A stretch of 64,000 nucleotides of DNA from Thermoproteota archaeon. Lineage in GTDB: Archaea; Thermoproteota; Thermoprotei; Gearchaeales; Gearchaeaceae. This document shows, piece after piece, positions 1-64,000 of this stretch. Position numbers and translations under genes: made by a program. Within the stretch, counting starts at the first letter, position 1; the number at the start of each line of letters is the position of its first letter. The notes under the pieces were generated by a model that was not told the origin of the DNA, did no database searches, and saw nothing but the letters and a program-made list of their open reading frames with translations. Location: the NCBI GenBank assembly GCA_032249235.1, contig JAVVGF010000004.1:96001-160000 (forward strand), read 5' to 3'.

Positions 1-525
1 GTCAAATCACTTAAAGGAATAAAGAAAGGCTATAGGCTAATTTTAGAGCTTACTCAAGAAAATCTTTTGAGACTTGAATTCATAGGAAAAGGAAGGCATG
101 CTTTCGAATTTCCTTTGCTTGATATTTCTCCTGAATCAATTCCTTCGCTGAAATTGAATTTTGAAGCACATGTTAAAATAGAGACAGATATAATAGGGAA
201 TGCCATAAAAAATCTAGAGAAATTCAGTGATTATATTAGATTCAAGGCTACCAGCGATAAGCTAATTTTACATGGGAGAAGTGAAAAAGGAAGGGCGAGC
301 TCAGAATTTCTTAGAGATGAATTGATAAGCTTAGATGTAGTTAAAGACTGTGAAGCTTCTTATTCTACTGAATATCTACTCAATATACTGGGAAGGAGCG
401 AATTATCTGAAGTAACTAGCATAGAATTCGGAAACAGAATGCCTCTAAAGGCTACCTATATGCTTGCAGGTGAAGGAGAGGTATCTTATTACTTAGCACC
501 TAGAACAGAAACTGAAATTGAATGA
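1..525 (+). CDS. pcn: PCNA sliding clamp (5'-truncated by window edge)
   Basis: Frame 1 is open from base 1. C-terminal PCNA motifs YSTEYL, FGNRMPL and YYLAPR. Sits upstream of primase genes. Confidence 0.9.
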   Translation, partial: VKSLKGIKKGYRLILELTQENLLRLEFIGKGRHAFEFPLLDISPESIPSLKLNFEAHVKIETDIIGNAIKNLEKFSDYIRFKATSDKLILHGRSEKGRASSEFLRDELISLDVVKDCEASYSTEYLLNILGRSELSEVTSIEFGNRMPLKATYMLAGEGEVSYYLAPRTETEIE

Positions 526-1556
526 GTATAGATGTCAAAGAATTATCAAAATATCCTTTTCTTGATTCCCTTAAGGAATATTTAGAAATTTCTGATTTTA
601 ACCTTGAGGAGATATTAAATAAGGAAAATAAAATACTTAATGCTTCTATAGCTAGAATAAAATCATTGAATGAAAAGGACTATTCATTCGATTTTGATCC
701 CGATACCAATATAAAAAGCTTTGTTGTTAGCCTTTTCATTGTTGCTCATTTAGGGACAGCTTTTATAGAGAAATTTGCAGAAAGAGAATCTAAAAGGTTA
801 TCTAGAATAATAAAAAGTGAGATAGAAAATAAAAATTTTAGTGAAATAATAAAGATTTCAAGAGTTTTAGTATCTAAGGATATTAATTTAAAACAAATTA
901 AAACTAAAAATTCTACAATTGATTCTTTTTATTTAAAAATAAAAGATTATTTAAAATATGCAGCTTATTTAGGAGATTACAATTGGGCTCTTGCTTTTCA
1001 TGAAATAAAAGAAGGATATATTTATCTAACTTCTAAAGAATTATCAAGAATTTTAGAAGAAGCTTATAGGCAATGGATAATAATTAAATGCAATGAATTA
1101 AGAGACATATATCTGCCTATGATTGAGCCTTTGATAGAGAAAATAAGCAAGGAATTGCCTCCTATTAAAAGAGTTTCTCATTACGAAGAAAAAATTGAAT
1201 ATAAAGGAGTAGATCCTCCATGTATGAGAATTCTCTTGAATGATCTAAAGAGCGGTAAAAAGCTTTCGCATATGGGAAACTTTGCTCTAGCTACTTATTT
1301 AAGAGTAATAGGTTATTCCGTTGAAGAGGCATTAGAATTATTCAAAAATCTTCCAGATTTTAAGGAGAATATAGCAAGATATCAAATAGAGCATATATAT
1401 GGCTTAAGAGGTGGAAGAAAAGTATATTCTGTTCCTAGCTGTATAACATTAAGAGCTGCAAATCTTTGCTTTCCAGAATCTCCTGGATGCGATAATATCA
1501 AGCATCCTTTACAATATATTAAAAAAATTAAAAATGTCAGAAAGCAAAATAATTAA
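522..1556 (+). CDS. priL: DNA primase large subunit
   Basis: N-terminal KYPF. C-terminal Fe-S domain PPCM...YQIEHIYG...PSC...LC...C...KHPLQY. Confidence 0.9.
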   Translation: MSIDVKELSKYPFLDSLKEYLEISDFNLEEILNKENKILNASIARIKSLNEKDYSFDFDPDTNIKSFVVSLFIVAHLGTAFIEKFAERESKRLSRIIKSEIENKNFSEIIKISRVLVSKDINLKQIKTKNSTIDSFYLKIKDYLKYAAYLGDYNWALAFHEIKEGYIYLTSKELSRILEEAYRQWIIIKCNELRDIYLPMIEPLIEKISKELPPIKRVSHYEEKIEYKGVDPPCMRILLNDLKSGKKLSHMGNFALATYLRVIGYSVEEALELFKNLPDFKENIARYQIEHIYGLRGGRKVYSVPSCITLRAANLCFPESPGCDNIKHPLQYIKKIKNVRKQNN

Positions 1557-2766
1557 TCTATTCAGAAGTTATTATGCAAATTTAAAAGAAGAAGATTTGA
1601 ATGTTAGGAATCTAGAAAATAGAGAATTTGCTATATGGAATTTCAATTCGAATACAATGAAAAGACACTTGGCATTTAAGGATTCTAAAGAATTGAAAAA
1701 ATTTTTAATTTCTCAATCTCCTAGGCATGTATATTATTCAGCGAGCATTTATGAATATCCCTCGATACCAGATATGGAAATGAAGAGGATAGTTAAAACA
1801 GATCTCATATTCGATATCGACATAGATCATGTTCCTACAGAATGCAAAAAAATCCATGATTCCTGGACTTGTAAGAACTGCAATAATTCTGGAAAAGGTT
1901 ATGTCGAAGTATGTCCTGTTTGCAACAGTTATTCTTTAGAAAAATTCAGTTTTGTTTGCAATGAATGTCTTAATGTAGCAAAAGAAAAAGCTCTAATCCT
2001 CATTGAAGACTTTTTATTCGCAGATTTAGGCGTTTCAAAAGATGAAGTAAAAATAGTTTTTTCGGGAAATAGAGGTTACCACATACACGTTTTTAATGAG
2101 GAATGGTCTAGTTTAGATTCTAAAGCTAGAAGTATGCTTATAGATTACATAAAAGGCATTAGCGCTAAGTTATATCTACATGAATATTTAAAAAAGAATA
2201 AGTATAAATTCAAAGGAATTTTGGCTTCTGGTTTTCCTTCAAGATTTGCTGAGAAATTACTTGAAACGATGCTTACTATAGATAATATGATCAACAAGCT
2301 AGATTTGAAAAAAGAAATCATTGAAGGAATAATGTCTAATAAAGAAAGAATAATATTGGCTATGCAAGGTTATGTCTGCGACTACAGCTTCATTAAAGAA
2401 TTTGGAAAAAAAGCGAAAGATATTCTAAATAAAGTGATTGAAGAAATAAGTGTTGAAATCGATGAAAGAGTAACTGTAGATTTGCACAGATTGATCCGCA
2501 TGCCAAATACTATTCATGGTAAAACGGGTTTGAAAGTTACTTCAATGAATTATGAAGATCTTGAAAATTTCGAGCCATATAGAGATAGCATAGTATTTAA
2601 GAAGGGTTATGCTAAGATTAAATATAAAGTGAAAGCTGATTTTCCTAAAATAATAATGGACGAAACTGAATATGATCTTCAAAACATCGAAAATAAACCG
2701 ATTCCTTTATTTCTAGCTTTATATTTAGCTTTAAACGAATATGCTACGATAAATGAGTTCATTTAA
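1534..2766 (+). CDS. priS: DNA primase small subunit with zinc-ribbon insertion
   Basis: REFA, DLIFDID, FSGNRGYHI and IDERVTVDLHRLIRMPNTIHGKTG motifs. Confidence 0.95.
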   Translation: MSESKIINLFRSYYANLKEEDLNVRNLENREFAIWNFNSNTMKRHLAFKDSKELKKFLISQSPRHVYYSASIYEYPSIPDMEMKRIVKTDLIFDIDIDHVPTECKKIHDSWTCKNCNNSGKGYVEVCPVCNSYSLEKFSFVCNECLNVAKEKALILIEDFLFADLGVSKDEVKIVFSGNRGYHIHVFNEEWSSLDSKARSMLIDYIKGISAKLYLHEYLKKNKYKFKGILASGFPSRFAEKLLETMLTIDNMINKLDLKKEIIEGIMSNKERIILAMQGYVCDYSFIKEFGKKAKDILNKVIEEISVEIDERVTVDLHRLIRMPNTIHGKTGLKVTSMNYEDLENFEPYRDSIVFKKGYAKIKYKVKADFPKIIMDETEYDLQNIENKPIPLFLALYLALNEYATINEFI

Positions 2767-3247
2767 AGATCCTTTTATAAAAAAACTTTATGAAAAACTA
2801 AATGAAGAAAGAGCTAATTCTCTTGCTTTAAATCCTAATAAGAGCTTGTATGAGCTTCTTTATGAACTTGCTAAAAGAGAATCTCCAAAAAATGAAAATC
2901 TTAATGGTAAAATCAAGCAACTAGAATTGAAGCTTGCTAAATTATTGGCTTACTCTATAATAAGGCATAAATCGAAGAAAATATCGAAGTATTTCAATAT
3001 GGGATTATCTAATCCTTCTTTTTTGGAAATATTGTTCAGTGCAGAAAGTAAATTCTTCAAAAAGATCTCAGAAAAATTATCTTTAATAATCATAACTGGA
3101 GAAGAAGGGATACCAATTGTTACAGGAGAAGAAGGTATCAAATATGGCCCTTTCAAAAAGGGAGATATAGTTTTTATATCAGAAAGTTTTTCTTCTTTAT
3201 TAATAAAAAAGAAATTAGCGAGGTTGATGAAAAGTGAAAGTACCTGA
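2753..3247 (+). CDS. GINS subunit (Gins15/51-like)
   Basis: C-terminal B-domain motif YGPFKKGDIV. Canonical position between priS and rpl44e. Confidence 0.7.
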   Translation: MSSFKDPFIKKLYEKLNEERANSLALNPNKSLYELLYELAKRESPKNENLNGKIKQLELKLAKLLAYSIIRHKSKKISKYFNMGLSNPSFLEILFSAESKFFKKISEKLSLIIITGEEGIPIVTGEEGIKYGPFKKGDIVFISESFSSLLIKKKLARLMKSEST

Positions 3248-3515
3248 TACAATAAGGACATATTGTCCTAGATGTAATGCTCATACAGAGCATAAAGTAG
3301 AGCTATATAAAACAGGAAAGAGAAGAAACCTAGCACAAGGTCAAAGAAGATATTTGAGGAAAAATTTAGGATATGGAAGCAAAAGAACTGCGGAACAAAA
3401 GCGCTTCGCAAAGACCACAAAAAAACAAGTCCTTAAATTGATTTGCGTAAAATGCAAGTATGTCTTGCATAGGAAAGGTATTAGGCTTAAGAAAATAGAA
3501 ATAGTTAAGAAGTGA
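3234..3515 (+). CDS. rpl44e: 50S ribosomal protein L44e
   Basis: TYCPRCNAHTEH...GYG...AKTTKK...C..C. Confidence 0.97.
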   Translation: MKVPDTIRTYCPRCNAHTEHKVELYKTGKRRNLAQGQRRYLRKNLGYGSKRTAEQKRFAKTTKKQVLKLICVKCKYVLHRKGIRLKKIEIVKK

Positions 3516-3516
3516 A

Positions 3517-3717
3517 ATGGTGAAGAAAAGAAAGGAAATAATACCAAGACCTAAAAGCTGTTTCATAAAAGTTAAGTGCAATAACTGCGGAGCTGAAAGG
3601 ATAATATTCGATCATACAACAACTTTGATAACATGTAGAATATGTAAAGAAATCCTAGCAGAACCCACTGGAGGGAAAGCAATAATAAAAGCAAAGGTAG
3701 TAGCGAAGTATGGTTGA
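3517..3717 (+). CDS. rps27e: 30S ribosomal protein S27e
   Basis: PRPKSCFIKVKC..C...C..C...LAEPTGGKA. Confidence 0.97.
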   Translation: MVKKRKEIIPRPKSCFIKVKCNNCGAERIIFDHTTTLITCRICKEILAEPTGGKAIIKAKVVAKYG

Positions 3718-4495
3718 GCTGCCTAAGGTGAATTCTATTGTCATTGCTACTGCAAAGAAAGTCTTAGAGCATGGAGCATATTTCACGCTAGATGAATATG
3801 GATCTTTAGAAGCTTATATGCCAATAGGAGAAGTTTCCAGTAGTAGAATTGTAGATATCGAAGACGCAATAAAAGTAGGTAAGAAATACGTATGTAAAGT
3901 TATAAGAGTCGATCCTTCAAGGGCTTATGTTGATATCTCTTTAAAAAGAGTAACTGAACAAGAAAGGAGAAAAAAACTTATTGAATGGAAGAGAAATCAA
4001 AGAGCTGAAAAACTAATAGAAATGCTTGCTAACAAGGTTAAAATGGATAAGCAGTCTCTTATGAATAAGCTTTCACATTATATCGGTACTTATTTTGAAG
4101 ATTATCTTGCTTTCTTTGAAAAACCAATAAAAGAAGGAAGCGAAGTGCTAGATAATTTAGATATCGATACTAACATAAAAAATTCGATAATCGAAATAGC
4201 AAAAGAATATATAAGAATACCTATTCCAGAGCTTAAAGAAGAGATATCATTTTTTAGCCTAGCTAAAAATGGAGTAATTCAAATAAAAGAAATATTGAAT
4301 CATGCATACAATGAAACTTCATCTATCAAAGGAATTAAAGGGATTGAAATTAGCTATCTAGGAGCTACGCGCTTTCTTGTTAGGATTCAAGCAAGTAACT
4401 ATAAAATAGGCGAGCTTGCAAAAGAGAGATTCAACACGATTTTAAATGAAAAATCCAAAGCATTAGGTGTTAGCTTTTCTTTCAAGGAGCTTTAA
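3710..4495 (+). CDS. eif2a: translation initiation factor 2 alpha subunit
   Basis: S1 domain (GAYFTLDEY, VIRVD...YVDISLKRV). Follows rps27e. Confidence 0.95.
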   Translation: MVELPKVNSIVIATAKKVLEHGAYFTLDEYGSLEAYMPIGEVSSSRIVDIEDAIKVGKKYVCKVIRVDPSRAYVDISLKRVTEQERRKKLIEWKRNQRAEKLIEMLANKVKMDKQSLMNKLSHYIGTYFEDYLAFFEKPIKEGSEVLDNLDIDTNIKNSIIEIAKEYIRIPIPELKEEISFFSLAKNGVIQIKEILNHAYNETSSIKGIKGIEISYLGATRFLVRIQASNYKIGELAKERFNTILNEKSKALGVSFSFKEL

Positions 4496-4658
4496 TCTTT
4501 CCTTTCCTAGCTATTATAGCCTGGAATTTTATTTCTAAATATTTGTCAAGCGGTGAGAATTTAGGAGGATGAACATTCATTAATTCTTTAGATTTACAAA
4601 CAGGGCATTCGTTTTTTATGGTATATCTCTTACAGTTGCTGCACTTAAGTATTGCCAA
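4482..4658 (-). CDS. nop10: H/ACA RNP protein Nop10 (58 aa, missing from ORF track)
   Basis: Manual translation from TTG at 4658: [58 protein letters not shown]. Zn knuckle plus the HPPKFSPxDKY signature. Confidence 0.93.
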   Translation of the reverse strand: MAILKCSNCKRYTIKNECPVCKSKELMNVHPPKFSPLDKYLEIKFQAIIARKGKIKAP

Positions 4659-6786
4659 TTTTTTCTGGATATAATATTTTGAAAATTAAAACTGAACCAT
4701 GAGGAGATTGATATACAAGTGTGAAATATGTAGGAGCAGGTATGTTGATTTGATTTAAAATTGAGGGGTATATTTGTCTTTTGTTGGGTATGTTAAGGAA
4801 AAGCATTTTATAAAGAACTACATCTTTTGCTTTTGGCCCTATTGGCAAAGTTAAGGCTACTTGCTGATTACCTATTGTAATAGTAGTTGTATTTAAATAC
4901 CATTGTCTGACTTGTTGATCTGTATAGTTATATCCAATCCTTAGCATCCAATAACTTTTTTCAAGATCGCCTCCAATAGGTATTAAATAACCGCTAGCAT
5001 TGTACATGTCTTCATAAACTAGCACGTATGAAGCACCGAATTTCTTCAAAATATTTAGTGAAGTATTTTCATCGCTTATCAATGCTCTTGCTAACAAGTA
5101 TATTTGAGTATAGTTGAAGTTAGCGTTATCAGCTAAAGTTATTCTTCCAGTATTCACAGTTATCCAATAACCATAATCCCACCATGAAGCGATCACAGCA
5201 TTTTGCGGTAAGCTATTTTTAATCCATTCAAAAGTAGCTATCCAGTCATATGTAACACTTCCTGTTTCTGTAGAAATTATGCTTTGAGGTATACTTGCTG
5301 CTCTTAATGGATTGGTTTGCGTTGCTGTACTTGTAAATATCGTGATAAGAATTAAGACTATTAATAATACAGCTCCATAGTTAGTAGGTATTCCTTTAAA
5401 TAAGCGTGCTCTCCTTCTTTCCAAATATTCTTTAGGAGGTCTGAATATTGCGGCATATGATCCTATTATCGAAGCAAGGGCGATTGCTCCAACAATCATT
5501 GTAGGCTGAACTGATAGCATAAATAATCTATTCGTTGCTGCAGTTGCGTGTAATGAAGTTAGCGTAGTAATAATCATGAATATATCCATGTTAGAAGCTC
5601 TTTTTGTTATCAAATAGATTCCAAAAGGAAGCATTATGAACATTAAATTGAAATTCAAAAAGAATTGGGCCCAACTTGTTGCATAATGTTCAGCTACCGA
5701 TTCTAACCATGGATTTTGTGATTTATAAAATGGATTTATTACAATTAAGAATTTCCCAACTATACCTTGAAAATATCCAAGTCTTTCTAATAAATAAGCA
5801 ATTCCTATTGTACCGCCTATTACTGAAGCTAAATAAACTGTAAGCCTTAAAGGTGTGATCCTTTTCAAAATCTTAAATAGATAAAGTTCAGCAAAAATTG
5901 CAACGTAAGCAAGATAAACTAAAAGCATTTGTGCTGAAGGAAGATATCCTCTAGCTCTTGGTACGATCAAAGCAAAAATCAAAGCTATCGTCATTGAAAT
6001 CAAATAGCTCTTTATTATATCGTTGTTGATCCTTCTAAACACGACAAGCACTATGATCGTTAATGCAAAGAGATTGAGAACGTAAATGAAAGCTCCCCAT
6101 GTCATGACTATCAATCCAAGAGCTATGCCTCCTACGAATGGCCAAATTCTTGTGTTGCCTTTCATCGCTTTAAGGAATGATAAAATAAAAAGTGCAATGT
6201 ATATTTGAGAAATACTATCATCATCGAAGAAACCATAACTTGTTCTAGGTAAAGTCGCAGCAGAAATTGCGAAGAAAAATGAAGCTATCAATCCGGCTGT
6301 TTTGCTATGCAGTTCTTTACCTATGAAATATAACAAAACAGTTGTTATCGCAGCAGAAAAAGCAGGAATGAAGCCTACTACATACATCATAGGTAAATTG
6401 ATACCCAAACCTTTCAAAATCAAGTAAATAAAAGCGCCGACAAAAGGAACACCTGGGTAAGCATTAGAAGGTATATCTCGACCGGTAGGATACCAGAATA
6501 GTTTATTAACTGGTTGAGTAAACCATGCAATGAATCCACCCCAACCTTTATCTACTATCCATTGTGCTTGATAATATTGAAAATAAGGATCGAACTCATT
6601 CAAATAAGGTCCATATTTTAATGGTATCAACCTTATTGATAACGTAACTATGAAATTGAATGTTAATACAGCTGCAATTAATAACGTTTCTGCTGAAGGT
6701 TTTGGTAAGCCTTTAAATGGCTTGGCTAGCCAAGAAAATGCATTTTTAATTTTTCTCTTGAAACTCATTGAATTTTTAAATATCAA
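4645..6786 (-). CDS. aglB: oligosaccharyltransferase AglB (STT3)
   Basis: [22 protein letters not shown] and DLEK motifs. Many TM helices. Confidence 0.96.
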
Positions 6787-6803
6787 AATATTATTTAACC
6801 TTT

Positions 6804-7187
6804 ATGAGTTCGCCATATCCTAAGGATAGAAAATATACTAAAGAGCATGAATGGGCTTTATTAGAAAAGAACATTGCAGTTGTCGGTATAACATGGTATG
6901 CACAATCGAAATTGAAGGATATAGTATATATCGAGCTACCAAAAGTAGGAAAGAAAGTTAAGAAGGGAGATGTATTAGCTGTGGTAGAATCTGTGAAGAC
7001 TGCTTCAGATGTTTATTCTCCTCTTAGCGGTGAAGTAATAGAGGTGAATGTAAAGTTGGAAAGAAATCCTGAGCTCATAAATAAAGATCCTTACGGAGAA
7101 GGGTGGATAGCCAAAATAAAGATAGAGAATGTAGATGAAATTAAAGAATTATTATCAGCTGAGGAGTATGAGAAGTTAGTTTCGTGA
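6804..7187 (+). CDS. gcvH: glycine cleavage H protein / lipoyl carrier
   Basis: YTKEHEW, lipoyl-Lys motif [19 protein letters not shown]. Confidence 0.96.
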
Positions 7188-7754
7188 TTTAATCTTAGAT
7201 AAAACATAAGGAAAGGAAATACCTTTATTTTTCAATACTTTTAACCATGTTTCATATGCAATGTCTAAATATTTTTTCATTTCTTCAGGAGTTTCAGCCT
7301 TTTGACTTTCGTAAAGAGTATATTCTACAATTGCTTTAGCATGTTCTATATCGAGAGGGTCTTTTAGTTCGAGCCCTTTCTCTTCAATTATCCTTCGTGA
7401 ATTTTCTATATCAAAAACATAAATTGGTCTTCTTCTATAGCCAGATATAAATATCCAAATCATGCTTCCGATTATGATAGAATATGAAATCATAAGTAAG
7501 CCATTGCTATTAACATAACGTGCTATTAAATAGGCTATGCTTCCTATAAGCAATCCAAACATCCCAGTTATTGGATTAGGTTTCTTTATCATAGTGAACG
7601 GGTCTATGAATGCGATATCATAAATTAAAGATAACAAAAACAATCTCCTTAGTTGAGATAACCACTTTAATTGTTCTTCCATCAAAAATAAATTTATATG
7701 AACTGAAATATATCGTAACATGGCTAGAAAAGAAAGAATAAGCAATTTGACCAT
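7176..7754 (-). CDS. hypothetical membrane protein (true start probably downstream of 7754)
   Basis: ORF with 2-3 hydrophobic helices and a charged C-terminus. The annotated start overlaps the divergent gene. Confidence 0.55.
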
Positions 7755-8124
7755 TAAAATAAAAGAAGGATTGAGATATTTCTTTAATAATTTGTCTCCT
7801 TATGTTTTAGCTTTGATAACGATCGCTTATTTGTCTGGTTTCATATTTATAGCTACTCAAAATGCATTGCCATATATTCAAACCTCTCCCAATTCGCCAC
7901 CTATTATAATTTATCCAAATTCCTCTACACAACAAACTATTCTTGAAACAGTTTTGGTTTATATTGTATTGCTTCTCATATATGTTAGTCTTTTGGCTTT
8001 ATACATAATAGGTACAAGAAGATATCATGCAAAGCCGCCTACAACTCTTTTATCTCTATCGATTTTCATGCTATTTGTTTTATTCTTCATTCTCTGGGTA
8101 ATTTTATTGCAAAAGGTTCCTTAA
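7720..8124 (+). CDS. OST3/OST6/DC2(OSTC)-like 3-TM membrane protein
   Basis: SG...PY...SSTQQTILETVLV...VLFF...K pattern resembles the C-terminal membrane region of OST3/OST6/MAGT1 and DC2. About 1 kb from aglB. Confidence 0.6.
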   Translation: MARKERISNLTIKIKEGLRYFFNNLSPYVLALITIAYLSGFIFIATQNALPYIQTSPNSPPIIIYPNSSTQQTILETVLVYIVLLLIYVSLLALYIIGTRRYHAKPPTTLLSLSIFMLFVLFFILWVILLQKVP

Positions 8125-8664
8125 TCAATACGGTTTCTTCTTCAAACCCATTTTGAAAGCGCTAACGTTTGTGAATATATGAACGATAAAGGTGATCATG
8201 AAAACATATATTACGAAATCATAAGGTAAAGGACCTAAAACAAGAGATCTAAAAAATATTGCAAAGATTAAAAATCCTGTCTGATCGAATATAGGTAACA
8301 TTTCACCTCTTTCTATTCCAATTCTTCTTTTTATAAATGAGCCAAGTAAATCTCCAAACATTGTACCTGTTACCAAAAGAATTCCTTCAATCCAATTTAA
8401 GTACAATTCTATTCTTAAAAAATTGCTTAAGTTATAAAGAACCATGAAATAAACAAAACCTATTAATAAACCAAAGAGCGTTCCTTCCAATGTTTTACCG
8501 TCTCCAAATATTCTTCTTCCATCGCTGAGTTTTTTCCCCATATCCAAAGGTCTTTTTTCATCGAATAAGCTATCTAAAAAAAGCGGAGCTGCATTCGCTG
8601 CATAACAAGGCGATACATAAAGCAACGGGTATATGTAGAGAATGAAATTATCCATGTTATTCAA
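8125..8664 (-). CDS. carS: CDP-archaeol synthase
   Basis: YAANAAP, PLDMG...DGRRIFGDGKT.EG and GDLLGSFIKRR.G..RG...P..DQ motifs. Confidence 0.93.
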   Translation of the reverse strand: MNNMDNFILYIYPLLYVSPCYAANAAPLFLDSLFDEKRPLDMGKKLSDGRRIFGDGKTLEGTLFGLLIGFVYFMVLYNLSNFLRIELYLNWIEGILLVTGTMFGDLLGSFIKRRIGIERGEMLPIFDQTGFLIFAIFFRSLVLGPLPYDFVIYVFMITFIVHIFTNVSAFKMGLKKKPY

Positions 8665-9194
8665 GAATATTTAAATTCAGTCATTATTGAGCCGTTTCTT
8701 TTAATTTGGACTTTAAAATATTCATCCTCTTCGAATACTCTTATCTCATAGTCGCACCAATAATTAATTAAATTGAGCAAAGGTTCCTTTTCATATTCAG
8801 TAATAAATATATTTATTAAATTTTTATCTATACTCATAAAATATAAATAACATAATATCATATTAAATCTTGAATAGTATAAAATTTTATTTTTTATTTC
8901 TAAATTTAAAAAAGAAATTTTATCAAAGAAAATTACAGATTCATTTTCAATATTATTATTAAAAAGAAATTCTATAATATCATCAAGTCTTTCATATATA
9001 AGAAATTCTATTCCGTTATTTTTTGATTGTTTAAAATTTTTCAAGATATCAAATAAGTTTGATGATAGATAAATTATTTTTTTATTTGATAAAATTTGAT
9101 TCAATAAAATATTTATGAAGAAGTTTTTAGTCTTTTCATTTTTTGCAATTAATCTAATATTACAATGGCTTCTACTAAAAATATCTTTTAACAT
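8661..9194 (-). CDS. hypothetical protein, possibly a degenerate RecA/RadB-fold
   Basis: 177-aa ORF overlapping carS by 4 nt. IIYLS and VIFFDKIS resemble RecA-fold strands, but there is no Walker A. Confidence 0.4.
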   Translation of the reverse strand: MLKDIFSRSHCNIRLIAKNEKTKNFFINILLNQILSNKKIIYLSSNLFDILKNFKQSKNNGIEFLIYERLDDIIEFLFNNNIENESVIFFDKISFLNLEIKNKILYYSRFNMILCYLYFMSIDKNLINIFITEYEKEPLLNLINYWCDYEIRVFEEDEYFKVQIKRNGSIMTEFKYS

Positions 9195-9195
9195 A

Positions 9196-9270
9196 CGCCC
9201 CGGGTGGGATTCGAACCCACGACCTACGGCTTAGGAGGCCGCCGCTCTATCCTGGCTGAGCTACCAGGGC
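9196..9270 (-). tRNA. tRNA-Arg(CCT)
   Basis: Reverse complement GCCCTGGTAGCTCAGCCAGGATAGAGCGGCGGCCTCCTAAGCCGTAGGTCGTGGGTTCGAATCCCACCCGGGGCG folds as a cloverleaf. No encoded CCA. Confidence 0.96.
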
Positions 9271-9343
9271 ATCTGTTGATTATTTTATCTATTGAAATAC
9301 TTATTCTTTTTTGGGGTGATGTTATATTTAGTTTATAATTAAG

Positions 9344-10174
9344 TTGATGAGGGCTGTTTCAGCTGCTGTAGGATCTTTGTTTTTAGCTTTTTTGATAATC
9401 TCATTTACTTTTCTATTCGTAAATTTAACTGGAAGGACTTTTGATTCTCTTTCAAATTTCATCATGAATTTTCAAAAAGAGAAAGAAAAGAACGAAGAAA
9501 AACTCTTTGTGATACCATTAATTGACAGATTCTTGCCAAGTAAGATTACATTACTTAATTATACTTCTTATTCAGGTAATCTAATTAACTTACTAAAGAA
9601 TAAAGGCTTAATATTAAGTTCAAACAGCGGCTCTATTGCTCTGAAGATCTACTTTGAAAATATTACTTCCTACTCCGATACATGGATATTTGAAATGAAT
9701 TATTCAGTGTTAAGTTCAAACCAAACAACTGTGACTTTAAGAATATCAACAAGCGAAGGATTTGTTTTTAAACAATTTAATTTAACAGTCTCAGATATAT
9801 CTGGATTTTCATTTCTCGATATTATTATACGCGATACAAAGCAGTTTTTCCAGAATAATTCACTTGAATTGATCATTAGCCTTAACTCAAGCGTGCATAA
9901 TTTCTTATTACTTAATTTGAGAAGTTTGAGCTTTAAGGCTATAAGTAACGGAGATCACTATCTTAGCGTTTATGTTTTCAATGAAAGTGAGCAATACATT
10001 ATGATCAAAGATTTGATAATTTTCAATTCTGAAAATTTTGAATATAGGAAAAGTTCTTATTATTTATCGCCTTTAGGATTTCAGCAAATCATAATCAAAA
10101 CATCTATTACAGAAGGATATCTGAAGTTAATAACTCAAATAGGTAACGTGTATGTTTATCCGATAACTAATTAA
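9344..10174 (+). CDS. secreted protein with class III (pilin-like) signal peptide
   Basis: N-terminus MMRA/VSAAVGSLFLAFLII, followed by a beta-rich, Asn/Ser-rich body. Confidence 0.55.
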   Translation: MMRAVSAAVGSLFLAFLIISFTFLFVNLTGRTFDSLSNFIMNFQKEKEKNEEKLFVIPLIDRFLPSKITLLNYTSYSGNLINLLKNKGLILSSNSGSIALKIYFENITSYSDTWIFEMNYSVLSSNQTTVTLRISTSEGFVFKQFNLTVSDISGFSFLDIIIRDTKQFFQNNSLELIISLNSSVHNFLLLNLRSLSFKAISNGDHYLSVYVFNESEQYIMIKDLIIFNSENFEYRKSSYYLSPLGFQQIIIKTSITEGYLKLITQIGNVYVYPITN

Positions 10175-10197
10175 TTTGTTATTATTCTTTATTTTCA

Positions 10198-11124
10198 ATG
10201 GAAGAAATTAAAGATGTTAAACTCAGAAATGGTATGAAAATTCCAGATTTGATAGAAGAATTAAAGCATTCTTCAGCATTCATGGCAAAGCATTTGGCCG
10301 ATGCATGCAAGATATTCGAAGAAATGATATTAAATGAAGATTGCTTTGTATTCCTTTCATTCACAGCTAACATTGTTGCAACTGGAATAAGAGGTGTAAT
10401 CGTTGAGATGATAAAAAGAGGTTATGTAGATGCTATCATAACTACAGGTGGAACTTTTGATCATGATATTGCTAGATCCTTAGGCGGTAAATACTATGCA
10501 GGAGATTTCGATATGAATGACGAGGAGCTTCATCATAAAGATATCCACAGATTGGGTAACGTCTTGATACCTCTTGAAAGTTATGGAATTTTAATAGAGA
10601 AATTTGTGCGCCAGAAGCTAAAAGTGTACTTAGAAAATAAAACCAAAGTTTCTCCTAGCGAACTTGCAAACGAATTAGGAAGAATTATAGATGATGAGAA
10701 TTCAATTCTGAGACAAGCTTATCTTACCAATACACCAATATATTGCCCTGGAATCATTGATTCATCATTCGGTACTGCTTTGTTCTTTTTATCACAAACT
10801 ATGAAATTCCAGCTCGATTTATTCAGCGATATGAAAGAATTGCTTGATATCGTATATTCGTATAAAAAAACTGGAGCCATGATAGTAGGAGGAGGAATAA
10901 GTAAACATCATTTATTATGGTGGAATCAATTCAAGGAAGGTCTTGATTATTGCATTTATATAACTACCGCAACAGAATATGATGGTAGTCTTTCAGGTGC
11001 AAGACCGAAAGAAGCAATATCATGGAAAAAATTAAAGCCGCGCTCAAAGCAAACTTATTTATATTGTGATGCAACGATAGCTTTGCCAATTATTGTTCAA
11101 TATTGTATAGAAAGAATTGGGTAA
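10198..11124 (+). CDS. dys: deoxyhypusine synthase
   Basis: SFTANIVATG, ITTGG, HRLGNV, GGGISKHH and YDGSLSGARPKEAISW motifs. Confidence 0.96.
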   Translation: MEEIKDVKLRNGMKIPDLIEELKHSSAFMAKHLADACKIFEEMILNEDCFVFLSFTANIVATGIRGVIVEMIKRGYVDAIITTGGTFDHDIARSLGGKYYAGDFDMNDEELHHKDIHRLGNVLIPLESYGILIEKFVRQKLKVYLENKTKVSPSELANELGRIIDDENSILRQAYLTNTPIYCPGIIDSSFGTALFFLSQTMKFQLDLFSDMKELLDIVYSYKKTGAMIVGGGISKHHLLWWNQFKEGLDYCIYITTATEYDGSLSGARPKEAISWKKLKPRSKQTYLYCDATIALPIIVQYCIERIG

Positions 11125-11151
11125 CTTTATATCACTATTGAAATAATTTAC

Positions 11152-11580
11152 GTGGAGAAAGCAATAAGCGAAATCTTCAGCTCAATAATAAACTTAACTC
11201 TTGTAATTTCTCTTTCGTTAGTTGTATATTTATTTGCTTATTCGCATTTCTCTGCTTATTATTCAAATTTTAATAAACTCTTAGATGATTTCAATAAGAA
11301 AAGCAATGGAAATCTTTTGATTGAACATGCTCAATTGATCGAAGATAAATTATTCATCATCATCACCAACATTTCTTCTTCTAAATTTTATCTTCAAAGT
11401 ATCAAAATTTTATCTAAAAGTATCGAAAAGGCTTTTGTTTTAAGAGAAGGATTAGAACCGAATGAGACAAAAGTTCTTTCTTTATCTATCAATGGAAGTC
11501 TAGAAAATCAAATTGAAGTTATCATAATATATTCAATCGAAAACATAAATGAGACATTCAATGCAACATATTATCTCTAA
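11152..11580 (+). CDS. archaeal pilin-like protein
   Basis: Class III signal peptide MEKA/ISEIFSSII followed by a hydrophobic helix. 142 aa. Confidence 0.6.
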   Translation: MEKAISEIFSSIINLTLVISLSLVVYLFAYSHFSAYYSNFNKLLDDFNKKSNGNLLIEHAQLIEDKLFIIITNISSSKFYLQSIKILSKSIEKAFVLREGLEPNETKVLSLSINGSLENQIEVIIIYSIENINETFNATYYL

Positions 11581-11612
11581 ATAAATAATAGTAAAGAATT
11601 CTTATTTTCAAG

Positions 11613-12977
11613 ATGGGAAAGTTATTTGGAACAAATGGAGTAAGAGGTGTATTTGGAGAACTTTTAACTCCTGATTTTGTATATAAGCTCTCATGTTCAA
11701 TTGCACAATATTTTTCAGGTAAAGAAATACTTGTTGGATGTGATACGAGACATACAAGAGAAGTAATAAAAAGAGCTGTTTTTGCAGGTTTAAGTTCAAT
11801 GGGTTTGAAATTTTATGATTCAGGAATAGCACCTACTCCTGCGCATCAATATGCTGTTAGGTATTACAATTTAGATGGAGGAATAGTGATAACGGCGAGT
11901 CATAATCCTCCTGAATATAATGGAATAAAACTTTTGGGTAAAAACGGCGATGAAATACCTCATAGTGAAGAAGATAAAGTCGAGGAAATTTTCTTTAACG
12001 AAAAGTATACTTATAGCGAAATACCTTCTCTTTGCTCAGGTAAAATCGATAGCATTACACCATATATAAATGCTATAAAAGAAAGAGTTGATGTAGAAGC
12101 AATATCTAAAAAGAACTTCAAGATAGCAATAGATCCAGCATGTGGAGCAGCTTCATTAACTGCTCCTCTTTTAGTTAAGGAATTAAAAGTTAAAGCTTAT
12201 CTAATAAATTCACAACCTGATGGATATTTTCCTTCAAGGGAACCTGAACCTTTAAGAGAAAATTTAAAAGAATTGGGAGAACTAACTAAAAGGCTCAATT
12301 TAGATCTAGCAATTGCATTTGATGGTGATGCAGATAGAGCTATTTTCCTAGATGAAAAAGGTAATGTAATTTGGGGTGATAGGAGCGGTGCAATTCTTTC
12401 CAAACATGTTCTAGCTAAGCACGGAAAAGGAACACTTGTAGTAGGTGTTAGCGCATCGACGCTTGTAGAAAGTGTAGTTAAGGAATTGAATGGTGATGTT
12501 ATTTGGACCAAAGTAGGAAGCGTTATCGTTACTGAGAAAATCAATGAACTAATATCAAAAGGCATATTTGCATTCGGTCTTGAAGAGAATGGAGGCTTCT
12601 TTTACACTCCTATGCATCCAACTAGAGACGGTTGCATGACATTGGCTCTTATGCTTGAATGTTTAGCAAAAACTCATAAAAAATTGAGCGAACTTGATGA
12701 GGAACTACCTAAAAGATGGATGATGAAGACTAAGGTTGAAGCAAAGAATATTGATAGAAAAGCTATAATTGAAAAGATAGCAGAAAGTTTCTCTGGTTAT
12801 AGGAGTGACAGAATAGACGGAATTAGGGTATGGCTTAATGAAAGAGAATGGTTTTTAGTTAGACCTAGCGGTACAGAACCTTTAATAAGGATATTTGCTG
12901 AATCAGATTCTCCTGAATCTGCTACGAAAATATTGAATAACATAAAAAAGATGGTAGAAAATTTGATCAAGAAATGA
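11613..12977 (+). CDS. phosphoglucomutase/phosphomannomutase (GlmM family)
   Basis: LFGTNGVRG, TASHNP, FDGDADR and RPSGTEP motifs. Confidence 0.95.
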   Translation: MGKLFGTNGVRGVFGELLTPDFVYKLSCSIAQYFSGKEILVGCDTRHTREVIKRAVFAGLSSMGLKFYDSGIAPTPAHQYAVRYYNLDGGIVITASHNPPEYNGIKLLGKNGDEIPHSEEDKVEEIFFNEKYTYSEIPSLCSGKIDSITPYINAIKERVDVEAISKKNFKIAIDPACGAASLTAPLLVKELKVKAYLINSQPDGYFPSREPEPLRENLKELGELTKRLNLDLAIAFDGDADRAIFLDEKGNVIWGDRSGAILSKHVLAKHGKGTLVVGVSASTLVESVVKELNGDVIWTKVGSVIVTEKINELISKGIFAFGLEENGGFFYTPMHPTRDGCMTLALMLECLAKTHKKLSELDEELPKRWMMKTKVEAKNIDRKAIIEKIAESFSGYRSDRIDGIRVWLNEREWFLVRPSGTEPLIRIFAESDSPESATKILNNIKKMVENLIKK

Positions 12978-14029
12978 GCATGATAATTTCAATGCCTAGA
13001 GTCGATCCTGCGATGGAAAAAGGAACAATATTGAAGATAATGAAAAAAGTTGGAGATAAGGTATCGAAGAATGAAATAATACTAAAAGTTATGACTGAAA
13101 AGGCAACATTTGAAATCAGTTCTCCGTATGAAGGATATGTAACTAAGATTTTTCATAATGAAGGAGAAGAATTGAACGTAGGAGAGCCAATATTAGAAAT
13201 ATCTCCTACGCTAGAAGTTAAAGAAGAAGTTCAAGAAGTCTTAGCAACCCCTGCTGCGAGAAGATTGGCAAGAGAGTATGGAATCGATCTTTCAAAAATA
13301 AAAGGAAGCGGGCCTCAAGGTAGAATTACACAGGAAGACGTATTGCAATTTTTGAGCAAGGCTGGATTGGAAAAGAAAGAAGAAATCATTCCTCTTTCTC
13401 CTATTAGAAGAGTAATAGCACAGAGAGTAGAGAAAAGTCATAAGGAAATTCCTCAATTGACTGTTCACGTGAATGTAAAGGTAGATAAATTATTAAATCA
13501 TAGAGCTCAAAGAAATCTAAGCTTTGATTCTTATTTTATATTTGCATCTTCAAGAGCTCTTAAAGAATTTCCTTTGTTAAATTCAGAATACAAAGACGGC
13601 TCAATAAACTTAAAGAATGAGATAAACATCGCTTTCGCTTTAGCTATAGATAATGAATTGTACATGCCTGTTATAAAGAATGCAGATAAAAAGAGCTTAG
13701 ATGAAATAGATAAAGAACATTCAATATTGATAGAGAAAGCAAAAAAAGGGAATCTAAGTTTAGAAGATTTGCAAGGATATACATTTTCAATAACAAATCT
13801 AGGAGCATATGAAGTAATTCATTTCAATCCTCTCATTTATCCTCCAAACGTTGCAATTTTAGGTGTTGGAACCATTGAATACAAAATTTATTCAGAAAGC
13901 AACTCTATTTACATAAAGCCTTCAATCATGCTAAGCTTGAGTTTCGATCATAGAGTAATTGATGGTATGTATGCAGCAAGATTTTTGAAAAAAGTCAAGG
14001 ATATAATTGAAAGTGGAAGCTTTGAATAA
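12974..14029 (+). CDS. dihydrolipoamide acyltransferase (E2)
   Basis: Lipoyl domain (TEKA), E3-binding ATPAARRLA...GSGPQGRI, catalytic FDHRVIDG. Confidence 0.93.
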   Translation: MSMIISMPRVDPAMEKGTILKIMKKVGDKVSKNEIILKVMTEKATFEISSPYEGYVTKIFHNEGEELNVGEPILEISPTLEVKEEVQEVLATPAARRLAREYGIDLSKIKGSGPQGRITQEDVLQFLSKAGLEKKEEIIPLSPIRRVIAQRVEKSHKEIPQLTVHVNVKVDKLLNHRAQRNLSFDSYFIFASSRALKEFPLLNSEYKDGSINLKNEINIAFALAIDNELYMPVIKNADKKSLDEIDKEHSILIEKAKKGNLSLEDLQGYTFSITNLGAYEVIHFNPLIYPPNVAILGVGTIEYKIYSESNSIYIKPSIMLSLSFDHRVIDGMYAARFLKKVKDIIESGSFE

Positions 14030-14753
14030 TTTTCGCATAATTTATGAAAATGAATTTGATCTGAATAGAAACTTGGCTTTAGAAGAAGCTATATTGATTT
14101 CTTTGAATGGAGGTAATTCAACGAATACTTTTAGACTTTGGATTAACGAAGATTCAGCAATAGCTCCTTTTCATGAAAGTATATTCAAATTAATAGATGT
14201 TGAATATTGTTTAAGAGGAGGTATAAAATTAGGTAGGAGAATAACAGGAGGAGGAGCAATATATAATGATGAAGGAAATTTAAATTGGAGTTTTTTTGTT
14301 CAAAGAAAACCTTATGAAAAATTTTCTCTGATTGAACTTTACCGTTACTTTTCAAGTTATATAGTAAAAGCCCTGAGCGAAATAGGAATTGAATTAGAAT
14401 TCAGAGAACCTAATTGGTTATCTATAAAAGGAAAGAAGGTCTCAGGAATGGCTGGTTACATAAAAAGCAATTCAATTTTGATCCATGGCACTCTTCTTGT
14501 CGATGCAAATCTTGATAAGCTCGAGAAAGTTTGTAAGGAGCATTACAAATATCCTCCTGTCATGAACATATCTGAAATCAAATCTATTTCAATTAATGAA
14601 TTAATTCATCATATATCAAATTGGATGAAGAAGAAATTAAGCGAAAAGAGCGAAGTTACTTTAGCAGATAAGCCTAGCGAATATGAGCTAAAGCTCGCAG
14701 AAAAGCTTAAAGAAGAAAAATATGAAAAGATTTCTTGGATATTCTCAAAATGA
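14007..14753 (+). CDS. lipoate-protein ligase A family
   Basis: RRITGGGAIYND, KKVSG and HGTLL motifs. Confidence 0.9.
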   Translation: MKVEALNNFRIIYENEFDLNRNLALEEAILISLNGGNSTNTFRLWINEDSAIAPFHESIFKLIDVEYCLRGGIKLGRRITGGGAIYNDEGNLNWSFFVQRKPYEKFSLIELYRYFSSYIVKALSEIGIELEFREPNWLSIKGKKVSGMAGYIKSNSILIHGTLLVDANLDKLEKVCKEHYKYPPVMNISEIKSISINELIHHISNWMKKKLSEKSEVTLADKPSEYELKLAEKLKEEKYEKISWIFSK

Positions 14754-15772
14754 AAGCAGCTCTTCTTAAGGCTATAAGGGAAATAAAAATAGAAGAAAAA
14801 GAAATACCTAAGCCAAAAAATGGAGAGGTGCTGATAAGAGTTCTCTATTCTTTAACATGCGGCACAGATTTAAAGGCTTATGAAAGAGGGCATCCTTACA
14901 TTAATTATCCTAGAATTATAGGTCATGAATATGTAGGTGAAATTATCGAAAAGAGTAGCAATGTTAAGAATTTCGAAATAGGAGATATTGTAGCAGGTGC
15001 TAATTCTGCACCTTGTATGCAGTGTTATTATTGCAAAAAAGGTAACTATAATCTTTGTGAAAACTTAAAGGACACGTTAATAGGTTTTACACTTGATGGT
15101 TCTTTTGCAGAATACATGATCATACCTAAACGAATCGTAGAATTAAATCTCTTTAAAATTAAAGAAAAGAACTATAAAAAGTATGCAGCTTTAGAACCTT
15201 TGGCTTGCGTCGTGCATGCATGGAATCTATTGAATGCTAAAGAAGATGATGAAATATTGATAATAGGAAGCGGTCCAATAGCTCTTTTGCATGCTCAATT
15301 AGCTCTTAATTTCACAAAAAAGGTTAATTTGTTAGGAAAACATGCATCGAGATTAAAGATAGCCAAAATGCTAGGCATAAAAGTTTATGATTATGAAGAA
15401 TATAAACATGAGATAATCAAGTTGAAAGAAGGGGAAGGATATGATATTGTGATAGAAGCAGTTGGTACGATTGAAGCATGGAATATTGCTTTTGAACTTG
15501 TGAGAAAAGGTGGCACTTTGATTTATTTCGGAGGCTTAAAAGCTGGTACCCAAATCAATCTCGATGCATATAAAATACATTATGGTGAACTGAAAATTTT
15601 TGGTTCTTTTCATCATGATCCTAGCTCAGTTAAAAAAGCCTTTGAATTGATTGAGAAGAATAAAGTCAATACTGAGATGTTGATTACGAGCGAAAGAAAA
15701 ATTGATGAAATAGAAAAAGCCTTGTTAAGCATGGCTAAAGGTGAAGATATGAAAGTAGGTATTATATTTTAA
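14750..15772 (+). CDS. zinc-dependent medium-chain alcohol dehydrogenase
   Basis: CGTD, GHE, CxxCxxCx7C and GSGPI motifs. Start set at MKAALL (ATGA overlap with the lplA-family gene). Confidence 0.9.
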   Translation: MKAALLKAIREIKIEEKEIPKPKNGEVLIRVLYSLTCGTDLKAYERGHPYINYPRIIGHEYVGEIIEKSSNVKNFEIGDIVAGANSAPCMQCYYCKKGNYNLCENLKDTLIGFTLDGSFAEYMIIPKRIVELNLFKIKEKNYKKYAALEPLACVVHAWNLLNAKEDDEILIIGSGPIALLHAQLALNFTKKVNLLGKHASRLKIAKMLGIKVYDYEEYKHEIIKLKEGEGYDIVIEAVGTIEAWNIAFELVRKGGTLIYFGGLKAGTQINLDAYKIHYGELKIFGSFHHDPSSVKKAFELIEKNKVNTEMLITSERKIDEIEKALLSMAKGEDMKVGIIF

Positions 15773-16751
15773 AACCAAAATTCTGTTCAACAGCCTTTAT
15801 TATTTTATCTTTGCTTACCATGTATTGTTTCTCCAAGATAGGACTGAATGGAACTGGCAAATCAGGGGAAGTAACTCTAACGATTGGCCCATCTAAATAA
15901 TCAAAGGCATTCTCCATTATTTGCATTGCTATTTCATTTGTAATACTACCGCTTCTCACGTCATCCGCTACTATTATAACCCTTCCAGTTTTTTTAACGG
16001 AGCTTACTATAGTTTCAATATCTAAAGGTATAAGCGTTCTAGGATCAATTACTTCTGCGCTTATTCCTCTCTCTTCAAGTTCCTTTGCAGCGTTTAAAGC
16101 TTCCAAGACACATCTTGAAAAAGCAATGATCGTTAAATCTTCTCCTTTCTTTTTAATATCTGCCTTCCCTAAAGGAATTGTATATTCGTTTTCAGGCACT
16201 TCTCCCTTTGTCTTGTATAGAACACCACTTTCTACGAAGAGTACAGGATTTTCATCCCTAATTGAACTTTTCAACAGACCTTTTGCATCATAAGGATTTG
16301 AAGGTAATACTATTTTTATTCCTGGAGATTGTAAAAACCATGAAGGATAAAACTGTGAATGTTGAGATCCATGAACCCTTCCTAAGCTATATTGTGTTCT
16401 AATAACTAAAGGAACTTTCAATTGCCCACCGCTCATAAATCTCATTTTAGCTATATGCGTAACAATTTGGTCAGCAGCAATAGCGAGGAAATCCATATAC
16501 ATTATTTCAGCTACAGGTTTAAGGCCAGCTAACGCTGCACCTGCAGCAACACCTATTATTGCAATTTCTGAAATAGGTGTATCTATTACGCGCTTTGGTC
16601 CAAATTCTTTAAGTAGTCCCTGAGTTACTTTATAAACTCCTTCAAAAAGACCAACTTCTTCACCTAGTATTATTACTCTTTCATCTCTACGCATCTCTTC
16701 TCTCAAGGCTTCTCTCAAAGCTTCAGCGTAAGTTATTTCTCTCATACCCAA
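15762..16751 (-). CDS. 2-oxoacid/acetoin dehydrogenase E1 beta
   Basis: DTPISE, PVAEIMYMDF, GSQHSQ and PYDAKGLL motifs. Confidence 0.93.
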   Translation of the reverse strand: MGMREITYAEALREALREEMRRDERVIILGEEVGLFEGVYKVTQGLLKEFGPKRVIDTPISEIAIIGVAAGAALAGLKPVAEIMYMDFLAIAADQIVTHIAKMRFMSGGQLKVPLVIRTQYSLGRVHGSQHSQFYPSWFLQSPGIKIVLPSNPYDAKGLLKSSIRDENPVLFVESGVLYKTKGEVPENEYTIPLGKADIKKKGEDLTIIAFSRCVLEALNAAKELEERGISAEVIDPRTLIPLDIETIVSSVKKTGRVIIVADDVRSGSITNEIAMQIMENAFDYLDGPIVRVTSPDLPVPFSPILEKQYMVSKDKIIKAVEQNFGFKI

Positions 16752-17734
16752 AGTAGCTTATACAATTCTTCGAAATCTAATACTTCATCTTTCATAGCTT
16801 GCTGTACTGCATCCTCGATTTCATTTTCTATTTCTTTTTCTATCTTCTTGATTTCTTCCTCATCTATGATTCCAGCTTGAATTAAGCGGTTTTTATAGAG
16901 TTTAATTGGATCTCTTTCAAGCCATTTAGCTACTTCATTCGGATCTCTATACTTACCTTCATCATAAACTCCATGTCCTTTCATTTTATAAGTCCTCGCT
17001 TCTATGAATACTGGGCTAATTCCTTTTTTAACCATTTCTATTGCCTCCCTTGCTGCCTTATATGTGCAAGTAACATCATTTCCATCTGTTACTATTACTT
17101 CCATATTATATGAGGCAGCTCTATCAGCGATGCTTTTCGAAGATAAACTTCTCGTTATGTGAGTTGACATTGCATAGAAATTGTTCTCACAAACAAATAT
17201 TATAGGCAACTTCCATAATGCAGCAATGTTCATGCCTTCATGGAAAGCACCAGTATTAACTGCTCCATCTCCAAAGAAACAAACAGTTATTATGTCTTTG
17301 TTTTGATATTTATTAGCTAACGCTATTCCAGCTGCAATAGGTATTCCACTACCTACTATTGCTGTAGCTAAAATTATTCCATTTTCTAAGCTTATCGCTG
17401 CATGCATTGATCCTCCTAATCCTTTGCACGTACCTGTTTTCTTACCGAACATCTCAGCCATTAGTTTCCTTATCGAAACACCCTTTGCTATAGCATGACC
17501 ATGGCAACGATAAGTCGTAACGACTAGATCCTCATTTCTTAAATTTGAACAAATACCTGTAGCAACAGCTTCTTGTCCTAGATACAAATGTGCTGGGCCA
17601 ATTAATATTCCTTTAATTAAAAATAATTCTTCGATTTTTTCCTCAAATTTCCTTATTTCTAACATTTTTCTTAAGAGCATTTTCGGTTCCTTTATAAGTT
17701 CGAATTCAGCACTTTGAATTTCATGAATAGCCAT
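16742..17734 (-). CDS. 2-oxoacid/acetoin dehydrogenase E1 alpha
   Basis: HLYLGQEA, YRCHGH, GGSMH and the ThDP motif GDGA...ENN. Confidence 0.93.
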   Translation of the reverse strand: MAIHEIQSAEFELIKEPKMLLRKMLEIRKFEEKIEELFLIKGILIGPAHLYLGQEAVATGICSNLRNEDLVVTTYRCHGHAIAKGVSIRKLMAEMFGKKTGTCKGLGGSMHAAISLENGIILATAIVGSGIPIAAGIALANKYQNKDIITVCFFGDGAVNTGAFHEGMNIAALWKLPIIFVCENNFYAMSTHITRSLSSKSIADRAASYNMEVIVTDGNDVTCTYKAAREAIEMVKKGISPVFIEARTYKMKGHGVYDEGKYRDPNEVAKWLERDPIKLYKNRLIQAGIIDEEEIKKIEKEIENEIEDAVQQAMKDEVLDFEELYKLLWV

Positions 17735-17808
17735 AAAATAATAGAATCAAGCAAGGATATATCATTTTGAAAAAAATAAAAGAATCACGTCTAAATATAA
17801 TGAATGAG

Positions 17809-17910
17809 GCGGGGGTTCCCGAGCCAGGACAAAGGGGCAGGACCTAAAATAGGTGCCAGACTTAAGATCCTGTGCGAAGAGCTTCGTGGGTTCAAATCCC
17901 ACCCCCCGCA
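17809..17910 (+). tRNA. tRNA-Leu(TAA) with 18-nt intron (17842-17859) at position 30/31
   Basis: Removing ACCTAAAATAGGTGCCAG gives the anticodon arm CAGGA-CTTAAGA-TCCTG, a long variable arm and a GTTCAAATC T-loop. BHB: central helix GGCA/TGCC with GGA and AGA bulges. Confidence 0.92.
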
Positions 17911-17971
17911 TTGGTTTCTGAATGTTTGAAACAGTTTTATTACAAACTCTACAATCTCAACACTTCTTTAC

Positions 17972-18011
17972 AAAAATGAAAACCTAGCCTTTTGGACGAT
18001 GAGGAAGTTAG
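17972..18011 (+). mobile_element. degenerate palindrome-only (PATE-like) remnant of the IS200/IS605 element
   Basis: AAAAATGAAAACCTAGCCTTTTGGACGATGAGGAAGTTAG resembles the left-end/right-end fusion of the element at 32650-33900 and is also preceded by TTTAC. Confidence 0.6.
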
Positions 18012-18029
18012 AAAAATGAAGATCTACTG

Positions 18030-19958
18030 TCACTCTGGAATAAGTTTGTCTTCTTTTGAATATTTGAAATATATACAACCTAGAGGAGGTAATGAAATTT
18101 CAATAGAATAAGGTCTATTATGAATAGGTTCTTCTTTAGCTTTCACTCCTCCAAAATTTCCCCATCCACTACCGCCATATACTTCTGCATCAGTATTTAG
18201 TATTTCTTTCCAAAATCCTAGTCTCGGTACTCCTATCTTATAGTTTTCTCTAGGAACAGGTGTGAAATTACAAACAACTAAAATGATTTCTTCGCCATCT
18301 AAGCTTTTCCTTACAAAGCTTATTATACTTTTTTCCCAATCGTTGAAGTCTATCCATTCAAATCCTTCTCTTTTAAAATCAGTTTCATGTAAAGCTCTTT
18401 CCCTTTTGTATTTTTCATTCAAATCTTTAACTAATCTTTGTATACCTGCATGAAACTTATCTTTAAGTAAATGCCATTCCAATTCTGCATCATGATTCCA
18501 CTCGCTTCTTTGTCCAAATTCGTTTCCCATGAAAAGCAATTTCTTTCCAGGATGAGCATACATATAAGCATAAAGTAATCTGAGATTTGCAAATTTTTGC
18601 CATTCATCACCAGGCATTTTGTATAACAACGAATGCTTGCCATGAACTACTTCATCATGAGATAAAGGAAGCACGAAATTCTCTGAAAATGCATACCAAA
18701 TGCTAAAAGTAAGCATGTTATGATGATATTTTCTATAAATTGGGTCTTTGGACATATATTCAAGTATATCATGCATCCAACCCATATTCCATTTCATGCC
18801 GAATCCCAATCCACCAGCATATACAGGCCAAGAAACCATCGGCCATGCAGTTGATTCTTCTGCTATTGTTTGAACATCAGGATAATATTTGTATACAGCT
18901 TCATTCAGTTCCCTTATGAATGATATTGCTTCAAGGTTTTCTTTTCCTCCATATATATTTGGAACCCATTCACCGGGTTTTCTTGAATAGTCTAGATATA
19001 GCATTGAAGCAACAGCATCTATTCTTAGTCCATCAACATGATATTTATCAAGCCAAAACAAAGCCGAGCTAATTAAAAATGCTCTCACTTCATTTTTTCC
19101 ATAATCGAATATATAGCTATTCCAATCAGGATGGTATCTTTTCCTCCAATCTTCATATTCATAAAGATAAGTCCCATCAAAGTATGCTAAACCATGTCCA
19201 TCAGTTGCGAAATGTGAAGGAACCCAATCAAGTATTACCCCAATATCGTTTTTATGCAATTCTTCGATTAGATGCATGAAATCCTGTGGTTTACCATATC
19301 TTGAAGTAGGAGAAAAATATCCAGTTATTTGATAACCCCAGCTACCATAAAATGGATGCTCCATTACAGGTAAAAATTCTACATGCGTAAATCCCAGTTC
19401 TTTTACATATTTAGGAAGTTCTTCAGACAACTCTAGATAGCTTAACCATCTATTACTTTCTTCTTTTCTCCTTTTCCAAGATCCTAAATGAACTTCATAT
19501 ATCGCAATAGGTGCTTTTAAAGAATTCTTTTGAAATCTATTTTTCATCCAATCATCATCCTTCCACTCATAGCTTAGATCCCAAACTATCGATGCAGTCT
19601 TTGGAGGTTCTTCGCTAAAGAATGCGAAAGGGTCTGCCTTATCGATTTCGTAATTTCCAGCTTCTATTTTGTATTTATAACGATCTCCCATTTTTACACC
19701 TGGAATGAATCCTTCCCATATTCCTGCATCTTCTCGCTTAAAAAGTAAATGCTTTTCTGAATTCCATTCATTAAAATCTCCTATTACTGAAACGCTTTTA
19801 GCATTTGGAGCCCATACAGCAAAATAAACTCCTTTTTCACCATCAAGCTCTAGCACATGTGAACCTAGCTTTTCATAAAGCCTATAATGCTTACCAGATT
19901 TGAATAAATAAACATCATAATCTGTTATCAATGAATATTTGATGACTTCTCTAACCAT
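18030..19958 (-). CDS. glgB: 1,4-alpha-glucan branching enzyme (GH13, bacterial type)
   Basis: [40 protein letters not shown] and [10 protein letters not shown] motifs. Confidence 0.96.
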
Positions 19959-19991
19959 TTAATCTATTAATGTATTAGCCCATTATTTAGT

Positions 19992-21224
19992 ATGGTAGAA
20001 TTATTTCTTTCATTATTAGGCTTAATAAAAAAACATAACGAATGGAGATTGAAAAATTCAATAAATTTGATAAGTTCAGAAAATATACTAAGCCCTGAAG
20101 CGCGAGCACTTTTGGCTATTGATTTTGCAGGTAGATATACTTCAAGGGAATCGTTTTATAGGGGAACTAGGTATATGGATGAAATTGAAAACATAGGTAT
20201 AAAAGTAGCCAAAGATTTATTCAAGGCTGAATATGCAGATTTAAGAGCACTATCTGGTCATATCGCAACACTTGCTTTTCTAGCTTCAAACGTAAAAGAA
20301 AATGAAACCATTCTTTGCGTTTCACCTGAAGATGGAGGTTATCCTGGCATGGCAAAAAATGCTTTACCTAAGTTTTTAAGAATAAACGTTGAATATCTAC
20401 CTTTTAACAAAGAAGAATACATCATAGACGTTGATGCTACTTTAAATTTAATAGAAAAAGTTAAACCTAGTTTTATTATTTTCGATTTTAGCTTAGTACT
20501 TAGAAAGCAACCTGTTCAAGAAATTTATTCTAAAAGTAAAGACAAAGAAATAAAAATAGCTTATGATGGTTCGCACGTTTTAGGTTTAATTGCAGGCGGT
20601 GAATTTCAAGATCCTTTGAGAGAAGGAGCAGTAGCATTATATGGTTCAACACATAAATCTTTTTTCGGTCCTCAAGGAGGTATAATTTTATCGAATAAAG
20701 AAATAGGAGATAAAATCGATGAAACCATTTTTCCTTCCATTGTAGATAATGCGCATTGGAACAGGATTGCTTCGCTAACTTTAGCTTTAATTGAAATGAA
20801 AGAATTTGGTAAGGAATATGCAAAACAAGTTATAAACAATTCTAAAAGATTGGCAAAGTCTTTGCTCGAATTCGGATTGCCTATTAAAGGACCAAGAGGT
20901 ATTTTAACAGAAAGTCATCAAATCTATTTAAATTTCGCAAGCAAAGAAGAGAATCAAAGATTTGCAATTGAGCTTGAAAAAGTTAACATAATAACAGATA
21001 GTGCTATAAGATTAGGGACCAATGAGGTCACCAGATTAGGCATGAAGGAAAAGGATATGGATATAATAGCAGAATTAATTTATAGAACTTATAAAAAAGA
21101 AGATTCAGAAAAGATAAGAAGCGAAGTGATCAAGCTAAAGAGTGAATTTAATGAAATTCATTTCAGATTTAATTATTCAAATCTTGAAGAAATTTTTGAA
21201 ATTATATTAAATTATGGATATTAA
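19992..21224 (+). CDS. glyA: serine hydroxymethyltransferase (archaeal type)
   Basis: LISSEN, YDGSHVLGL, PLP-Lys motif STHKSFFGPQGG, and IRLGT. Confidence 0.92.
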   Translation: MVELFLSLLGLIKKHNEWRLKNSINLISSENILSPEARALLAIDFAGRYTSRESFYRGTRYMDEIENIGIKVAKDLFKAEYADLRALSGHIATLAFLASNVKENETILCVSPEDGGYPGMAKNALPKFLRINVEYLPFNKEEYIIDVDATLNLIEKVKPSFIIFDFSLVLRKQPVQEIYSKSKDKEIKIAYDGSHVLGLIAGGEFQDPLREGAVALYGSTHKSFFGPQGGIILSNKEIGDKIDETIFPSIVDNAHWNRIASLTLALIEMKEFGKEYAKQVINNSKRLAKSLLEFGLPIKGPRGILTESHQIYLNFASKEENQRFAIELEKVNIITDSAIRLGTNEVTRLGMKEKDMDIIAELIYRTYKKEDSEKIRSEVIKLKSEFNEIHFRFNYSNLEEIFEIILNYGY

Positions 21225-21663
21225 ATATATTTTAATGATAACCTTAATTGTTCTTTTTATTCTTTTAGTTTTTGGAACATTAATTATTCTTCCTATGTGG
21301 CAAATGCACATGATGATGATGGGAGGTTATTCTTTTCCTATGTTTTGGTTTTTAATTATTATCCTAATTCCATTTGTTATAGTATTAATTATATATCTTT
21401 TATTACCTTCGCAGAAAATTGAAAAAAATTATCAGGAAGTAAAACAATACGTCTATCCTTTAACAAATGAAGAGAAAAACATAGTTGAATTTTTGAAACA
21501 AAACAATTATAGATCTACACAAAAAGAAATTCAACAACATTTTAAACTCTCAAAAACTAAAGCGCATAGAATTTTGGCTAGATTAGAATCTAGAGGTATA
21601 ATAATAAGGACTAAAAGAGGTAGAGAAATGCTTGTCGTTTTAAAAAAAGAAGAAGTTTCATGA
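21214..21663 (+). CDS. membrane-anchored winged-HTH regulator with Met-rich loop
   Basis: Two TM helices flank MWQMHMMMMGG. C-terminal wHTH LTNEE...TQKEI...LSKTKAHRILARLESRGII...GR. Confidence 0.8.
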   Translation: MDIKYILMITLIVLFILLVFGTLIILPMWQMHMMMMGGYSFPMFWFLIIILIPFVIVLIIYLLLPSQKIEKNYQEVKQYVYPLTNEEKNIVEFLKQNNYRSTQKEIQQHFKLSKTKAHRILARLESRGIIIRTKRGREMLVVLKKEEVS

Positions 21664-21696
21664 AACTTTTTGAAACTGTTTTTCCAGAAAGTTTCA
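21653..21696. promoter_or_regulatory. putative operator: palindromic TGAAACT half-sites
   Basis: Perfect 16-bp palindrome AAGTTTCATGAAACTT (21653-21668), plus TGAAACT-N12-AGTTTCA (21671-21696), upstream of ORF 21737. Confidence 0.6.
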
Positions 21697-21736
21697 CTAA
21701 AGAAATAAAATTAAAGTAAAGCATTGAAAGCTTGAA

Positions 21737-21964
21737 ATGGACAAAAATCTATTGGTTGGTGTGCTTATAGGCATACTAGTAACGCTAGTATTCACAGCCT
21801 TTTTAGGCGTAGCAACATATGCCAATATGATGGGATGGAATAACGGAAAAGCAATGCATAATGGTGGTCATATGCATGACATGAATGACCATATGCAACA
21901 AATGCATGATGAATGTGAAGAAATGATGCATGAACATGGAAATTATACTGAACATATGAGTTAA
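21737..21964 (+). CDS. small membrane-anchored/secreted His/Met-rich protein
   Basis: N-terminal hydrophobic helix, then MHNGGHMHDMNDHMQQMHDECEEMMHEH. Confidence 0.75.
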   Translation: MDKNLLVGVLIGILVTLVFTAFLGVATYANMMGWNNGKAMHNGGHMHDMNDHMQQMHDECEEMMHEHGNYTEHMS

Positions 21965-21985
21965 ACGATTCATATTTTTTCTTTA

Positions 21986-22879
21986 TTGTTTTTTATGAGT
22001 AAAAAATTATTCTTTGCCGTTCAACTTTGGGGCTATGATATAAAGATTTTGGATTTATTTGAAGAACTAGAAGAATTAGGATATAACGCAGCATATTATG
22101 GCGATGGTCCTTTTTCTTGGCTTTTAGATTGCTTTTCAGTATTATCTTATGTAGCTTCTAAGACTAAGAAAATCAGAATTGGTCCTGCTGTCACATATCT
22201 TGAAGGAAGTTATAGGCATCCTATTGCAATAGCTAAGGCTTTATTCACAATTGCAAGGTTAAGTAACAATAGAGTTGATGCAAGATTTGGTTTCATAAAA
22301 GAAGAAGCTAGAAAATATTGGTCTACGTTTGGAATTAACATTCCAAGAGTAAAAGAAAGGATAGATAGGCTTGAAGAAGGATTGATTATAATGAAAGAAT
22401 TAATGAATAAGGGGTTCTCTAATTTCAAAGGAAGATACTACAAAGTAGATATAAGCGATTTTAAACCTGCAGCAAAAATGCCAATTTGTATTTCAGCAAT
22501 GGGCAAGAGAACAATAGAAATAGCATTGAAGCATGCTAATATATGGGAATTATCTTACTTGCCTCCTGAAATGTTAAATGTTATCATAGAAAAGTATAGC
22601 GAAAAAATAAAAAACATAGAAATTTCTCTTGAATTAGATGTCGTTATTGGAAAGAATGAAGAAGATTTTAAAAGGAAATTTAATGAATACTTAAAAATTA
22701 GAAAAACAAAAGAAGAACCCTTCATTAAATCTGCAATAAAGGGAAAACCTGAAGAATGTATTAAAAAGATTGAAGAATACCTTAATTTAGGTATTAAAAG
22801 ATTTACTTTAGCTTTCAACGAACTTCCTAATTTGGAAGGAATTAAGATTTTTGCTGAAGAAGTAATGAGTTCGTTTTAA
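21986..22879 (+). CDS. LLM-class flavin/F420-dependent oxidoreductase
   Basis: VASKTKKIRIGPAV, RHPIAIAK, RLEEGL, FKGRYY and GKPEEC motifs. Confidence 0.85.
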   Translation: MFFMSKKLFFAVQLWGYDIKILDLFEELEELGYNAAYYGDGPFSWLLDCFSVLSYVASKTKKIRIGPAVTYLEGSYRHPIAIAKALFTIARLSNNRVDARFGFIKEEARKYWSTFGINIPRVKERIDRLEEGLIIMKELMNKGFSNFKGRYYKVDISDFKPAAKMPICISAMGKRTIEIALKHANIWELSYLPPEMLNVIIEKYSEKIKNIEISLELDVVIGKNEEDFKRKFNEYLKIRKTKEEPFIKSAIKGKPEECIKKIEEYLNLGIKRFTLAFNELPNLEGIKIFAEEVMSSF

Positions 22880-23002
22880 TAGTCTTTAATTCAAGCATTA
22901 TTAAAAGATCAATCTCGTATTGAAATAACTTCTCAATGCCTAAATCTTAAAAAGAATAAGATTTCAACAAAGAATAAATAAAGGTCTTTCCTTTTCACTT
23001 CC

Positions 23003-24043
23003 ATGGAGTATATTCGTTTAGGCTGGTCGGGCCTTAAGGTTTCTAGGATTGCACTTGGAACGATGTCTTTCGGCGATCCAAATTTGCAATTATATGGACG
23101 CGGAGGATGGGTAGTAGGTAAAGAAGAAGCATTCAAGGTATTGAAAAGAGCATGGGATCTAGGTATTAATTTCTTCGATACTGCCAATTATTACTCACTT
23201 GGAAAGTCTGAAGAAATATTGGGTGAATTTTTGCAAGGGATAAGAGAAGATGCTGTAATAGCTACTAAAGTATTCTTTCCAATGAGTGAGAAACCAAACG
23301 ATAGAGGATTATCAAGGAAACATATAATGAAGCAAATAAACGATTCACTAAGAAGGCTTAAGACTGATTATGTAGATTTATACCAAATTCATCGTTGGGA
23401 TTACGAAACTCCTATTGAGGAAACCTTATCAACGCTCACGGATCTAGTTAGACAAGGTAAAGTAAGATATATCGGCGCCTCAAGCATGTGGACATGGCAA
23501 TTTGCAAAGGCTTTCTTCATTGCTGAATTTAAAGGCTATGAAAAGTTTGTAAGTATACAAACACTCTACAATTTGCTATACAGAGAAGAAGAAAGAGAAA
23601 TGATACCTTTCTGTAAAGCTCATAATATTGGATACATGGCTTATAGCCCTAATGCTGCAGGAGTCCTTTCAGGAAAATATTATAAAGATGGCAAGCTTGT
23701 CGTCGAGCCTGATGCACCTGAAAGATTAAGACCTGAAACAGGATTTTATCCTTACAAAATTTATGTAGAACCTCCTGAAAATGCTGAGATTGTGAGAAGA
23801 GTTATAGAAGTTGCTAGGAATAAAGAAGTAACGCCAACTCAAGTAGCAATATCATGGATACTTCACAAAGGTGTTATACCGATAATAGGAACTAGCAAAG
23901 TTGAACATCTTGAAGAATATGTTAAGGCACTAGAGATAAAGCTTAAAGAAGATGAGATTAAATATCTAGAGGAACCATATAAGCCAAAGCCAGTGCTACA
24001 TATAACTCCTGCTCCTGCAATATCTCATCTTTTTAAAATCTAA
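23003..24043 (+). CDS. aldo/keto reductase
   Basis: GLKVSRIALGTM, FFDTANYY, SLRRLKTDYVDLYQIH and GKVRYIG motifs. Confidence 0.95.
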   Translation: MEYIRLGWSGLKVSRIALGTMSFGDPNLQLYGRGGWVVGKEEAFKVLKRAWDLGINFFDTANYYSLGKSEEILGEFLQGIREDAVIATKVFFPMSEKPNDRGLSRKHIMKQINDSLRRLKTDYVDLYQIHRWDYETPIEETLSTLTDLVRQGKVRYIGASSMWTWQFAKAFFIAEFKGYEKFVSIQTLYNLLYREEEREMIPFCKAHNIGYMAYSPNAAGVLSGKYYKDGKLVVEPDAPERLRPETGFYPYKIYVEPPENAEIVRRVIEVARNKEVTPTQVAISWILHKGVIPIIGTSKVEHLEEYVKALEIKLKEDEIKYLEEPYKPKPVLHITPAPAISHLFKI

Positions 24044-24426
24044 CTTTCTTCTTTCTTTTTTGGAATGAATTTCAAGGATACTGAATTTACGCAATATCTT
24101 GTATTTTTAGGCGTGAAGCCTTCCCCATAAAAAATATGTCCAAGATGTGCTCCACAATTTGCACATTGTATCTCTATTCTTATTCCATCAGGATCAGGTA
24201 GCTTTTTTACTGCTCCAGGTATTTCATCATCAAAGCTTGGCCATCCGCATTCAGATTCAAATTTGTCTTCGGATCTAAATAGTGGAGCTTCGCATCTTTT
24301 GCAAACATAAATTCCAGGTTCGAAGTGATAAACATATTCTCCAGTGAAAGGTGGTTCTGTTCCTTTATGAACTATAACCCATTCTTCAAAAGGATTCAAC
24401 TTATTCCACTTCTTATTCTTTTCCAT
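24040..24426 (-). CDS. msrB: methionine-R-sulfoxide reductase
   Basis: GTEPPFTG, CKRC, GWPSF, CANCGAHLGH and RYCVNS motifs. Confidence 0.96.
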   Translation of the reverse strand: MEKNKKWNKLNPFEEWVIVHKGTEPPFTGEYVYHFEPGIYVCKRCEAPLFRSEDKFESECGWPSFDDEIPGAVKKLPDPDGIRIEIQCANCGAHLGHIFYGEGFTPKNTRYCVNSVSLKFIPKKKEES

Positions 24427-24538
24427 CTTATATTGTGTAATTTATAAGTGATTTAAATATTAAATAAAAAGAAATTGAAACAAAGTTTGTATTGCTTCTA
24501 AGAAGTACTTAAAATAAAAAATTTAAAATATCTTAGTA

Positions 24539-25444
24539 ATGGTCTTTTTTAGTTTAGCCTTTGAAGGAGATAAAAACGTTGAAGAATATATCAAGCTTTC
24601 TTCTTTAGCCGATGAGCTTGGCTTTTATAGCTTCCAAATTTATGAACATATTCCTTTCAAACCTGCTCTTCCAATATCTTTCATAATATCAAGGTATACA
24701 AATAGAATAAAAATTGGGGCAGTAACGATACCTGTATTTCTCTATAGACCCATTCAATTAGCTAGATACTTATCTTTATTGCATGAAATAACGAACGGTA
24801 GAGAAATCTTAGCTATTTCAAGAGGAGCATATTATGAACTTATAAATGAACCTGTGAAAAGAAGCATAAATGATGTTGTAAACTTTTTGAAAGAGCTCGA
24901 TGATAGTATGAAAAGAATATTTAAGCTTGAGGCGAAAGCAATAGAGATTTATGTTGGCACGTCAGGTCCTTTGTTGGCTAAGAGAGCAGCAAGTTTAGAA
25001 ATGATAAGCGGAATCGTTGTTGATATGCTTTGGAATCCTGTTTATGCTAGGAAGATGAAAGAAATACTCATGAGCTCTAACAAAAATCGCAAAATTCAGC
25101 TTATCGCTAGACCTTTCACTTTCATTGATGAGAACTCAGATAGAGCAAAATCTAAAATGACTGAGATAGTAAGCTCCTATATTAAAAAACTTGTAGGAAA
25201 TTCGCCTATGCTTGCTTCTGCTAACGTAAAATATGAGGATTTAAGCGATATGAAAGTCATAGAAGAAAAAGTCATACCTAATTTCACTGCTACAGGAACG
25301 ATTGAAGAAGTTCTTGAGCAAACTGCTAAAATGATCGAAGCAGGTGTTGATCATATTTGCTATGGTCATCCTTTAAGCCCAGAACCTCTTAAAACAATTA
25401 AACTTATCAAGGATAAAATAATAAATTATTTTAGTTCATATTAA
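24539..25444 (+). CDS. LLM-class oxidoreductase (Mer-like)
   Basis: LADELGF, TNRIKIG, GTSGP and GVDHICYGHPL motifs. Confidence 0.8.
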   Translation: MVFFSLAFEGDKNVEEYIKLSSLADELGFYSFQIYEHIPFKPALPISFIISRYTNRIKIGAVTIPVFLYRPIQLARYLSLLHEITNGREILAISRGAYYELINEPVKRSINDVVNFLKELDDSMKRIFKLEAKAIEIYVGTSGPLLAKRAASLEMISGIVVDMLWNPVYARKMKEILMSSNKNRKIQLIARPFTFIDENSDRAKSKMTEIVSSYIKKLVGNSPMLASANVKYEDLSDMKVIEEKVIPNFTATGTIEEVLEQTAKMIEAGVDHICYGHPLSPEPLKTIKLIKDKIINYFSSY

Positions 25445-25729
25445 TTTTAAATATGTTTAATGAGTTTCGATAATCATAATTAAATAAATATTATTTATTG
25501 ATAATCTTTTGGTTCAATTTTCCTGTAAATAAAATTCATTTAACTACTATTTCTTTAATTCTCATTCAACAATTTTTAAGATTAATGAAGGATGTGTTTG
25601 TCTTAAATTAAATATTATTTCATTTAGCATTATCTATATGTCTACAATAAGAATGTTCAGAAGAACACTCTAACATACCTAAATGTTTATATCTGGGTAG
25701 TTACATGTTACTTCATAGAGTGTCGACCT

Positions 25730-25960
25730 ATGGGTAGGTATGTTACAGTCTCTGCTAAGATAAGAAGAGAGTTGTTAGATGAAGCTAGGAGGTTCAATAT
25801 AAACATTTCTGAGCTTATTAGGAGCACAATTGAAAATGAAGTTCGTAGGCGCAGATTGATGTTGCTTGAAGAAAAGTTAAAAGGAAAAAAAGAAATCCTT
25901 GATAAGATCAACATTGAAGATATTGTTAGACTTATTCGGGAGGATAGAGAAGCTAAATGA
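25730..25960 (+). CDS. RHH antitoxin (VapB/CcdA-like)
   Basis: VTVSAKI...NISELIR...LIREDR. ATGA overlap with a PIN toxin. Confidence 0.85.
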   Translation: MGRYVTVSAKIRRELLDEARRFNINISELIRSTIENEVRRRRLMLLEEKLKGKKEILDKINIEDIVRLIREDREAK

Positions 25961-26364
25961 ATAAACCAATATATCTTTTTGATTCATCTAGTTTATTCAA
26001 GGCTCTTAAAGAAATTAAGTTAAAGCCTTTGGGAGGCCAAGCCATACAATGGTTAACAATATATGAAGTTTTAAACGCTATTTGGAAGGAAACTACAATA
26101 CTGCATATACTAAAAGCAGAGGAGGCCATCTCGCTAATTAATGATTTCTTAGGTCTAATTAGTGAAATGATAATACTTGATATACGGGGGTTTGAACATG
26201 ATATCGTTAAGCTAGCAATCACTAAGAGAATGACTATTTACGATGCGTCATATGTAGTGCTATCAACGAAGCATAAGTTGATACTTGTAACAGAGGATAA
26301 GGAGCTTTTAAACAAATCGAGAGATGTGATTCAAGTAATAAGTCTAGATGATATAATGATATAA
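25957..26364 (+). CDS. vapC: VapC PIN-domain toxin
   Basis: LFDSS, YEVLNAIW, YDASY and LVTED motifs. Confidence 0.9.
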   Translation: MNKPIYLFDSSSLFKALKEIKLKPLGGQAIQWLTIYEVLNAIWKETTILHILKAEEAISLINDFLGLISEMIILDIRGFEHDIVKLAITKRMTIYDASYVVLSTKHKLILVTEDKELLNKSRDVIQVISLDDIMI

Positions 26365-26669
26365 TATTCACAAAGGTAAATCTCTGCTATTACAACTCAA
26401 AGATTCTTACTTAAAAATATGATTGATTCAGAAATGATTAATTTATATTGAGCAAACTTTCATAATTTATATTAGTGAGTAGCTTTAAAAATTCCGTATC
26501 TTATTTTGAAACAAGTTCTCCAATTCATTAGCAGAAATAGTTAACTTTAAAGAACAATCTTGATTCTTTCAAGACTATAATGATATAATATTCCTTGATT
26601 CGCAATTGATTAGGGAAATGACAAAATACTTTATCAGATTTAAATATGAGTAAGAAGTAATTTCTAAAT

Positions 26670-26927
26670 ATGAATGAGAAAAAAGTAAAACTTTTATTAA
26701 AAGTAGGAACTAAAGGTCAGATTGTACTTAGAAAAAAATTAAGGGAGGCTTTAGGGATAAAGGAAGGAAGTATAATAAAAGTTAGCCTTGAGGATAAGAA
26801 AATAATTATTGAGCCAATTGAATGGGATAAGGAATTGAGTGAAATAAATGAAATTGCCAATGAGGTAGCTAAATATTGGCCTAAAGGATTGAGTGCCGTA
26901 GAAGCTATAAGAGAAGATAGAGAATGA
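26670..26927 (+). CDS. AbrB/MazE-type antitoxin
   Basis: KVGTKGQIVL.K.LREALGIKEG motif. Confidence 0.9.
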   Translation: MNEKKVKLLLKVGTKGQIVLRKKLREALGIKEGSIIKVSLEDKKIIIEPIEWDKELSEINEIANEVAKYWPKGLSAVEAIREDRE

Positions 26928-27352
26928 TCACCAAGGTTGTTGTTGATTCAAATGTTTTCGTTAGCTTATTTCTTGAAGGCGATATAAATAGAGATAAAGC
27001 TGTTAAGTTTTTTCATAACGTTTTTATAGATAGAAAAACTCAAATATTTATATCTGCAATAACTTTTCCAGAAGTTTGTGGCGTAATAGCTAGAAGAATT
27101 TCCAATAAAGAAATTGTAAGAAGAATAGAATCAAAGATTAATGAATGGATTGAAAGTAAACTGATTATGGTCGAAGAATTGACAAAAGATAGAATAAAAA
27201 TAGCTTGTGATTGTGCTATAGAATTTGGTCTTAAAGGAGCAGATGCTATCATTGTTTCGCTCGTAAAAGAATTAAACATTCCTCTTTTAACTTTTGATGA
27301 AGAAATAAAAAGAAAGGTTAAAAATAAAATTCAATTATTTGAAGAATATTAA
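26924..27352 (+). CDS. vapC: VapC PIN-domain toxin
   Basis: VVDSNV, EV, LKGADA and LLTFD motifs. Confidence 0.9.
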   Translation: MITKVVVDSNVFVSLFLEGDINRDKAVKFFHNVFIDRKTQIFISAITFPEVCGVIARRISNKEIVRRIESKINEWIESKLIMVEELTKDRIKIACDCAIEFGLKGADAIIVSLVKELNIPLLTFDEEIKRKVKNKIQLFEEY

Positions 27353-27531
27353 ATTAATTCTATAATCTTTTAATTTTAAATAAAACAAAGATTTACTTCT
27401 TTTATTAAGCTTCAAAATGTTTTTCAGTCGCTTTTATATATTTCTCTGCGAATTCGTTCTTTCATTTTGTATATTATTGCAAACGTAATTTAAGAGGGTT
27501 AACTATTTAATAAGTTTAACTTTTTCCTATT

Positions 27532-28189
27532 ATGAACAATCCAAAGAAGTTTGCTTTACGTGTTAGAAAAAAAGGATTATACCTAAAGCACTTAGAATCG
27601 CTGCTGATATTGATGAAGGGAGTTTTCTAATTGCTGAAATTAGAGAAGAAGGTTTAATCTTAAAGTCCTTAACGGTTAGGATAAATCCTGATATCGTTGA
27701 AAAGATTCTATCTGAAGAAAAGCAAATTGAAGAAGGAAAGTTCCTTGAAATTATCAGAGAGCTACATTATTGAAACTAGTGTTATTGTAGCTCATATAAT
27801 GAAGATGAACCTGCTAGAGATAAAGTCGTCGAGCTTTTTGAAAAAGCAATTAAAAATAAAGTAAAGCTTCATATTATTTATCAGACATTAAGCGAAGTAA
27901 TTTACATCGCTTCAAGAATATACAATTTGCTGGTGAAAAATGAGTCAAATAAAATAACAATCGAATTAGCTATATGAATAACTAATATAACGAAAATCAT
28001 TGAAATAAATTCTCAAATAGTGTTTAGAGCTGGAGAACTTAGAAAAATTCTTAATATATTACTGATTGTTACATTATAGTTTCGGCTGAGCATTTAAAAA
28101 TGAAAGCTCTTTTTCTCAAACCTGAAAAAGAAATGCTAAAGAATATTGAATTGATAAGAAGATTGACTATTTCGTTTATATTATCTTGA
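27532..28189 (+). pseudogene. decayed AbrB-VapC toxin-antitoxin pair
   Basis: MNNPKKFALRVRKKG, then a frameshift to IPKALRIAADIDEGSFLIAEIREEGLILK (AbrB). Followed by frameshifted PIN fragments IETSVIVAHI, LSEVIYIASRIY and FRAGELRK. Confidence 0.75.
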
Positions 28190-28285
28190 TAAAGAAGATA
28201 TTAAAAAATTCTATTAAGCTTTCTCAAAATTAAAGACGAAATAATGAATTATTTTAATTAATACTATTGTTAAATTAGAAATTAA

Positions 28286-29149
28286 CTAAAATTTCTCGTA
28301 TTCTTTTGGTCTATAGTAATAAACAAAGTATAGTGCTATACCTGTAATAAGCCAAACAATTAAGTAATAAAGTATGAAGGGAATCGATCCTATAAGGGCA
28401 TTCAAGCTATTTGATACTGTTGCTTGGATTTTATCAATATAGCTTGTATCGAATGTTTGCAAATATTGATTCGTAGCGTTTAAAGTTTCATTAGTTGATA
28501 GAAAGATGATGAATATTATCGCAAGAAATGCTAAGTTTACAAAAAGCAATGCTAAAACACCAATCACAGAGAAAAAGTAAGGTCTTATATTTCTGAAAAA
28601 TGCTGCATCGAATGCCCAGAGAAGATTCTTCATAAATGCTCTGATTAATATTATTATCAAAGTAATCATAAGCAAAGTTTGAATAGGCAAATAAGAATAT
28701 AGAACTGAAATGCCTTTTAAGCTACTAGTTAAAGCTTCATTTTCATGAAAGATCGTCAAAGGTAATCCTATTAAGAACTCAATTAAAAATAACATCGCGA
28801 AAATGATTGAGAAGATCGTTAATATGATGACTGCTAATTTATAGACTTTGAAGAACTTGAATAAGCTCTTATGTGTTTCTCCATGCTTCTTTTGAATTAA
28901 TTCTACTGCTTCTTTATTGTCAAAAATAGGTTTGATGCTAAGGTTATAGCCTACTATTGCTATTATGAAACCTATCCAGAATAGAACGTTAAATGCAAAT
29001 GATTTTGCGAAATCAATAACTAGATTACCATCATTTCCATTTGCAAACAATTTCAAGTAGTTAGATATGTCATCTAGTATTCCGCTTATTATGATGAGCA
29101 ATATTCCTACCGCAATGATTATTCCTGCATAACCTTTAATCGAAACCAT
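28286..29149 (-). CDS. hypothetical multi-pass membrane protein
   Basis: 287-aa ORF with about 6 hydrophobic segments. Confidence 0.7.
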   Translation of the reverse strand: MVSIKGYAGIIIAVGILLIIISGILDDISNYLKLFANGNDGNLVIDFAKSFAFNVLFWIGFIIAIVGYNLSIKPIFDNKEAVELIQKKHGETHKSLFKFFKVYKLAVIILTIFSIIFAMLFLIEFLIGLPLTIFHENEALTSSLKGISVLYSYLPIQTLLMITLIIILIRAFMKNLLWAFDAAFFRNIRPYFFSVIGVLALLFVNLAFLAIIFIIFLSTNETLNATNQYLQTFDTSYIDKIQATVSNSLNALIGSIPFILYYLIVWLITGIALYFVYYYRPKEYEKF

Positions 29150-29354
29150 GAATAAAGAAAAATCTACACGTATATATTTTTAAAAATTTTCATAAAGTCT
29201 CGCCATTTATGAGATGCAAGAACTCCTTACATATAAACTTGTCTATAATTCTATGTGTTCTATGGCTAACATGAATTTTTTAATTTGAAAAATAAAACAC
29301 GCAGTCGATTTCCTTAAATAAAAAATATATGAATAAACGTGGATTACTTTGTTT

Positions 29355-29501
29355 ATGAGAAATTTAGATAATGAGATAAAAGAGAAAGAAGAAACGATAA
29401 AAAGTCTGGAAAAACTGTTGGAGGAAATAGAAAAAGATCTTGAGATTATATATAAGCTTGAAGAGGAAGCTGAATTATGCATAAAGAAATTGAAACTTTA
29501 A
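29355..29501 (+). CDS. small acidic coiled-coil protein (48 aa, not in ORF track)
   Basis: MRNLDNEIKEKEETIKSLEKLLEEIEKDLEIIYKLEEEAELCIKKLKL; overlaps the next ORF. Confidence 0.5.
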   Translation: MRNLDNEIKEKEETIKSLEKLLEEIEKDLEIIYKLEEEAELCIKKLKL

Positions 29502-29701
29502 GAAAGCTCGCAGAACTTAGTTCCAAAGAGGCTTCATTAAGATTAAAAATCTACGAAAAATTCACGGAAGCAAAGAATGAAGTTATAAGATTGGGAGGAA
29601 TGATTGCATTTTGTGAAAGAATAGACCCTGAGAAAGCTCAAAAATTAAGGAAAACATACTTAATTTTGTTTGAAAAATACGTAGCTAATAAAGAATATTA
29701 A
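29477..29701 (+). CDS. small helical hypothetical protein
   Basis: 74-aa ORF with typical composition. Confidence 0.55.
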   Translation: MHKEIETLRKLAELSSKEASLRLKIYEKFTEAKNEVIRLGGMIAFCERIDPEKAQKLRKTYLILFEKYVANKEY

Positions 29702-29857
29702 TCATAAAAAACAATTTTGAGATTGCGAATATCAAAGTCAAAGAATTTCTTCATCTTCTTACTATAAAACCATCCATAAAGAAAAAGTTGAAATAGAAAA
29801 GTTTAATGGAATCCGTACTTTCATTAAGGATATTTGAAAGGTTTTTCTTAATAACTT

Positions 29858-30607
29858 GTGCTAGAATATTCAAAAATCTCTGAATCATATGATGAAGTAT
29901 CAAAGATATATGATGAAGATGTACTATCGAATAAGAATTTTTATTATTTATATCTTGAAGCTTTAAGCTATCTCTTTTCACAGTTCAAAAAAGGAGATAT
30001 TGTTCTCGATTTAGGTTGCGGTACAGGTTTAGAAGCAATACCTTTGGCATTGAAAGGTGTTAAAGTTGTAGGTGTTGATATTTCTCAAGGCATGCTTTCC
30101 AAATTAAAAAGAAAGCTTGAAATTATTAATATAAAGAATGTAGAGATCTATCAAATGCCTATTTCTAATATTTCTAAACTAATTAATATTTATGGAGAAG
30201 AAGTTTTTGATGGAGCATATTCTTTCTTCGGCCCTTTAAACAGTGAACCAAATATATATGCAGTTAATTATGCTTTATACAGATTATTAAAGAAGGGTGC
30301 ATCATTCATACCGATAGTAATTAATAGATGGTGTTTGTACGATCTCTTAACATTTAAGCCTAGGAAAAGATATGGTATATATAAGAAATTTAAAATCAGA
30401 TATTATCAACCTGCTGAATTTATGAATTTATTTAAAAACTTTCATGTAAAAGAAATAAGAGGATTAGGTGTATTTTTACCTCATCGAAATTCAAAAATTA
30501 AAGATAAAAATTTATTAAATTTATTATTTAAAATAGATTCATACATATCAAAGTTATTTCCATTTAATTATTTAGGAACGGATTTTTTAATTAAGTTTAT
30601 TAAATGA
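29858..30607 (+). CDS. class I SAM-dependent methyltransferase
   Basis: VLDLGCGTG and VVGVDIS motifs. Confidence 0.9.
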   Translation: MLEYSKISESYDEVSKIYDEDVLSNKNFYYLYLEALSYLFSQFKKGDIVLDLGCGTGLEAIPLALKGVKVVGVDISQGMLSKLKRKLEIINIKNVEIYQMPISNISKLINIYGEEVFDGAYSFFGPLNSEPNIYAVNYALYRLLKKGASFIPIVINRWCLYDLLTFKPRKRYGIYKKFKIRYYQPAEFMNLFKNFHVKEIRGLGVFLPHRNSKIKDKNLLNLLFKIDSYISKLFPFNYLGTDFLIKFIK

Positions 30608-31020
30608 AACTCATGTATTTTGTTCATCTCGTAGTTGAACTTAGGAATTTTAAATTAACCTTTGCATTTGAAAAAGTTAAAATATTTGATGACTTTCTGT
30701 ATGTTGAAATAAAGTATCTCAGAAAAATGGAAAAGCATTTTATAAAATCAAAGAATCGGTTCCTTCAAGGTATTGTTCAATTGAATGGAAAGTATTTTTA
30801 TTATGATGGATATTCTCCTTATTGGATATCCAGTCTATCTAAAAGCGTTAAAATATATCATCAAACATTTAATAGGCTGATCGGCACCATCTATTATATA
30901 TTTGATGAGCCTGTAAGAGGAATATTCATATTTAATAAAAAATACGAAGAATTGTTTTGTATACGTGTACTGGACTATGGAAAAACTAAAAATTTTAAGG
31001 TAATATTGAGAGTAAAATGA
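30604..31020 (+). CDS. hypothetical protein
   Basis: 138 aa, with 4-nt overlaps to neighbours on both sides. Confidence 0.55.
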   Translation: MKLMYFVHLVVELRNFKLTFAFEKVKIFDDFLYVEIKYLRKMEKHFIKSKNRFLQGIVQLNGKYFYYDGYSPYWISSLSKSVKIYHQTFNRLIGTIYYIFDEPVRGIFIFNKKYEELFCIRVLDYGKTKNFKVILRVK

Positions 31021-31380
31021 ACAGCGTTGTAATTCTAATTTTAATTATAATAGGTTCGAAAACTAGGCAACTATTTTGTAAGATATGTTGAAAGTGCCAA
31101 AATATCAAATTTCCTGTTGATGTTTATTTAATTAATACTACATCTACAGATAAAAATGGAGGGATTATAGAAAAATTTGATGTCGATCTAATTTTACATA
31201 AGAAGAATTACGGATACGTAGTTGTTTTAATTTAGCTACTAAAAAATTATTTTGAATATAAAAGATATGACTAGCCAGTGCTTATGAATAACGATTATAA
31301 TTACATACTTTATTATACAATAAACTAATATTATTCTTGATATTTTCCATCTTCTTCATGAAAAACAAAGATGTTAGAGT
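31017..31380 (+). pseudogene. GT2 glycosyltransferase pseudogene, N-terminal fragment
   Basis: Frameshifted pieces MNSVVILIL/NYN, VDVYLINTTSTD...KNYGY, FNLA and YD*PVLMNND match the GT2 N-terminus. Confidence 0.75.
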
Positions 31381-32088
31381 TCAATTCTTTGAAGTTCCTT
31401 TTTTCTTAATTTCTAACTCTAAACTATTAACATATTCTTCTACTTCTTTAACCCATTTCTGAAATTCATCTTTAACTTTATCCTTAGGATAATTTCCATT
31501 ATAAAAATAATTTATATGAAGCGTATTGATAAACTCGTTGAAATTCCTTCTATAAGGTTCCGGTAATTCTTTTTTAATGAAACCCCATTTGCTTATTTCT
31601 GTTGAGAGATAAACCATTGAAGCTATTCTAGCTGCATGAAAGAGGGCATCAAAAGCTTCTCTGCAAAGTCTATCTTTATCAAGAGGATCTTCTGTTTCTA
31701 ATGCAAGTTTCAAAAGCGAGCTTGCTATTCTCAATGAAGATTTGGCTTCCTCGAATGTCGGATCTCCTAGATCTTTAGCATATCTGAGCAAGTATTCGCC
31801 ACTCCCATATAGAATCTTAAAGGCACCTAAGATTCCTATTAATAGTTCCTTTCTAGGTTTCTCGTTAATGTTGAATACCAGAATATCAACATTGATGGAT
31901 GCATTTTCAGGATTTACAATATCAAAGTATTTTTCATATTCTTTAGCTTTCTTAGTTATTACAAGGAGGTCTATATCTTTAGAGTATTCTGGGGCATAAA
32001 CGGAAGAGCCAAATTGAATGATTTCAACTATATCTTGATCATATTTTATAAGATTTTTGCAAATTTCTTCTAAATATTCTTGTTTCAT
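31381..32088 (-). CDS. fused minimal nucleotidyltransferase (MNT) + HEPN/PaREP1-like helical domain
   Basis: FGSS...DIDLLV NTase motif. C-terminal helical bundle AFDALFHAAR...LHINYFY. Confidence 0.75.
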   Translation of the reverse strand: MKQEYLEEICKNLIKYDQDIVEIIQFGSSVYAPEYSKDIDLLVITKKAKEYEKYFDIVNPENASINVDILVFNINEKPRKELLIGILGAFKILYGSGEYLLRYAKDLGDPTFEEAKSSLRIASSLLKLALETEDPLDKDRLCREAFDALFHAARIASMVYLSTEISKWGFIKKELPEPYRRNFNEFINTLHINYFYNGNYPKDKVKDEFQKWVKEVEEYVNSLELEIKKKGTSKN

Positions 32089-32176
32089 TATTTGATATTT
32101 CTTAATATTAATTCGACATTAAAGTTATTTATAATTAAAGATAAATTATAAGTGAGAATTTGCGTAATCCCTAGCT

Positions 32177-32530
32177 ATGAGACATTTGTTTGTAAAGGCT
32201 AGATTTAGAGGAAAAGACGAGATAGAGTTTGAAAGAATTCTTGTTGATACAGGAGCTTCATTTACAGTTATGCCCCTTGATGTTGCTGAAAAACACTTCC
32301 TTGAAACACCCTTTACAGTTGATCTTAAGCTTGGTGATGGTAGAGTTGTAAGAGCTAAAGTATTCATTGCTGAGGGTGAGATTGAAGGTAGAAAGGGCCC
32401 GCTAAGAATATTAGCTTTTGAGAAAGCTATACCAGTGATAGGTATCGATACCCTTGAAACTCTAGGTCTTAAAGTAGATCCTATAACAGGTAAGATAGAG
32501 AAAACGGAGTATTACATGCTATATATTTGA
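32177..32530 (+). CDS. clan AA (retropepsin-like) aspartic protease
   Basis: LVDTGA, LGDG and IGIDTLETLGLKVDP motifs. Confidence 0.88.
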   Translation: MRHLFVKARFRGKDEIEFERILVDTGASFTVMPLDVAEKHFLETPFTVDLKLGDGRVVRAKVFIAEGEIEGRKGPLRILAFEKAIPVIGIDTLETLGLKVDPITGKIEKTEYYMLYI

Positions 32531-32649
32531 TCCTCCTTATTATTTGGATTTTGAAGATATAGAGGCTGGTTTCTCATTTTGGAATAAAGGATACTACAGT
32601 GCAATATTACCTATTGAAGGAGGAATTCATTTAGAAGAGAAGACTTTAC
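32520..32649 (+). pseudogene. GT2 glycosyltransferase pseudogene, middle fragment
   Basis: YIFDPPYYLDFEDIEAGFSFWNKGY...P....H matches the GT2 FD....Y.ED.D...G...P...H motif. Confidence 0.8.
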
Positions 32650-33900
<1,251 letters not shown>

Positions 33901-33920
<20 letters not shown>

Positions 33921-34280
33921 CAATATCTCATAAACAGGAACAGAATATTTTGTTATAGAAAAATTTGGAATAATAAGCCTTTAAACATTAGTCTTAAAGT
34001 CTCACTATTAAGAAGATTATTTTTTGAATTAAAATTTAAAAGAAAAGAAAGAATCAGAGGAATTTTTGACGGTTTAACAAAAGATTTCTTTTATAAATTC
34101 GATGGGAAATATTATCCATTGTTGATCACACCTGATTTTAAGGATATTTTCAGCCATTTATTCACAATGAGAAGATGGATGAAACAATTAGAAATGTTAA
34201 GGACTTCATTTATTACAGATAATGAAATAAAAGGATCTCAATTTCCCTTTTTAATAAATATAAAAAAACTGATAAAATAA
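33901..34280 (+). pseudogene. GT2 glycosyltransferase pseudogene, C-terminal fragment
   Basis: YLINRNRIFCYRK and RGIFDGL are typical of the GT2 (WbbL-like) C-terminus. In frame with 32520-32649 after IS removal. Confidence 0.8.
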
Positions 34281-34320
34281 AGGATGAGCCAGAAAAATAT
34301 GCTATGCGTTTCTTTTAAAA

Positions 34321-34914
34321 ATGGTCGCTAGTGCCTTACATTTACTTTCTGGTATAGCTCTTTCACCTTTTGTTAAAAACAATCAAGTAAAGATTTCTCT
34401 TGTATTAGGTAGCTATATTCCTGACTTCGATATTTTGCTAATTCCCTATTTGGAACCTGCAATTAGAGCACATAGAACCTTTGCGCATTCTCTTTATTTA
34501 ATTGCCCTTTTACTCCTTTTATTCAAAATAACAAAGAAAAAGTATTTCTTAGGATTTGCCTTAGGTTTTTCATTGCATATAGCTTTAGATATTCCTTTTG
34601 ATGGGGGAGTTTACCTTCTTTATCCCTTTATTGAATATCCTTTTGGTTTCAATTTTTCGCATTTATTTTTAACTTCTTTATTTGCAGATATAATCTATTC
34701 GCTTATTGTTGTTTATTTATTATTTATATTCTCCATATTTTACCTTAAAAAGAAGATCGTATATAATCTTATTATTACTGTATCATTTTCTGTTATACTT
34801 TATGCTAGTTTAATTATAAACATTATTCCAAGTTTTATACCTTTCATACTTTTACCTTTAATTTGTTATTGGTATAGATCTATCATTTATAAATGGAATT
34901 TAGGAGTTGCATAA
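34321..34914 (+). CDS. membrane metal-dependent hydrolase (YdjM/DUF457-like)
   Basis: H, PDFD, HRTFAHS, HIALD and LLYPF motifs. Confidence 0.85.
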   Translation: MVASALHLLSGIALSPFVKNNQVKISLVLGSYIPDFDILLIPYLEPAIRAHRTFAHSLYLIALLLLLFKITKKKYFLGFALGFSLHIALDIPFDGGVYLLYPFIEYPFGFNFSHLFLTSLFADIIYSLIVVYLLFIFSIFYLKKKIVYNLIITVSFSVILYASLIINIIPSFIPFILLPLICYWYRSIIYKWNLGVA

Positions 34915-35048
34915 GTATATAAAATGGTATTTTGCTAATCTTTTTTTATGTTTTCAGTTTAGTTGCCTAACATATATGTATTTTTATTAAGTTTAAATAC
35001 TTTTTATGTGAGTTTCTTTGATAAATTTTTTATTGAGTTAAGATATAG

Positions 35049-35669
35049 TTGATTATGGCTCGTGAAAACATTAAGCCTAGTATTGCCTTTAGGAATAGCG
35101 TTATAATTCTGATTTTATGGATTGCATTGTATCTAATCATCTCTGCTTTGATAAATAGCTTTATTCCCATCTATTACAAAGAATTCAATACTTACGTTTT
35201 AACACCTTATGGTTCTTATATAAACATCGTTCTTGCACTAGTTTTCGGTTACATGATCATCGTTTCTTTTTCAAATGTAGCTTATTGGTCATTAAGGCTG
35301 AGATATCCTCATGGTACGGCGCAAGCTGTGAAGAGCGTATTCATGATAATTGGTATAGGAGCTCTTTTAGCTAGCATAGCAGGCGCAGTAGCAGGAGGCG
35401 CCGCAGGTGTAGCATTAGGTGGCTTCATTGGATTAGTAATAGGATTCGCTTCTCAACAAGTTTTAGGACAAGCTATTGCAGGGCTTTTTATTCTTTTAGC
35501 TAGACCAATAAGAATAGGCGATTACGCTACTTTAGCTGGTGAAACAGGGGCTATTGAAGATATAAGTTCAATGTTTACAATAGTTAGAAAAGATGACGGT
35601 GTTCTAGTTTTAATTCCAAATAACATGTTAATAGGTTCGAAGATATACGTGATAAAAAGAAGCACTTAA
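35049..35669 (+). CDS. small-conductance mechanosensitive channel (MscS family)
   Basis: IGFASQQVLGQAIAG...RPIRIGD...IPNN motif. Confidence 0.9.
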   Translation: MIMARENIKPSIAFRNSVIILILWIALYLIISALINSFIPIYYKEFNTYVLTPYGSYINIVLALVFGYMIIVSFSNVAYWSLRLRYPHGTAQAVKSVFMIIGIGALLASIAGAVAGGAAGVALGGFIGLVIGFASQQVLGQAIAGLFILLARPIRIGDYATLAGETGAIEDISSMFTIVRKDDGVLVLIPNNMLIGSKIYVIKRST

Positions 35670-35741
35670 TTTTATTATTTTTTGCTAGTTGATTGTTAAT
35701 CAATTTTAGAAAGTTTATATATGCATATGTATAATATTATT

Positions 35742-36155
35742 ATGGCTGAAGAAAAACCTACTGCAGCATTCGTTCTATCTCTTATAGGAGGAATATTCAT
35801 ATTACTTCATGCAATAGCAGTACTAATATTTGTAGGAGTAATAGGCTCAGCATTTTCCGTTGTTCCTATTTTTGGAATGATAGGCGGATTATTAATGATT
35901 TTTGGTATCGTAGGTTTGATCTTTGCAATTTTGGTAATAATAGGTGCAGTGATGATAAATTCTGGTGATCCTCAAAGAGTAAGAACAGGTGGCATACTCG
36001 TTTTGATTTTTTCGATTCTTTCTCTTTTCACAGCTGGCGGAGGATTTTTTATTGGCTTCATATTAGGTTTAGTAGGAGGAATTCTTGCATTGGTTTGGAA
36101 ACCTTCGAAAGCTCCAGTTACTCAAGAAGCTACGGCACCTCCACCTCCTAGTTGA
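35742..36155 (+). CDS. 4-TM Gly-rich membrane protein (DUF4064/DUF6114-like)
   Basis: KPTAAFVLSLIGGI...GGFFIGFILGLVGGILAL. TATA TTTATATA at 35714-21 favours a leaderless start at 35742. Confidence 0.75.
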   Translation: MAEEKPTAAFVLSLIGGIFILLHAIAVLIFVGVIGSAFSVVPIFGMIGGLLMIFGIVGLIFAILVIIGAVMINSGDPQRVRTGGILVLIFSILSLFTAGGGFFIGFILGLVGGILALVWKPSKAPVTQEATAPPPPS

Positions 36156-36776
36156 AAATTTTAATTTTTTCTATTCATATTTTTGTTCATGAATATGTAA
36201 AAGACATATTAAAGACTAATCAATAAATAAGGAAAATCAGAGAAAATTCAATAAACTTATACTAAATTTAAAATTATTTTTTTCAATTTTGCTGTAATCC
36301 AACAATATTTAATATAAAATTTAAATTCTTTTTTATTGTTTTAATATTAGAAATGTAGCAAATATATATTAATATATTGATCTCATATTTTTAATAATAG
36401 TTATATTAAAGATATTAGAGACGGTAGTTTTATTTTAATTATATTTGTCTGTGCATCTCATTACTAATATTGACTATTTTATCTATTTTTAATTTAAAAA
36501 AGAAAATCTTTCCTTCAAGGCTAAAGGAAATCAGTCTGGCTTAAGCTATTAGTTTAGAAAAGGTTCACAAGGCTTATAATATTTATCTTTATTAATTGTA
36601 GTGCTTAACTTTTTTGATTTAGGTTCTCAATTTTAATTTTTATTCAAATCTAATAGGGATGATGACTCGTCGTATGCTTTACTTTATAATACTTTCTTTA
36701 GCTGTTGGATAATTCAAATAATAATGAAATATGGCTTAAGATTATTAATCTTATAATCTTTAAAAAATTTATTTAT

Positions 36777-37566
36777 TTAACCATAATTAACATAGAAACT
36801 TGTCCCATCTTGTGTTAAAGGAGAAGGTGTTGCTAATATCGTGCTAAATTTTCCTCCGGACACCATGATTATTTGAACATAGCTAAATGAACCTATAGCT
36901 CCTTGTACTCCATTAATTACTGCATAATTTGTAAACGTTACGCTTGTATAATCATAACCGAAATATGCTCTTCCAAAGTTAGCTAGCTTTGTTAAGCTAT
37001 ATCCTATTGCTGGTCTTTCGACAATCCATTCAGCTGAGCTTCTTTGTGCACCGCTAACAGTTGTAGGAGGTGAAGTGTATGTCCATCCTTGTGTCAAATC
37101 TTGAAGGAAGGTAGTGAAAGTATTTGATACTGGATCATATGTGACGTATGCATATATTATATCTCCGGGTTTAATTACGTAGCTGCTTGGTGCATAAACA
37201 GGAGAAGCTGGATAATATTCATACCATGCATAATAATAAGCTATTCCATGATAACATTGGGCTAAAATTCCTGTCTGTTCTACTGTGTTGCTATTATATC
37301 CATCTATACCTACCCATAATGCTACATAAGTTGTTTTTGTTGAGCAAGTAACAGATGGAACAATCCAAGATCCGTATACAGCGCTAACAGCTCCTGTTTG
37401 TGTCGGTATTGCATAGCCAGCCCAGTTCAAAGAGTATGTGGAGGTTTGATACGAATACTTGTAAACTAATACATCTTTATTCAAAGGTTCTGCCAGAATT
37501 GGTGCTATAATTGAAGTAGCAAATATTAGAAGAATAACAACAACTACTATGCTAGATTTTTTTCAT
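36777..37566 (-). pseudogene. G1 family glutamic peptidase, frameshifted in an A7 tract after the start codon
   Basis: SLNWAGY, WVGIDG, EQTG, AWYE and SAEWIVERP motifs. The signal peptide is in frame only if A7 (37557-63) were A6. Confidence 0.8.
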
Positions 37567-37673
37567 GAAGATTAGTTTTTATATCCTTATAAACTTTTTG
37601 TAATTATCTTCAGAAAAAATTATCAAAAAGATTTTTCTAGGAAAAATAATAAAGATTACTCTCAGACTTATGT

Positions 37674-38651
37674 TTATTGTTTATTTTTTTCGTTATAAAG
37701 ATGACATGCTACTTTTTTATTGCCAATAATTATCATTTGTGGTTTTTCTTTTTTGCATATTTCCATTGCGAATGGACATCTGGGATGAAATCTGCAACCT
37801 GTTGGAGGATATCTATAATCAGGAGGATTACCTTTGATTCCTTCACCAATACCTTTACCAGAAATTCTAGGAGCATTTTGCAGTAATAATTGTGTATAAG
37901 GATGCAATGGTTCTTTGAAGAGTTCTCTTGTAGGAGCTTCCTCGACTATATCGCCTCCATACATTACATAAGTTCTATCTGTAATCCTAGAAACCATTCC
38001 TAATGCATGAGAAACTAATATTAAGCTCAGCTTTCTCTTTTGTACTTCATTATTCAATAATTTGAGTATTTGGTCTTGGATGGTTACGTCTAGATTTGTT
38101 GTAGGTTCATCAGCAAGTAAAAGTTCTTTGGCTGAAGCGAGCGCCATAGCTATCATTACTCTTTGTCTCATACCACCGCTTAGCTGGAAAGGATATGAAT
38201 CAAGTATCCTTTCAGGTTGAGGTAAAGCTACTTCTTTTAGTAATTGTTCTGCTCTTGCAAGTAATTCTTTCTTGTCTTTTTCGGCATCATTTTCTGAATA
38301 TTTCAGTATTTCTAAGATTTGATCTTTAATTTTAAATACAGGATTGAGCGCTGATAGCGGATCTTGGAATATCATTCCTATGTGTTTTCTTCTAATCATA
38401 TTCAATTCATCATTTTTCATTTTCAGAATATTTTTTCCTTTGAATAAAATATCTCCTGAAATAATTTTACCTTGAGGCGGAAGAATTCTCAATATTGATT
38501 TCAACAACGTAGTTTTTCCACTACCAGATTCTCCTATCAACCCAATTTTTTCACCAGCATTTACGCTTAGCGATGCACCATTGATAACTTTATATGTATA
38601 CCAATAGCTATAGTAATTAACAAAAAGATTTTGTAGATTAAGTAATTCCAT
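37674..38651 (-). CDS. Dpp/Opp ABC ATPase (DppD-like)
   Basis: GESGSGKT, LSGGMRQR, DEPTT and GCRFHPRC motifs. Confidence 0.93.
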   Translation of the reverse strand: MELLNLQNLFVNYYSYWYTYKVINGASLSVNAGEKIGLIGESGSGKTTLLKSILRILPPQGKIISGDILFKGKNILKMKNDELNMIRRKHIGMIFQDPLSALNPVFKIKDQILEILKYSENDAEKDKKELLARAEQLLKEVALPQPERILDSYPFQLSGGMRQRVMIAMALASAKELLLADEPTTNLDVTIQDQILKLLNNEVQKRKLSLILVSHALGMVSRITDRTYVMYGGDIVEEAPTRELFKEPLHPYTQLLLQNAPRISGKGIGEGIKGNPPDYRYPPTGCRFHPRCPFAMEICKKEKPQMIIIGNKKVACHLYNEKNKQ

Positions 38652-39547
38652 TATTCGCTTGCAAATGCATCTCTAACACCATCACCTATTAAGTTAAAGG
38701 ATAAAATTAGTAAGACGATACCGAAAGCTGGACCGAAAGTCATCCACCAGTAATCTGGCAAATATCTTCCATACTCAGATACCATCGTGCCTAAATCAGG
38801 TGTAGGGGGCTGTGCTCCTAAGCCTACAAAACTTATTGCTGCACCAATTATGATAACCCATCCTGCATCAAGAGTTACTTTTGTAAGTATTGAGCCAAGC
38901 ATGTTAGGTAATAATTCTTTGAATAAAATTCTATAAGTAGGTTCTCCAATAGCTTTCGCTGCAAGAACATAAGGTTCATTTCTTAAAGAAGAAGTCATCG
39001 AATAAACCAATCTTACGTACCATGGCCACCACATAAGCGAAACAGCCATCATCGCATTGAATACATTCGGTTCAAGAACAGATGCTATAGATAGTGCAAG
39101 GACTAAAGGAGGCAATGCAACGAATATTTCTGAAATTCTTACAATTATTTGTTCTATCCAAGTACCTCTATAATACCCCGCTATTAAGCCTAATATTACT
39201 CCTGTAGGGACAACTAAGCTTAACACAACCGCTACCATCATAAACGCATAGCGAAAACCAAAAATTGTTCTTGACAATACATCTCTGCCATACATATCAG
39301 TTCCGAATAAATGACTTAAACTAGGTGGTTGATATCTTTCACTAAAATTTATATATAATCCGGCATGATTTGGATATGGAGCCAAATAATCTGCAAATAT
39401 AGCTAGAATAATTATACCAAATAAAATGCCTAAGCCGAGAACGGAAAGCTTATTTCTGGAAAATCTGTACCATGTTCTTTTAAGGTTTTCTATTCTCATC
39501 TCTCTCTGTTTCCTTGTTAATAATTCGTAAAATGGGTCTTCTTTCAT
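38651..39547 (-). CDS. Dpp/Opp ABC permease (DppC-like)
   Basis: HLFGTD..GRD, EAA-like YVLAAKAIG, and LIGDGVRDA motifs. Confidence 0.93.
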   Translation of the reverse strand: MKEDPFYELLTRKQREMRIENLKRTWYRFSRNKLSVLGLGILFGIIILAIFADYLAPYPNHAGLYINFSERYQPPSLSHLFGTDMYGRDVLSRTIFGFRYAFMMVAVVLSLVVPTGVILGLIAGYYRGTWIEQIIVRISEIFVALPPLVLALSIASVLEPNVFNAMMAVSLMWWPWYVRLVYSMTSSLRNEPYVLAAKAIGEPTYRILFKELLPNMLGSILTKVTLDAGWVIIIGAAISFVGLGAQPPTPDLGTMVSEYGRYLPDYWWMTFGPAFGIVLLILSFNLIGDGVRDAFASE

Positions 39548-40582
39548 CTAACTTTTTTCACGATATTTTATTCTAGGATCCAAATAATATATTATCAAAT
39601 CTACTATAAGATTTGCTATTATGAATATTACTCCAATAACTAAGGTAACACCTACTATAGCGTTTAAGTCCTTTCTCAACATAGCATTTATTCCATATCT
39701 AGATAGACCTGGCCAATTAAAAATTAATTCTACAAGGAAAGCATTTCCTAAAAGAGATGCTATATCAAGGCCCATTACTGCAATTACTGGTATCAAAGAA
39801 GGTTTCAGCGCGTATTTAAAATAAATAGTTGTCTCAGGAATTCCGTGTGATTTGAAATTCAAAACATAATCCTTTCCAATGTTTTCTATAAGATTTGCTC
39901 TTAATATTCTTGCATCTTGAGCTATTGGACCAATAGCTAATGCGGTAGCTGGAAGAATTAAATGTTTAATAGAGTCTATAAATGCTGGCAAATTGCCTGC
40001 CAAAAGTGAATCAATGGTCATAAAACCCGTCACTCTTGGAGGAGGAATCACATTATCGCTAATCCTACCGACAGCTGGTAGAAGATTTAGCCAATACGCA
40101 AAGACAAGTTGAAATATTATAGCCCATACAAATGAAGGTATTGATATTCCAACATAAGCGAACAACCTCATTGCATTATCAACAATCGAACCTGGTCTTC
40201 TGCCACTTATAACACCTAATATAAGTGCTCCAATAACTAAAATTATACCTGAGAATAAAATTAACTCAAGCGTAGCAGGAAGAAATTCGCGAATATCGTC
40301 TGAAACGTCTCTAAAAGTAACTAATGATTGACCTAAACTGAAATGAATGACATCGTTTAACCAATAAAAATATTGAATATAGATAGGTTGATCTAAATGT
40401 AGTTGTTCTCTATATCTTTGCACAACATCTTCAGGAGCTCTCGGACCTAAAGCTAATCTTGCTGGATCTCCTGGTAAGAGTCTAGCTAAAGTGAAAATGA
40501 GGATTGAAAGACCAAAAAGAACCAATATAGAGTAGAGAAACCTCCTAAATAAAATATTATCAAATACTCTTTTTATTTTCAT
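39548..40582 (-). CDS. Dpp/Opp ABC permease (DppB-like)
   Basis: LPGDPA, LPATLEL, VELIFNWPG and LDPRI motifs. Confidence 0.93.
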   Translation of the reverse strand: MKIKRVFDNILFRRFLYSILVLFGLSILIFTLARLLPGDPARLALGPRAPEDVVQRYREQLHLDQPIYIQYFYWLNDVIHFSLGQSLVTFRDVSDDIREFLPATLELILFSGIILVIGALILGVISGRRPGSIVDNAMRLFAYVGISIPSFVWAIIFQLVFAYWLNLLPAVGRISDNVIPPPRVTGFMTIDSLLAGNLPAFIDSIKHLILPATALAIGPIAQDARILRANLIENIGKDYVLNFKSHGIPETTIYFKYALKPSLIPVIAVMGLDIASLLGNAFLVELIFNWPGLSRYGINAMLRKDLNAIVGVTLVIGVIFIIANLIVDLIIYYLDPRIKYREKS

Positions 40583-40594
40583 AAAAAAGTGAAT

Positions 40595-42286
40595 TTAGCT
40601 TGGAGGCTGTGTTTTCTTTTCAGGATATACTTGGATCCATCTAAAATCGAATTCATATCCCAGCATTAGTGGTACTTTACCTTTTGCAGCGGGGAAGTCA
40701 ACATAATATGCTTGATATGCTCTTACAACTACATGTTCATAAACGAATATGGAGGGATAAAGATCGAATATATATTTTTGAACTGCTTGATACTTTTGTA
40801 TTCTTGCATTTAGGTCAAGTGTGGAAAGAGCGTCTTCGATCATTTGATCTATTGTTGTAGAATTAAGCCATTCATTTTGTTGCCAAGTGCCTTGAACTCT
40901 TGAATGATATCTATTTGAAAGCATTGATCCAGCTTCTGGATAATCAGTAGCTACAAATATTGAAACAATATGCGGCGAAGTTTCAAACTTTGATAGAGCC
41001 TCTACAACAGATAACCAAGGCTTTTTAACTACATCAACTTTCAATCCTAATTGTTCCATGTTAGATTTGAATAATAGAGCGACTCTTTCTTCCCATGGAA
41101 CTTCAGCAACCCACCAATATTCTATTGGATATTGGTCTAACTTACCCCAGTATTTAGATTTCTTAAGTTCTTCTATTGCTGCTGTTACGTTTCTTGTTAA
41201 AGGTTTATCGGGTTGCCAATAACCTATCAAGGTACTAGGAACAACTCCATAAGCACGCTTCTCGTATGGATTTATATCGCTTATAGCTGAATCATAATCA
41301 AATGCTAAAGCCATTGCTTTCCTTACGTGTATATCATCTGTAGGAGGTTTTTTATTGTTTATCATTAAGTAAAATTCATAAGGTACTGCTAGCTTTGAAA
41401 GTTCAACACCTTTGATCTTAGACATTGCCTCAAGATTTTCCAATGGCTGCCATTGGTCTGTAATTTCAAGTTCTCTATTAGCTATTAAAGTTCTAATTGT
41501 AGAAGGTTCAGTAGTACCTAGCATAACTACTTTATCAGGTGCATTAGGTGCGTATTGACCCCAGTATTTATCAAATTTTACTAAGGTAACTGATTCTCCT
41601 CTTTTATATTCAGCTAATTTATAAGGACCTGAACCTGCATCTGCAACTCCAGACATTAACCAATCTCTACCATAATCTCCCATATCACCATAAGGTCCTG
41701 GCTTTTTAATGTTCGCTTTAACTAATTCGCTATCTACTATATAGAGCCTCAATAATGCATAAAGGAAAGGACCGAAAGGTTTGCTGAGCACAATCTGGAT
41801 TGTAGTATTATCTATTACTTTAGTTTTATCGAGATCTACATAAGGTTTTAATAGATATGCATATCCTTCACCCATAGTTATTAATCTTCTTAATGAAAAG
41901 TCTACGTCATAAGCTGTTAAGCTTCTTCCGCTATGGAATTTTACATCATTTCTTAAATGGAATGTCCAAGTTAGACCGTCAGGAGAAACTTCCCAACTTT
42001 TAGCTACATTTGGAACCAGTGTATTATTAGCAAGCGGATATACGAGTGTATCATAAACATTGACTAAATATACAGTACTCGCCTCATCGGAGCCTACAGC
42101 AGGATCTAGATAGGGTACATTCGCAAAAGAAACTCTTAGTAACTTTTCTGCTGCTGGGGCTTGTGTAGGTGCTCTATAAAGGTAAATATATGCTACAACT
42201 CCTCCTACGATGACTATTGCTAGTATAATTAAAACAACAGCTATTCTAGAGATCGCACGCAAATTGGGCTTATTTATTTTATGCAT
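40595..42286 (-). CDS. Dpp/Opp substrate-binding protein with class III signal peptide
   Basis: SBP family 5 motifs (LDPA, WTFHLR..VKFH.G, GSGPY). N-terminal RA/IS. Confidence 0.92.
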   Translation of the reverse strand: MHKINKPNLRAISRIAVVLIILAIVIVGGVVAYIYLYRAPTQAPAAEKLLRVSFANVPYLDPAVGSDEASTVYLVNVYDTLVYPLANNTLVPNVAKSWEVSPDGLTWTFHLRNDVKFHSGRSLTAYDVDFSLRRLITMGEGYAYLLKPYVDLDKTKVIDNTTIQIVLSKPFGPFLYALLRLYIVDSELVKANIKKPGPYGDMGDYGRDWLMSGVADAGSGPYKLAEYKRGESVTLVKFDKYWGQYAPNAPDKVVMLGTTEPSTIRTLIANRELEITDQWQPLENLEAMSKIKGVELSKLAVPYEFYLMINNKKPPTDDIHVRKAMALAFDYDSAISDINPYEKRAYGVVPSTLIGYWQPDKPLTRNVTAAIEELKKSKYWGKLDQYPIEYWWVAEVPWEERVALLFKSNMEQLGLKVDVVKKPWLSVVEALSKFETSPHIVSIFVATDYPEAGSMLSNRYHSRVQGTWQQNEWLNSTTIDQMIEDALSTLDLNARIQKYQAVQKYIFDLYPSIFVYEHVVVRAYQAYYVDFPAAKGKVPLMLGYEFDFRWIQVYPEKKTQPPS

Positions 42287-42646
42287 ATATATATAGTAAA
42301 AATAGTATATATAAATCTTTCAAGATTATCCGCCCAAACTAACTAATTTTAAAGTTAAATTCAATGATTGTGAGTAATTTTTCTCTATAATGAATTATGT
42401 TAAGCAAAAATAAGAATTATATCTTTTTATTCTAATTCCAACTAATTGAACTCTATTAATATTTTTTATCTAGTTTAAGTTTTTAGCCAATAATATTTTA
42501 AAAAAGAAAACTTTTTAAACTGTAATAAAATTATTTACCCCTATAGGTTTAAACTAAAGTTATTTTTAAAATTCTTCTATTTTCAGGTTAACCATAAATC
42601 AGCTAGCTTTATATACAAATAATTAAATAATCAAGATTATAAGAAT

Positions 42647-44710
42647 ATGCCACTGCGTCTAGGAATTGATATCGGTGGAGCTTTCACGGATCTCGTCGCA
42701 TACGATGAAGAAAGCGGTAGTCTAATTTGGACTAAAGTAGAGACTACGCCAAAGGATTTGTCTCAAGGTGTATTAAATTCAATTCAAGCAAGCGGGATAA
42801 ATCTTTCAAATGTAAGAATGATCGTTCACGGTCAAACATTGATCATAAATTCCATAGTAACTAGAGAAGGAGCTAAAGTTGGTTTGATGACAACTTGGGG
42901 TCATAGAGATATATTAGAATTGCAAAGAGCTAATAGGCGAGATATATACAATTTTAGATATAAAAAGCCTGTCCATTTCGTTCCTAGACGTTTATCTTTA
43001 GAAATTAGAGAACGCATAGGAGGAGACGGCTCCATAATTGTTCCTTTAAATAGTGAGGATGTTAAAAGTGCAGTTGAGAAATTTTTACAAGAAGGTGTAG
43101 AATCGATATGTGTTAGTTTTCTCAATTCTTATATTAATCCTACGCATGAAATCGAAGCTGCAAAAACAATAAAGGAAGTTTTAAATTCTAAGGGTAAACA
43201 TGTTCATATAACTTTATCGCATGAAATAACTAGAGAATGGGGGGAATATGAGAGAACGAGTACAGCAGTCTTAAATGCTTTTGTTAAGCCTAAATGGATA
43301 AATTATTTATCAAAATTAGAAAAAGAAACGAAGAAAAGAGGCTTTCACGGATCTTTTTTCCTTATGCTATCCAACGGCGGTATGTCTCTTATGAATTTTA
43401 TCAAAGAATATCCTATATATACCGTAGAATCTGGGCCTGTTGCAGGTGTAATAGGAGGTATAGCAATTGCTGAATTCTTAAATGAAAGAAATATTATAGT
43501 ATTAGATGGCGGAAGTACTACTACTAAGGCTAGTCTGATCGAAGGTCTTGTTCCAAGAATTAATACCGAATATTTCATTGGAAGAGACAAATTCAATCCA
43601 GGATATCCGGTCAAAGTTCCTACAGTTGAAATTGCTGAAGTTGGAAATGGTGGTACAAGCATTGCATGGATTGATGAAATAGGAAGACTTAGAGTAGGAC
43701 CAAAGGCTATGGGAGCTGATCCTGGTCCTGCATGTTATGGAAAAGGAGGTGATAAACCTACAGTTACAGATGCATACGTTGTTAACAGGTTGATCAATCC
43801 AAATTACTTATTAGGTGGTGAAATGAAGATATATAGAGATTTGGCTATTAAGGTTGTAAAAAATATTGCAGAATATTATAATGTTTCAGTTGAGGAAGCT
43901 GCTGAAGGTATAATTAAGATAGCCAACGAGAATGCCGCAAATGTAATAAGATTAATATCAGTTCAAAAAGGTTATGACCCAAGGGACTTTTCACTAATTG
44001 CTCATGGAGGAGCAGGGCCTATGTTTGCTCCTTTCATTGCAGAAGAACTTGAGATTAAGAAAATTATAGTGCCTGCAATTCCACCAGGCGTATTTTCTGC
44101 TTGGGGTATGCTTTTAACTGATGTAAAACACGATGTAATCATCACAAATATTGTAGAAGTAAAAGATGATACAATTGAAAATATAAACAAAACATTTCAT
44201 GAAGTTGATAAAAAATTATTGGCAATTTTTGAGGAAGAAAACTTCCAAGTAAAGGATGTTTTATTATATCATTATGCAGATATGAGATATAAAGGTCAGG
44301 AACATACTGTTAAAGTGCCTTTAAACACTGGAGAAATTAAGAATGAAGATATTCCTATAATAATTGAAAGATTCCATGAATATCATGAAAGGGCTTATAG
44401 TTTCAGACTTCCAAATAGTCCAGTTCAGATTGTTAATTTCCACGGTATGGGTATAGTAAAAGTTAAAAGACCTCCATTGAAAGAAAGAATAATTGATACT
44501 AAGATTGATGAAGCGATAAAGGAGACAAGAGAGGTATATATATACGGTGATTATAAACAACTTCCTGTATATGATAAACAAAAGCTACCTACAAATTTGA
44601 AGCTTTTAGGACCAGCTGTTATAGAGGATCCGACATCTACTATACTTGTGTTAATGAACCAGGAATTTTTTAAGGATAAATACGGTAATCTAATAATCCA
44701 TAAGAGGTAA
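42647..44710 (+). CDS. hyuA: hydantoinase/oxoprolinase subunit A
   Basis: IDIGGAFTD, EYERTST, SGPVAG, GADPGPACY and GGAGP motifs. Confidence 0.92.
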   Translation: MPLRLGIDIGGAFTDLVAYDEESGSLIWTKVETTPKDLSQGVLNSIQASGINLSNVRMIVHGQTLIINSIVTREGAKVGLMTTWGHRDILELQRANRRDIYNFRYKKPVHFVPRRLSLEIRERIGGDGSIIVPLNSEDVKSAVEKFLQEGVESICVSFLNSYINPTHEIEAAKTIKEVLNSKGKHVHITLSHEITREWGEYERTSTAVLNAFVKPKWINYLSKLEKETKKRGFHGSFFLMLSNGGMSLMNFIKEYPIYTVESGPVAGVIGGIAIAEFLNERNIIVLDGGSTTTKASLIEGLVPRINTEYFIGRDKFNPGYPVKVPTVEIAEVGNGGTSIAWIDEIGRLRVGPKAMGADPGPACYGKGGDKPTVTDAYVVNRLINPNYLLGGEMKIYRDLAIKVVKNIAEYYNVSVEEAAEGIIKIANENAANVIRLISVQKGYDPRDFSLIAHGGAGPMFAPFIAEELEIKKIIVPAIPPGVFSAWGMLLTDVKHDVIITNIVEVKDDTIENINKTFHEVDKKLLAIFEEENFQVKDVLLYHYADMRYKGQEHTVKVPLNTGEIKNEDIPIIIERFHEYHERAYSFRLPNSPVQIVNFHGMGIVKVKRPPLKERIIDTKIDEAIKETREVYIYGDYKQLPVYDKQKLPTNLKLLGPAVIEDPTSTILVLMNQEFFKDKYGNLIIHKR

Positions 44711-44715
44711 GAGGC

Positions 44716-46458
44716 ATGACCATAGATCCTTTCACTTTAGAAATAATTAAAAATGCGTTTGTAGTAGCCAATGAAGAGATGTTTCAAGCTTGGGCTAGAA
44801 CTGCCAAAAGCCCAGTCATTTATGAGGTTTTAGATTTTGCTGTAGCGATAACAAACAACGATGGCGATTTAATAGCTGAAGCACCTGGTGTTCCAGGATT
44901 TTCAGGAGTCTTAGATTTCGCTGTTAAAGAAGTCTTAGAGAAATGGAGGCATGATTTAGCACCAGGCGATGTAATTGCTAATAATATTCCATATGATTCT
45001 GGCACCCATCTTAATGATGTAACTTTAGTTGCGCCTATATTTTATAAAGATGAATTAATTGGGTTTACTGCAACAAAGGGTCATTGGAGTGAAGTAGGAG
45101 GGATGGCTTTTGGTAGCTGGAATCCTCACTCTACTGAAATATATCAAGAAGGCCTTCAACTTCCATGTGTAAAGTTATATAAAAACGGAAAACCTGATAA
45201 GGACGTCATAGATATAATTGTTACAAATTCAAGATTGCCTGATTATACGCTGGGCGACATGGAATCTCAAGTTGCTTCAATGAGAGTTGCTTCTCGTAGG
45301 GTCATAGGACTTGTTGAAAAGTACGGTTTAGAAAAGGTATTACTTGCTATGAAGAAATTAGTTGAGGATGGGGAAAGACTTGCTTTATTAAGGCTTCGAG
45401 AACTTCCTAAAGGTACGTTTGAAGCTGAGGATTATATTGATAGTGCTATTGCAGGAACCAATGAACCTGCATACGTAAAGGTAAAGGTAACAATAACAGA
45501 TAGAGAGTTTATAGCAGATTTCACAGGAAGTTCAAAGCAGGTACCAAGTCCTATAAATTCTCCATTTCCTGCCACTGTGGCAGGAGTAAAAGAATTATTC
45601 TTGGCTATAACAAATCCTCATTCGCCTCCCAATTCCGGTCTTTTCAAACCGGTTAAAGTAATTGCTCCAAGAGGTAGTGTTTTCCATCCAATTCGCCCAG
45701 CTCCAACATCTACTTATTGGGAAGCCATGGCTGTAGCTACTGATTTGGTTTGGAAAGCTTTAGCACCACATGTTCCAGATAAGCTTACAGCTGGTCATTT
45801 TGTTTCAATAATAGCAACTATTGTTGGAGGTATTAATGATAAGACAGGAGAACCTTTCGCAATCGTTGAACCCCAACCAGGAGGATGGGGAGCAGGTTAT
45901 GATATGGATGGTACTAGTGGTTTAGTAGCATGCGGAGATGGTGAAACATATATCGCATCATCAGAAGTTTACGAAAAGAACTTCCCTATATTAGTAGAAA
46001 GATATTTATTAAATACTCAAGATGGCGTAGGTCATGGAAAATATAGAGGCGGATTTGGCGTTATCAGAGAATATAGAATTTTAAATAGCCAAGCATTGGT
46101 AACTATTCAAGTAGGCAGACATGATTTTCCACCTTGGGGCGTTAATGGTGGTTTGAATGGTCCTGGAAATAAAGTTGTAATATTTAAACAAGGAGAAGAA
46201 CCAAAAGAAGTTAGGAGATTAACCGCTGAAGTATTTAAGAGAGGCGATCTTATAAGCATAAGAACGAGTGGGGGTGGAGGATGGGGTGATCCTTTAGAAA
46301 GAGACCCCAAGTTAGTACTAGAAGATTATAAGAATGACTTAATAACCCTTGATATAGCCGCTCAAATATATGGAGTAATTATAGATCCTGTTAATAATGA
46401 AATAGACTGGGAAAAGACAAAAGAACAGAGAGAAAAATTAAGAAAGAAGAGAAGTTAA
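44716..46458 (+). CDS. hyuB: hydantoinase/oxoprolinase subunit B
   Basis: IDPFTLEII, GTHLND, H..EVGG, EIYQEG, G.YRGG.G and GGGGWGDP motifs. Confidence 0.92.
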   Translation: MTIDPFTLEIIKNAFVVANEEMFQAWARTAKSPVIYEVLDFAVAITNNDGDLIAEAPGVPGFSGVLDFAVKEVLEKWRHDLAPGDVIANNIPYDSGTHLNDVTLVAPIFYKDELIGFTATKGHWSEVGGMAFGSWNPHSTEIYQEGLQLPCVKLYKNGKPDKDVIDIIVTNSRLPDYTLGDMESQVASMRVASRRVIGLVEKYGLEKVLLAMKKLVEDGERLALLRLRELPKGTFEAEDYIDSAIAGTNEPAYVKVKVTITDREFIADFTGSSKQVPSPINSPFPATVAGVKELFLAITNPHSPPNSGLFKPVKVIAPRGSVFHPIRPAPTSTYWEAMAVATDLVWKALAPHVPDKLTAGHFVSIIATIVGGINDKTGEPFAIVEPQPGGWGAGYDMDGTSGLVACGDGETYIASSEVYEKNFPILVERYLLNTQDGVGHGKYRGGFGVIREYRILNSQALVTIQVGRHDFPPWGVNGGLNGPGNKVVIFKQGEEPKEVRRLTAEVFKRGDLISIRTSGGGGWGDPLERDPKLVLEDYKNDLITLDIAAQIYGVIIDPVNNEIDWEKTKEQREKLRKKRS

Positions 46459-46643
46459 TTTACATGCTTTCTAAACTTTATTTTTAAATTAACAATTGAT
46501 CCTTCTAAATGTAATAAAAAATATTTTTTTGATTAAAATATTTTAAATAAGATAATAATATTAGATATGTTGTTTCATATTTCTTAAATTTGATAAACTA
46601 TTGCTTGAGAGTCTTTATATATGATATTTTATTTATAATAGAT

Positions 46644-47411
46644 ATGATTAAAATACTTTGGATAAATCCAGTAGGTACAACTGATTTTGATGAAGCGATC
46701 AAGGAATACTTAGAAAAAATTAAAAGACCTGAAACAGTAGTAAATGTTGCTTCATTAAGTAGAGGGCCAAAGCATTTAGAGTATAGGTATTATGAGGCAT
46801 TAGTACTTCCTGACACTTTACATTTGATTAAAAAAGCGGAAAAAGAAGGTTATGATGCAGCTATAATTGGTTGCTTCTATGATCCTGGCCTTCATGATGC
46901 AAGGGAAATAGTAGATAAAATGATCGTAACTGCACCTGCTGAAGCGTGTTTGCATATCGCTGCAACTTTAGGTCATAAATTTTCAATAATAGTAGGCAGA
47001 GATAAATGGATCCCTCAAATGATGGATACAGTTATAATTTACGGCTTAAAAGATAAGCTTGCTTCTTTTAAGTCTGTAGATTTAGGCGTTTATGATTTTC
47101 ATAAAGATGAGAATCTTACAATTCAAAGATTGAAAAATGCCGCAAAGGAAGCTGTAGAAAAGGATGGGGCTGAAGTTATAATATTAGGTTGTACTATTCA
47201 ATTTGGTTTTTATAAGGAACTTCAAGAATATATCGAAGTGCCTGTTATCGATTCTGTAATTGCCCCATTTAAATATGCTGAATTCCTAGTTGAGTTGAGA
47301 AATAGATTCGGTTGGTCGCATAGTAAGAAATATGCTTTTGAAAAACCTCCGATATCAGAAATTAAGCAATGGAAATTAGAAGAACAATATAATGTAAAAG
47401 ATTTGTGGTAA
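46644..47411 (+). CDS. Asp/Glu/hydantoin racemase family
   Basis: KILWINP, GCFYDPG and ILGCT (two catalytic Cys). Start moved to 46644. Confidence 0.88.
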   Translation: MIKILWINPVGTTDFDEAIKEYLEKIKRPETVVNVASLSRGPKHLEYRYYEALVLPDTLHLIKKAEKEGYDAAIIGCFYDPGLHDAREIVDKMIVTAPAEACLHIAATLGHKFSIIVGRDKWIPQMMDTVIIYGLKDKLASFKSVDLGVYDFHKDENLTIQRLKNAAKEAVEKDGAEVIILGCTIQFGFYKELQEYIEVPVIDSVIAPFKYAEFLVELRNRFGWSHSKKYAFEKPPISEIKQWKLEEQYNVKDLW

Positions 47412-47434
47412 TTTAAATAAGTAAAATTCAGTGT

Positions 47435-48415
47435 ATGGAGAATAATATTTTAGAAGTAACGAATCTGAAAAAATATTTCCCTACGCCAAGAGGATTGGTT
47501 AGAGCTGTTGATAGAATTAATTTTTTTGTTGGAAAAGGAGAAACTTTAGCTTTGGTAGGTGAGTCAGGTTCTGGTAAGACAACTACGGGCCATCTAATTA
47601 TGGGCTTCTATACGCCTGATGAAGGATCCATTCTTCTTAACGGTATTAATATAGCCATTCCTATTGAAAAGAGACCTAGAGAATTGAAGAAAATGATACA
47701 AATTGTCTTCCAAGACCCTGGATCTTCATTAAATCCAAAAAGGACTGTAAAGGATATTATAGAGGAACCTTTAAAAATACATGAGAATCTATCTAAAAAT
47801 GAAAGATTTAAACGAATTTTAGAAATATTAAACTATGTTGGTCTTTCTGAAGATTATCTATTTAAAAAGCCAGTCGAATTAGGAGGCGGTGAAAAACAAT
47901 TAGTAGCTATAGCAAGAGCTATCTCTCCTAATCCTTCTTTTATTATATTAGATGAAGCAACATCTGCATTAGATGTTTCTGCACAAGCAAGAGTTCTTAA
48001 AACGCTTTATAACATTCAAAAAGAATTCAATGTGTCTTATCTATTAATAACTCATGATTTAAGCGTTGTAAGAAATGTTTCAAATAGAGTATGCATTATG
48101 TATCTAGGTCAAATAGTTGAATCTGCTTCTACAGAGGAATTTTTTAAAAATCCATTGCATCCTTATACTCAAATGCTTCTATCATCCATACCTGTCATTT
48201 CTGATGAAGAAGCCCAATTGATACCTAAGAAGATAGAATCGAGAGGAGAAATACCTAGCGCAACCAAACCTCCTCCAGGTTGTAGATTTCATCCCAGATG
48301 TCCGTTTGCGATGGAGATATGTAAAGAAAAAGAACCGCCAGAATTTAAGATAAGTAAAGAATCCAACGGGGGATCTCATACGGTGAAATGCTGGTTATAT
48401 GCTGAGCAAAGTTAA
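47435..48415 (+). CDS. Dpp/Opp ABC ATPase (DppF-like)
   Basis: GESGSGKT, FQDP, LDEATSALD and GCRFHPRCP motifs. Confidence 0.93.
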   Translation: MENNILEVTNLKKYFPTPRGLVRAVDRINFFVGKGETLALVGESGSGKTTTGHLIMGFYTPDEGSILLNGINIAIPIEKRPRELKKMIQIVFQDPGSSLNPKRTVKDIIEEPLKIHENLSKNERFKRILEILNYVGLSEDYLFKKPVELGGGEKQLVAIARAISPNPSFIILDEATSALDVSAQARVLKTLYNIQKEFNVSYLLITHDLSVVRNVSNRVCIMYLGQIVESASTEEFFKNPLHPYTQMLLSSIPVISDEEAQLIPKKIESRGEIPSATKPPPGCRFHPRCPFAMEICKEKEPPEFKISKESNGGSHTVKCWLYAEQS

Positions 48416-48432
48416 TTTTATAAAGAAACTAG

Positions 48433-49107
48433 CTACTTTCCATATCTTGAATTGTAAAGGTTGAGTTTAATTAATGATTCAGCAACTTTAATTGCTGCAC
48501 CAAAAGGGTCTATAACAGGAAGTTCGATATTATCTTGAATTTCTTTAGCCAATCCTGCAAGGGCTGTACAACCGAGTATTATTACTTCGCAACCTTTCTT
48601 GTTTGCTTTAATTGATTCTTCAATTATTAGTTTCTTAGTATATTCAATATTTTCATCAATATCCAAAACTCCAATCGGTATACCGCTTATATGAATAACG
48701 TAATCTTTGAAATTCAATTCGTTTACTCTATCCTCAATCATCCAAATCGCCTTATCATTTACAGTAATGATCCCTATTTTCTTTCCAATGATTGAAGCTA
48801 ATGCTAAAGATGCCTCGCAAGGTCCTACTACTGGGATCTTTATGATCCCTTTTAAAAGGCTTACTGCAGGATCGAGAAAACAGTTAACTATTATAGCGTT
48901 ATAGGCTTTCCAATTTTTGATTGCAAATTTAACTATTAGCGGGATGGCTTCAGCTTCATCCTCTGGTGTTTCAATGCTTAATGGACCCTCTTGAAAAGAG
49001 AAAACATCGATGAGTGTATCTTTCGAAGCAATCTCCTTAGCTAGAATCGTATCTTTCTTATCCCATTTATTTGTTTTGACAGGATTAATAATCAAAATTT
49101 TCATCAT
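48433..49107 (-). CDS. Asp/Glu/hydantoin racemase family
   Basis: KILIINP, NCFLDP and LGCT motifs. Confidence 0.88.
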   Translation of the reverse strand: MMKILIINPVKTNKWDKKDTILAKEIASKDTLIDVFSFQEGPLSIETPEDEAEAIPLIVKFAIKNWKAYNAIIVNCFLDPAVSLLKGIIKIPVVGPCEASLALASIIGKKIGIITVNDKAIWMIEDRVNELNFKDYVIHISGIPIGVLDIDENIEYTKKLIIEESIKANKKGCEVIILGCTALAGLAKEIQDNIELPVIDPFGAAIKVAESLIKLNLYNSRYGK

Positions 49108-50207
49108 GGTAAGTTTTTCTTTATTAATTCTTCAACAGGAATATAATCATAGTTAAAACCAAAATGTTTTGGACCAAATAATTCTAGTCCTTTAGGGGTT
49201 CTCCAAACTTCAGGCGCACGCGTTGCAATTGCATTTATCAACATTCCTTCTTTTAATTCTGTATTGGTGATTGGGGTACCGTCATTTTTTAAAAATGCAA
49301 GCAAATCTGGAGGCATCAGTACTGGCTTTTCATCAATCCATGCCATTATGTGCTCGTTCATTATCCATGATCTAAGAAGGCGGCCTCGAAAATTCCCAAC
49401 CCCTTCAACAAAAGCTTCACCTCTAAGGAAACCTCCTTTATTTTCCCATATATACCTTTTAACTATTCCTTCGAATATTTTCCATCCTTTCAAATACTCC
49501 ACGACAGCTTCTACGGGGTTGGCATTTTTTCTTCTAGCTTCCAAAACTGTTTCACCTAATTTTAGAGCATATGTTATAGTCTTGGGAATGACGGCTTTTT
49601 TTGCATCTTCAATTCCCATAGGCGTATCAACCACTGCAGCATATGTTCCCTCTAGAACAGAAAGATATCTTGCTATGGCTTCATAATCGTCGATGTCAGA
49701 ATACTCCTTGACAATTATTACGTTTCCACTTTTAGTAACTATTACAGCTGGATACATTGGTATTCCGAATATATGAACAGTACATTGATGTAATTCTGGT
49801 GCTGCTCTACCTAGTAAATCTCCATTTATCGCTGGTAATTTCATCTCTGAAGCAATATATAATGCTGCAGGAGTATTGGAGCCTCCCAATTCGCTCGCAA
49901 CAACTGCTTGAATTCTTTTACCTAGTAATTTCTCCATTTCTATAAATGCTCTTTTTATTGGTTCTATTATTTTAGAAGGCTTTTTTGAAATTGTCCCAGG
50001 CGCTACTGAGCCTACATTATAAGGTACGACAATCAAAGCATCGTTCGTTAATTCATTCACTTCTATTAATTTTATGCTACGGCCGCTTTCAATGATATTT
50101 CTTAACATTTTAAGTCCTTCATTAGGATCTCCTCCACCTCCTGTCCCAAGAATTGTCAATCCAATGACTAAACTTTCTACTTGGTTCAGACTACTTATTT
50201 CTATCAT
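49104..50207 (-). CDS. DUF917 family protein
   Basis: LGTGGGG, ELGGSN, GDLLGRAAPEL, NEH and PPDL motifs. Hydantoinase context. Confidence 0.85.
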   Translation of the reverse strand: MIEISSLNQVESLVIGLTILGTGGGGDPNEGLKMLRNIIESGRSIKLIEVNELTNDALIVVPYNVGSVAPGTISKKPSKIIEPIKRAFIEMEKLLGKRIQAVVASELGGSNTPAALYIASEMKLPAINGDLLGRAAPELHQCTVHIFGIPMYPAVIVTKSGNVIIVKEYSDIDDYEAIARYLSVLEGTYAAVVDTPMGIEDAKKAVIPKTITYALKLGETVLEARRKNANPVEAVVEYLKGWKIFEGIVKRYIWENKGGFLRGEAFVEGVGNFRGRLLRSWIMNEHIMAWIDEKPVLMPPDLLAFLKNDGTPITNTELKEGMLINAIATRAPEVWRTPKGLELFGPKHFGFNYDYIPVEELIKKNLP

Positions 50208-50254
50208 AATTACTCATTAATGATAAAAGAGATAAATATAAAGAAACGACTAAC

Positions 50255-51205
50255 TTAATAAAGCCAGCAACTTACGAAGTGTTCATTCCCCACTTTGATC
50301 AATTTAGGTTCATTTTTAATACATCTTTCAAAGGAATAAGGACATCTAGGATGAAATCTACAACCTGATGGGATATTTATAGCGCTTTGTAGCTCCCCTT
50401 GTAAAGTAATCCTTTCTAGTTTCTTTATTCCAGGTTCGGGTATTGCAGATAAAAGAGCCTGAGTATAAGGATGCAAAGGATTTTCAAATATTTCTTCTGA
50501 AGGTGCATACTCTACAATTTTACCTAAATACATCACAGCAACATAGTCACTAATATATCTAACTATAGATAAATCGTGAGTTATTAAAAGATAAGAAAGC
50601 TTAAATTCCCTTTTTAAATCGATTAGCAAATTTAGTATTTGTGCTTGAATAGAAACATCAAGAGCAGATGTAGGCTCGTCTAGAATTACCAGTTTAGGTT
50701 TGATGATTAATGCTCTAGCAATTGCAACTCTTTGGACTTGCCCTCCACTGAGCTCATAAGGAGTTCTTTTAGCAATTTCCTTTTGTAAACCGACTTTATT
50801 TAAAAATTGGTTTACTTCTTCTTTTATTTCCTCTTCATCCAAGTCTGAATGTATTTTCAACGGCTCTGCGATGATTGATTCTACCTTCATACGTGGATTC
50901 AAAGAAAGAAATGGATTTTGGAATACTGCTTGTACGTTTTTTCTATACCATTTGATTTCATTTCCTTTTAGTTTAAAAACATCTTTTCCTTCAAATAAAA
51001 TATTTCCTGCGGTGGGTTTTTCAAGTCTAAGAATGCATCTAGCTGTAGTTGTTTTCCCAGAACCTGATTCCCCAACAAGCGCTAAGACGCTATTTTCTTT
51101 TATTAAAAGATCAATACCGTCAACAGCTCTTACATAATCTATAATCTTGCCGAATATACCTTTTTTTATAGGAAAATATTTAACTAAATTTTCAACTTTA
51201 AGCAT
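50255..51205 (-). CDS. Dpp/Opp ABC ATPase (DppF-like)
   Basis: GESGSGKT, LSGGQVQR and DEPTSALD motifs. Start placed at MLKVENL. Confidence 0.93.
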   Translation of the reverse strand: MLKVENLVKYFPIKKGIFGKIIDYVRAVDGIDLLIKENSVLALVGESGSGKTTTARCILRLEKPTAGNILFEGKDVFKLKGNEIKWYRKNVQAVFQNPFLSLNPRMKVESIIAEPLKIHSDLDEEEIKEEVNQFLNKVGLQKEIAKRTPYELSGGQVQRVAIARALIIKPKLVILDEPTSALDVSIQAQILNLLIDLKREFKLSYLLITHDLSIVRYISDYVAVMYLGKIVEYAPSEEIFENPLHPYTQALLSAIPEPGIKKLERITLQGELQSAINIPSGCRFHPRCPYSFERCIKNEPKLIKVGNEHFVSCWLY

Positions 51206-52184
51206 TACCATTATAATAATTATAGCAGGCAACTTTATGGGTAGGAGTAATTTCTATGAATTTGGGCATGCTAATGGAACATTCTGGCTTGGCAAATTCA
51301 CATCTTTCAACGAAAGGACATCCATGAGGCGGATTTCTTAAATCTGGAAGCATACCTGGTATTTCTTTAATTCTAGGCATTTTTTTCGTTATTCTTGGAA
51401 TTGTTTCTAATAACTTAATGGTATAAGGATGCAAAGGATTCTTAAATATTTCTTCAACAAGACCTTCTTCAAGTATTTTTCCTGCATACATTATTACTAT
51501 TCTATCTGCTATTTCAGATGCGATGCCTAAGTTATGGGTGATAAATAACATAGAAAGACCGACTTCTCTTTTCAGCTCTTTGAGAAGTTTCAAAATCTGT
51601 GCCTGTATGGTAACATCTAGCATAGTTGTAGGTTCATCAGCTATTAACAATTTAGGTCTACTTGTCAATGCAATTGCTATACATGCTCTCTGCAACATCC
51701 CTCCTGAAAGTTCATGTGGATAAGATCTAAATACTCGTTGAGGATCAGGTAAACCTACTCTTTTTAAAATATTTTCACATATTTCATAGATTTCCTTTTC
51801 ATCTATTATATCTAGAGTATTTTTTATAACATCTTTCATATGTTCACCTATTGTAAATAATGGATTTAACGAAGCTGCAGGGTCTTGAAACACCATAGAG
51901 ATTGATTTTCTTATATATGTTTGCAATTCATCCTCTTTCAGATTTAATATATCTTTTCCTTCAAATATTATACTTCCGCTCATAATTTTTGCATTCACAG
52001 GTAATGCTCTAACTATTGCTAATCCTAAAGTTGATTTGCCTGAACCTGATTCTCCAACAATACAAACGACTTCTCCTTTTCTTAATTCAAGATCTACATT
52101 GCGTATTGCTTTTATAATTCCTTCAGAAGTATAATAATAAATACTTAAGTTTTTTATTTTTAATAAAATATCATGCTTGTTCAT
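51198..52184 (-). CDS. Dpp/Opp ABC ATPase (DppD-like)
   Basis: GESGSGKS, YPHELSGG and ADEPTT motifs. Confidence 0.93.
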   Translation of the reverse strand: MNKHDILLKIKNLSIYYYTSEGIIKAIRNVDLELRKGEVVCIVGESGSGKSTLGLAIVRALPVNAKIMSGSIIFEGKDILNLKEDELQTYIRKSISMVFQDPAASLNPLFTIGEHMKDVIKNTLDIIDEKEIYEICENILKRVGLPDPQRVFRSYPHELSGGMLQRACIAIALTSRPKLLIADEPTTMLDVTIQAQILKLLKELKREVGLSMLFITHNLGIASEIADRIVIMYAGKILEEGLVEEIFKNPLHPYTIKLLETIPRITKKMPRIKEIPGMLPDLRNPPHGCPFVERCEFAKPECSISMPKFIEITPTHKVACYNYYNGNA

Positions 52185-52185
52185 T

Positions 52186-53058
52186 TTATATACCTTTTAT
52201 TATTAATAGTCTTTTTAATTTTGGATCCATTATTTCTCTTATAGCATCTGATAATAGATTAAATCCTATTACTATAATAACTAAAGCTAATCCAGGAAAT
52301 ATTGAAATCCACCATGCTCTATTGATAGATTGCCAACCTTGGCTTATCAATAAACCCCATTCAGGTATAGGAGGAGGTACTCCAATTCCTAAGAAACTTA
52401 AAGCTGCAGCTTCCAAAACCGCAGAGCCCATATCCAAAGATGCTTGAACTGTAACAGGTGTAAGTGAATTCGGGAGTATATACTTAAACATTATTCTGGT
52501 ATTACTTAAACCTATTACTTTTGCGCCATCAATGAAAGGTAATGTTTTAATAGAATTAACTTGAATAAAAACCAATCTAGCATACCATGGCCACCATGCT
52601 ATAGCTAATGCGATGATAACATTAATCAGTCCTCTACCTAACGTGGCAGCCAGCGCTATAGCAAGAAGGAGAGGCGGGAAGGCGAAGAACATGTCAGTAA
52701 TTCTCATAAGCAGAGTAGCAATTCTTCCTCCTGCATAACCGGCAATAAGACCTATAAGTATTCCTATTAATAGTGCTACTCCTACTACTCCTGTTGCTAT
52801 AATAAGAGAGAATCTTGTACCTAACAATACTCTATTAAACATGTCTCTTCCATATTCATCTGTTCCAAATGGATGACTTAATGAAGGAGGTAGATACGCC
52901 TTGGTAACGTCATAGGTATTGCCCCATGCGTCGTTCGGTCTTGTTAAAATATACGGTGCGATAATTCCTAGAGTAATAAAACCTACAACTATTATTAACC
53001 CGATAAATGAAATAATATCTTTCTTAACAAGCTTTAATATCTCGGATATTTCTGACAT
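52186..53058 (-). CDS. Dpp/Opp ABC permease (DppC-like)
   Basis: HPFGTDEYGRD and LSFLGIG.P.P.PEWG motifs. Confidence 0.93.
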   Translation of the reverse strand: MSEISEILKLVKKDIISFIGLIIVVGFITLGIIAPYILTRPNDAWGNTYDVTKAYLPPSLSHPFGTDEYGRDMFNRVLLGTRFSLIIATGVVGVALLIGILIGLIAGYAGGRIATLLMRITDMFFAFPPLLLAIALAATLGRGLINVIIALAIAWWPWYARLVFIQVNSIKTLPFIDGAKVIGLSNTRIMFKYILPNSLTPVTVQASLDMGSAVLEAAALSFLGIGVPPPIPEWGLLISQGWQSINRAWWISIFPGLALVIIVIGFNLLSDAIREIMDPKLKRLLIIKGI

Positions 53059-54080
53059 TATAATTTAACTCTTGGATCTATAATAGCATGCAATATATCA
53101 ACAAGCATATTTATTGTGGTATAAAATATAGCGATTATGATTACAACAGCTATGACTGCTGGATAATCAAAACTCAAAAGAGACATTGCGAGATATAGTC
53201 CTATTCCTGGCCAAACAAAAATTAATTCTACTAGAAATGCACCAACTATGGTATAACCAAAAGATAGACCTAATGATGCTACAACAGGAGCTATGGCATT
53301 TTTTAAGGCATACTTATATACGATAAGCCTTTGCGATATGCCCCATACATTAGCGCTTCTAATATATTGTTCGTTTAAAACCTCTACCATTAAAGCTCTA
53401 GTCATCCTTGCACTAAGGCTCATGGGATATATAGAAAGAACTAAAGAAGGTAAAATAATATGCTGTAATACATCGAGAAATATAGCAATATTACCTTGGA
53501 TTAAAGAATCTAATAAATAAAAGCCTGTAATTGGCTGAAAGCCTGTCTGAATAACTAATATATCATTTACTCTTCCTCCAGCAGGTAAAACGCGCAACCA
53601 TGTTCCAAATATTAACTGAACTACAAGAGCTAACCAGAAAGTCGGTAAAGAAGCACCTATCACAGTAATAATTTTTATGATATTATCTGTAATCTTTCCT
53701 CTTTTCAATGCGGCAAATATTCCTAAAGGAATGCCTATAACTATTGCAATGGTGAACGCCACAATAATTAATTCAAGAGTAGCAGGGAGTGCATGAGCTA
53801 TATCATCTAAGACAGGCGTTTTAGTTCTCCATGATATGCCCCAATTACCATTAAATAAGTCTAAAAGATACAAGTATAATTGAACTAGAATATTTTCATT
53901 AAGGTGAAGTTCTTCTCTCGCTTTTTGTAATTGTTCTGGAGTTGGATGAGGTCCTGCCCATAGAAATTCAGGTCGAGCAGGTATAACTCTTGTGATTATG
54001 AATACTATAATTACTACACCAAAAATAACAACAATTTGCGAAAATATTCGTTTAACTAAATATTCTCTGGTAATAGGCAT
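53058..54080 (-). CDS. Dpp/Opp ABC permease (DppB-like)
   Basis: LPATLEL, YALKNA, WPGIG and DPRV motifs. Confidence 0.93.
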   Translation of the reverse strand: MPITREYLVKRIFSQIVVIFGVVIIVFIITRVIPARPEFLWAGPHPTPEQLQKAREELHLNENILVQLYLYLLDLFNGNWGISWRTKTPVLDDIAHALPATLELIIVAFTIAIVIGIPLGIFAALKRGKITDNIIKIITVIGASLPTFWLALVVQLIFGTWLRVLPAGGRVNDILVIQTGFQPITGFYLLDSLIQGNIAIFLDVLQHIILPSLVLSIYPMSLSARMTRALMVEVLNEQYIRSANVWGISQRLIVYKYALKNAIAPVVASLGLSFGYTIVGAFLVELIFVWPGIGLYLAMSLLSFDYPAVIAVVIIIAIFYTTINMLVDILHAIIDPRVKL

Positions 54081-54113
54081 AAATTAAAAAAAAATTTAAG
54101 TTGGTGAGCAATA

Positions 54114-55754
54114 CTAGCCTTCAACGCTTAATAATTGTGGGAATATAACTGTAGGGTATGCTGGGTTTATTGCGTTTTCTAAGTTACTTATTCTTGTAGT
54201 TGATACTCTTACATCTACAGAATCCCACAAAGGTATCACAGGTGCATCATTGTATATTATTTTTTGAGCTTCAAAATATAATTGCAGAGATTTATTCGGG
54301 TTTATTCCTTCCCAATAATGTGCCTTGTTTATGAGATCGTCGAATGTCGGATTGACATAATAAGCTAAATTGAATAATTGACTTTCACTTGAATACATGT
54401 TATAGAGAAAATCGTAGGGCGTTATATACGTTGGCCACCAGTACATTATGAAAAGATCTTGAGCCGCAGTTGGATTTTTCCAACCGCTTTGCGCAAGAGA
54501 CCACTGTTCATCCCAACTCATAGGTCTAACCTCAACATTGATACCAATTTTTGCCAACGCTGTTCTTATCAATTCAGCAGTCCTTTGTTCATATATGTCA
54601 CCTGCAGTATATGTTAGTAATAACGTTCTGTTTATCCCATTCGGTAAACCGGCTTGAGAAAGCAACTGTTTTGCTAAAGTTAGATTATAAGAATACGTGA
54701 AATTATCGAAATGACCCCACATTCCATGAGGTATTGGTCCGCTGGCAACAGTTGCCAATCCGCTTCTTGCTATTTTTACTATGTCTTCATATGGAATGGC
54801 ATGAGCTATTGCTTTTCTTACTAAAATATTATCTAATGGTGCTTTCTTTGTATTGATGAACATTAAAAGATTCTGAAAACTTGGCTTGACAACAACTCTC
54901 AAGTTGGGGCTATTCTTTAATTTATCAAGGTCTTCCAAGGGGACATATTGAGCAATATCGATAGAACCTGATTCAACTAATCTTTCTTGAGTTACACTAT
55001 CTTTTACTATCTTAACAATAAATATATCTGGGGCTTTATCCGATTTTAATGGATAATTAGGATCATTCCATCCCCACCACTCATTGAACTTTTCAAGGAT
55101 AACCTCATTTTCTGGATCCCATTTGACTAACTTATAAGGCCCTGAACCAGCATCATGTCCTGAATTGAACCAATCAGCTATTTTTGAATCGGTGGAATTT
55201 TTAGCGTTTGCATATTTAATGACTTCAGGGCTAAATATCCATGCACCATATGATGATGCAACTATTTTATCAAGAGGTGCTGGATATTTCAAATAGAAGA
55301 CAACGGTATAATTATCAGGTGTTTCTATTCTATCTACAGGCGACCATATGAATGCAGCACCTTGACCTAATGCCATAGTTCTTTCAATTGAAAATTTCAC
55401 AGCAAATGCATTTACGGGAGCACCATCATGGAATTTTGCATTTGTTCTTAAATGAAATGTCCAAACAGTACCGTTATTACTGCTTTCATAACTTTGAGCT
55501 AAAGTAGGTATGAATTTATCTTTTAAAGGATCATAAGTTAGCAATGGTTCATAAACAACAGCCATCCAAAGTATAGAATTTGAAAAATCTGTGCTTGGAT
55601 CTGCGGTGGTCATTTCAGATAATGAAGCATAAGTGACGGATATTTTCTTTGTGGCAGGAGGTGTTGGTTTCATAAAACTGTAGTAAATTCCAATTATCCC
55701 AGCTACTACTATAACAGCTATAATTATTCCTATAAATAAGGTGGTTCGTTTCAT
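54114..55754 (-). CDS. Dpp/Opp substrate-binding protein
   Basis: N-terminal TM anchor. WTFHLR..AKFHDG, GSGPY and VRKAIAHA motifs. Confidence 0.92.
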   Translation of the reverse strand: MKRTTLFIGIIIAVIVVAGIIGIYYSFMKPTPPATKKISVTYASLSEMTTADPSTDFSNSILWMAVVYEPLLTYDPLKDKFIPTLAQSYESSNNGTVWTFHLRTNAKFHDGAPVNAFAVKFSIERTMALGQGAAFIWSPVDRIETPDNYTVVFYLKYPAPLDKIVASSYGAWIFSPEVIKYANAKNSTDSKIADWFNSGHDAGSGPYKLVKWDPENEVILEKFNEWWGWNDPNYPLKSDKAPDIFIVKIVKDSVTQERLVESGSIDIAQYVPLEDLDKLKNSPNLRVVVKPSFQNLLMFINTKKAPLDNILVRKAIAHAIPYEDIVKIARSGLATVASGPIPHGMWGHFDNFTYSYNLTLAKQLLSQAGLPNGINRTLLLTYTAGDIYEQRTAELIRTALAKIGINVEVRPMSWDEQWSLAQSGWKNPTAAQDLFIMYWWPTYITPYDFLYNMYSSESQLFNLAYYVNPTFDDLINKAHYWEGINPNKSLQLYFEAQKIIYNDAPVIPLWDSVDVRVSTTRISNLENAINPAYPTVIFPQLLSVEG

Positions 55755-55863
55755 CTCTAATATTCTTTATCCTCTTAACAATTTAAACTTGATTTTATGC
55801 TAAAAATGTCTAGTCATCTAAGATTATAAAAAGTTTAAATAATCGATTTAATATTATTCATTA

Positions 55864-56394
55864 ATGAGCCACACAATTGAAATTTTTTCAGGAAATTGCT
55901 ATTTTTGTAAAAGGACAATTAATATTATTGAAGCAGGCAAATGTTATGGTTGCAAGCTTATTGTTTATGATTTAAGTAATGTAAATGAAGAGATAATAAA
56001 GAAAATTAGAGAATATAAAATAAATTCTGTTCCAACAATAATCATAGATGGAAAAATAAAGATTATAGGGTTACCGAATTTTGCATGGACATGCGATGAC
56101 AAATTTTATAATTATTTAGAAATAGCAAAGAAGATTAAAGAATTTATAAGCAAAAAATATGATGAAAATGCAAAAGTTATAGTTTTCGGAAGCGTTCCTA
56201 AAGGAACATATACGCCTTTAAGCGATTTAGATATACTTATAGTTAGTGATAAAATAAAAGAATATGCCAAAACTGTTGTTGAGATTAAGGAATATTTAAA
56301 CGATTTCTTCGCTCCGATAGAATTTCATTTCGCTACAGATGAGGTCTTCAATAGATGGTATAAAAAATTTTTGGATTATTATGTTGAAGTCTAA
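55864..56394 (+). CDS. thioredoxin/glutaredoxin-like domain fused to minimal nucleotidyltransferase
   Basis: N-terminal CYFC and SVPTIIIDG. C-terminal VFGS...SDLDIL...IEFH. Confidence 0.8.
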   Translation: MSHTIEIFSGNCYFCKRTINIIEAGKCYGCKLIVYDLSNVNEEIIKKIREYKINSVPTIIIDGKIKIIGLPNFAWTCDDKFYNYLEIAKKIKEFISKKYDENAKVIVFGSVPKGTYTPLSDLDILIVSDKIKEYAKTVVEIKEYLNDFFAPIEFHFATDEVFNRWYKKFLDYYVEV

Positions 56395-56584
56395 ATTATA
56401 AAATATAAGGTAAATTATTTGAATTATAACATTATATTTTTACTTGAGTATAACTATTATCTTATCTAAAACTTTTACTCTTAAGATACCGAAAATTAAA
56501 TTTCAGCACAACATTCAGAGCAAGTAAAACAACGATACCTAAAAATACAAACTAAAGATAAAGTTGAATTATGTAAAAAATCAA

Positions 56585-58084
56585 TTACGCTTTATATTTT
56601 CTAATTATTCTTACAATGGCTATCACTGTGACTATAGCTATGATAATGATTAACAAAATTATTAAAAATGAAAAATCAAATTGGAGCGTTTGGGTAGTAT
56701 AAGTTTTAGTTGATGAAGTTTCTATTGTCAATGTAGGAATAGTAATATTAGGAATAGGAGGCGTTGTGATATTTATCATTAAGGATTTCACGAATGGATA
56801 ATTATCTTTATTTTTACTATAAATGACGTATGGAACGTCTACGATATCGTCACTTCCTGGAATATCTTGATTTGGTCCTTTCTTTTCGTCTTTACCTGAA
56901 TAATTACTCCAATAATTTCCACCAACAGGGTAGCCATTATCCCAATTATTTGTTGAAGGAAAAATATTTGAAATAAACTTATAATCATCGGCAACTTGCA
57001 GAGTGTTATTTATAAAATTATTATTGTAGATAATGTTTTGTGAAGAATTTTGAACGCGAATTCCAGCTTCATTATTCTTTATAATATTATTATTGACGGT
57101 ATTAGTGGTAGATCGTATTAAATATATTCCATTCTTGTTATTTTGTATTATATTATAGTTGATGCTAATGTATGAAGATTGCATTAATTCGATACCATGG
57201 TTGGTATTTTCTATATCATTACCGCTTAAAGTATTATGAGATGAAATGAAAATAGTAACGCCATAATTACTTTCCTTTATCATGTTATATTTGATAGTAC
57301 TATTCGAGGATTGAAAAACAGTTATGCCGGCACTGGGACTCAATATTCCCGTGAATCCGTTTTCTATTTTGTTATGGCTAACAGTTATATTATTAGATGT
57401 TCCAACTGATATGGAATCATATTGAATTAACATAAAATTATTGTCTATGATTATACTATTTGCTGATTCAAGTAGTTGAATCCCTATGTTGCTTTTTTCT
57501 ATATTATTCTTAAAAATAATAATACTCGAAACTTTACTTGCATATATACCAAGTTCTTTGTTGTTTGTCAAGATATTTTCTGTTATGATACAATTTGAAT
57601 TTTTTATGACTTCAATACCGTGTCCGTTGTTCTCTTCTATTTTATTTTTAGTTATAATGCAATTGTCTCCCCTCGCAGATATACCGCTGAAGAAACCTCT
57701 AATGTTAATATTCTTTATTGCAACATTTTTACCATTTACAAGTATTCCTGAAAAATTACCTGAACCTATAATAGTATATCCTGCGCCATCTAATACTATA
57801 TTAGACCTTAGAATGTTTATTGCAAAGGAATCTGTAAAAATATGATCAGTTAATTTATATGTTACTTTATCACTAGTTTCAATTGGGGCATCCTTTGGGT
57901 TTATACTTCCATCTGCTTCGATGGTAATGCTTCCTTGATAACCTTTAACAGGCTTGAAACTAATGGATAAGTTTAACAAGCTTAAAATTATTATAAAAAT
58001 AAGTGTAATTCCAAAAATTGTTTTCCTGTGGCTATTAACTATTTTATTATTACTTCTTTTAATGTGCTCTATACCATATTCCAT
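56585..58084 (-). CDS. surface-anchored parallel beta-helix (NosD/CASH-like) protein
   Basis: Repeated N.I..N...GI units, GNYWS motif, Thr-rich linker, N- and C-terminal TM helices. Confidence 0.88.
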   Translation of the reverse strand: MEYGIEHIKRSNNKIVNSHRKTIFGITLIFIIILSLLNLSISFKPVKGYQGSITIEADGSINPKDAPIETSDKVTYKLTDHIFTDSFAINILRSNIVLDGAGYTIIGSGNFSGILVNGKNVAIKNINIRGFFSGISARGDNCIITKNKIEENNGHGIEVIKNSNCIITENILTNNKELGIYASKVSSIIIFKNNIEKSNIGIQLLESANSIIIDNNFMLIQYDSISVGTSNNITVSHNKIENGFTGILSPSAGITVFQSSNSTIKYNMIKESNYGVTIFISSHNTLSGNDIENTNHGIELMQSSYISINYNIIQNNKNGIYLIRSTTNTVNNNIIKNNEAGIRVQNSSQNIIYNNNFINNTLQVADDYKFISNIFPSTNNWDNGYPVGGNYWSNYSGKDEKKGPNQDIPGSDDIVDVPYVIYSKNKDNYPFVKSLMINITTPPIPNITIPTLTIETSSTKTYTTQTLQFDFSFLIILLIIIIAIVTVIAIVRIIRKYKA

Positions 58085-58463
58085 AAACCATGTAAAAATA
58101 AGGATTATAAAAATTTTATGATTGAATAAGTTTACATTAAAACTACGATCTACATCTTTAATAGTTTGGGCTTATGAACTTATAGCGTCAGCAGGCTTAT
58201 ACAACTTGCTACGTTTTATTGAACAAAAAATAAAGAGAGACTTTTCGCGAATATGATATATGTCTTCTATTCAATTAATTTTTTAGTCATGGTAAAAAAT
58301 ATATTGGTAATAATGTTTAATTTATTTTTTTAATATACTATTAATTAAGCTTTGTAAATGTAGATATGATAAAAATAAGATATGCAATTATTAAAGTAAA
58401 AATAATGATAATCATTTTTAAATTAGTAAACTAATTTTTTAGAGCTGAATTTTTATCTAAGAA

Positions 58464-59132
58464 TTATTTTACCACACTTAATTCTTCTTTTTTTATTATC
58501 TTTGGCGGAGGTTCGCAACCTTCAAGCCAAATCATTGCTAGTGTTTGAAAATCTGGAGGTATAACTTCGCGATCTATTTTTATATCAAGAACAGCAGGAA
58601 AACCTGATAGTTTTGCCCTCTCTAGTGCTCCTCTAATTTCTTTTGGATCTTCAATACTTTCGCCGTAGCATCCCATAGCTTTAGCAATCAAATCATATCT
58701 GATCTCGCCGAAATCTACACCGATATACCTTTTTTCATAATATAATGTTTGACCTGCTTTTATCATGCCCCATGCAGAATCATTTAATACTACAAAGGTG
58801 ATTTGCAATCCTAATCTTTTGGCTGTTTCTAATTCTGCAATTCCCATACTGAAAGCACCATCGCCTGTTATGCAATAAACTCCTCCTATTAAATTAGCTG
58901 CACCAGGACCTACAGTTGCTACGACTACACCTAATTCACCAGTAATTCTAGCCCATGCATCCGCAGCATGTGCAGCGTTTGCTTCGTGATGAAATGTTAC
59001 GAATTTTATATTGCTATCGTATAGGGCATTCAAAAAAGGATAAAGCTGATCACCAGGAACGCCAAATACATATCGAACTCCTTCTTTTTCTAGTACTCTT
59101 TTAAGGACTTCGCCTCCTGTTATCCTAGCCAT
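58464..59132 (-). pseudogene. acetolactate-synthase-like ThDP enzyme with large in-frame internal deletion
   Basis: N-terminal FGVPG/HEANA/GPGAAN joined directly to C-terminal GDGAF...NDSAWG. 222 aa versus about 550-600 typical. Confidence 0.7.
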
Positions 59133-59710
59133 AGAACATCTTCATATAGATAAAGCAATTTAAATATATAAATCATAGCTTACATATAAATAGCTTTAAG
59201 AAACTATCATTTTTTAAATGAATATTACGTGAAATAATAGTCAATTTTAATTTTCTAACGATGGAAGTTAGCTAACTATACAAGAATTACGCCGATTTCT
59301 GTATTCTCGTGCCAAAGCTGATGTTTTCTTTTTTAGTCCATTTGATTCTCAACTTTGATTCGAGGATATTTTCTCATTTGCTGATAGTCGAAGCATCAGA
59401 GCATCTATTCTCATTCTAAGGAATTGGAGCTTCAATTAAATAAGGATGGCAAACCTAAATTTGATCCTTCGTTAAAATTGAAAAATGAAAAGCTGATTGT
59501 TTCTTTTAAGTCCTATCAGCCCATGATTGAGCTCATGAGGTTGCTATATATCTAAACATTCGCTTGAATTATTCTCACAAAAATGTCAGACTTTTTATTT
59601 GTAAGAAGAATGACATCTTCTTCAAATCCTAAAGTACTTTTTGTTTAATTCATATCTCACCAATGTTAAGAAGCAAAAAATTATTTAATTCAACGTAAGT
59701 AGAATAGGGT

Positions 59711-60757
59711 ATGTTTGAGGATATTACAATACAGATAGTTATTTTGGCTTTAATACTCGTATTACCCTTCATATCTAAAAAAGTAGAACATAATATCGAG
59801 TTCTTTTTCCTAGCATTAGGTATTTTTGCTGTATTATTTACAGGCTTGTTATCATTCAAATTAATCGAAGAAGCATTGCTTCATCCTGTAATGATAGGAG
59901 GCTTACCGATAGGAATTACGCAAGCTGTTTTGCTTGCAGGTCTCTTTTTCTATATGATTAGAGAAAGAATTGATAAAATTGCAAATAAGCTTGTAAAATC
60001 ATATATCTTACCTCTCACAATTTTCGGCATCTCATTTTTATCTAGTGTTATATCTGCAATTGTCGCTAGCGCCATATTTGCTGAACTCTTAGGTTATGCG
60101 AAAATTAATAGAGAAGCTAAAGTAAAAATAACAATCGTCTCAGCTTTCGCAATAGGTATTGGCGCAGTGCTTTTTCCTTTAGGAGAACCATTATCTACTA
60201 TAGTTATAGCGAAGTTGAGTAGAGAACCTTATCATGCTGGCTTCACTTTTTTGTTCGATAATATGTGGCATATAGTTATACCATTGCTTTTATTTTTTTC
60301 AGTTTTATCGCTTTTTTACATAAAAGATAATAATACTGAAATTATATTGATTTCAAAAAACGAATATGGCATAAAAGATATTTTTATACGAACTCTAAAA
60401 GTCTATATTTTTGTATTTGCTTTAACTTTATTGGGTGAATTCTTTAAGCCTTTAGCTGAACCTGTAGCGAAAATGGGAATAGAATTTCTCTATTTCTTCG
60501 GTCTCATATCTGCTGCAGCAGATAATGCAACATTAGCCGCTGCACTCGTAAGTGGAGAAATGCATCTTTATGAAATAAAGGCATTTGTAGCTTCTTTAAC
60601 AATTGCAGGAGGCTTTTTAATACCTGGGAATATACCTAACATAATATTTGCGAGTATTCTTAAAATAGGATTTAAGGAATGGGCTAAAATAGCTTTACCA
60701 ATAGGAATGCCAGTATTTTTAGTTAGCGGTTTGCTCTTATTGATATTTAATCTATAA
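59711..60757 (+). CDS. DUF1646 family putative cation transporter
   Basis: VEHNIE.F, PLGEPLSTI, DNATLAAA and GGFLIPGNIPNII motifs. Confidence 0.85.
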   Translation: MFEDITIQIVILALILVLPFISKKVEHNIEFFFLALGIFAVLFTGLLSFKLIEEALLHPVMIGGLPIGITQAVLLAGLFFYMIRERIDKIANKLVKSYILPLTIFGISFLSSVISAIVASAIFAELLGYAKINREAKVKITIVSAFAIGIGAVLFPLGEPLSTIVIAKLSREPYHAGFTFLFDNMWHIVIPLLLFFSVLSLFYIKDNNTEIILISKNEYGIKDIFIRTLKVYIFVFALTLLGEFFKPLAEPVAKMGIEFLYFFGLISAAADNATLAAALVSGEMHLYEIKAFVASLTIAGGFLIPGNIPNIIFASILKIGFKEWAKIALPIGMPVFLVSGLLLLIFNL

Positions 60758-61345
60758 TTTTTAAACTTATAATTCATTTCGTTTAAATAACTCCTATTAA
60801 TACTTAGTAGTTTTAGTTGATCTCTCAAATATTTTTATAATCTAAGTATATTTTAGTATTTATGAGAAATATAGCAAATATATTTGCATGGATTGGTCTT
60901 ATATTTTTAGTTCTATCTATTATATTACTACTAGTTATTATTTCATTAATAAGCACTTCTATAGTAAACATGGATCTCTTTCTTATTATAATTTTTTAGA
61001 GTTGTTGCATTATTAATTATTGGATCTACGTGGATTATCTCTATTGCTTTTTATATTATTGCATAGGTGATTAGTTCAGGAAAAAGTTCAAGAAAGCTTT
61101 CAACACCATTCTTCATTGGTGGAGGTCTTCATTTATTAATTTCAGCTTTTGCTTCTATTTTAATAATCCCTAATCCTCAAATGATAGATTTTAATGCATC
61201 GTGGACTTTAGTTTTTCATTTATTTTTCATAATATTTCCTTAGTTAAGTTAATGCAAATAGTGATGGGGATTAAAAGAATAGCATGATTATTTTGTAAGA
61301 TATTAAATAAGCAAGCTTAAGTAAGAGGACATTTTATAAGAATTT

Positions 61346-62476
61346 GTGTCTAAGGTTCAAATAGAAAGCATTATTGACTTAAAGGAGCCTCATCATCTCT
61401 TCGATAAAAAGCCTACTCTGCTATTTTGGGAAACAACAATGGCTTGTCCTTTAAGATGTGTTCATTGTAGAGCAAATGCTATTTATCATAGATCTCCAAA
61501 TGAATTAAACACGAATGAAGCTAAGAAAATGTTAGAGATTGTTTCTACTTTCGATCCAAAACCGCCTATAATTGTTTTCACAGGCGGGGATCCTTTAATG
61601 AGAGAGGATATATTTGAGCTTATTGACTATGCTAAAAGTCTAGGAATGCTATGCGCTCTATCGCCTGCAGTGAGTGAAAATCTCAACGAGGATGTTATTA
61701 AAAGAATTAAAGAAATAGGCATATCAAGTGTGTCAATAAGCTTAGATGGAGCTTCTCCTAAAACGCATGATTTCATAAGACAAAAAGAAGGAGTTTTTTA
61801 TAGAACAATAAATACCATTAAAGAACTTGTTAAGAATGGAATCAAGATTCAGGTGAACAGCGTTGTTATGTCCTTAAATTTTGAAGAATTTCCTAAAATT
61901 TTTCACATAGTTAAAAGTTTAAACGTCGATGTTTGGGAAGTCTTTTTCATAATAGTTACAGGTAGAGCTAATAAATTTCTCGATTTAGATTCTAGGAAAT
62001 TTGAAGCTATAGCACAATTAATTTTCGATTGCTCAAAATATGGATTAACAGTAAGGACGGTGGAAGCACCATTTATAAGAAGAATCTATTATGAAAGGAT
62101 TGCTGGAATTGAATTCAACGATGATCTTTATAATAGATTAAAAGATGAACTGATTAAATTAGAAGGCATGCCTTCTAATAAAACGACAATTTATTCAAAA
62201 GGAACATTAGATGGTGATGGAATATTGTTCATAGCTCATGATGGTTCAATTTATCCAGGAGGATTCTTGCCTATTAGACTTGGAAATGTAAAGAAAGATA
62301 ATCTCATTAAAGTTTATCGTGAAAATGAGCTTTTGAATAAGATTAGAAGAAGAGAATTTAAAGGGAAATGCGGGAGTTGTATATTCAAGTATGTATGCGG
62401 CGGTTCAAGAGCAAGAGCTTATGCAAATACCAACGATCCTTTAGAATCTGATCCTGCATGTATATATATTTCATAA
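61346..62476 (+). CDS. radical SAM/SPASM protein (NirJ/AhbC/AhbD-like)
   Basis: WETT.ACPLRCVHCRA, FTGGDPL, SLDG and C-terminal CxxCx4CGGSRARA...DP.C motifs. Confidence 0.88.
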   Translation: MSKVQIESIIDLKEPHHLFDKKPTLLFWETTMACPLRCVHCRANAIYHRSPNELNTNEAKKMLEIVSTFDPKPPIIVFTGGDPLMREDIFELIDYAKSLGMLCALSPAVSENLNEDVIKRIKEIGISSVSISLDGASPKTHDFIRQKEGVFYRTINTIKELVKNGIKIQVNSVVMSLNFEEFPKIFHIVKSLNVDVWEVFFIIVTGRANKFLDLDSRKFEAIAQLIFDCSKYGLTVRTVEAPFIRRIYYERIAGIEFNDDLYNRLKDELIKLEGMPSNKTTIYSKGTLDGDGILFIAHDGSIYPGGFLPIRLGNVKKDNLIKVYRENELLNKIRRREFKGKCGSCIFKYVCGGSRARAYANTNDPLESDPACIYIS

Positions 62477-62816
62477 TTAGTAATTTTATATCATGTTAAA
62501 TCTTTATTTTAATATTTTAAATTTAAAGATAGCAATTTTATTCTTAAATCATAACAATTTATAAACTCAGAACTTTAACAGCTATCTTTTCTGAAATTTT
62601 TTTGTTATAAAATCAGAAATTCATACATGAAGAGTACAGTTTAAAAACTAAACTATCTTTCCTAAGACGTTTACTGATAAATCGAATAATAATGAAGTAG
62701 TTGTTTCTCAAATAATTTAGAAAGAATAAACGTTTTTTCAAAAAGGAGAAAACTTTGTTACTCTTGTTTTTAAAAAAGAGAAAATCAGATTGTTACCTTA
62801 AAAAGTTAGATGACAA

Positions 62817-63389
62817 CTAGTTAGTCTTTTCAAATGCAAAGAAGAAGCTATTTCTACCATACATATTATATCGTCGTTTATCAATCAACTTGAATTTATA
62901 ACTTAGTTTCACTTCAAGTTCGTTTTCATCTATGCCTGGAGGCCCCCAATAACCTCTTCCAAAAGCCCAAATCATGAATATAGAACCTATTTCAGTTATT
63001 TCATCAAGACTTTCCACGTAAAAATCTCTTTCATCTTTCCTTAAGCTATGATAGCAACCAATGTCAGTAATTAATTTGAATTTACCTAATTCCTTCACTT
63101 CATCTGTATCAGTAAAATCTATGTTGAAGAATTTGGCATCAATATTTTCTTTCTTCGCATCTTTAATAGCTATCTTTATTGCAACAGAAGAAATATCGAT
63201 ACCGTGTGCATCGAAACCATTCTTCGCTAAGAATCTTACTAAATATCCCTTCCCACAACCTATATCTAATGCTCTGCAAGGTTTAATTTTTCCTTTTTTC
63301 AAGTATTCGACAATTTCTTCAGGAGGCTCCTTTGTATCCCAAGGAGTAAAGCCGGCTATATATGCAAGATCCCAAAAAGAAAAATTCAT
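62817..63389 (-). CDS. class I SAM methyltransferase (TPMT/TehB-like)
   Basis: W..AY....PWD, ALDIGCGKG and DIGCYH motifs. Confidence 0.88.
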   Translation of the reverse strand: MNFSFWDLAYIAGFTPWDTKEPPEEIVEYLKKGKIKPCRALDIGCGKGYLVRFLAKNGFDAHGIDISSVAIKIAIKDAKKENIDAKFFNIDFTDTDEVKELGKFKLITDIGCYHSLRKDERDFYVESLDEITEIGSIFMIWAFGRGYWGPPGIDENELEVKLSYKFKLIDKRRYNMYGRNSFFFAFEKTN

Positions 63390-63598
63390 AATTTAATAAT
63401 CTCCATCGATGTATTTTAGATATTAAGCTGTTTTATCATGGAAAAAATGCTCTAATAATCGTTTTGTTATTTTAAATGGATGAAGCTTATTCAAATCAAT
63501 AAATTGAATAAAGAAGGTTTAAATTAAAACCTTAAGCTACCTGCACAATCATGAGCAAAAAAAGAGATATAAAATTGGCTCTGGTATGAAGCTTTATT

Positions 63599-64000
63599 TT
63601 AAATTTTTCTCTCCTTTAACGGTGGTTTTGGATATGCTAATTTACTAGTAGTTAGTTTTAGATCTATTAAAGATTCAGCTAATTTTAATGCGGCTGGAGC
63701 AGGATCAACTACAGGAATATGTAAAGTTTCTTGTATCTTTCTGGCCATACCTATAAAGCCTGTACATCCTAAGATAATTACATCAGCTTCGTCTTCTTCT
63801 ATTGCTTTTTTCGATTCATTAATTAATTTTGTTTCTACATCAGCCTTTTTATTTTCAATCTCTAATACAGGTACTTCAACATATCTAACTGAAGAAAGTC
63901 TTGATTCAAAACCATATTTTCTTGCTAATCTCCAAAATAAGGGAACTACATTTTTTAATACCGTCACTATTGAAAATCTCTCACCAAGCATAGAAGCGAG
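63599..64000 (-). CDS. Asp/Glu/hydantoin racemase family (5'-truncated by window edge)
   Basis: LGERFSIV, ILGCTG and PVVDP motifs. Paralog of 46644 and 48433. Confidence 0.85.
   Translation of the reverse strand, partial: LASMLGERFSIVTVLKNVVPLFWRLARKYGFESRLSSVRYVEVPVLEIENKKADVETKLINESKKAIEEDEADVIILGCTGFIGMARKIQETLHIPVVDPAPAALKLAESLIDLKLTTSKLAYPKPPLKERKI

Follow-up and report, generated by a model that had tools for sequence, protein, structure and literature searches.

To our knowledge, all characterised metalloregulator families (ArsR/SmtB, MerR, CsoR, CopY, Fur, DtxR, NikR and archaeal CopR) are soluble proteins that read the cytoplasm, and we know of external metal sensing only through multi-protein systems, that is, two-component pairs and ECF/anti-sigma sets. 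CusRS, CopRS, PcoRS and SilRS are bacterial two-component sensors of periplasmic copper or silver. Among transmembrane regulators, ToxR and CadC begin with a winged helix of the OmpR type, cross the membrane once and end in a folded periplasmic sensor domain; in ArnR, which controls motility, the HTH is N-terminal, the membrane helices are C-terminal, and there is a HAMP-like region. The metal-responsive CnrYXH system exemplifies the ECF/anti-sigma arrangement (PMC6851896). In archaea, CopR (CopT in some papers), which joins an Lrp-type HTH to a TRASH domain, has been described as the copper-responsive regulator of an adjoining copA gene (PMC7830388). A survey of transmembrane transcription regulators (TTRs) reports about four per archaeal genome and an enrichment in Thermoproteota, and mentions neither 'metal' nor 'copper' (PMC10269533). 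An earlier note on the DNA analysed here knew of no archaeal system of the kind it proposed. This holds for a metal-sensing one: in the literature on DUF7343/COG2512/PF24034 and on archaeal membrane-bound copper regulators, we found no description of the regulator family, and the passages of an archaeal silver-response paper matched by a term search make no mention of a membrane-bound regulator. It does not hold for membrane-bound regulators as such, of which ArnR and ArnR1 of Sulfolobus acidocaldarius are archaeal examples (PMC10269533, PMC6396743).

Here, we analyse a two-gene locus within a 64,000-nt stretch of DNA (the window) from a hot-spring archaeon of the Thermoproteota, and we lean towards reading it as a transmembrane sensor of Cu(I)/Ag(I), of the one-component kind, with a SilE-like surface peptide under its control. 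The regulator gene (21214..21663, + strand) encodes 149 aa, overlaps at its start the final 11 nt of the upstream SHMT gene, and is present as a single copy in the 1.43-Mb genome. The description of its product as a protein with two membrane helices, a Met/His loop and a C-terminal winged helix-turn-helix (wHTH), first made in the earlier note, is borne out by the open reading frame, by an AlphaFold2 model and by Pfam matches above cut-off. The model (mean pLDDT 85.6, from a 79-row alignment) places two helices at residues 3-35 and 43-63, followed by a winged helix spanning residues 85-143, with block-mean pLDDT values of 92-98 over residues 81-140. Membrane helix 1, a hydrophobic stretch within the first of these helices, spans residues 5-27 (21226..21294, +); membrane helix 2 spans residues 43-64 (21340..21405, +); and the predicted DNA-binding domain, for which pLDDT, Foldseek and Pfam all speak, spans residues 85-143 (21466..21642, +). 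The cluster MWQMHMMMMG (residues 28-37; 21295..21324, +), with six Met and one His in ten residues, is proposed as the metal-sensing site on grounds of composition and conservation; the whole regulator contains no Cys. Given the helix boundaries of the model, this Met/His run would form the outer end of helix 1 and a 7-residue turn. The loop is short and partly helical in the model, and may lie at the level of the membrane interface instead of being freely exposed.

Residues 84-143 match Pfam DUF7343 (PF24034), an archaeal winged helix of unknown function, at 37.3 bits (cut-off 27.6; E 2.5e-9), and a Caldarchaeum-type homologue of the regulator matches it at 47.1 bits. HTH_24 (28.3 bits, cut-off 21.9) and MarR_2 (28.5 bits, cut-off 27) are also matched above cut-off, and Foldseek aligns the model with MarR/ArsR-type winged helices (best E 1.2e-3, probability 1.00). 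The NCBIfam families Lrs14 (NF040939; 32.2 versus 90 bits) and Sta1 (NF053606; 32.8 versus 80 bits) are missed by wide margins, and the resemblance to them is confined to the winged helix. The ArsR/SmtB model (NF033788), a family whose metal sites lie in helix alpha3 or alpha5, likewise scores below its cut-off (19.9 versus 55 bits), and Pfam finds no TRASH/YHS domain in the regulator.

The second gene (21737..21964, +), the proposed target and effector, encodes a peptide of 75 aa and has homologues in five other loci. Its design, an anchored peptide with a His/Met tail and one Cys, was correctly described at the outset: a hydrophobic helix at residues 5-28 (21749..21820, +), which would be a signal anchor or signal peptide, precedes a tail (residues 30-75; 21824..21961, +) whose 46 residues include 8 His, 10 Met and 1 Cys, along with 3 Asp and 5 Glu. 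The tail would face outward. Across seven sequences, M56, H57, C60 and M64 are invariant, giving the motif MHxxCxxxM (residues 56-64, nt 21902-21928), and G8, I11, G12 and L14 of the helix are invariant in the homologue alignment. In all six pairs compared, codon position 2 of this frame has the fewest substitutions and position 3 the most. When all 4822 genomic ORFs with 40 aa or more are ranked by Met+His density in a 20-residue window, the peptide comes first, its antisense shadow second and the regulator third. The shadow (21803-21973, 56 aa) was rejected as a mirror image, ATG and CAT being reverse complements; among real ORFs, the regulator and peptide genes have the highest Met/His density in the genome. 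Searches with the peptide returned little: four weak, chance-level Pfam rows at E<=1, with the SilE/PcoE family not among them; no NCBIfam family; no PDB sequence match at E<=10; and, by word-indexed search, only two clusters of homologues, both from close relatives. Look-alikes from the ESM Atlas were set aside, the best feature score (0.81) being below a meaningful level and the structure rows being generic helices. Signs of expression are scant: one metatranscriptome run yielded an RNA-library contig over the site (267 nt, depth 3.6) that covers 21634-21818 and 21902-21980; it takes in the promoter region, with 83 nt of the peptide gene missing. It may represent DNA carry-over or read-through, and gives no start, strand or level.

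The regulator occurs in four of eight other genomes of the window's family (G001, G002, G005 and G007), with its Met/His cluster conserved in the alignments. In all four, and in metagenome contig L037, a peptide homologue of the same design (69-83 aa) lies 3' of it. Flanking genes of the pair differ in G005 and G002. The word TGAAACT occurs 22 times in the window (14.6 +/- 3.9 in shuffles), and four copies fall within 43 bp: 21654-60 (-), 21661-67 (+), 21671-77 (+) and 21690-96 (-). The first two belong to a perfect 16-bp palindrome, AAGTTTCATGAAACTT (21653..21668), whose 14-nt core is unique in the window. These repeats had been placed between the genes. They are present as stated; the palindrome, however, overlaps the regulator stop codon (TGA, 21661-21663), and its left half is therefore coding. 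It is also lineage-specific, being found only in the window and G007 (two of six loci). The direct repeat TGAAAC-N4-TGAAAC (21661..21676, +) is the sole match to that pattern in the window, where 0.06 would be expected. The earlier note suggested conservation as a check: the gene pair and an inverted repeat, TGAAAC-N14-GTTTCA (21671..21696), are kept in all six loci (the window, four genomes and the metagenome contig), and the palindrome is not. Aligned across the six, the arms of the inverted repeat are invariant and its spacer variable, so that the conserved operator candidate is this element, not the palindrome. At every one of the six loci, it abuts an AT-rich or TATA-like box about 40 nt before the peptide ATG. 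In the window, this box, AAATAAAATTAAAG (21703..21716, +), appears to be the promoter; its position 21-34 nt upstream of the ATG would fit a leaderless transcript. Two T6 tracts 3' of the peptide stop codon (21975..21994, +) are likely an archaeal oligo-T terminator.

Genome-wide (1.43 Mb), there are 12 TGAAAC pairs, and only three, which overlap at the operator candidate site, lie outside called ORFs. The other nine fall within coding regions, and the reversed pattern, used as a control, occurs four times; no wider TGAAAC regulon was found in this genome, and the promoter of its only copA-type ATPase carries no TGAAAC pair. Could the repeats instead be an RNA hairpin or terminator of the regulator, with the two genes functionally unrelated? 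The inverted repeat could form a 7-bp stem, and a T-run is present in the spacer at four of six loci. We rejected the hairpin, and consider this explanation highly improbable, since the region folds no better than shuffled sequence (MFE -11.4 kcal/mol, z = -0.72; 46 of 200 shuffles equal or better it), the invariant arms show no compensatory change, the pair persists despite differing flanking genes, and distant relatives carry the hexamer as direct repeats, which are incapable of forming a hairpin. The last point comes from a sample of 20 loci from 11 other genera (231,791 bases), whose regulator homologues are about 30% identical. This sample contains 15 TGAAAC pairs, 14 of them within 300 bp of the regulator gene and spread over 10 of the 20 loci, and none of the reversed control pattern. 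The fifteenth lies just upstream of a Met-rich secreted gene, there 4.7 kb from the regulator. Three more metagenome loci carry TGAAAC pairs likewise. The usual form near distant homologues is a direct repeat with 11-bp spacing, in divergent promoter regions, and the usual adjoining target is an exported, Met/His/Cys-rich tandem-PepSY protein with GMxGGMMGxCPC. Regulator, TGAAAC repeats and Met-rich exported target co-occur across the whole family.

The extent of this family was gauged with a profile built from 13 sequences and searched against 1.84 billion. It matched 4855 cluster representatives at E<=1e-3 and 648 clusters (50% identity) at E<=1e-10; a metagenome scan with the profile gave at least nine confirmed loci, and homologues exist in single-contig genomes of other genera (G045 and G039, for example). 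The recurring loop motif is (W)M..MM.RMMGG; the related WQH..M..MM.RMMGG is seen in distant homologues, and the Met/His motif (WQH..M..MM..MMG) is kept down to about 30% identity. Among the matches listed, 108 representatives are 130-215 aa long, and 36 of these have at least six Met/His/Cys in an N-terminal 15-residue window. It is conceivable that the loop is not a ligand site at all, and that control is exerted by proteolytic release, by the state of the membrane or envelope, or by a small membrane partner, the Met-richness being structural or incidental. In the best loop window of 45 of the 108 listed representatives, three or fewer such residues are found; the loop is very short in the AlphaFold2 model; and many transmembrane regulators (ToxR/ToxS, TcpP/TcpH, CadC) work by way of partners or proteolysis. 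We nevertheless think this unlikely. The motif persists at low identity, other clades swap in soft-metal ligands (C-x5-8-C-x-H, CPMC, HCMGMMCG) rather than arbitrary residues, the targets have the same ligand-rich composition, and copper proteins are enriched in the neighbourhoods.

The enrichment emerged from a scan of 154 neighbour proteins: at least one copper family lies within 3 kb of the regulator in 15 of the 20 distant loci and 8 of 11 genera. They comprise DUF411 (seven loci), a NosL-thioredoxin fusion with multicopper oxidase (three), cupredoxin/sulfocyanin-like proteins (five), a Cu-oxidase fragment (one) and an HMA (CopA-type) P-type ATPase (one). DUF411 is single-copy and no more than 2 kb from the regulator in all five genomes tested. 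No copper family was found within 3 kb in the other five loci (L079, L082, L083, L084 and L088), and the window's own locus is without a copper-family gene, its neighbours being SHMT and a luciferase-like oxidoreductase. The copper link is drawn from relatives at about 30% identity. When 13 neighbour proteins of these relatives were compared with the genome by BLASTP, the CopA-type ATPase and a DUF6114-like protein lacking the Met motif were recovered, and the NosL-thioredoxin query gave two weak matches to short ORFs; DUF411, multicopper oxidase, cupredoxin and protoglobin were not found (E<=1e-3). An HTH-TRASH regulator of the CopR type was not found in this genome (91% complete), where PF04945 (YHS) has no match beyond the N-terminus of the ATPase and a protein of 58 aa.

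The same neighbourhoods bear on two further explanations. One is an oxidant or redox sensor, in which the loop Met (Cys in other clades) is oxidised to switch the regulator, and the peptide serves outside the cell as a sacrificial antioxidant that oxidative stress causes to be repaired or replaced. Both Met and Cys are prone to oxidation, two-Cys loops such as HCMGMMCG, CPMC and C-x5-8-C-x-H could form disulfides, and relatives have thioredoxin/AhpC-like, glutaredoxin-like and protoglobin neighbours; the window has, 1-2 kb downstream, msrB (24040-24426) and an aldo-keto reductase. However, most of the redox-type neighbours are fused to or in operons with copper domains (the NosL-thioredoxin fusion, and glutaredoxin-like N-termini on two DUF411 proteins), and the cupredoxins, multicopper oxidase, DUF411 and CopA-type ATPase are copper-specific. 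The window's own regulator has no Cys in its loop, a peptide so rich in His is suited to binding metal, not to scavenging radicals, and msrB does not adjoin the pair, whose flanking genes vary between loci. We regard a redox function as distinctly unlikely. The other explanation keeps the architecture and changes the metal, to Hg, Cd, Zn or Ni, or to a broad metal response. The tail, rich in His, Asp and Glu, could bind Zn(II) or Ni(II), a DtxR/MntR-type repressor adjoins one relative, and a weak ZIP-like match lies near one relative. Met thioethers, by contrast, are typical ligands of Cu(I) and Ag(I), as in SilE and CusF, and coordinate Zn(II) and Ni(II) poorly. Among the 20 loci, families that transport Ni, Zn, Hg or Cd or confer resistance to them do not recur, against copper families in 15; another metal seems quite improbable. 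Nickel, which the earlier note had listed beside copper and silver, finds no support in any of this, and the ligand set and gene contexts point to Cu(I)/Ag(I).

Returning to the Cu(I)/Ag(I) reading, the locus would act as a two-gene metal-response module. An N-terminal hairpin of two membrane helices would present the Met/His cluster at the outer face of the membrane, joined through a 20-residue linker to a winged helix of MarR/ArsR-like type in the cytoplasm. This domain, which probably dimerises, would bind TGAAAC half-sites, with TGAAAC-N14-GTTTCA as the core site; the half-sites are 20 bp (two helical turns) apart and so on the same side of the DNA. Cu(I) or Ag(I) bound at the thioether/imidazole cluster would repack the hairpin and so alter DNA binding or TFB/TBP recruitment. 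The inverted repeat would abut the upstream edge of the BRE/TATA of the peptide gene, and this placement of the operator, upstream of the TATA box, speaks for activation. The peptide, anchored or secreted via its N-terminal helix, would bind Cu(I)/Ag(I) outside with its tail, as a sponge or chaperone. In this model, the outward position of loop and tail, metal binding and the identity of the metal, DNA binding and the sign of regulation are inferred. The core of the original proposal, a membrane-anchored one-component regulator with an operator and an exported metal-binding target, is supported by comparison: by the six of six loci, the distant TGAAAC pairs, the Met/His or Cys/His loops and the copper neighbours.

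A broader generalisation is also possible, and to our minds evenly balanced between true and false: that there is a whole class of one-component, membrane-embedded metalloregulators, in which an outer Met/His or Cys/His hairpin tip reads Cu(I) and a tethered winged helix acts on TGAAAC, that the family is the main external copper sensor of Thermoproteota, in the role of CusRS/CopRS, and that the peptide might feed back in the manner of CpxP/ZraP. If the reading is true, a copper sensor of about 150 residues that sits at the outer face and binds DNA would be the simplest known transmembrane device for metal signalling, and would explain how archaea without two-component copper sensors detect external copper. 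The idea can be tested now, as the operator word (TGAAAC, in inverted or 11-bp direct repeats), the ligand motifs and the target genes are defined. The usual targets of the family, tandem-PepSY proteins with GMxGGMMGxCPC, the membrane protein DUF6114 and DUF411, are themselves uncharacterised and are candidates for copper handling in archaea, and a regulator this compact could serve as a heat-stable biosensor part.

The peptide invites comparison with two groups of bacterial proteins. CpxP, Spy and ZraP modulate, from the periplasm, the sensors that induce them. Like these proteins, which carry LTXXQ motifs and of which ZraP binds metal, it would be a small exported protein induced by an envelope sensor, with possible feedback on that sensor, which is speculative here. 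LTXXQ motifs are not seen in its sequence, and its match to Pfam PF13801 (Metal_resist) is at chance level (E 0.097; 13.3 bits versus a cut-off of 29.2). Unlike SilE, which has 143 aa, the peptide is half that size, has one invariant Cys, and is membrane-anchored or cleaved from an N-terminal helix. SilE and PcoE are periplasmic His/Met-rich 'molecular sponges' for Ag(I)/Cu(I) (PMC5008109). The peptide tail resembles them in being His/Met-rich and of low complexity, with HxxM/MxxH-like spacing and probable disorder, a likeness of composition only, as Pfam, NCBIfam and PDB sequence searches detect no homology; as with SilE/PcoE, a metal sensor would switch on its gene.

The regulator itself has both features that define TTRs, at least one predicted transmembrane region (the AlphaFold2 helices) and a domain predicted to bind DNA (the Pfam HTH families). 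Like ToxR, TcpP, CadC and ArnR/ArnR1, it would act from the membrane, with membrane helices and DNA-binding domain in one polypeptide. The earlier label 'ToxR-like' is apt as an analogy, but does not extend to the architecture: the domains come in the opposite order, the membrane helices number two, the winged helix is not of the OmpR type, and an outer domain is lacking. Unlike ToxR, CadC and ArnR, the regulator has a two-helix hairpin followed by a C-terminal MarR/ArsR-like winged helix, and only a short Met/His cluster in place of a sensor domain. Nor does it combine HTH and TRASH as CopR does. CopR is soluble and cytoplasmic, with a Cys-rich TRASH metal site, whereas the regulator here has neither TRASH/YHS nor Cys, and would read the cell exterior where CopR reads the cytoplasm. 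In function, there is a parallel with systems such as CusRS and CnrYXH, since the proposed module would also sense extracytoplasmic metal and induce extracytoplasmic metal-binding proteins (and, in those systems, efflux proteins too). They employ two or three proteins and phosphotransfer or sigma release; here, a single small protein would do so with no kinase, receiver or sigma factor.

The regulator, its operator and the peptide gene that follows very probably form one module. The regulator (149 aa; ORF 21214-21663, + strand) is modelled by AlphaFold2, from a 79-row alignment, with a mean pLDDT of 85.6, as two helices (residues 3-35 and 43-63) and a winged helix (85-143), joined by a poorly defined linker (64-84). 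The winged helix scores 37.3 bits against Pfam family DUF7343 (cut-off 27.6), and HTH_24 and MarR_2 likewise lie above their Pfam cut-offs; NCBIfam scores for Sta1, Lrs14 and ArsR/SmtB are far under theirs. MarR/ArsR-type regulators superpose on this domain (Foldseek probability 1.00, best E 1.2e-3). Residues 28-37, MWQMHMMMMG, contain six Met and one His. The winged helix needs access to DNA, so the turn that joins the helices is predicted to lie outside, and this architecture would have the Met/His cluster facing outward. The genome encodes a second membrane-associated regulator (282 aa; contig C2:165043-165891, - strand), in which a winged helix at the N-terminus is combined with a hydrophobic region rich in Met (GMIGMMMSGLIPVVLMMLPP).

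The window contains 22 copies of TGAAACT, compared with 14.6 +/- 3.9 in shuffled sequence, and four of these copies are clustered within 43 bp, at 21654-21696. Between them they form a 16-bp palindrome without mismatch (21653-21668); one direct repeat, TGAAAC-N4-TGAAAC, at 21661-21676, the sole match in the window against 0.06 expected; and, at 21671-21696, an inverted repeat TGAAAC-N14-GTTTCA. When six intergenic regions are aligned, TGAAAC and GAAAGTTTCA are invariant and their spacing is fixed, the 14 nt between them being variable. The palindrome reported in the earlier note is indeed present and perfect, but of the six regions only that of G007, another genome of the family, shares it, and it overlaps the regulator stop codon. 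It might be argued that the repeats encode an RNA hairpin, set between unrelated genes. Inverted arms could pair in this way, but the fold is no more stable than that of shuffled sequence (z = -0.72; 46 of 200 shuffles are equally stable), and we regard this explanation as very improbable. Since the RNA fold is unremarkable, a protein-binding DNA site is the better reading of the repeats. A TATA-like box, AAATAAAATTAAAG (21703-21716), lies 21 to 34 nt upstream of the peptide ATG, where the TATA box of a leaderless transcript would be expected; the inverted repeat would therefore abut the upstream edge of the putative BRE/TATA. Operators just upstream of an archaeal BRE/TATA are commoner for activators than for repressors, and by operator position the regulator would be more typical of an activator. 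Across the whole genome, TGAAAC pairs of any geometry number 12, compared with four for the reversed control word. Only three of the 12 fall outside called ORFs, all at the regulator-peptide site; because the others are all inside called ORFs, the single peptide gene constitutes the detectable regulon.

The peptide (75 aa; ORF 21737-21964, + strand) begins with MDKN, continues with a hydrophobic helix of about 24 residues and ends in a 46-residue tail with eight His, ten Met and one Cys; two T6 tracts lie downstream of the stop codon. An antisense ORF (21803-21973) was rejected as the mirror image of the gene, ATG and CAT being reverse complements. In all six pairwise comparisons, codon position 2 of the + frame has changed least and position 3 most, and the conserved N-terminal helix, promoter and terminator belong to that frame only. 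Ranked by Met+His density among the genome's 4822 ORFs (40 aa or longer), the peptide, its antisense shadow and the regulator take the top three places. Across seven peptide sequences M56, H57, C60 and M64 (MHxxCxxxM) are invariant and the rest diverges fast; neither the Atlas nor the PDB yielded a usable match to the peptide. A 267-nt contig of a near relative, from an RNA (metatranscriptome) library, spans 21634-21818 and 21902-21980 and indicates presence in that library, no more. The 83 nt that it lacks lie exactly between two 11-nt direct repeats 83 nt apart within the peptide gene (GCAACATATGC and GCAACAAATGC; 21812-21905). Their loss would truncate the peptide, and may reflect strain variation or be artefactual.

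The genome under study has 1.43 Mb in 18 contigs, 31.7% G+C and 91% completeness, and the sequencing runs that contain this DNA carry the label hot springs metagenome. The regulator is detected in four of the eight other genomes of the family; the remaining four (G003, G004, G006 and G008), of 67-89% completeness, gave no match. In all four matching genomes, and in metagenome contig L037, a peptide of like design (69-83 aa) follows it. The earlier note called for a test of whether gene pair and motif are conserved; among these relatives the pair recurs in four genomes and L037, and the arms are invariant in six intergenic regions. G005 and G002 have different outer neighbours, so the pair itself is the conserved unit. 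Two assemblies contain irregularities. In G002 (contig C19; loci L005 and L030) the 3' end of the regulator gene is interrupted by a stretch of N that has a copy of the final ~45 codons on each side; this is a scaffolding gap, not a true duplication. In L037:3492-3964 the regulator is split into ORFs of 51 and 93 aa, by either a frameshift or a sequencing error, and the inverted repeat and an 83-aa peptide are intact.

In the window, the regulator ORF starts 11 nt before the stop codon of an upstream serine hydroxymethyltransferase gene, itself preceded by a 642-aa ORF that reads, from its sequence, as a GH13 glycogen-branching enzyme-like protein (18030-19958, - strand). Downstream (21986-24426) lie a luciferase-like oxidoreductase, probably F420-dependent, an aldo-keto reductase (23003-24043) and msrB (24040-24426, - strand). 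This redox-flavoured neighbourhood bears on a rival reading, a sensor of Met/Cys oxidation. The luciferase-like gene follows the pair in three of five loci compared, and the regulator has no Cys at all; we consider such a sensor unlikely.

How widely is the loop retained? A profile of 13 sequences, searched against 1.84 billion representatives of 50%-identity clusters, matches 4855 at E<=1e-3 and 648 at E<=1e-10; the best matches are mostly of 140-190 aa and align over their full length. A sample of the phylum (401 genomes) has full-length matches with E under 1e-30 in six families. For 108 listed representatives (130-215 aa), Met/His/Cys were counted in a 15-residue N-terminal window: six or more in 36, four or more in 63 and three or fewer in 45. 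The last group would suit a regulator that is simply tethered, its loop not being a ligand site. The motif (W)M..MM.RMMGG nevertheless recurs among homologues, those titled Candidatus Caldarchaeum have WQH(D/E)..M..MM.(R/Q)MMG, and other groups have HCMGMMCG, CPMC or C-x5-8-C-x-H. Because these varied loops keep Met/His/Cys motifs, soft-metal ligands seem to be retained though the sequence changes, and a tethered regulator of that kind is, in our estimate, not a probable explanation.

We fetched 20 loci from 11 other genera, with ~6 kb on either side where the contig allowed. Their 231,791 bases contain 15 TGAAAC pairs and none of the reversed control. Half of the loci (10 of 20) account for fourteen of the pairs, none of these more than 300 bp away from the regulator gene and most of the form TGAAAC-N5-TGAAAC between divergent TATA-like boxes; the fifteenth is directly upstream of a Met-rich secreted gene, 4.7 kb from the regulator there. 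Pairs also accompany the regulator in three further metagenome loci. These positions indicate that the word travels with regulator and target. The usual divergent neighbour of the distant regulators is an exported protein of 230-300 aa, assigned to no Pfam family (PepSY-type; L077:5101-5823 and 14 homologues, alignment A5). Its N-terminal part includes a disordered segment reading GMxGGMMGxCPC. Both PEPGPNMMWNTKYGMH and WYHxWHG are invariant in these proteins, which also have two predicted PepSY-like domains (AF2 pLDDT 77), whose best Foldseek matches are the YpeB C-terminal domain, FoxB and a PepSY-like lipoprotein. Next come genes for a DUF6114 membrane protein, rich in Met, Trp and Gly, and for a DUF411 protein. 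The window has a DUF6114-like membrane protein (144 aa; 35721-36155, + strand), 36% identical to these Met-rich proteins and lacking their Met/Trp/Gly motif.

Among 154 neighbour proteins scanned within 3 kb of the regulator in the 20 loci, at least one copper family occurs in 15 loci and eight of 11 genera. These comprise DUF411 (L077, L078, L080, L081, L085, L086, L087), a NosL-thioredoxin fusion with a multicopper oxidase (L075, L076, L077), plastocyanin- or sulfocyanin-like cupredoxins (L077, L090, L091, L092, L093), a Cu-oxidase fragment (L089) and an HMA-domain P-type ATPase (L094). Single-contig genomes, G045 and G039 among them, have homologues adjacent to CopA or cupredoxin genes. No copper family was found within 3 kb in L079, L082, L083, L084 and L088; of these, L079 and L083 are truncated where their contigs end. 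DUF411 (CopG), which we take to be a copper-cluster protein, is single-copy and within 2 kb of the regulator in all five genomes tested. The 20 loci are relatives and not independent of one another; as the regulator's copper partners vary from clade to clade, shared ancestry alone is hard put to explain the association. Loci L090-L093 (family f8; G055, G259, G242 and G039) have the loop YMGGYMGMMRG or HCMGMMCG. Besides the cupredoxin, here sulfocyanin-like, their neighbours include protoglobin (two of four loci), a 57-65-aa His/Met/Cys-rich coiled-coil protein, and a 66-82-aa protein with a Trp/Gly-rich N-terminus and one membrane helix, with a CPxC motif in two.

The main weakness of the copper reading is that the window locus has no copper gene. 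A sensor of another metal we think quite unlikely, given the relatives' copper neighbours. BLASTP found no DUF411, multicopper oxidase, cupredoxin or protoglobin in the genome, and a genome-wide search (PF04945) no HTH-TRASH regulator of the CopR type. The sole P-type ATPase (~730 aa, N-terminal YHS/TRASH domain) is encoded elsewhere (C2:2808-5082; L024-L026), divergent to a 58-aa TRASH protein, and its promoter lacks a TGAAAC pair. Without its relatives' copper set, the module seems to be a minimal form, one sensor and one binding peptide, whose role would more probably be defence than the provisioning of copper enzymes.

We favour copper sensing, with moderate confidence in the full statement. 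The Met/His cluster, at the outer hairpin end, would take up Cu(I) or Ag(I), perhaps across a dimer, and helix packing would change; via the linker, this would rearrange two winged helices seated on half-sites 20 bp apart, and so affect TFB/TBP recruitment at the adjacent promoter. Once induced, the peptide would capture metal outside the cell in the manner of SilE/PcoE (PMC5008109).

The earlier note knew of no such archaeal system, and our search agrees: in the paper library searched, we found no literature on this regulator family or on a membrane-bound archaeal copper regulator. The regulator lacks the TRASH domain that defines CopR and scores below the family cut-offs for Lrs14 and ArsR/SmtB, which places it outside these three groups. 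The comparison with ToxR holds insofar as this is a membrane-anchored transcription regulator, but domain order, helix number and winged-helix type all differ, which places it outside the ToxR family. In a survey of transmembrane transcription regulators, neither "metal" nor "copper" appears (PMC10269533). That survey describes such regulators as common in archaea, where ArnR/ArnR1 are studied examples (PMC6396743), and the regulator described here is, by definition, one of them.
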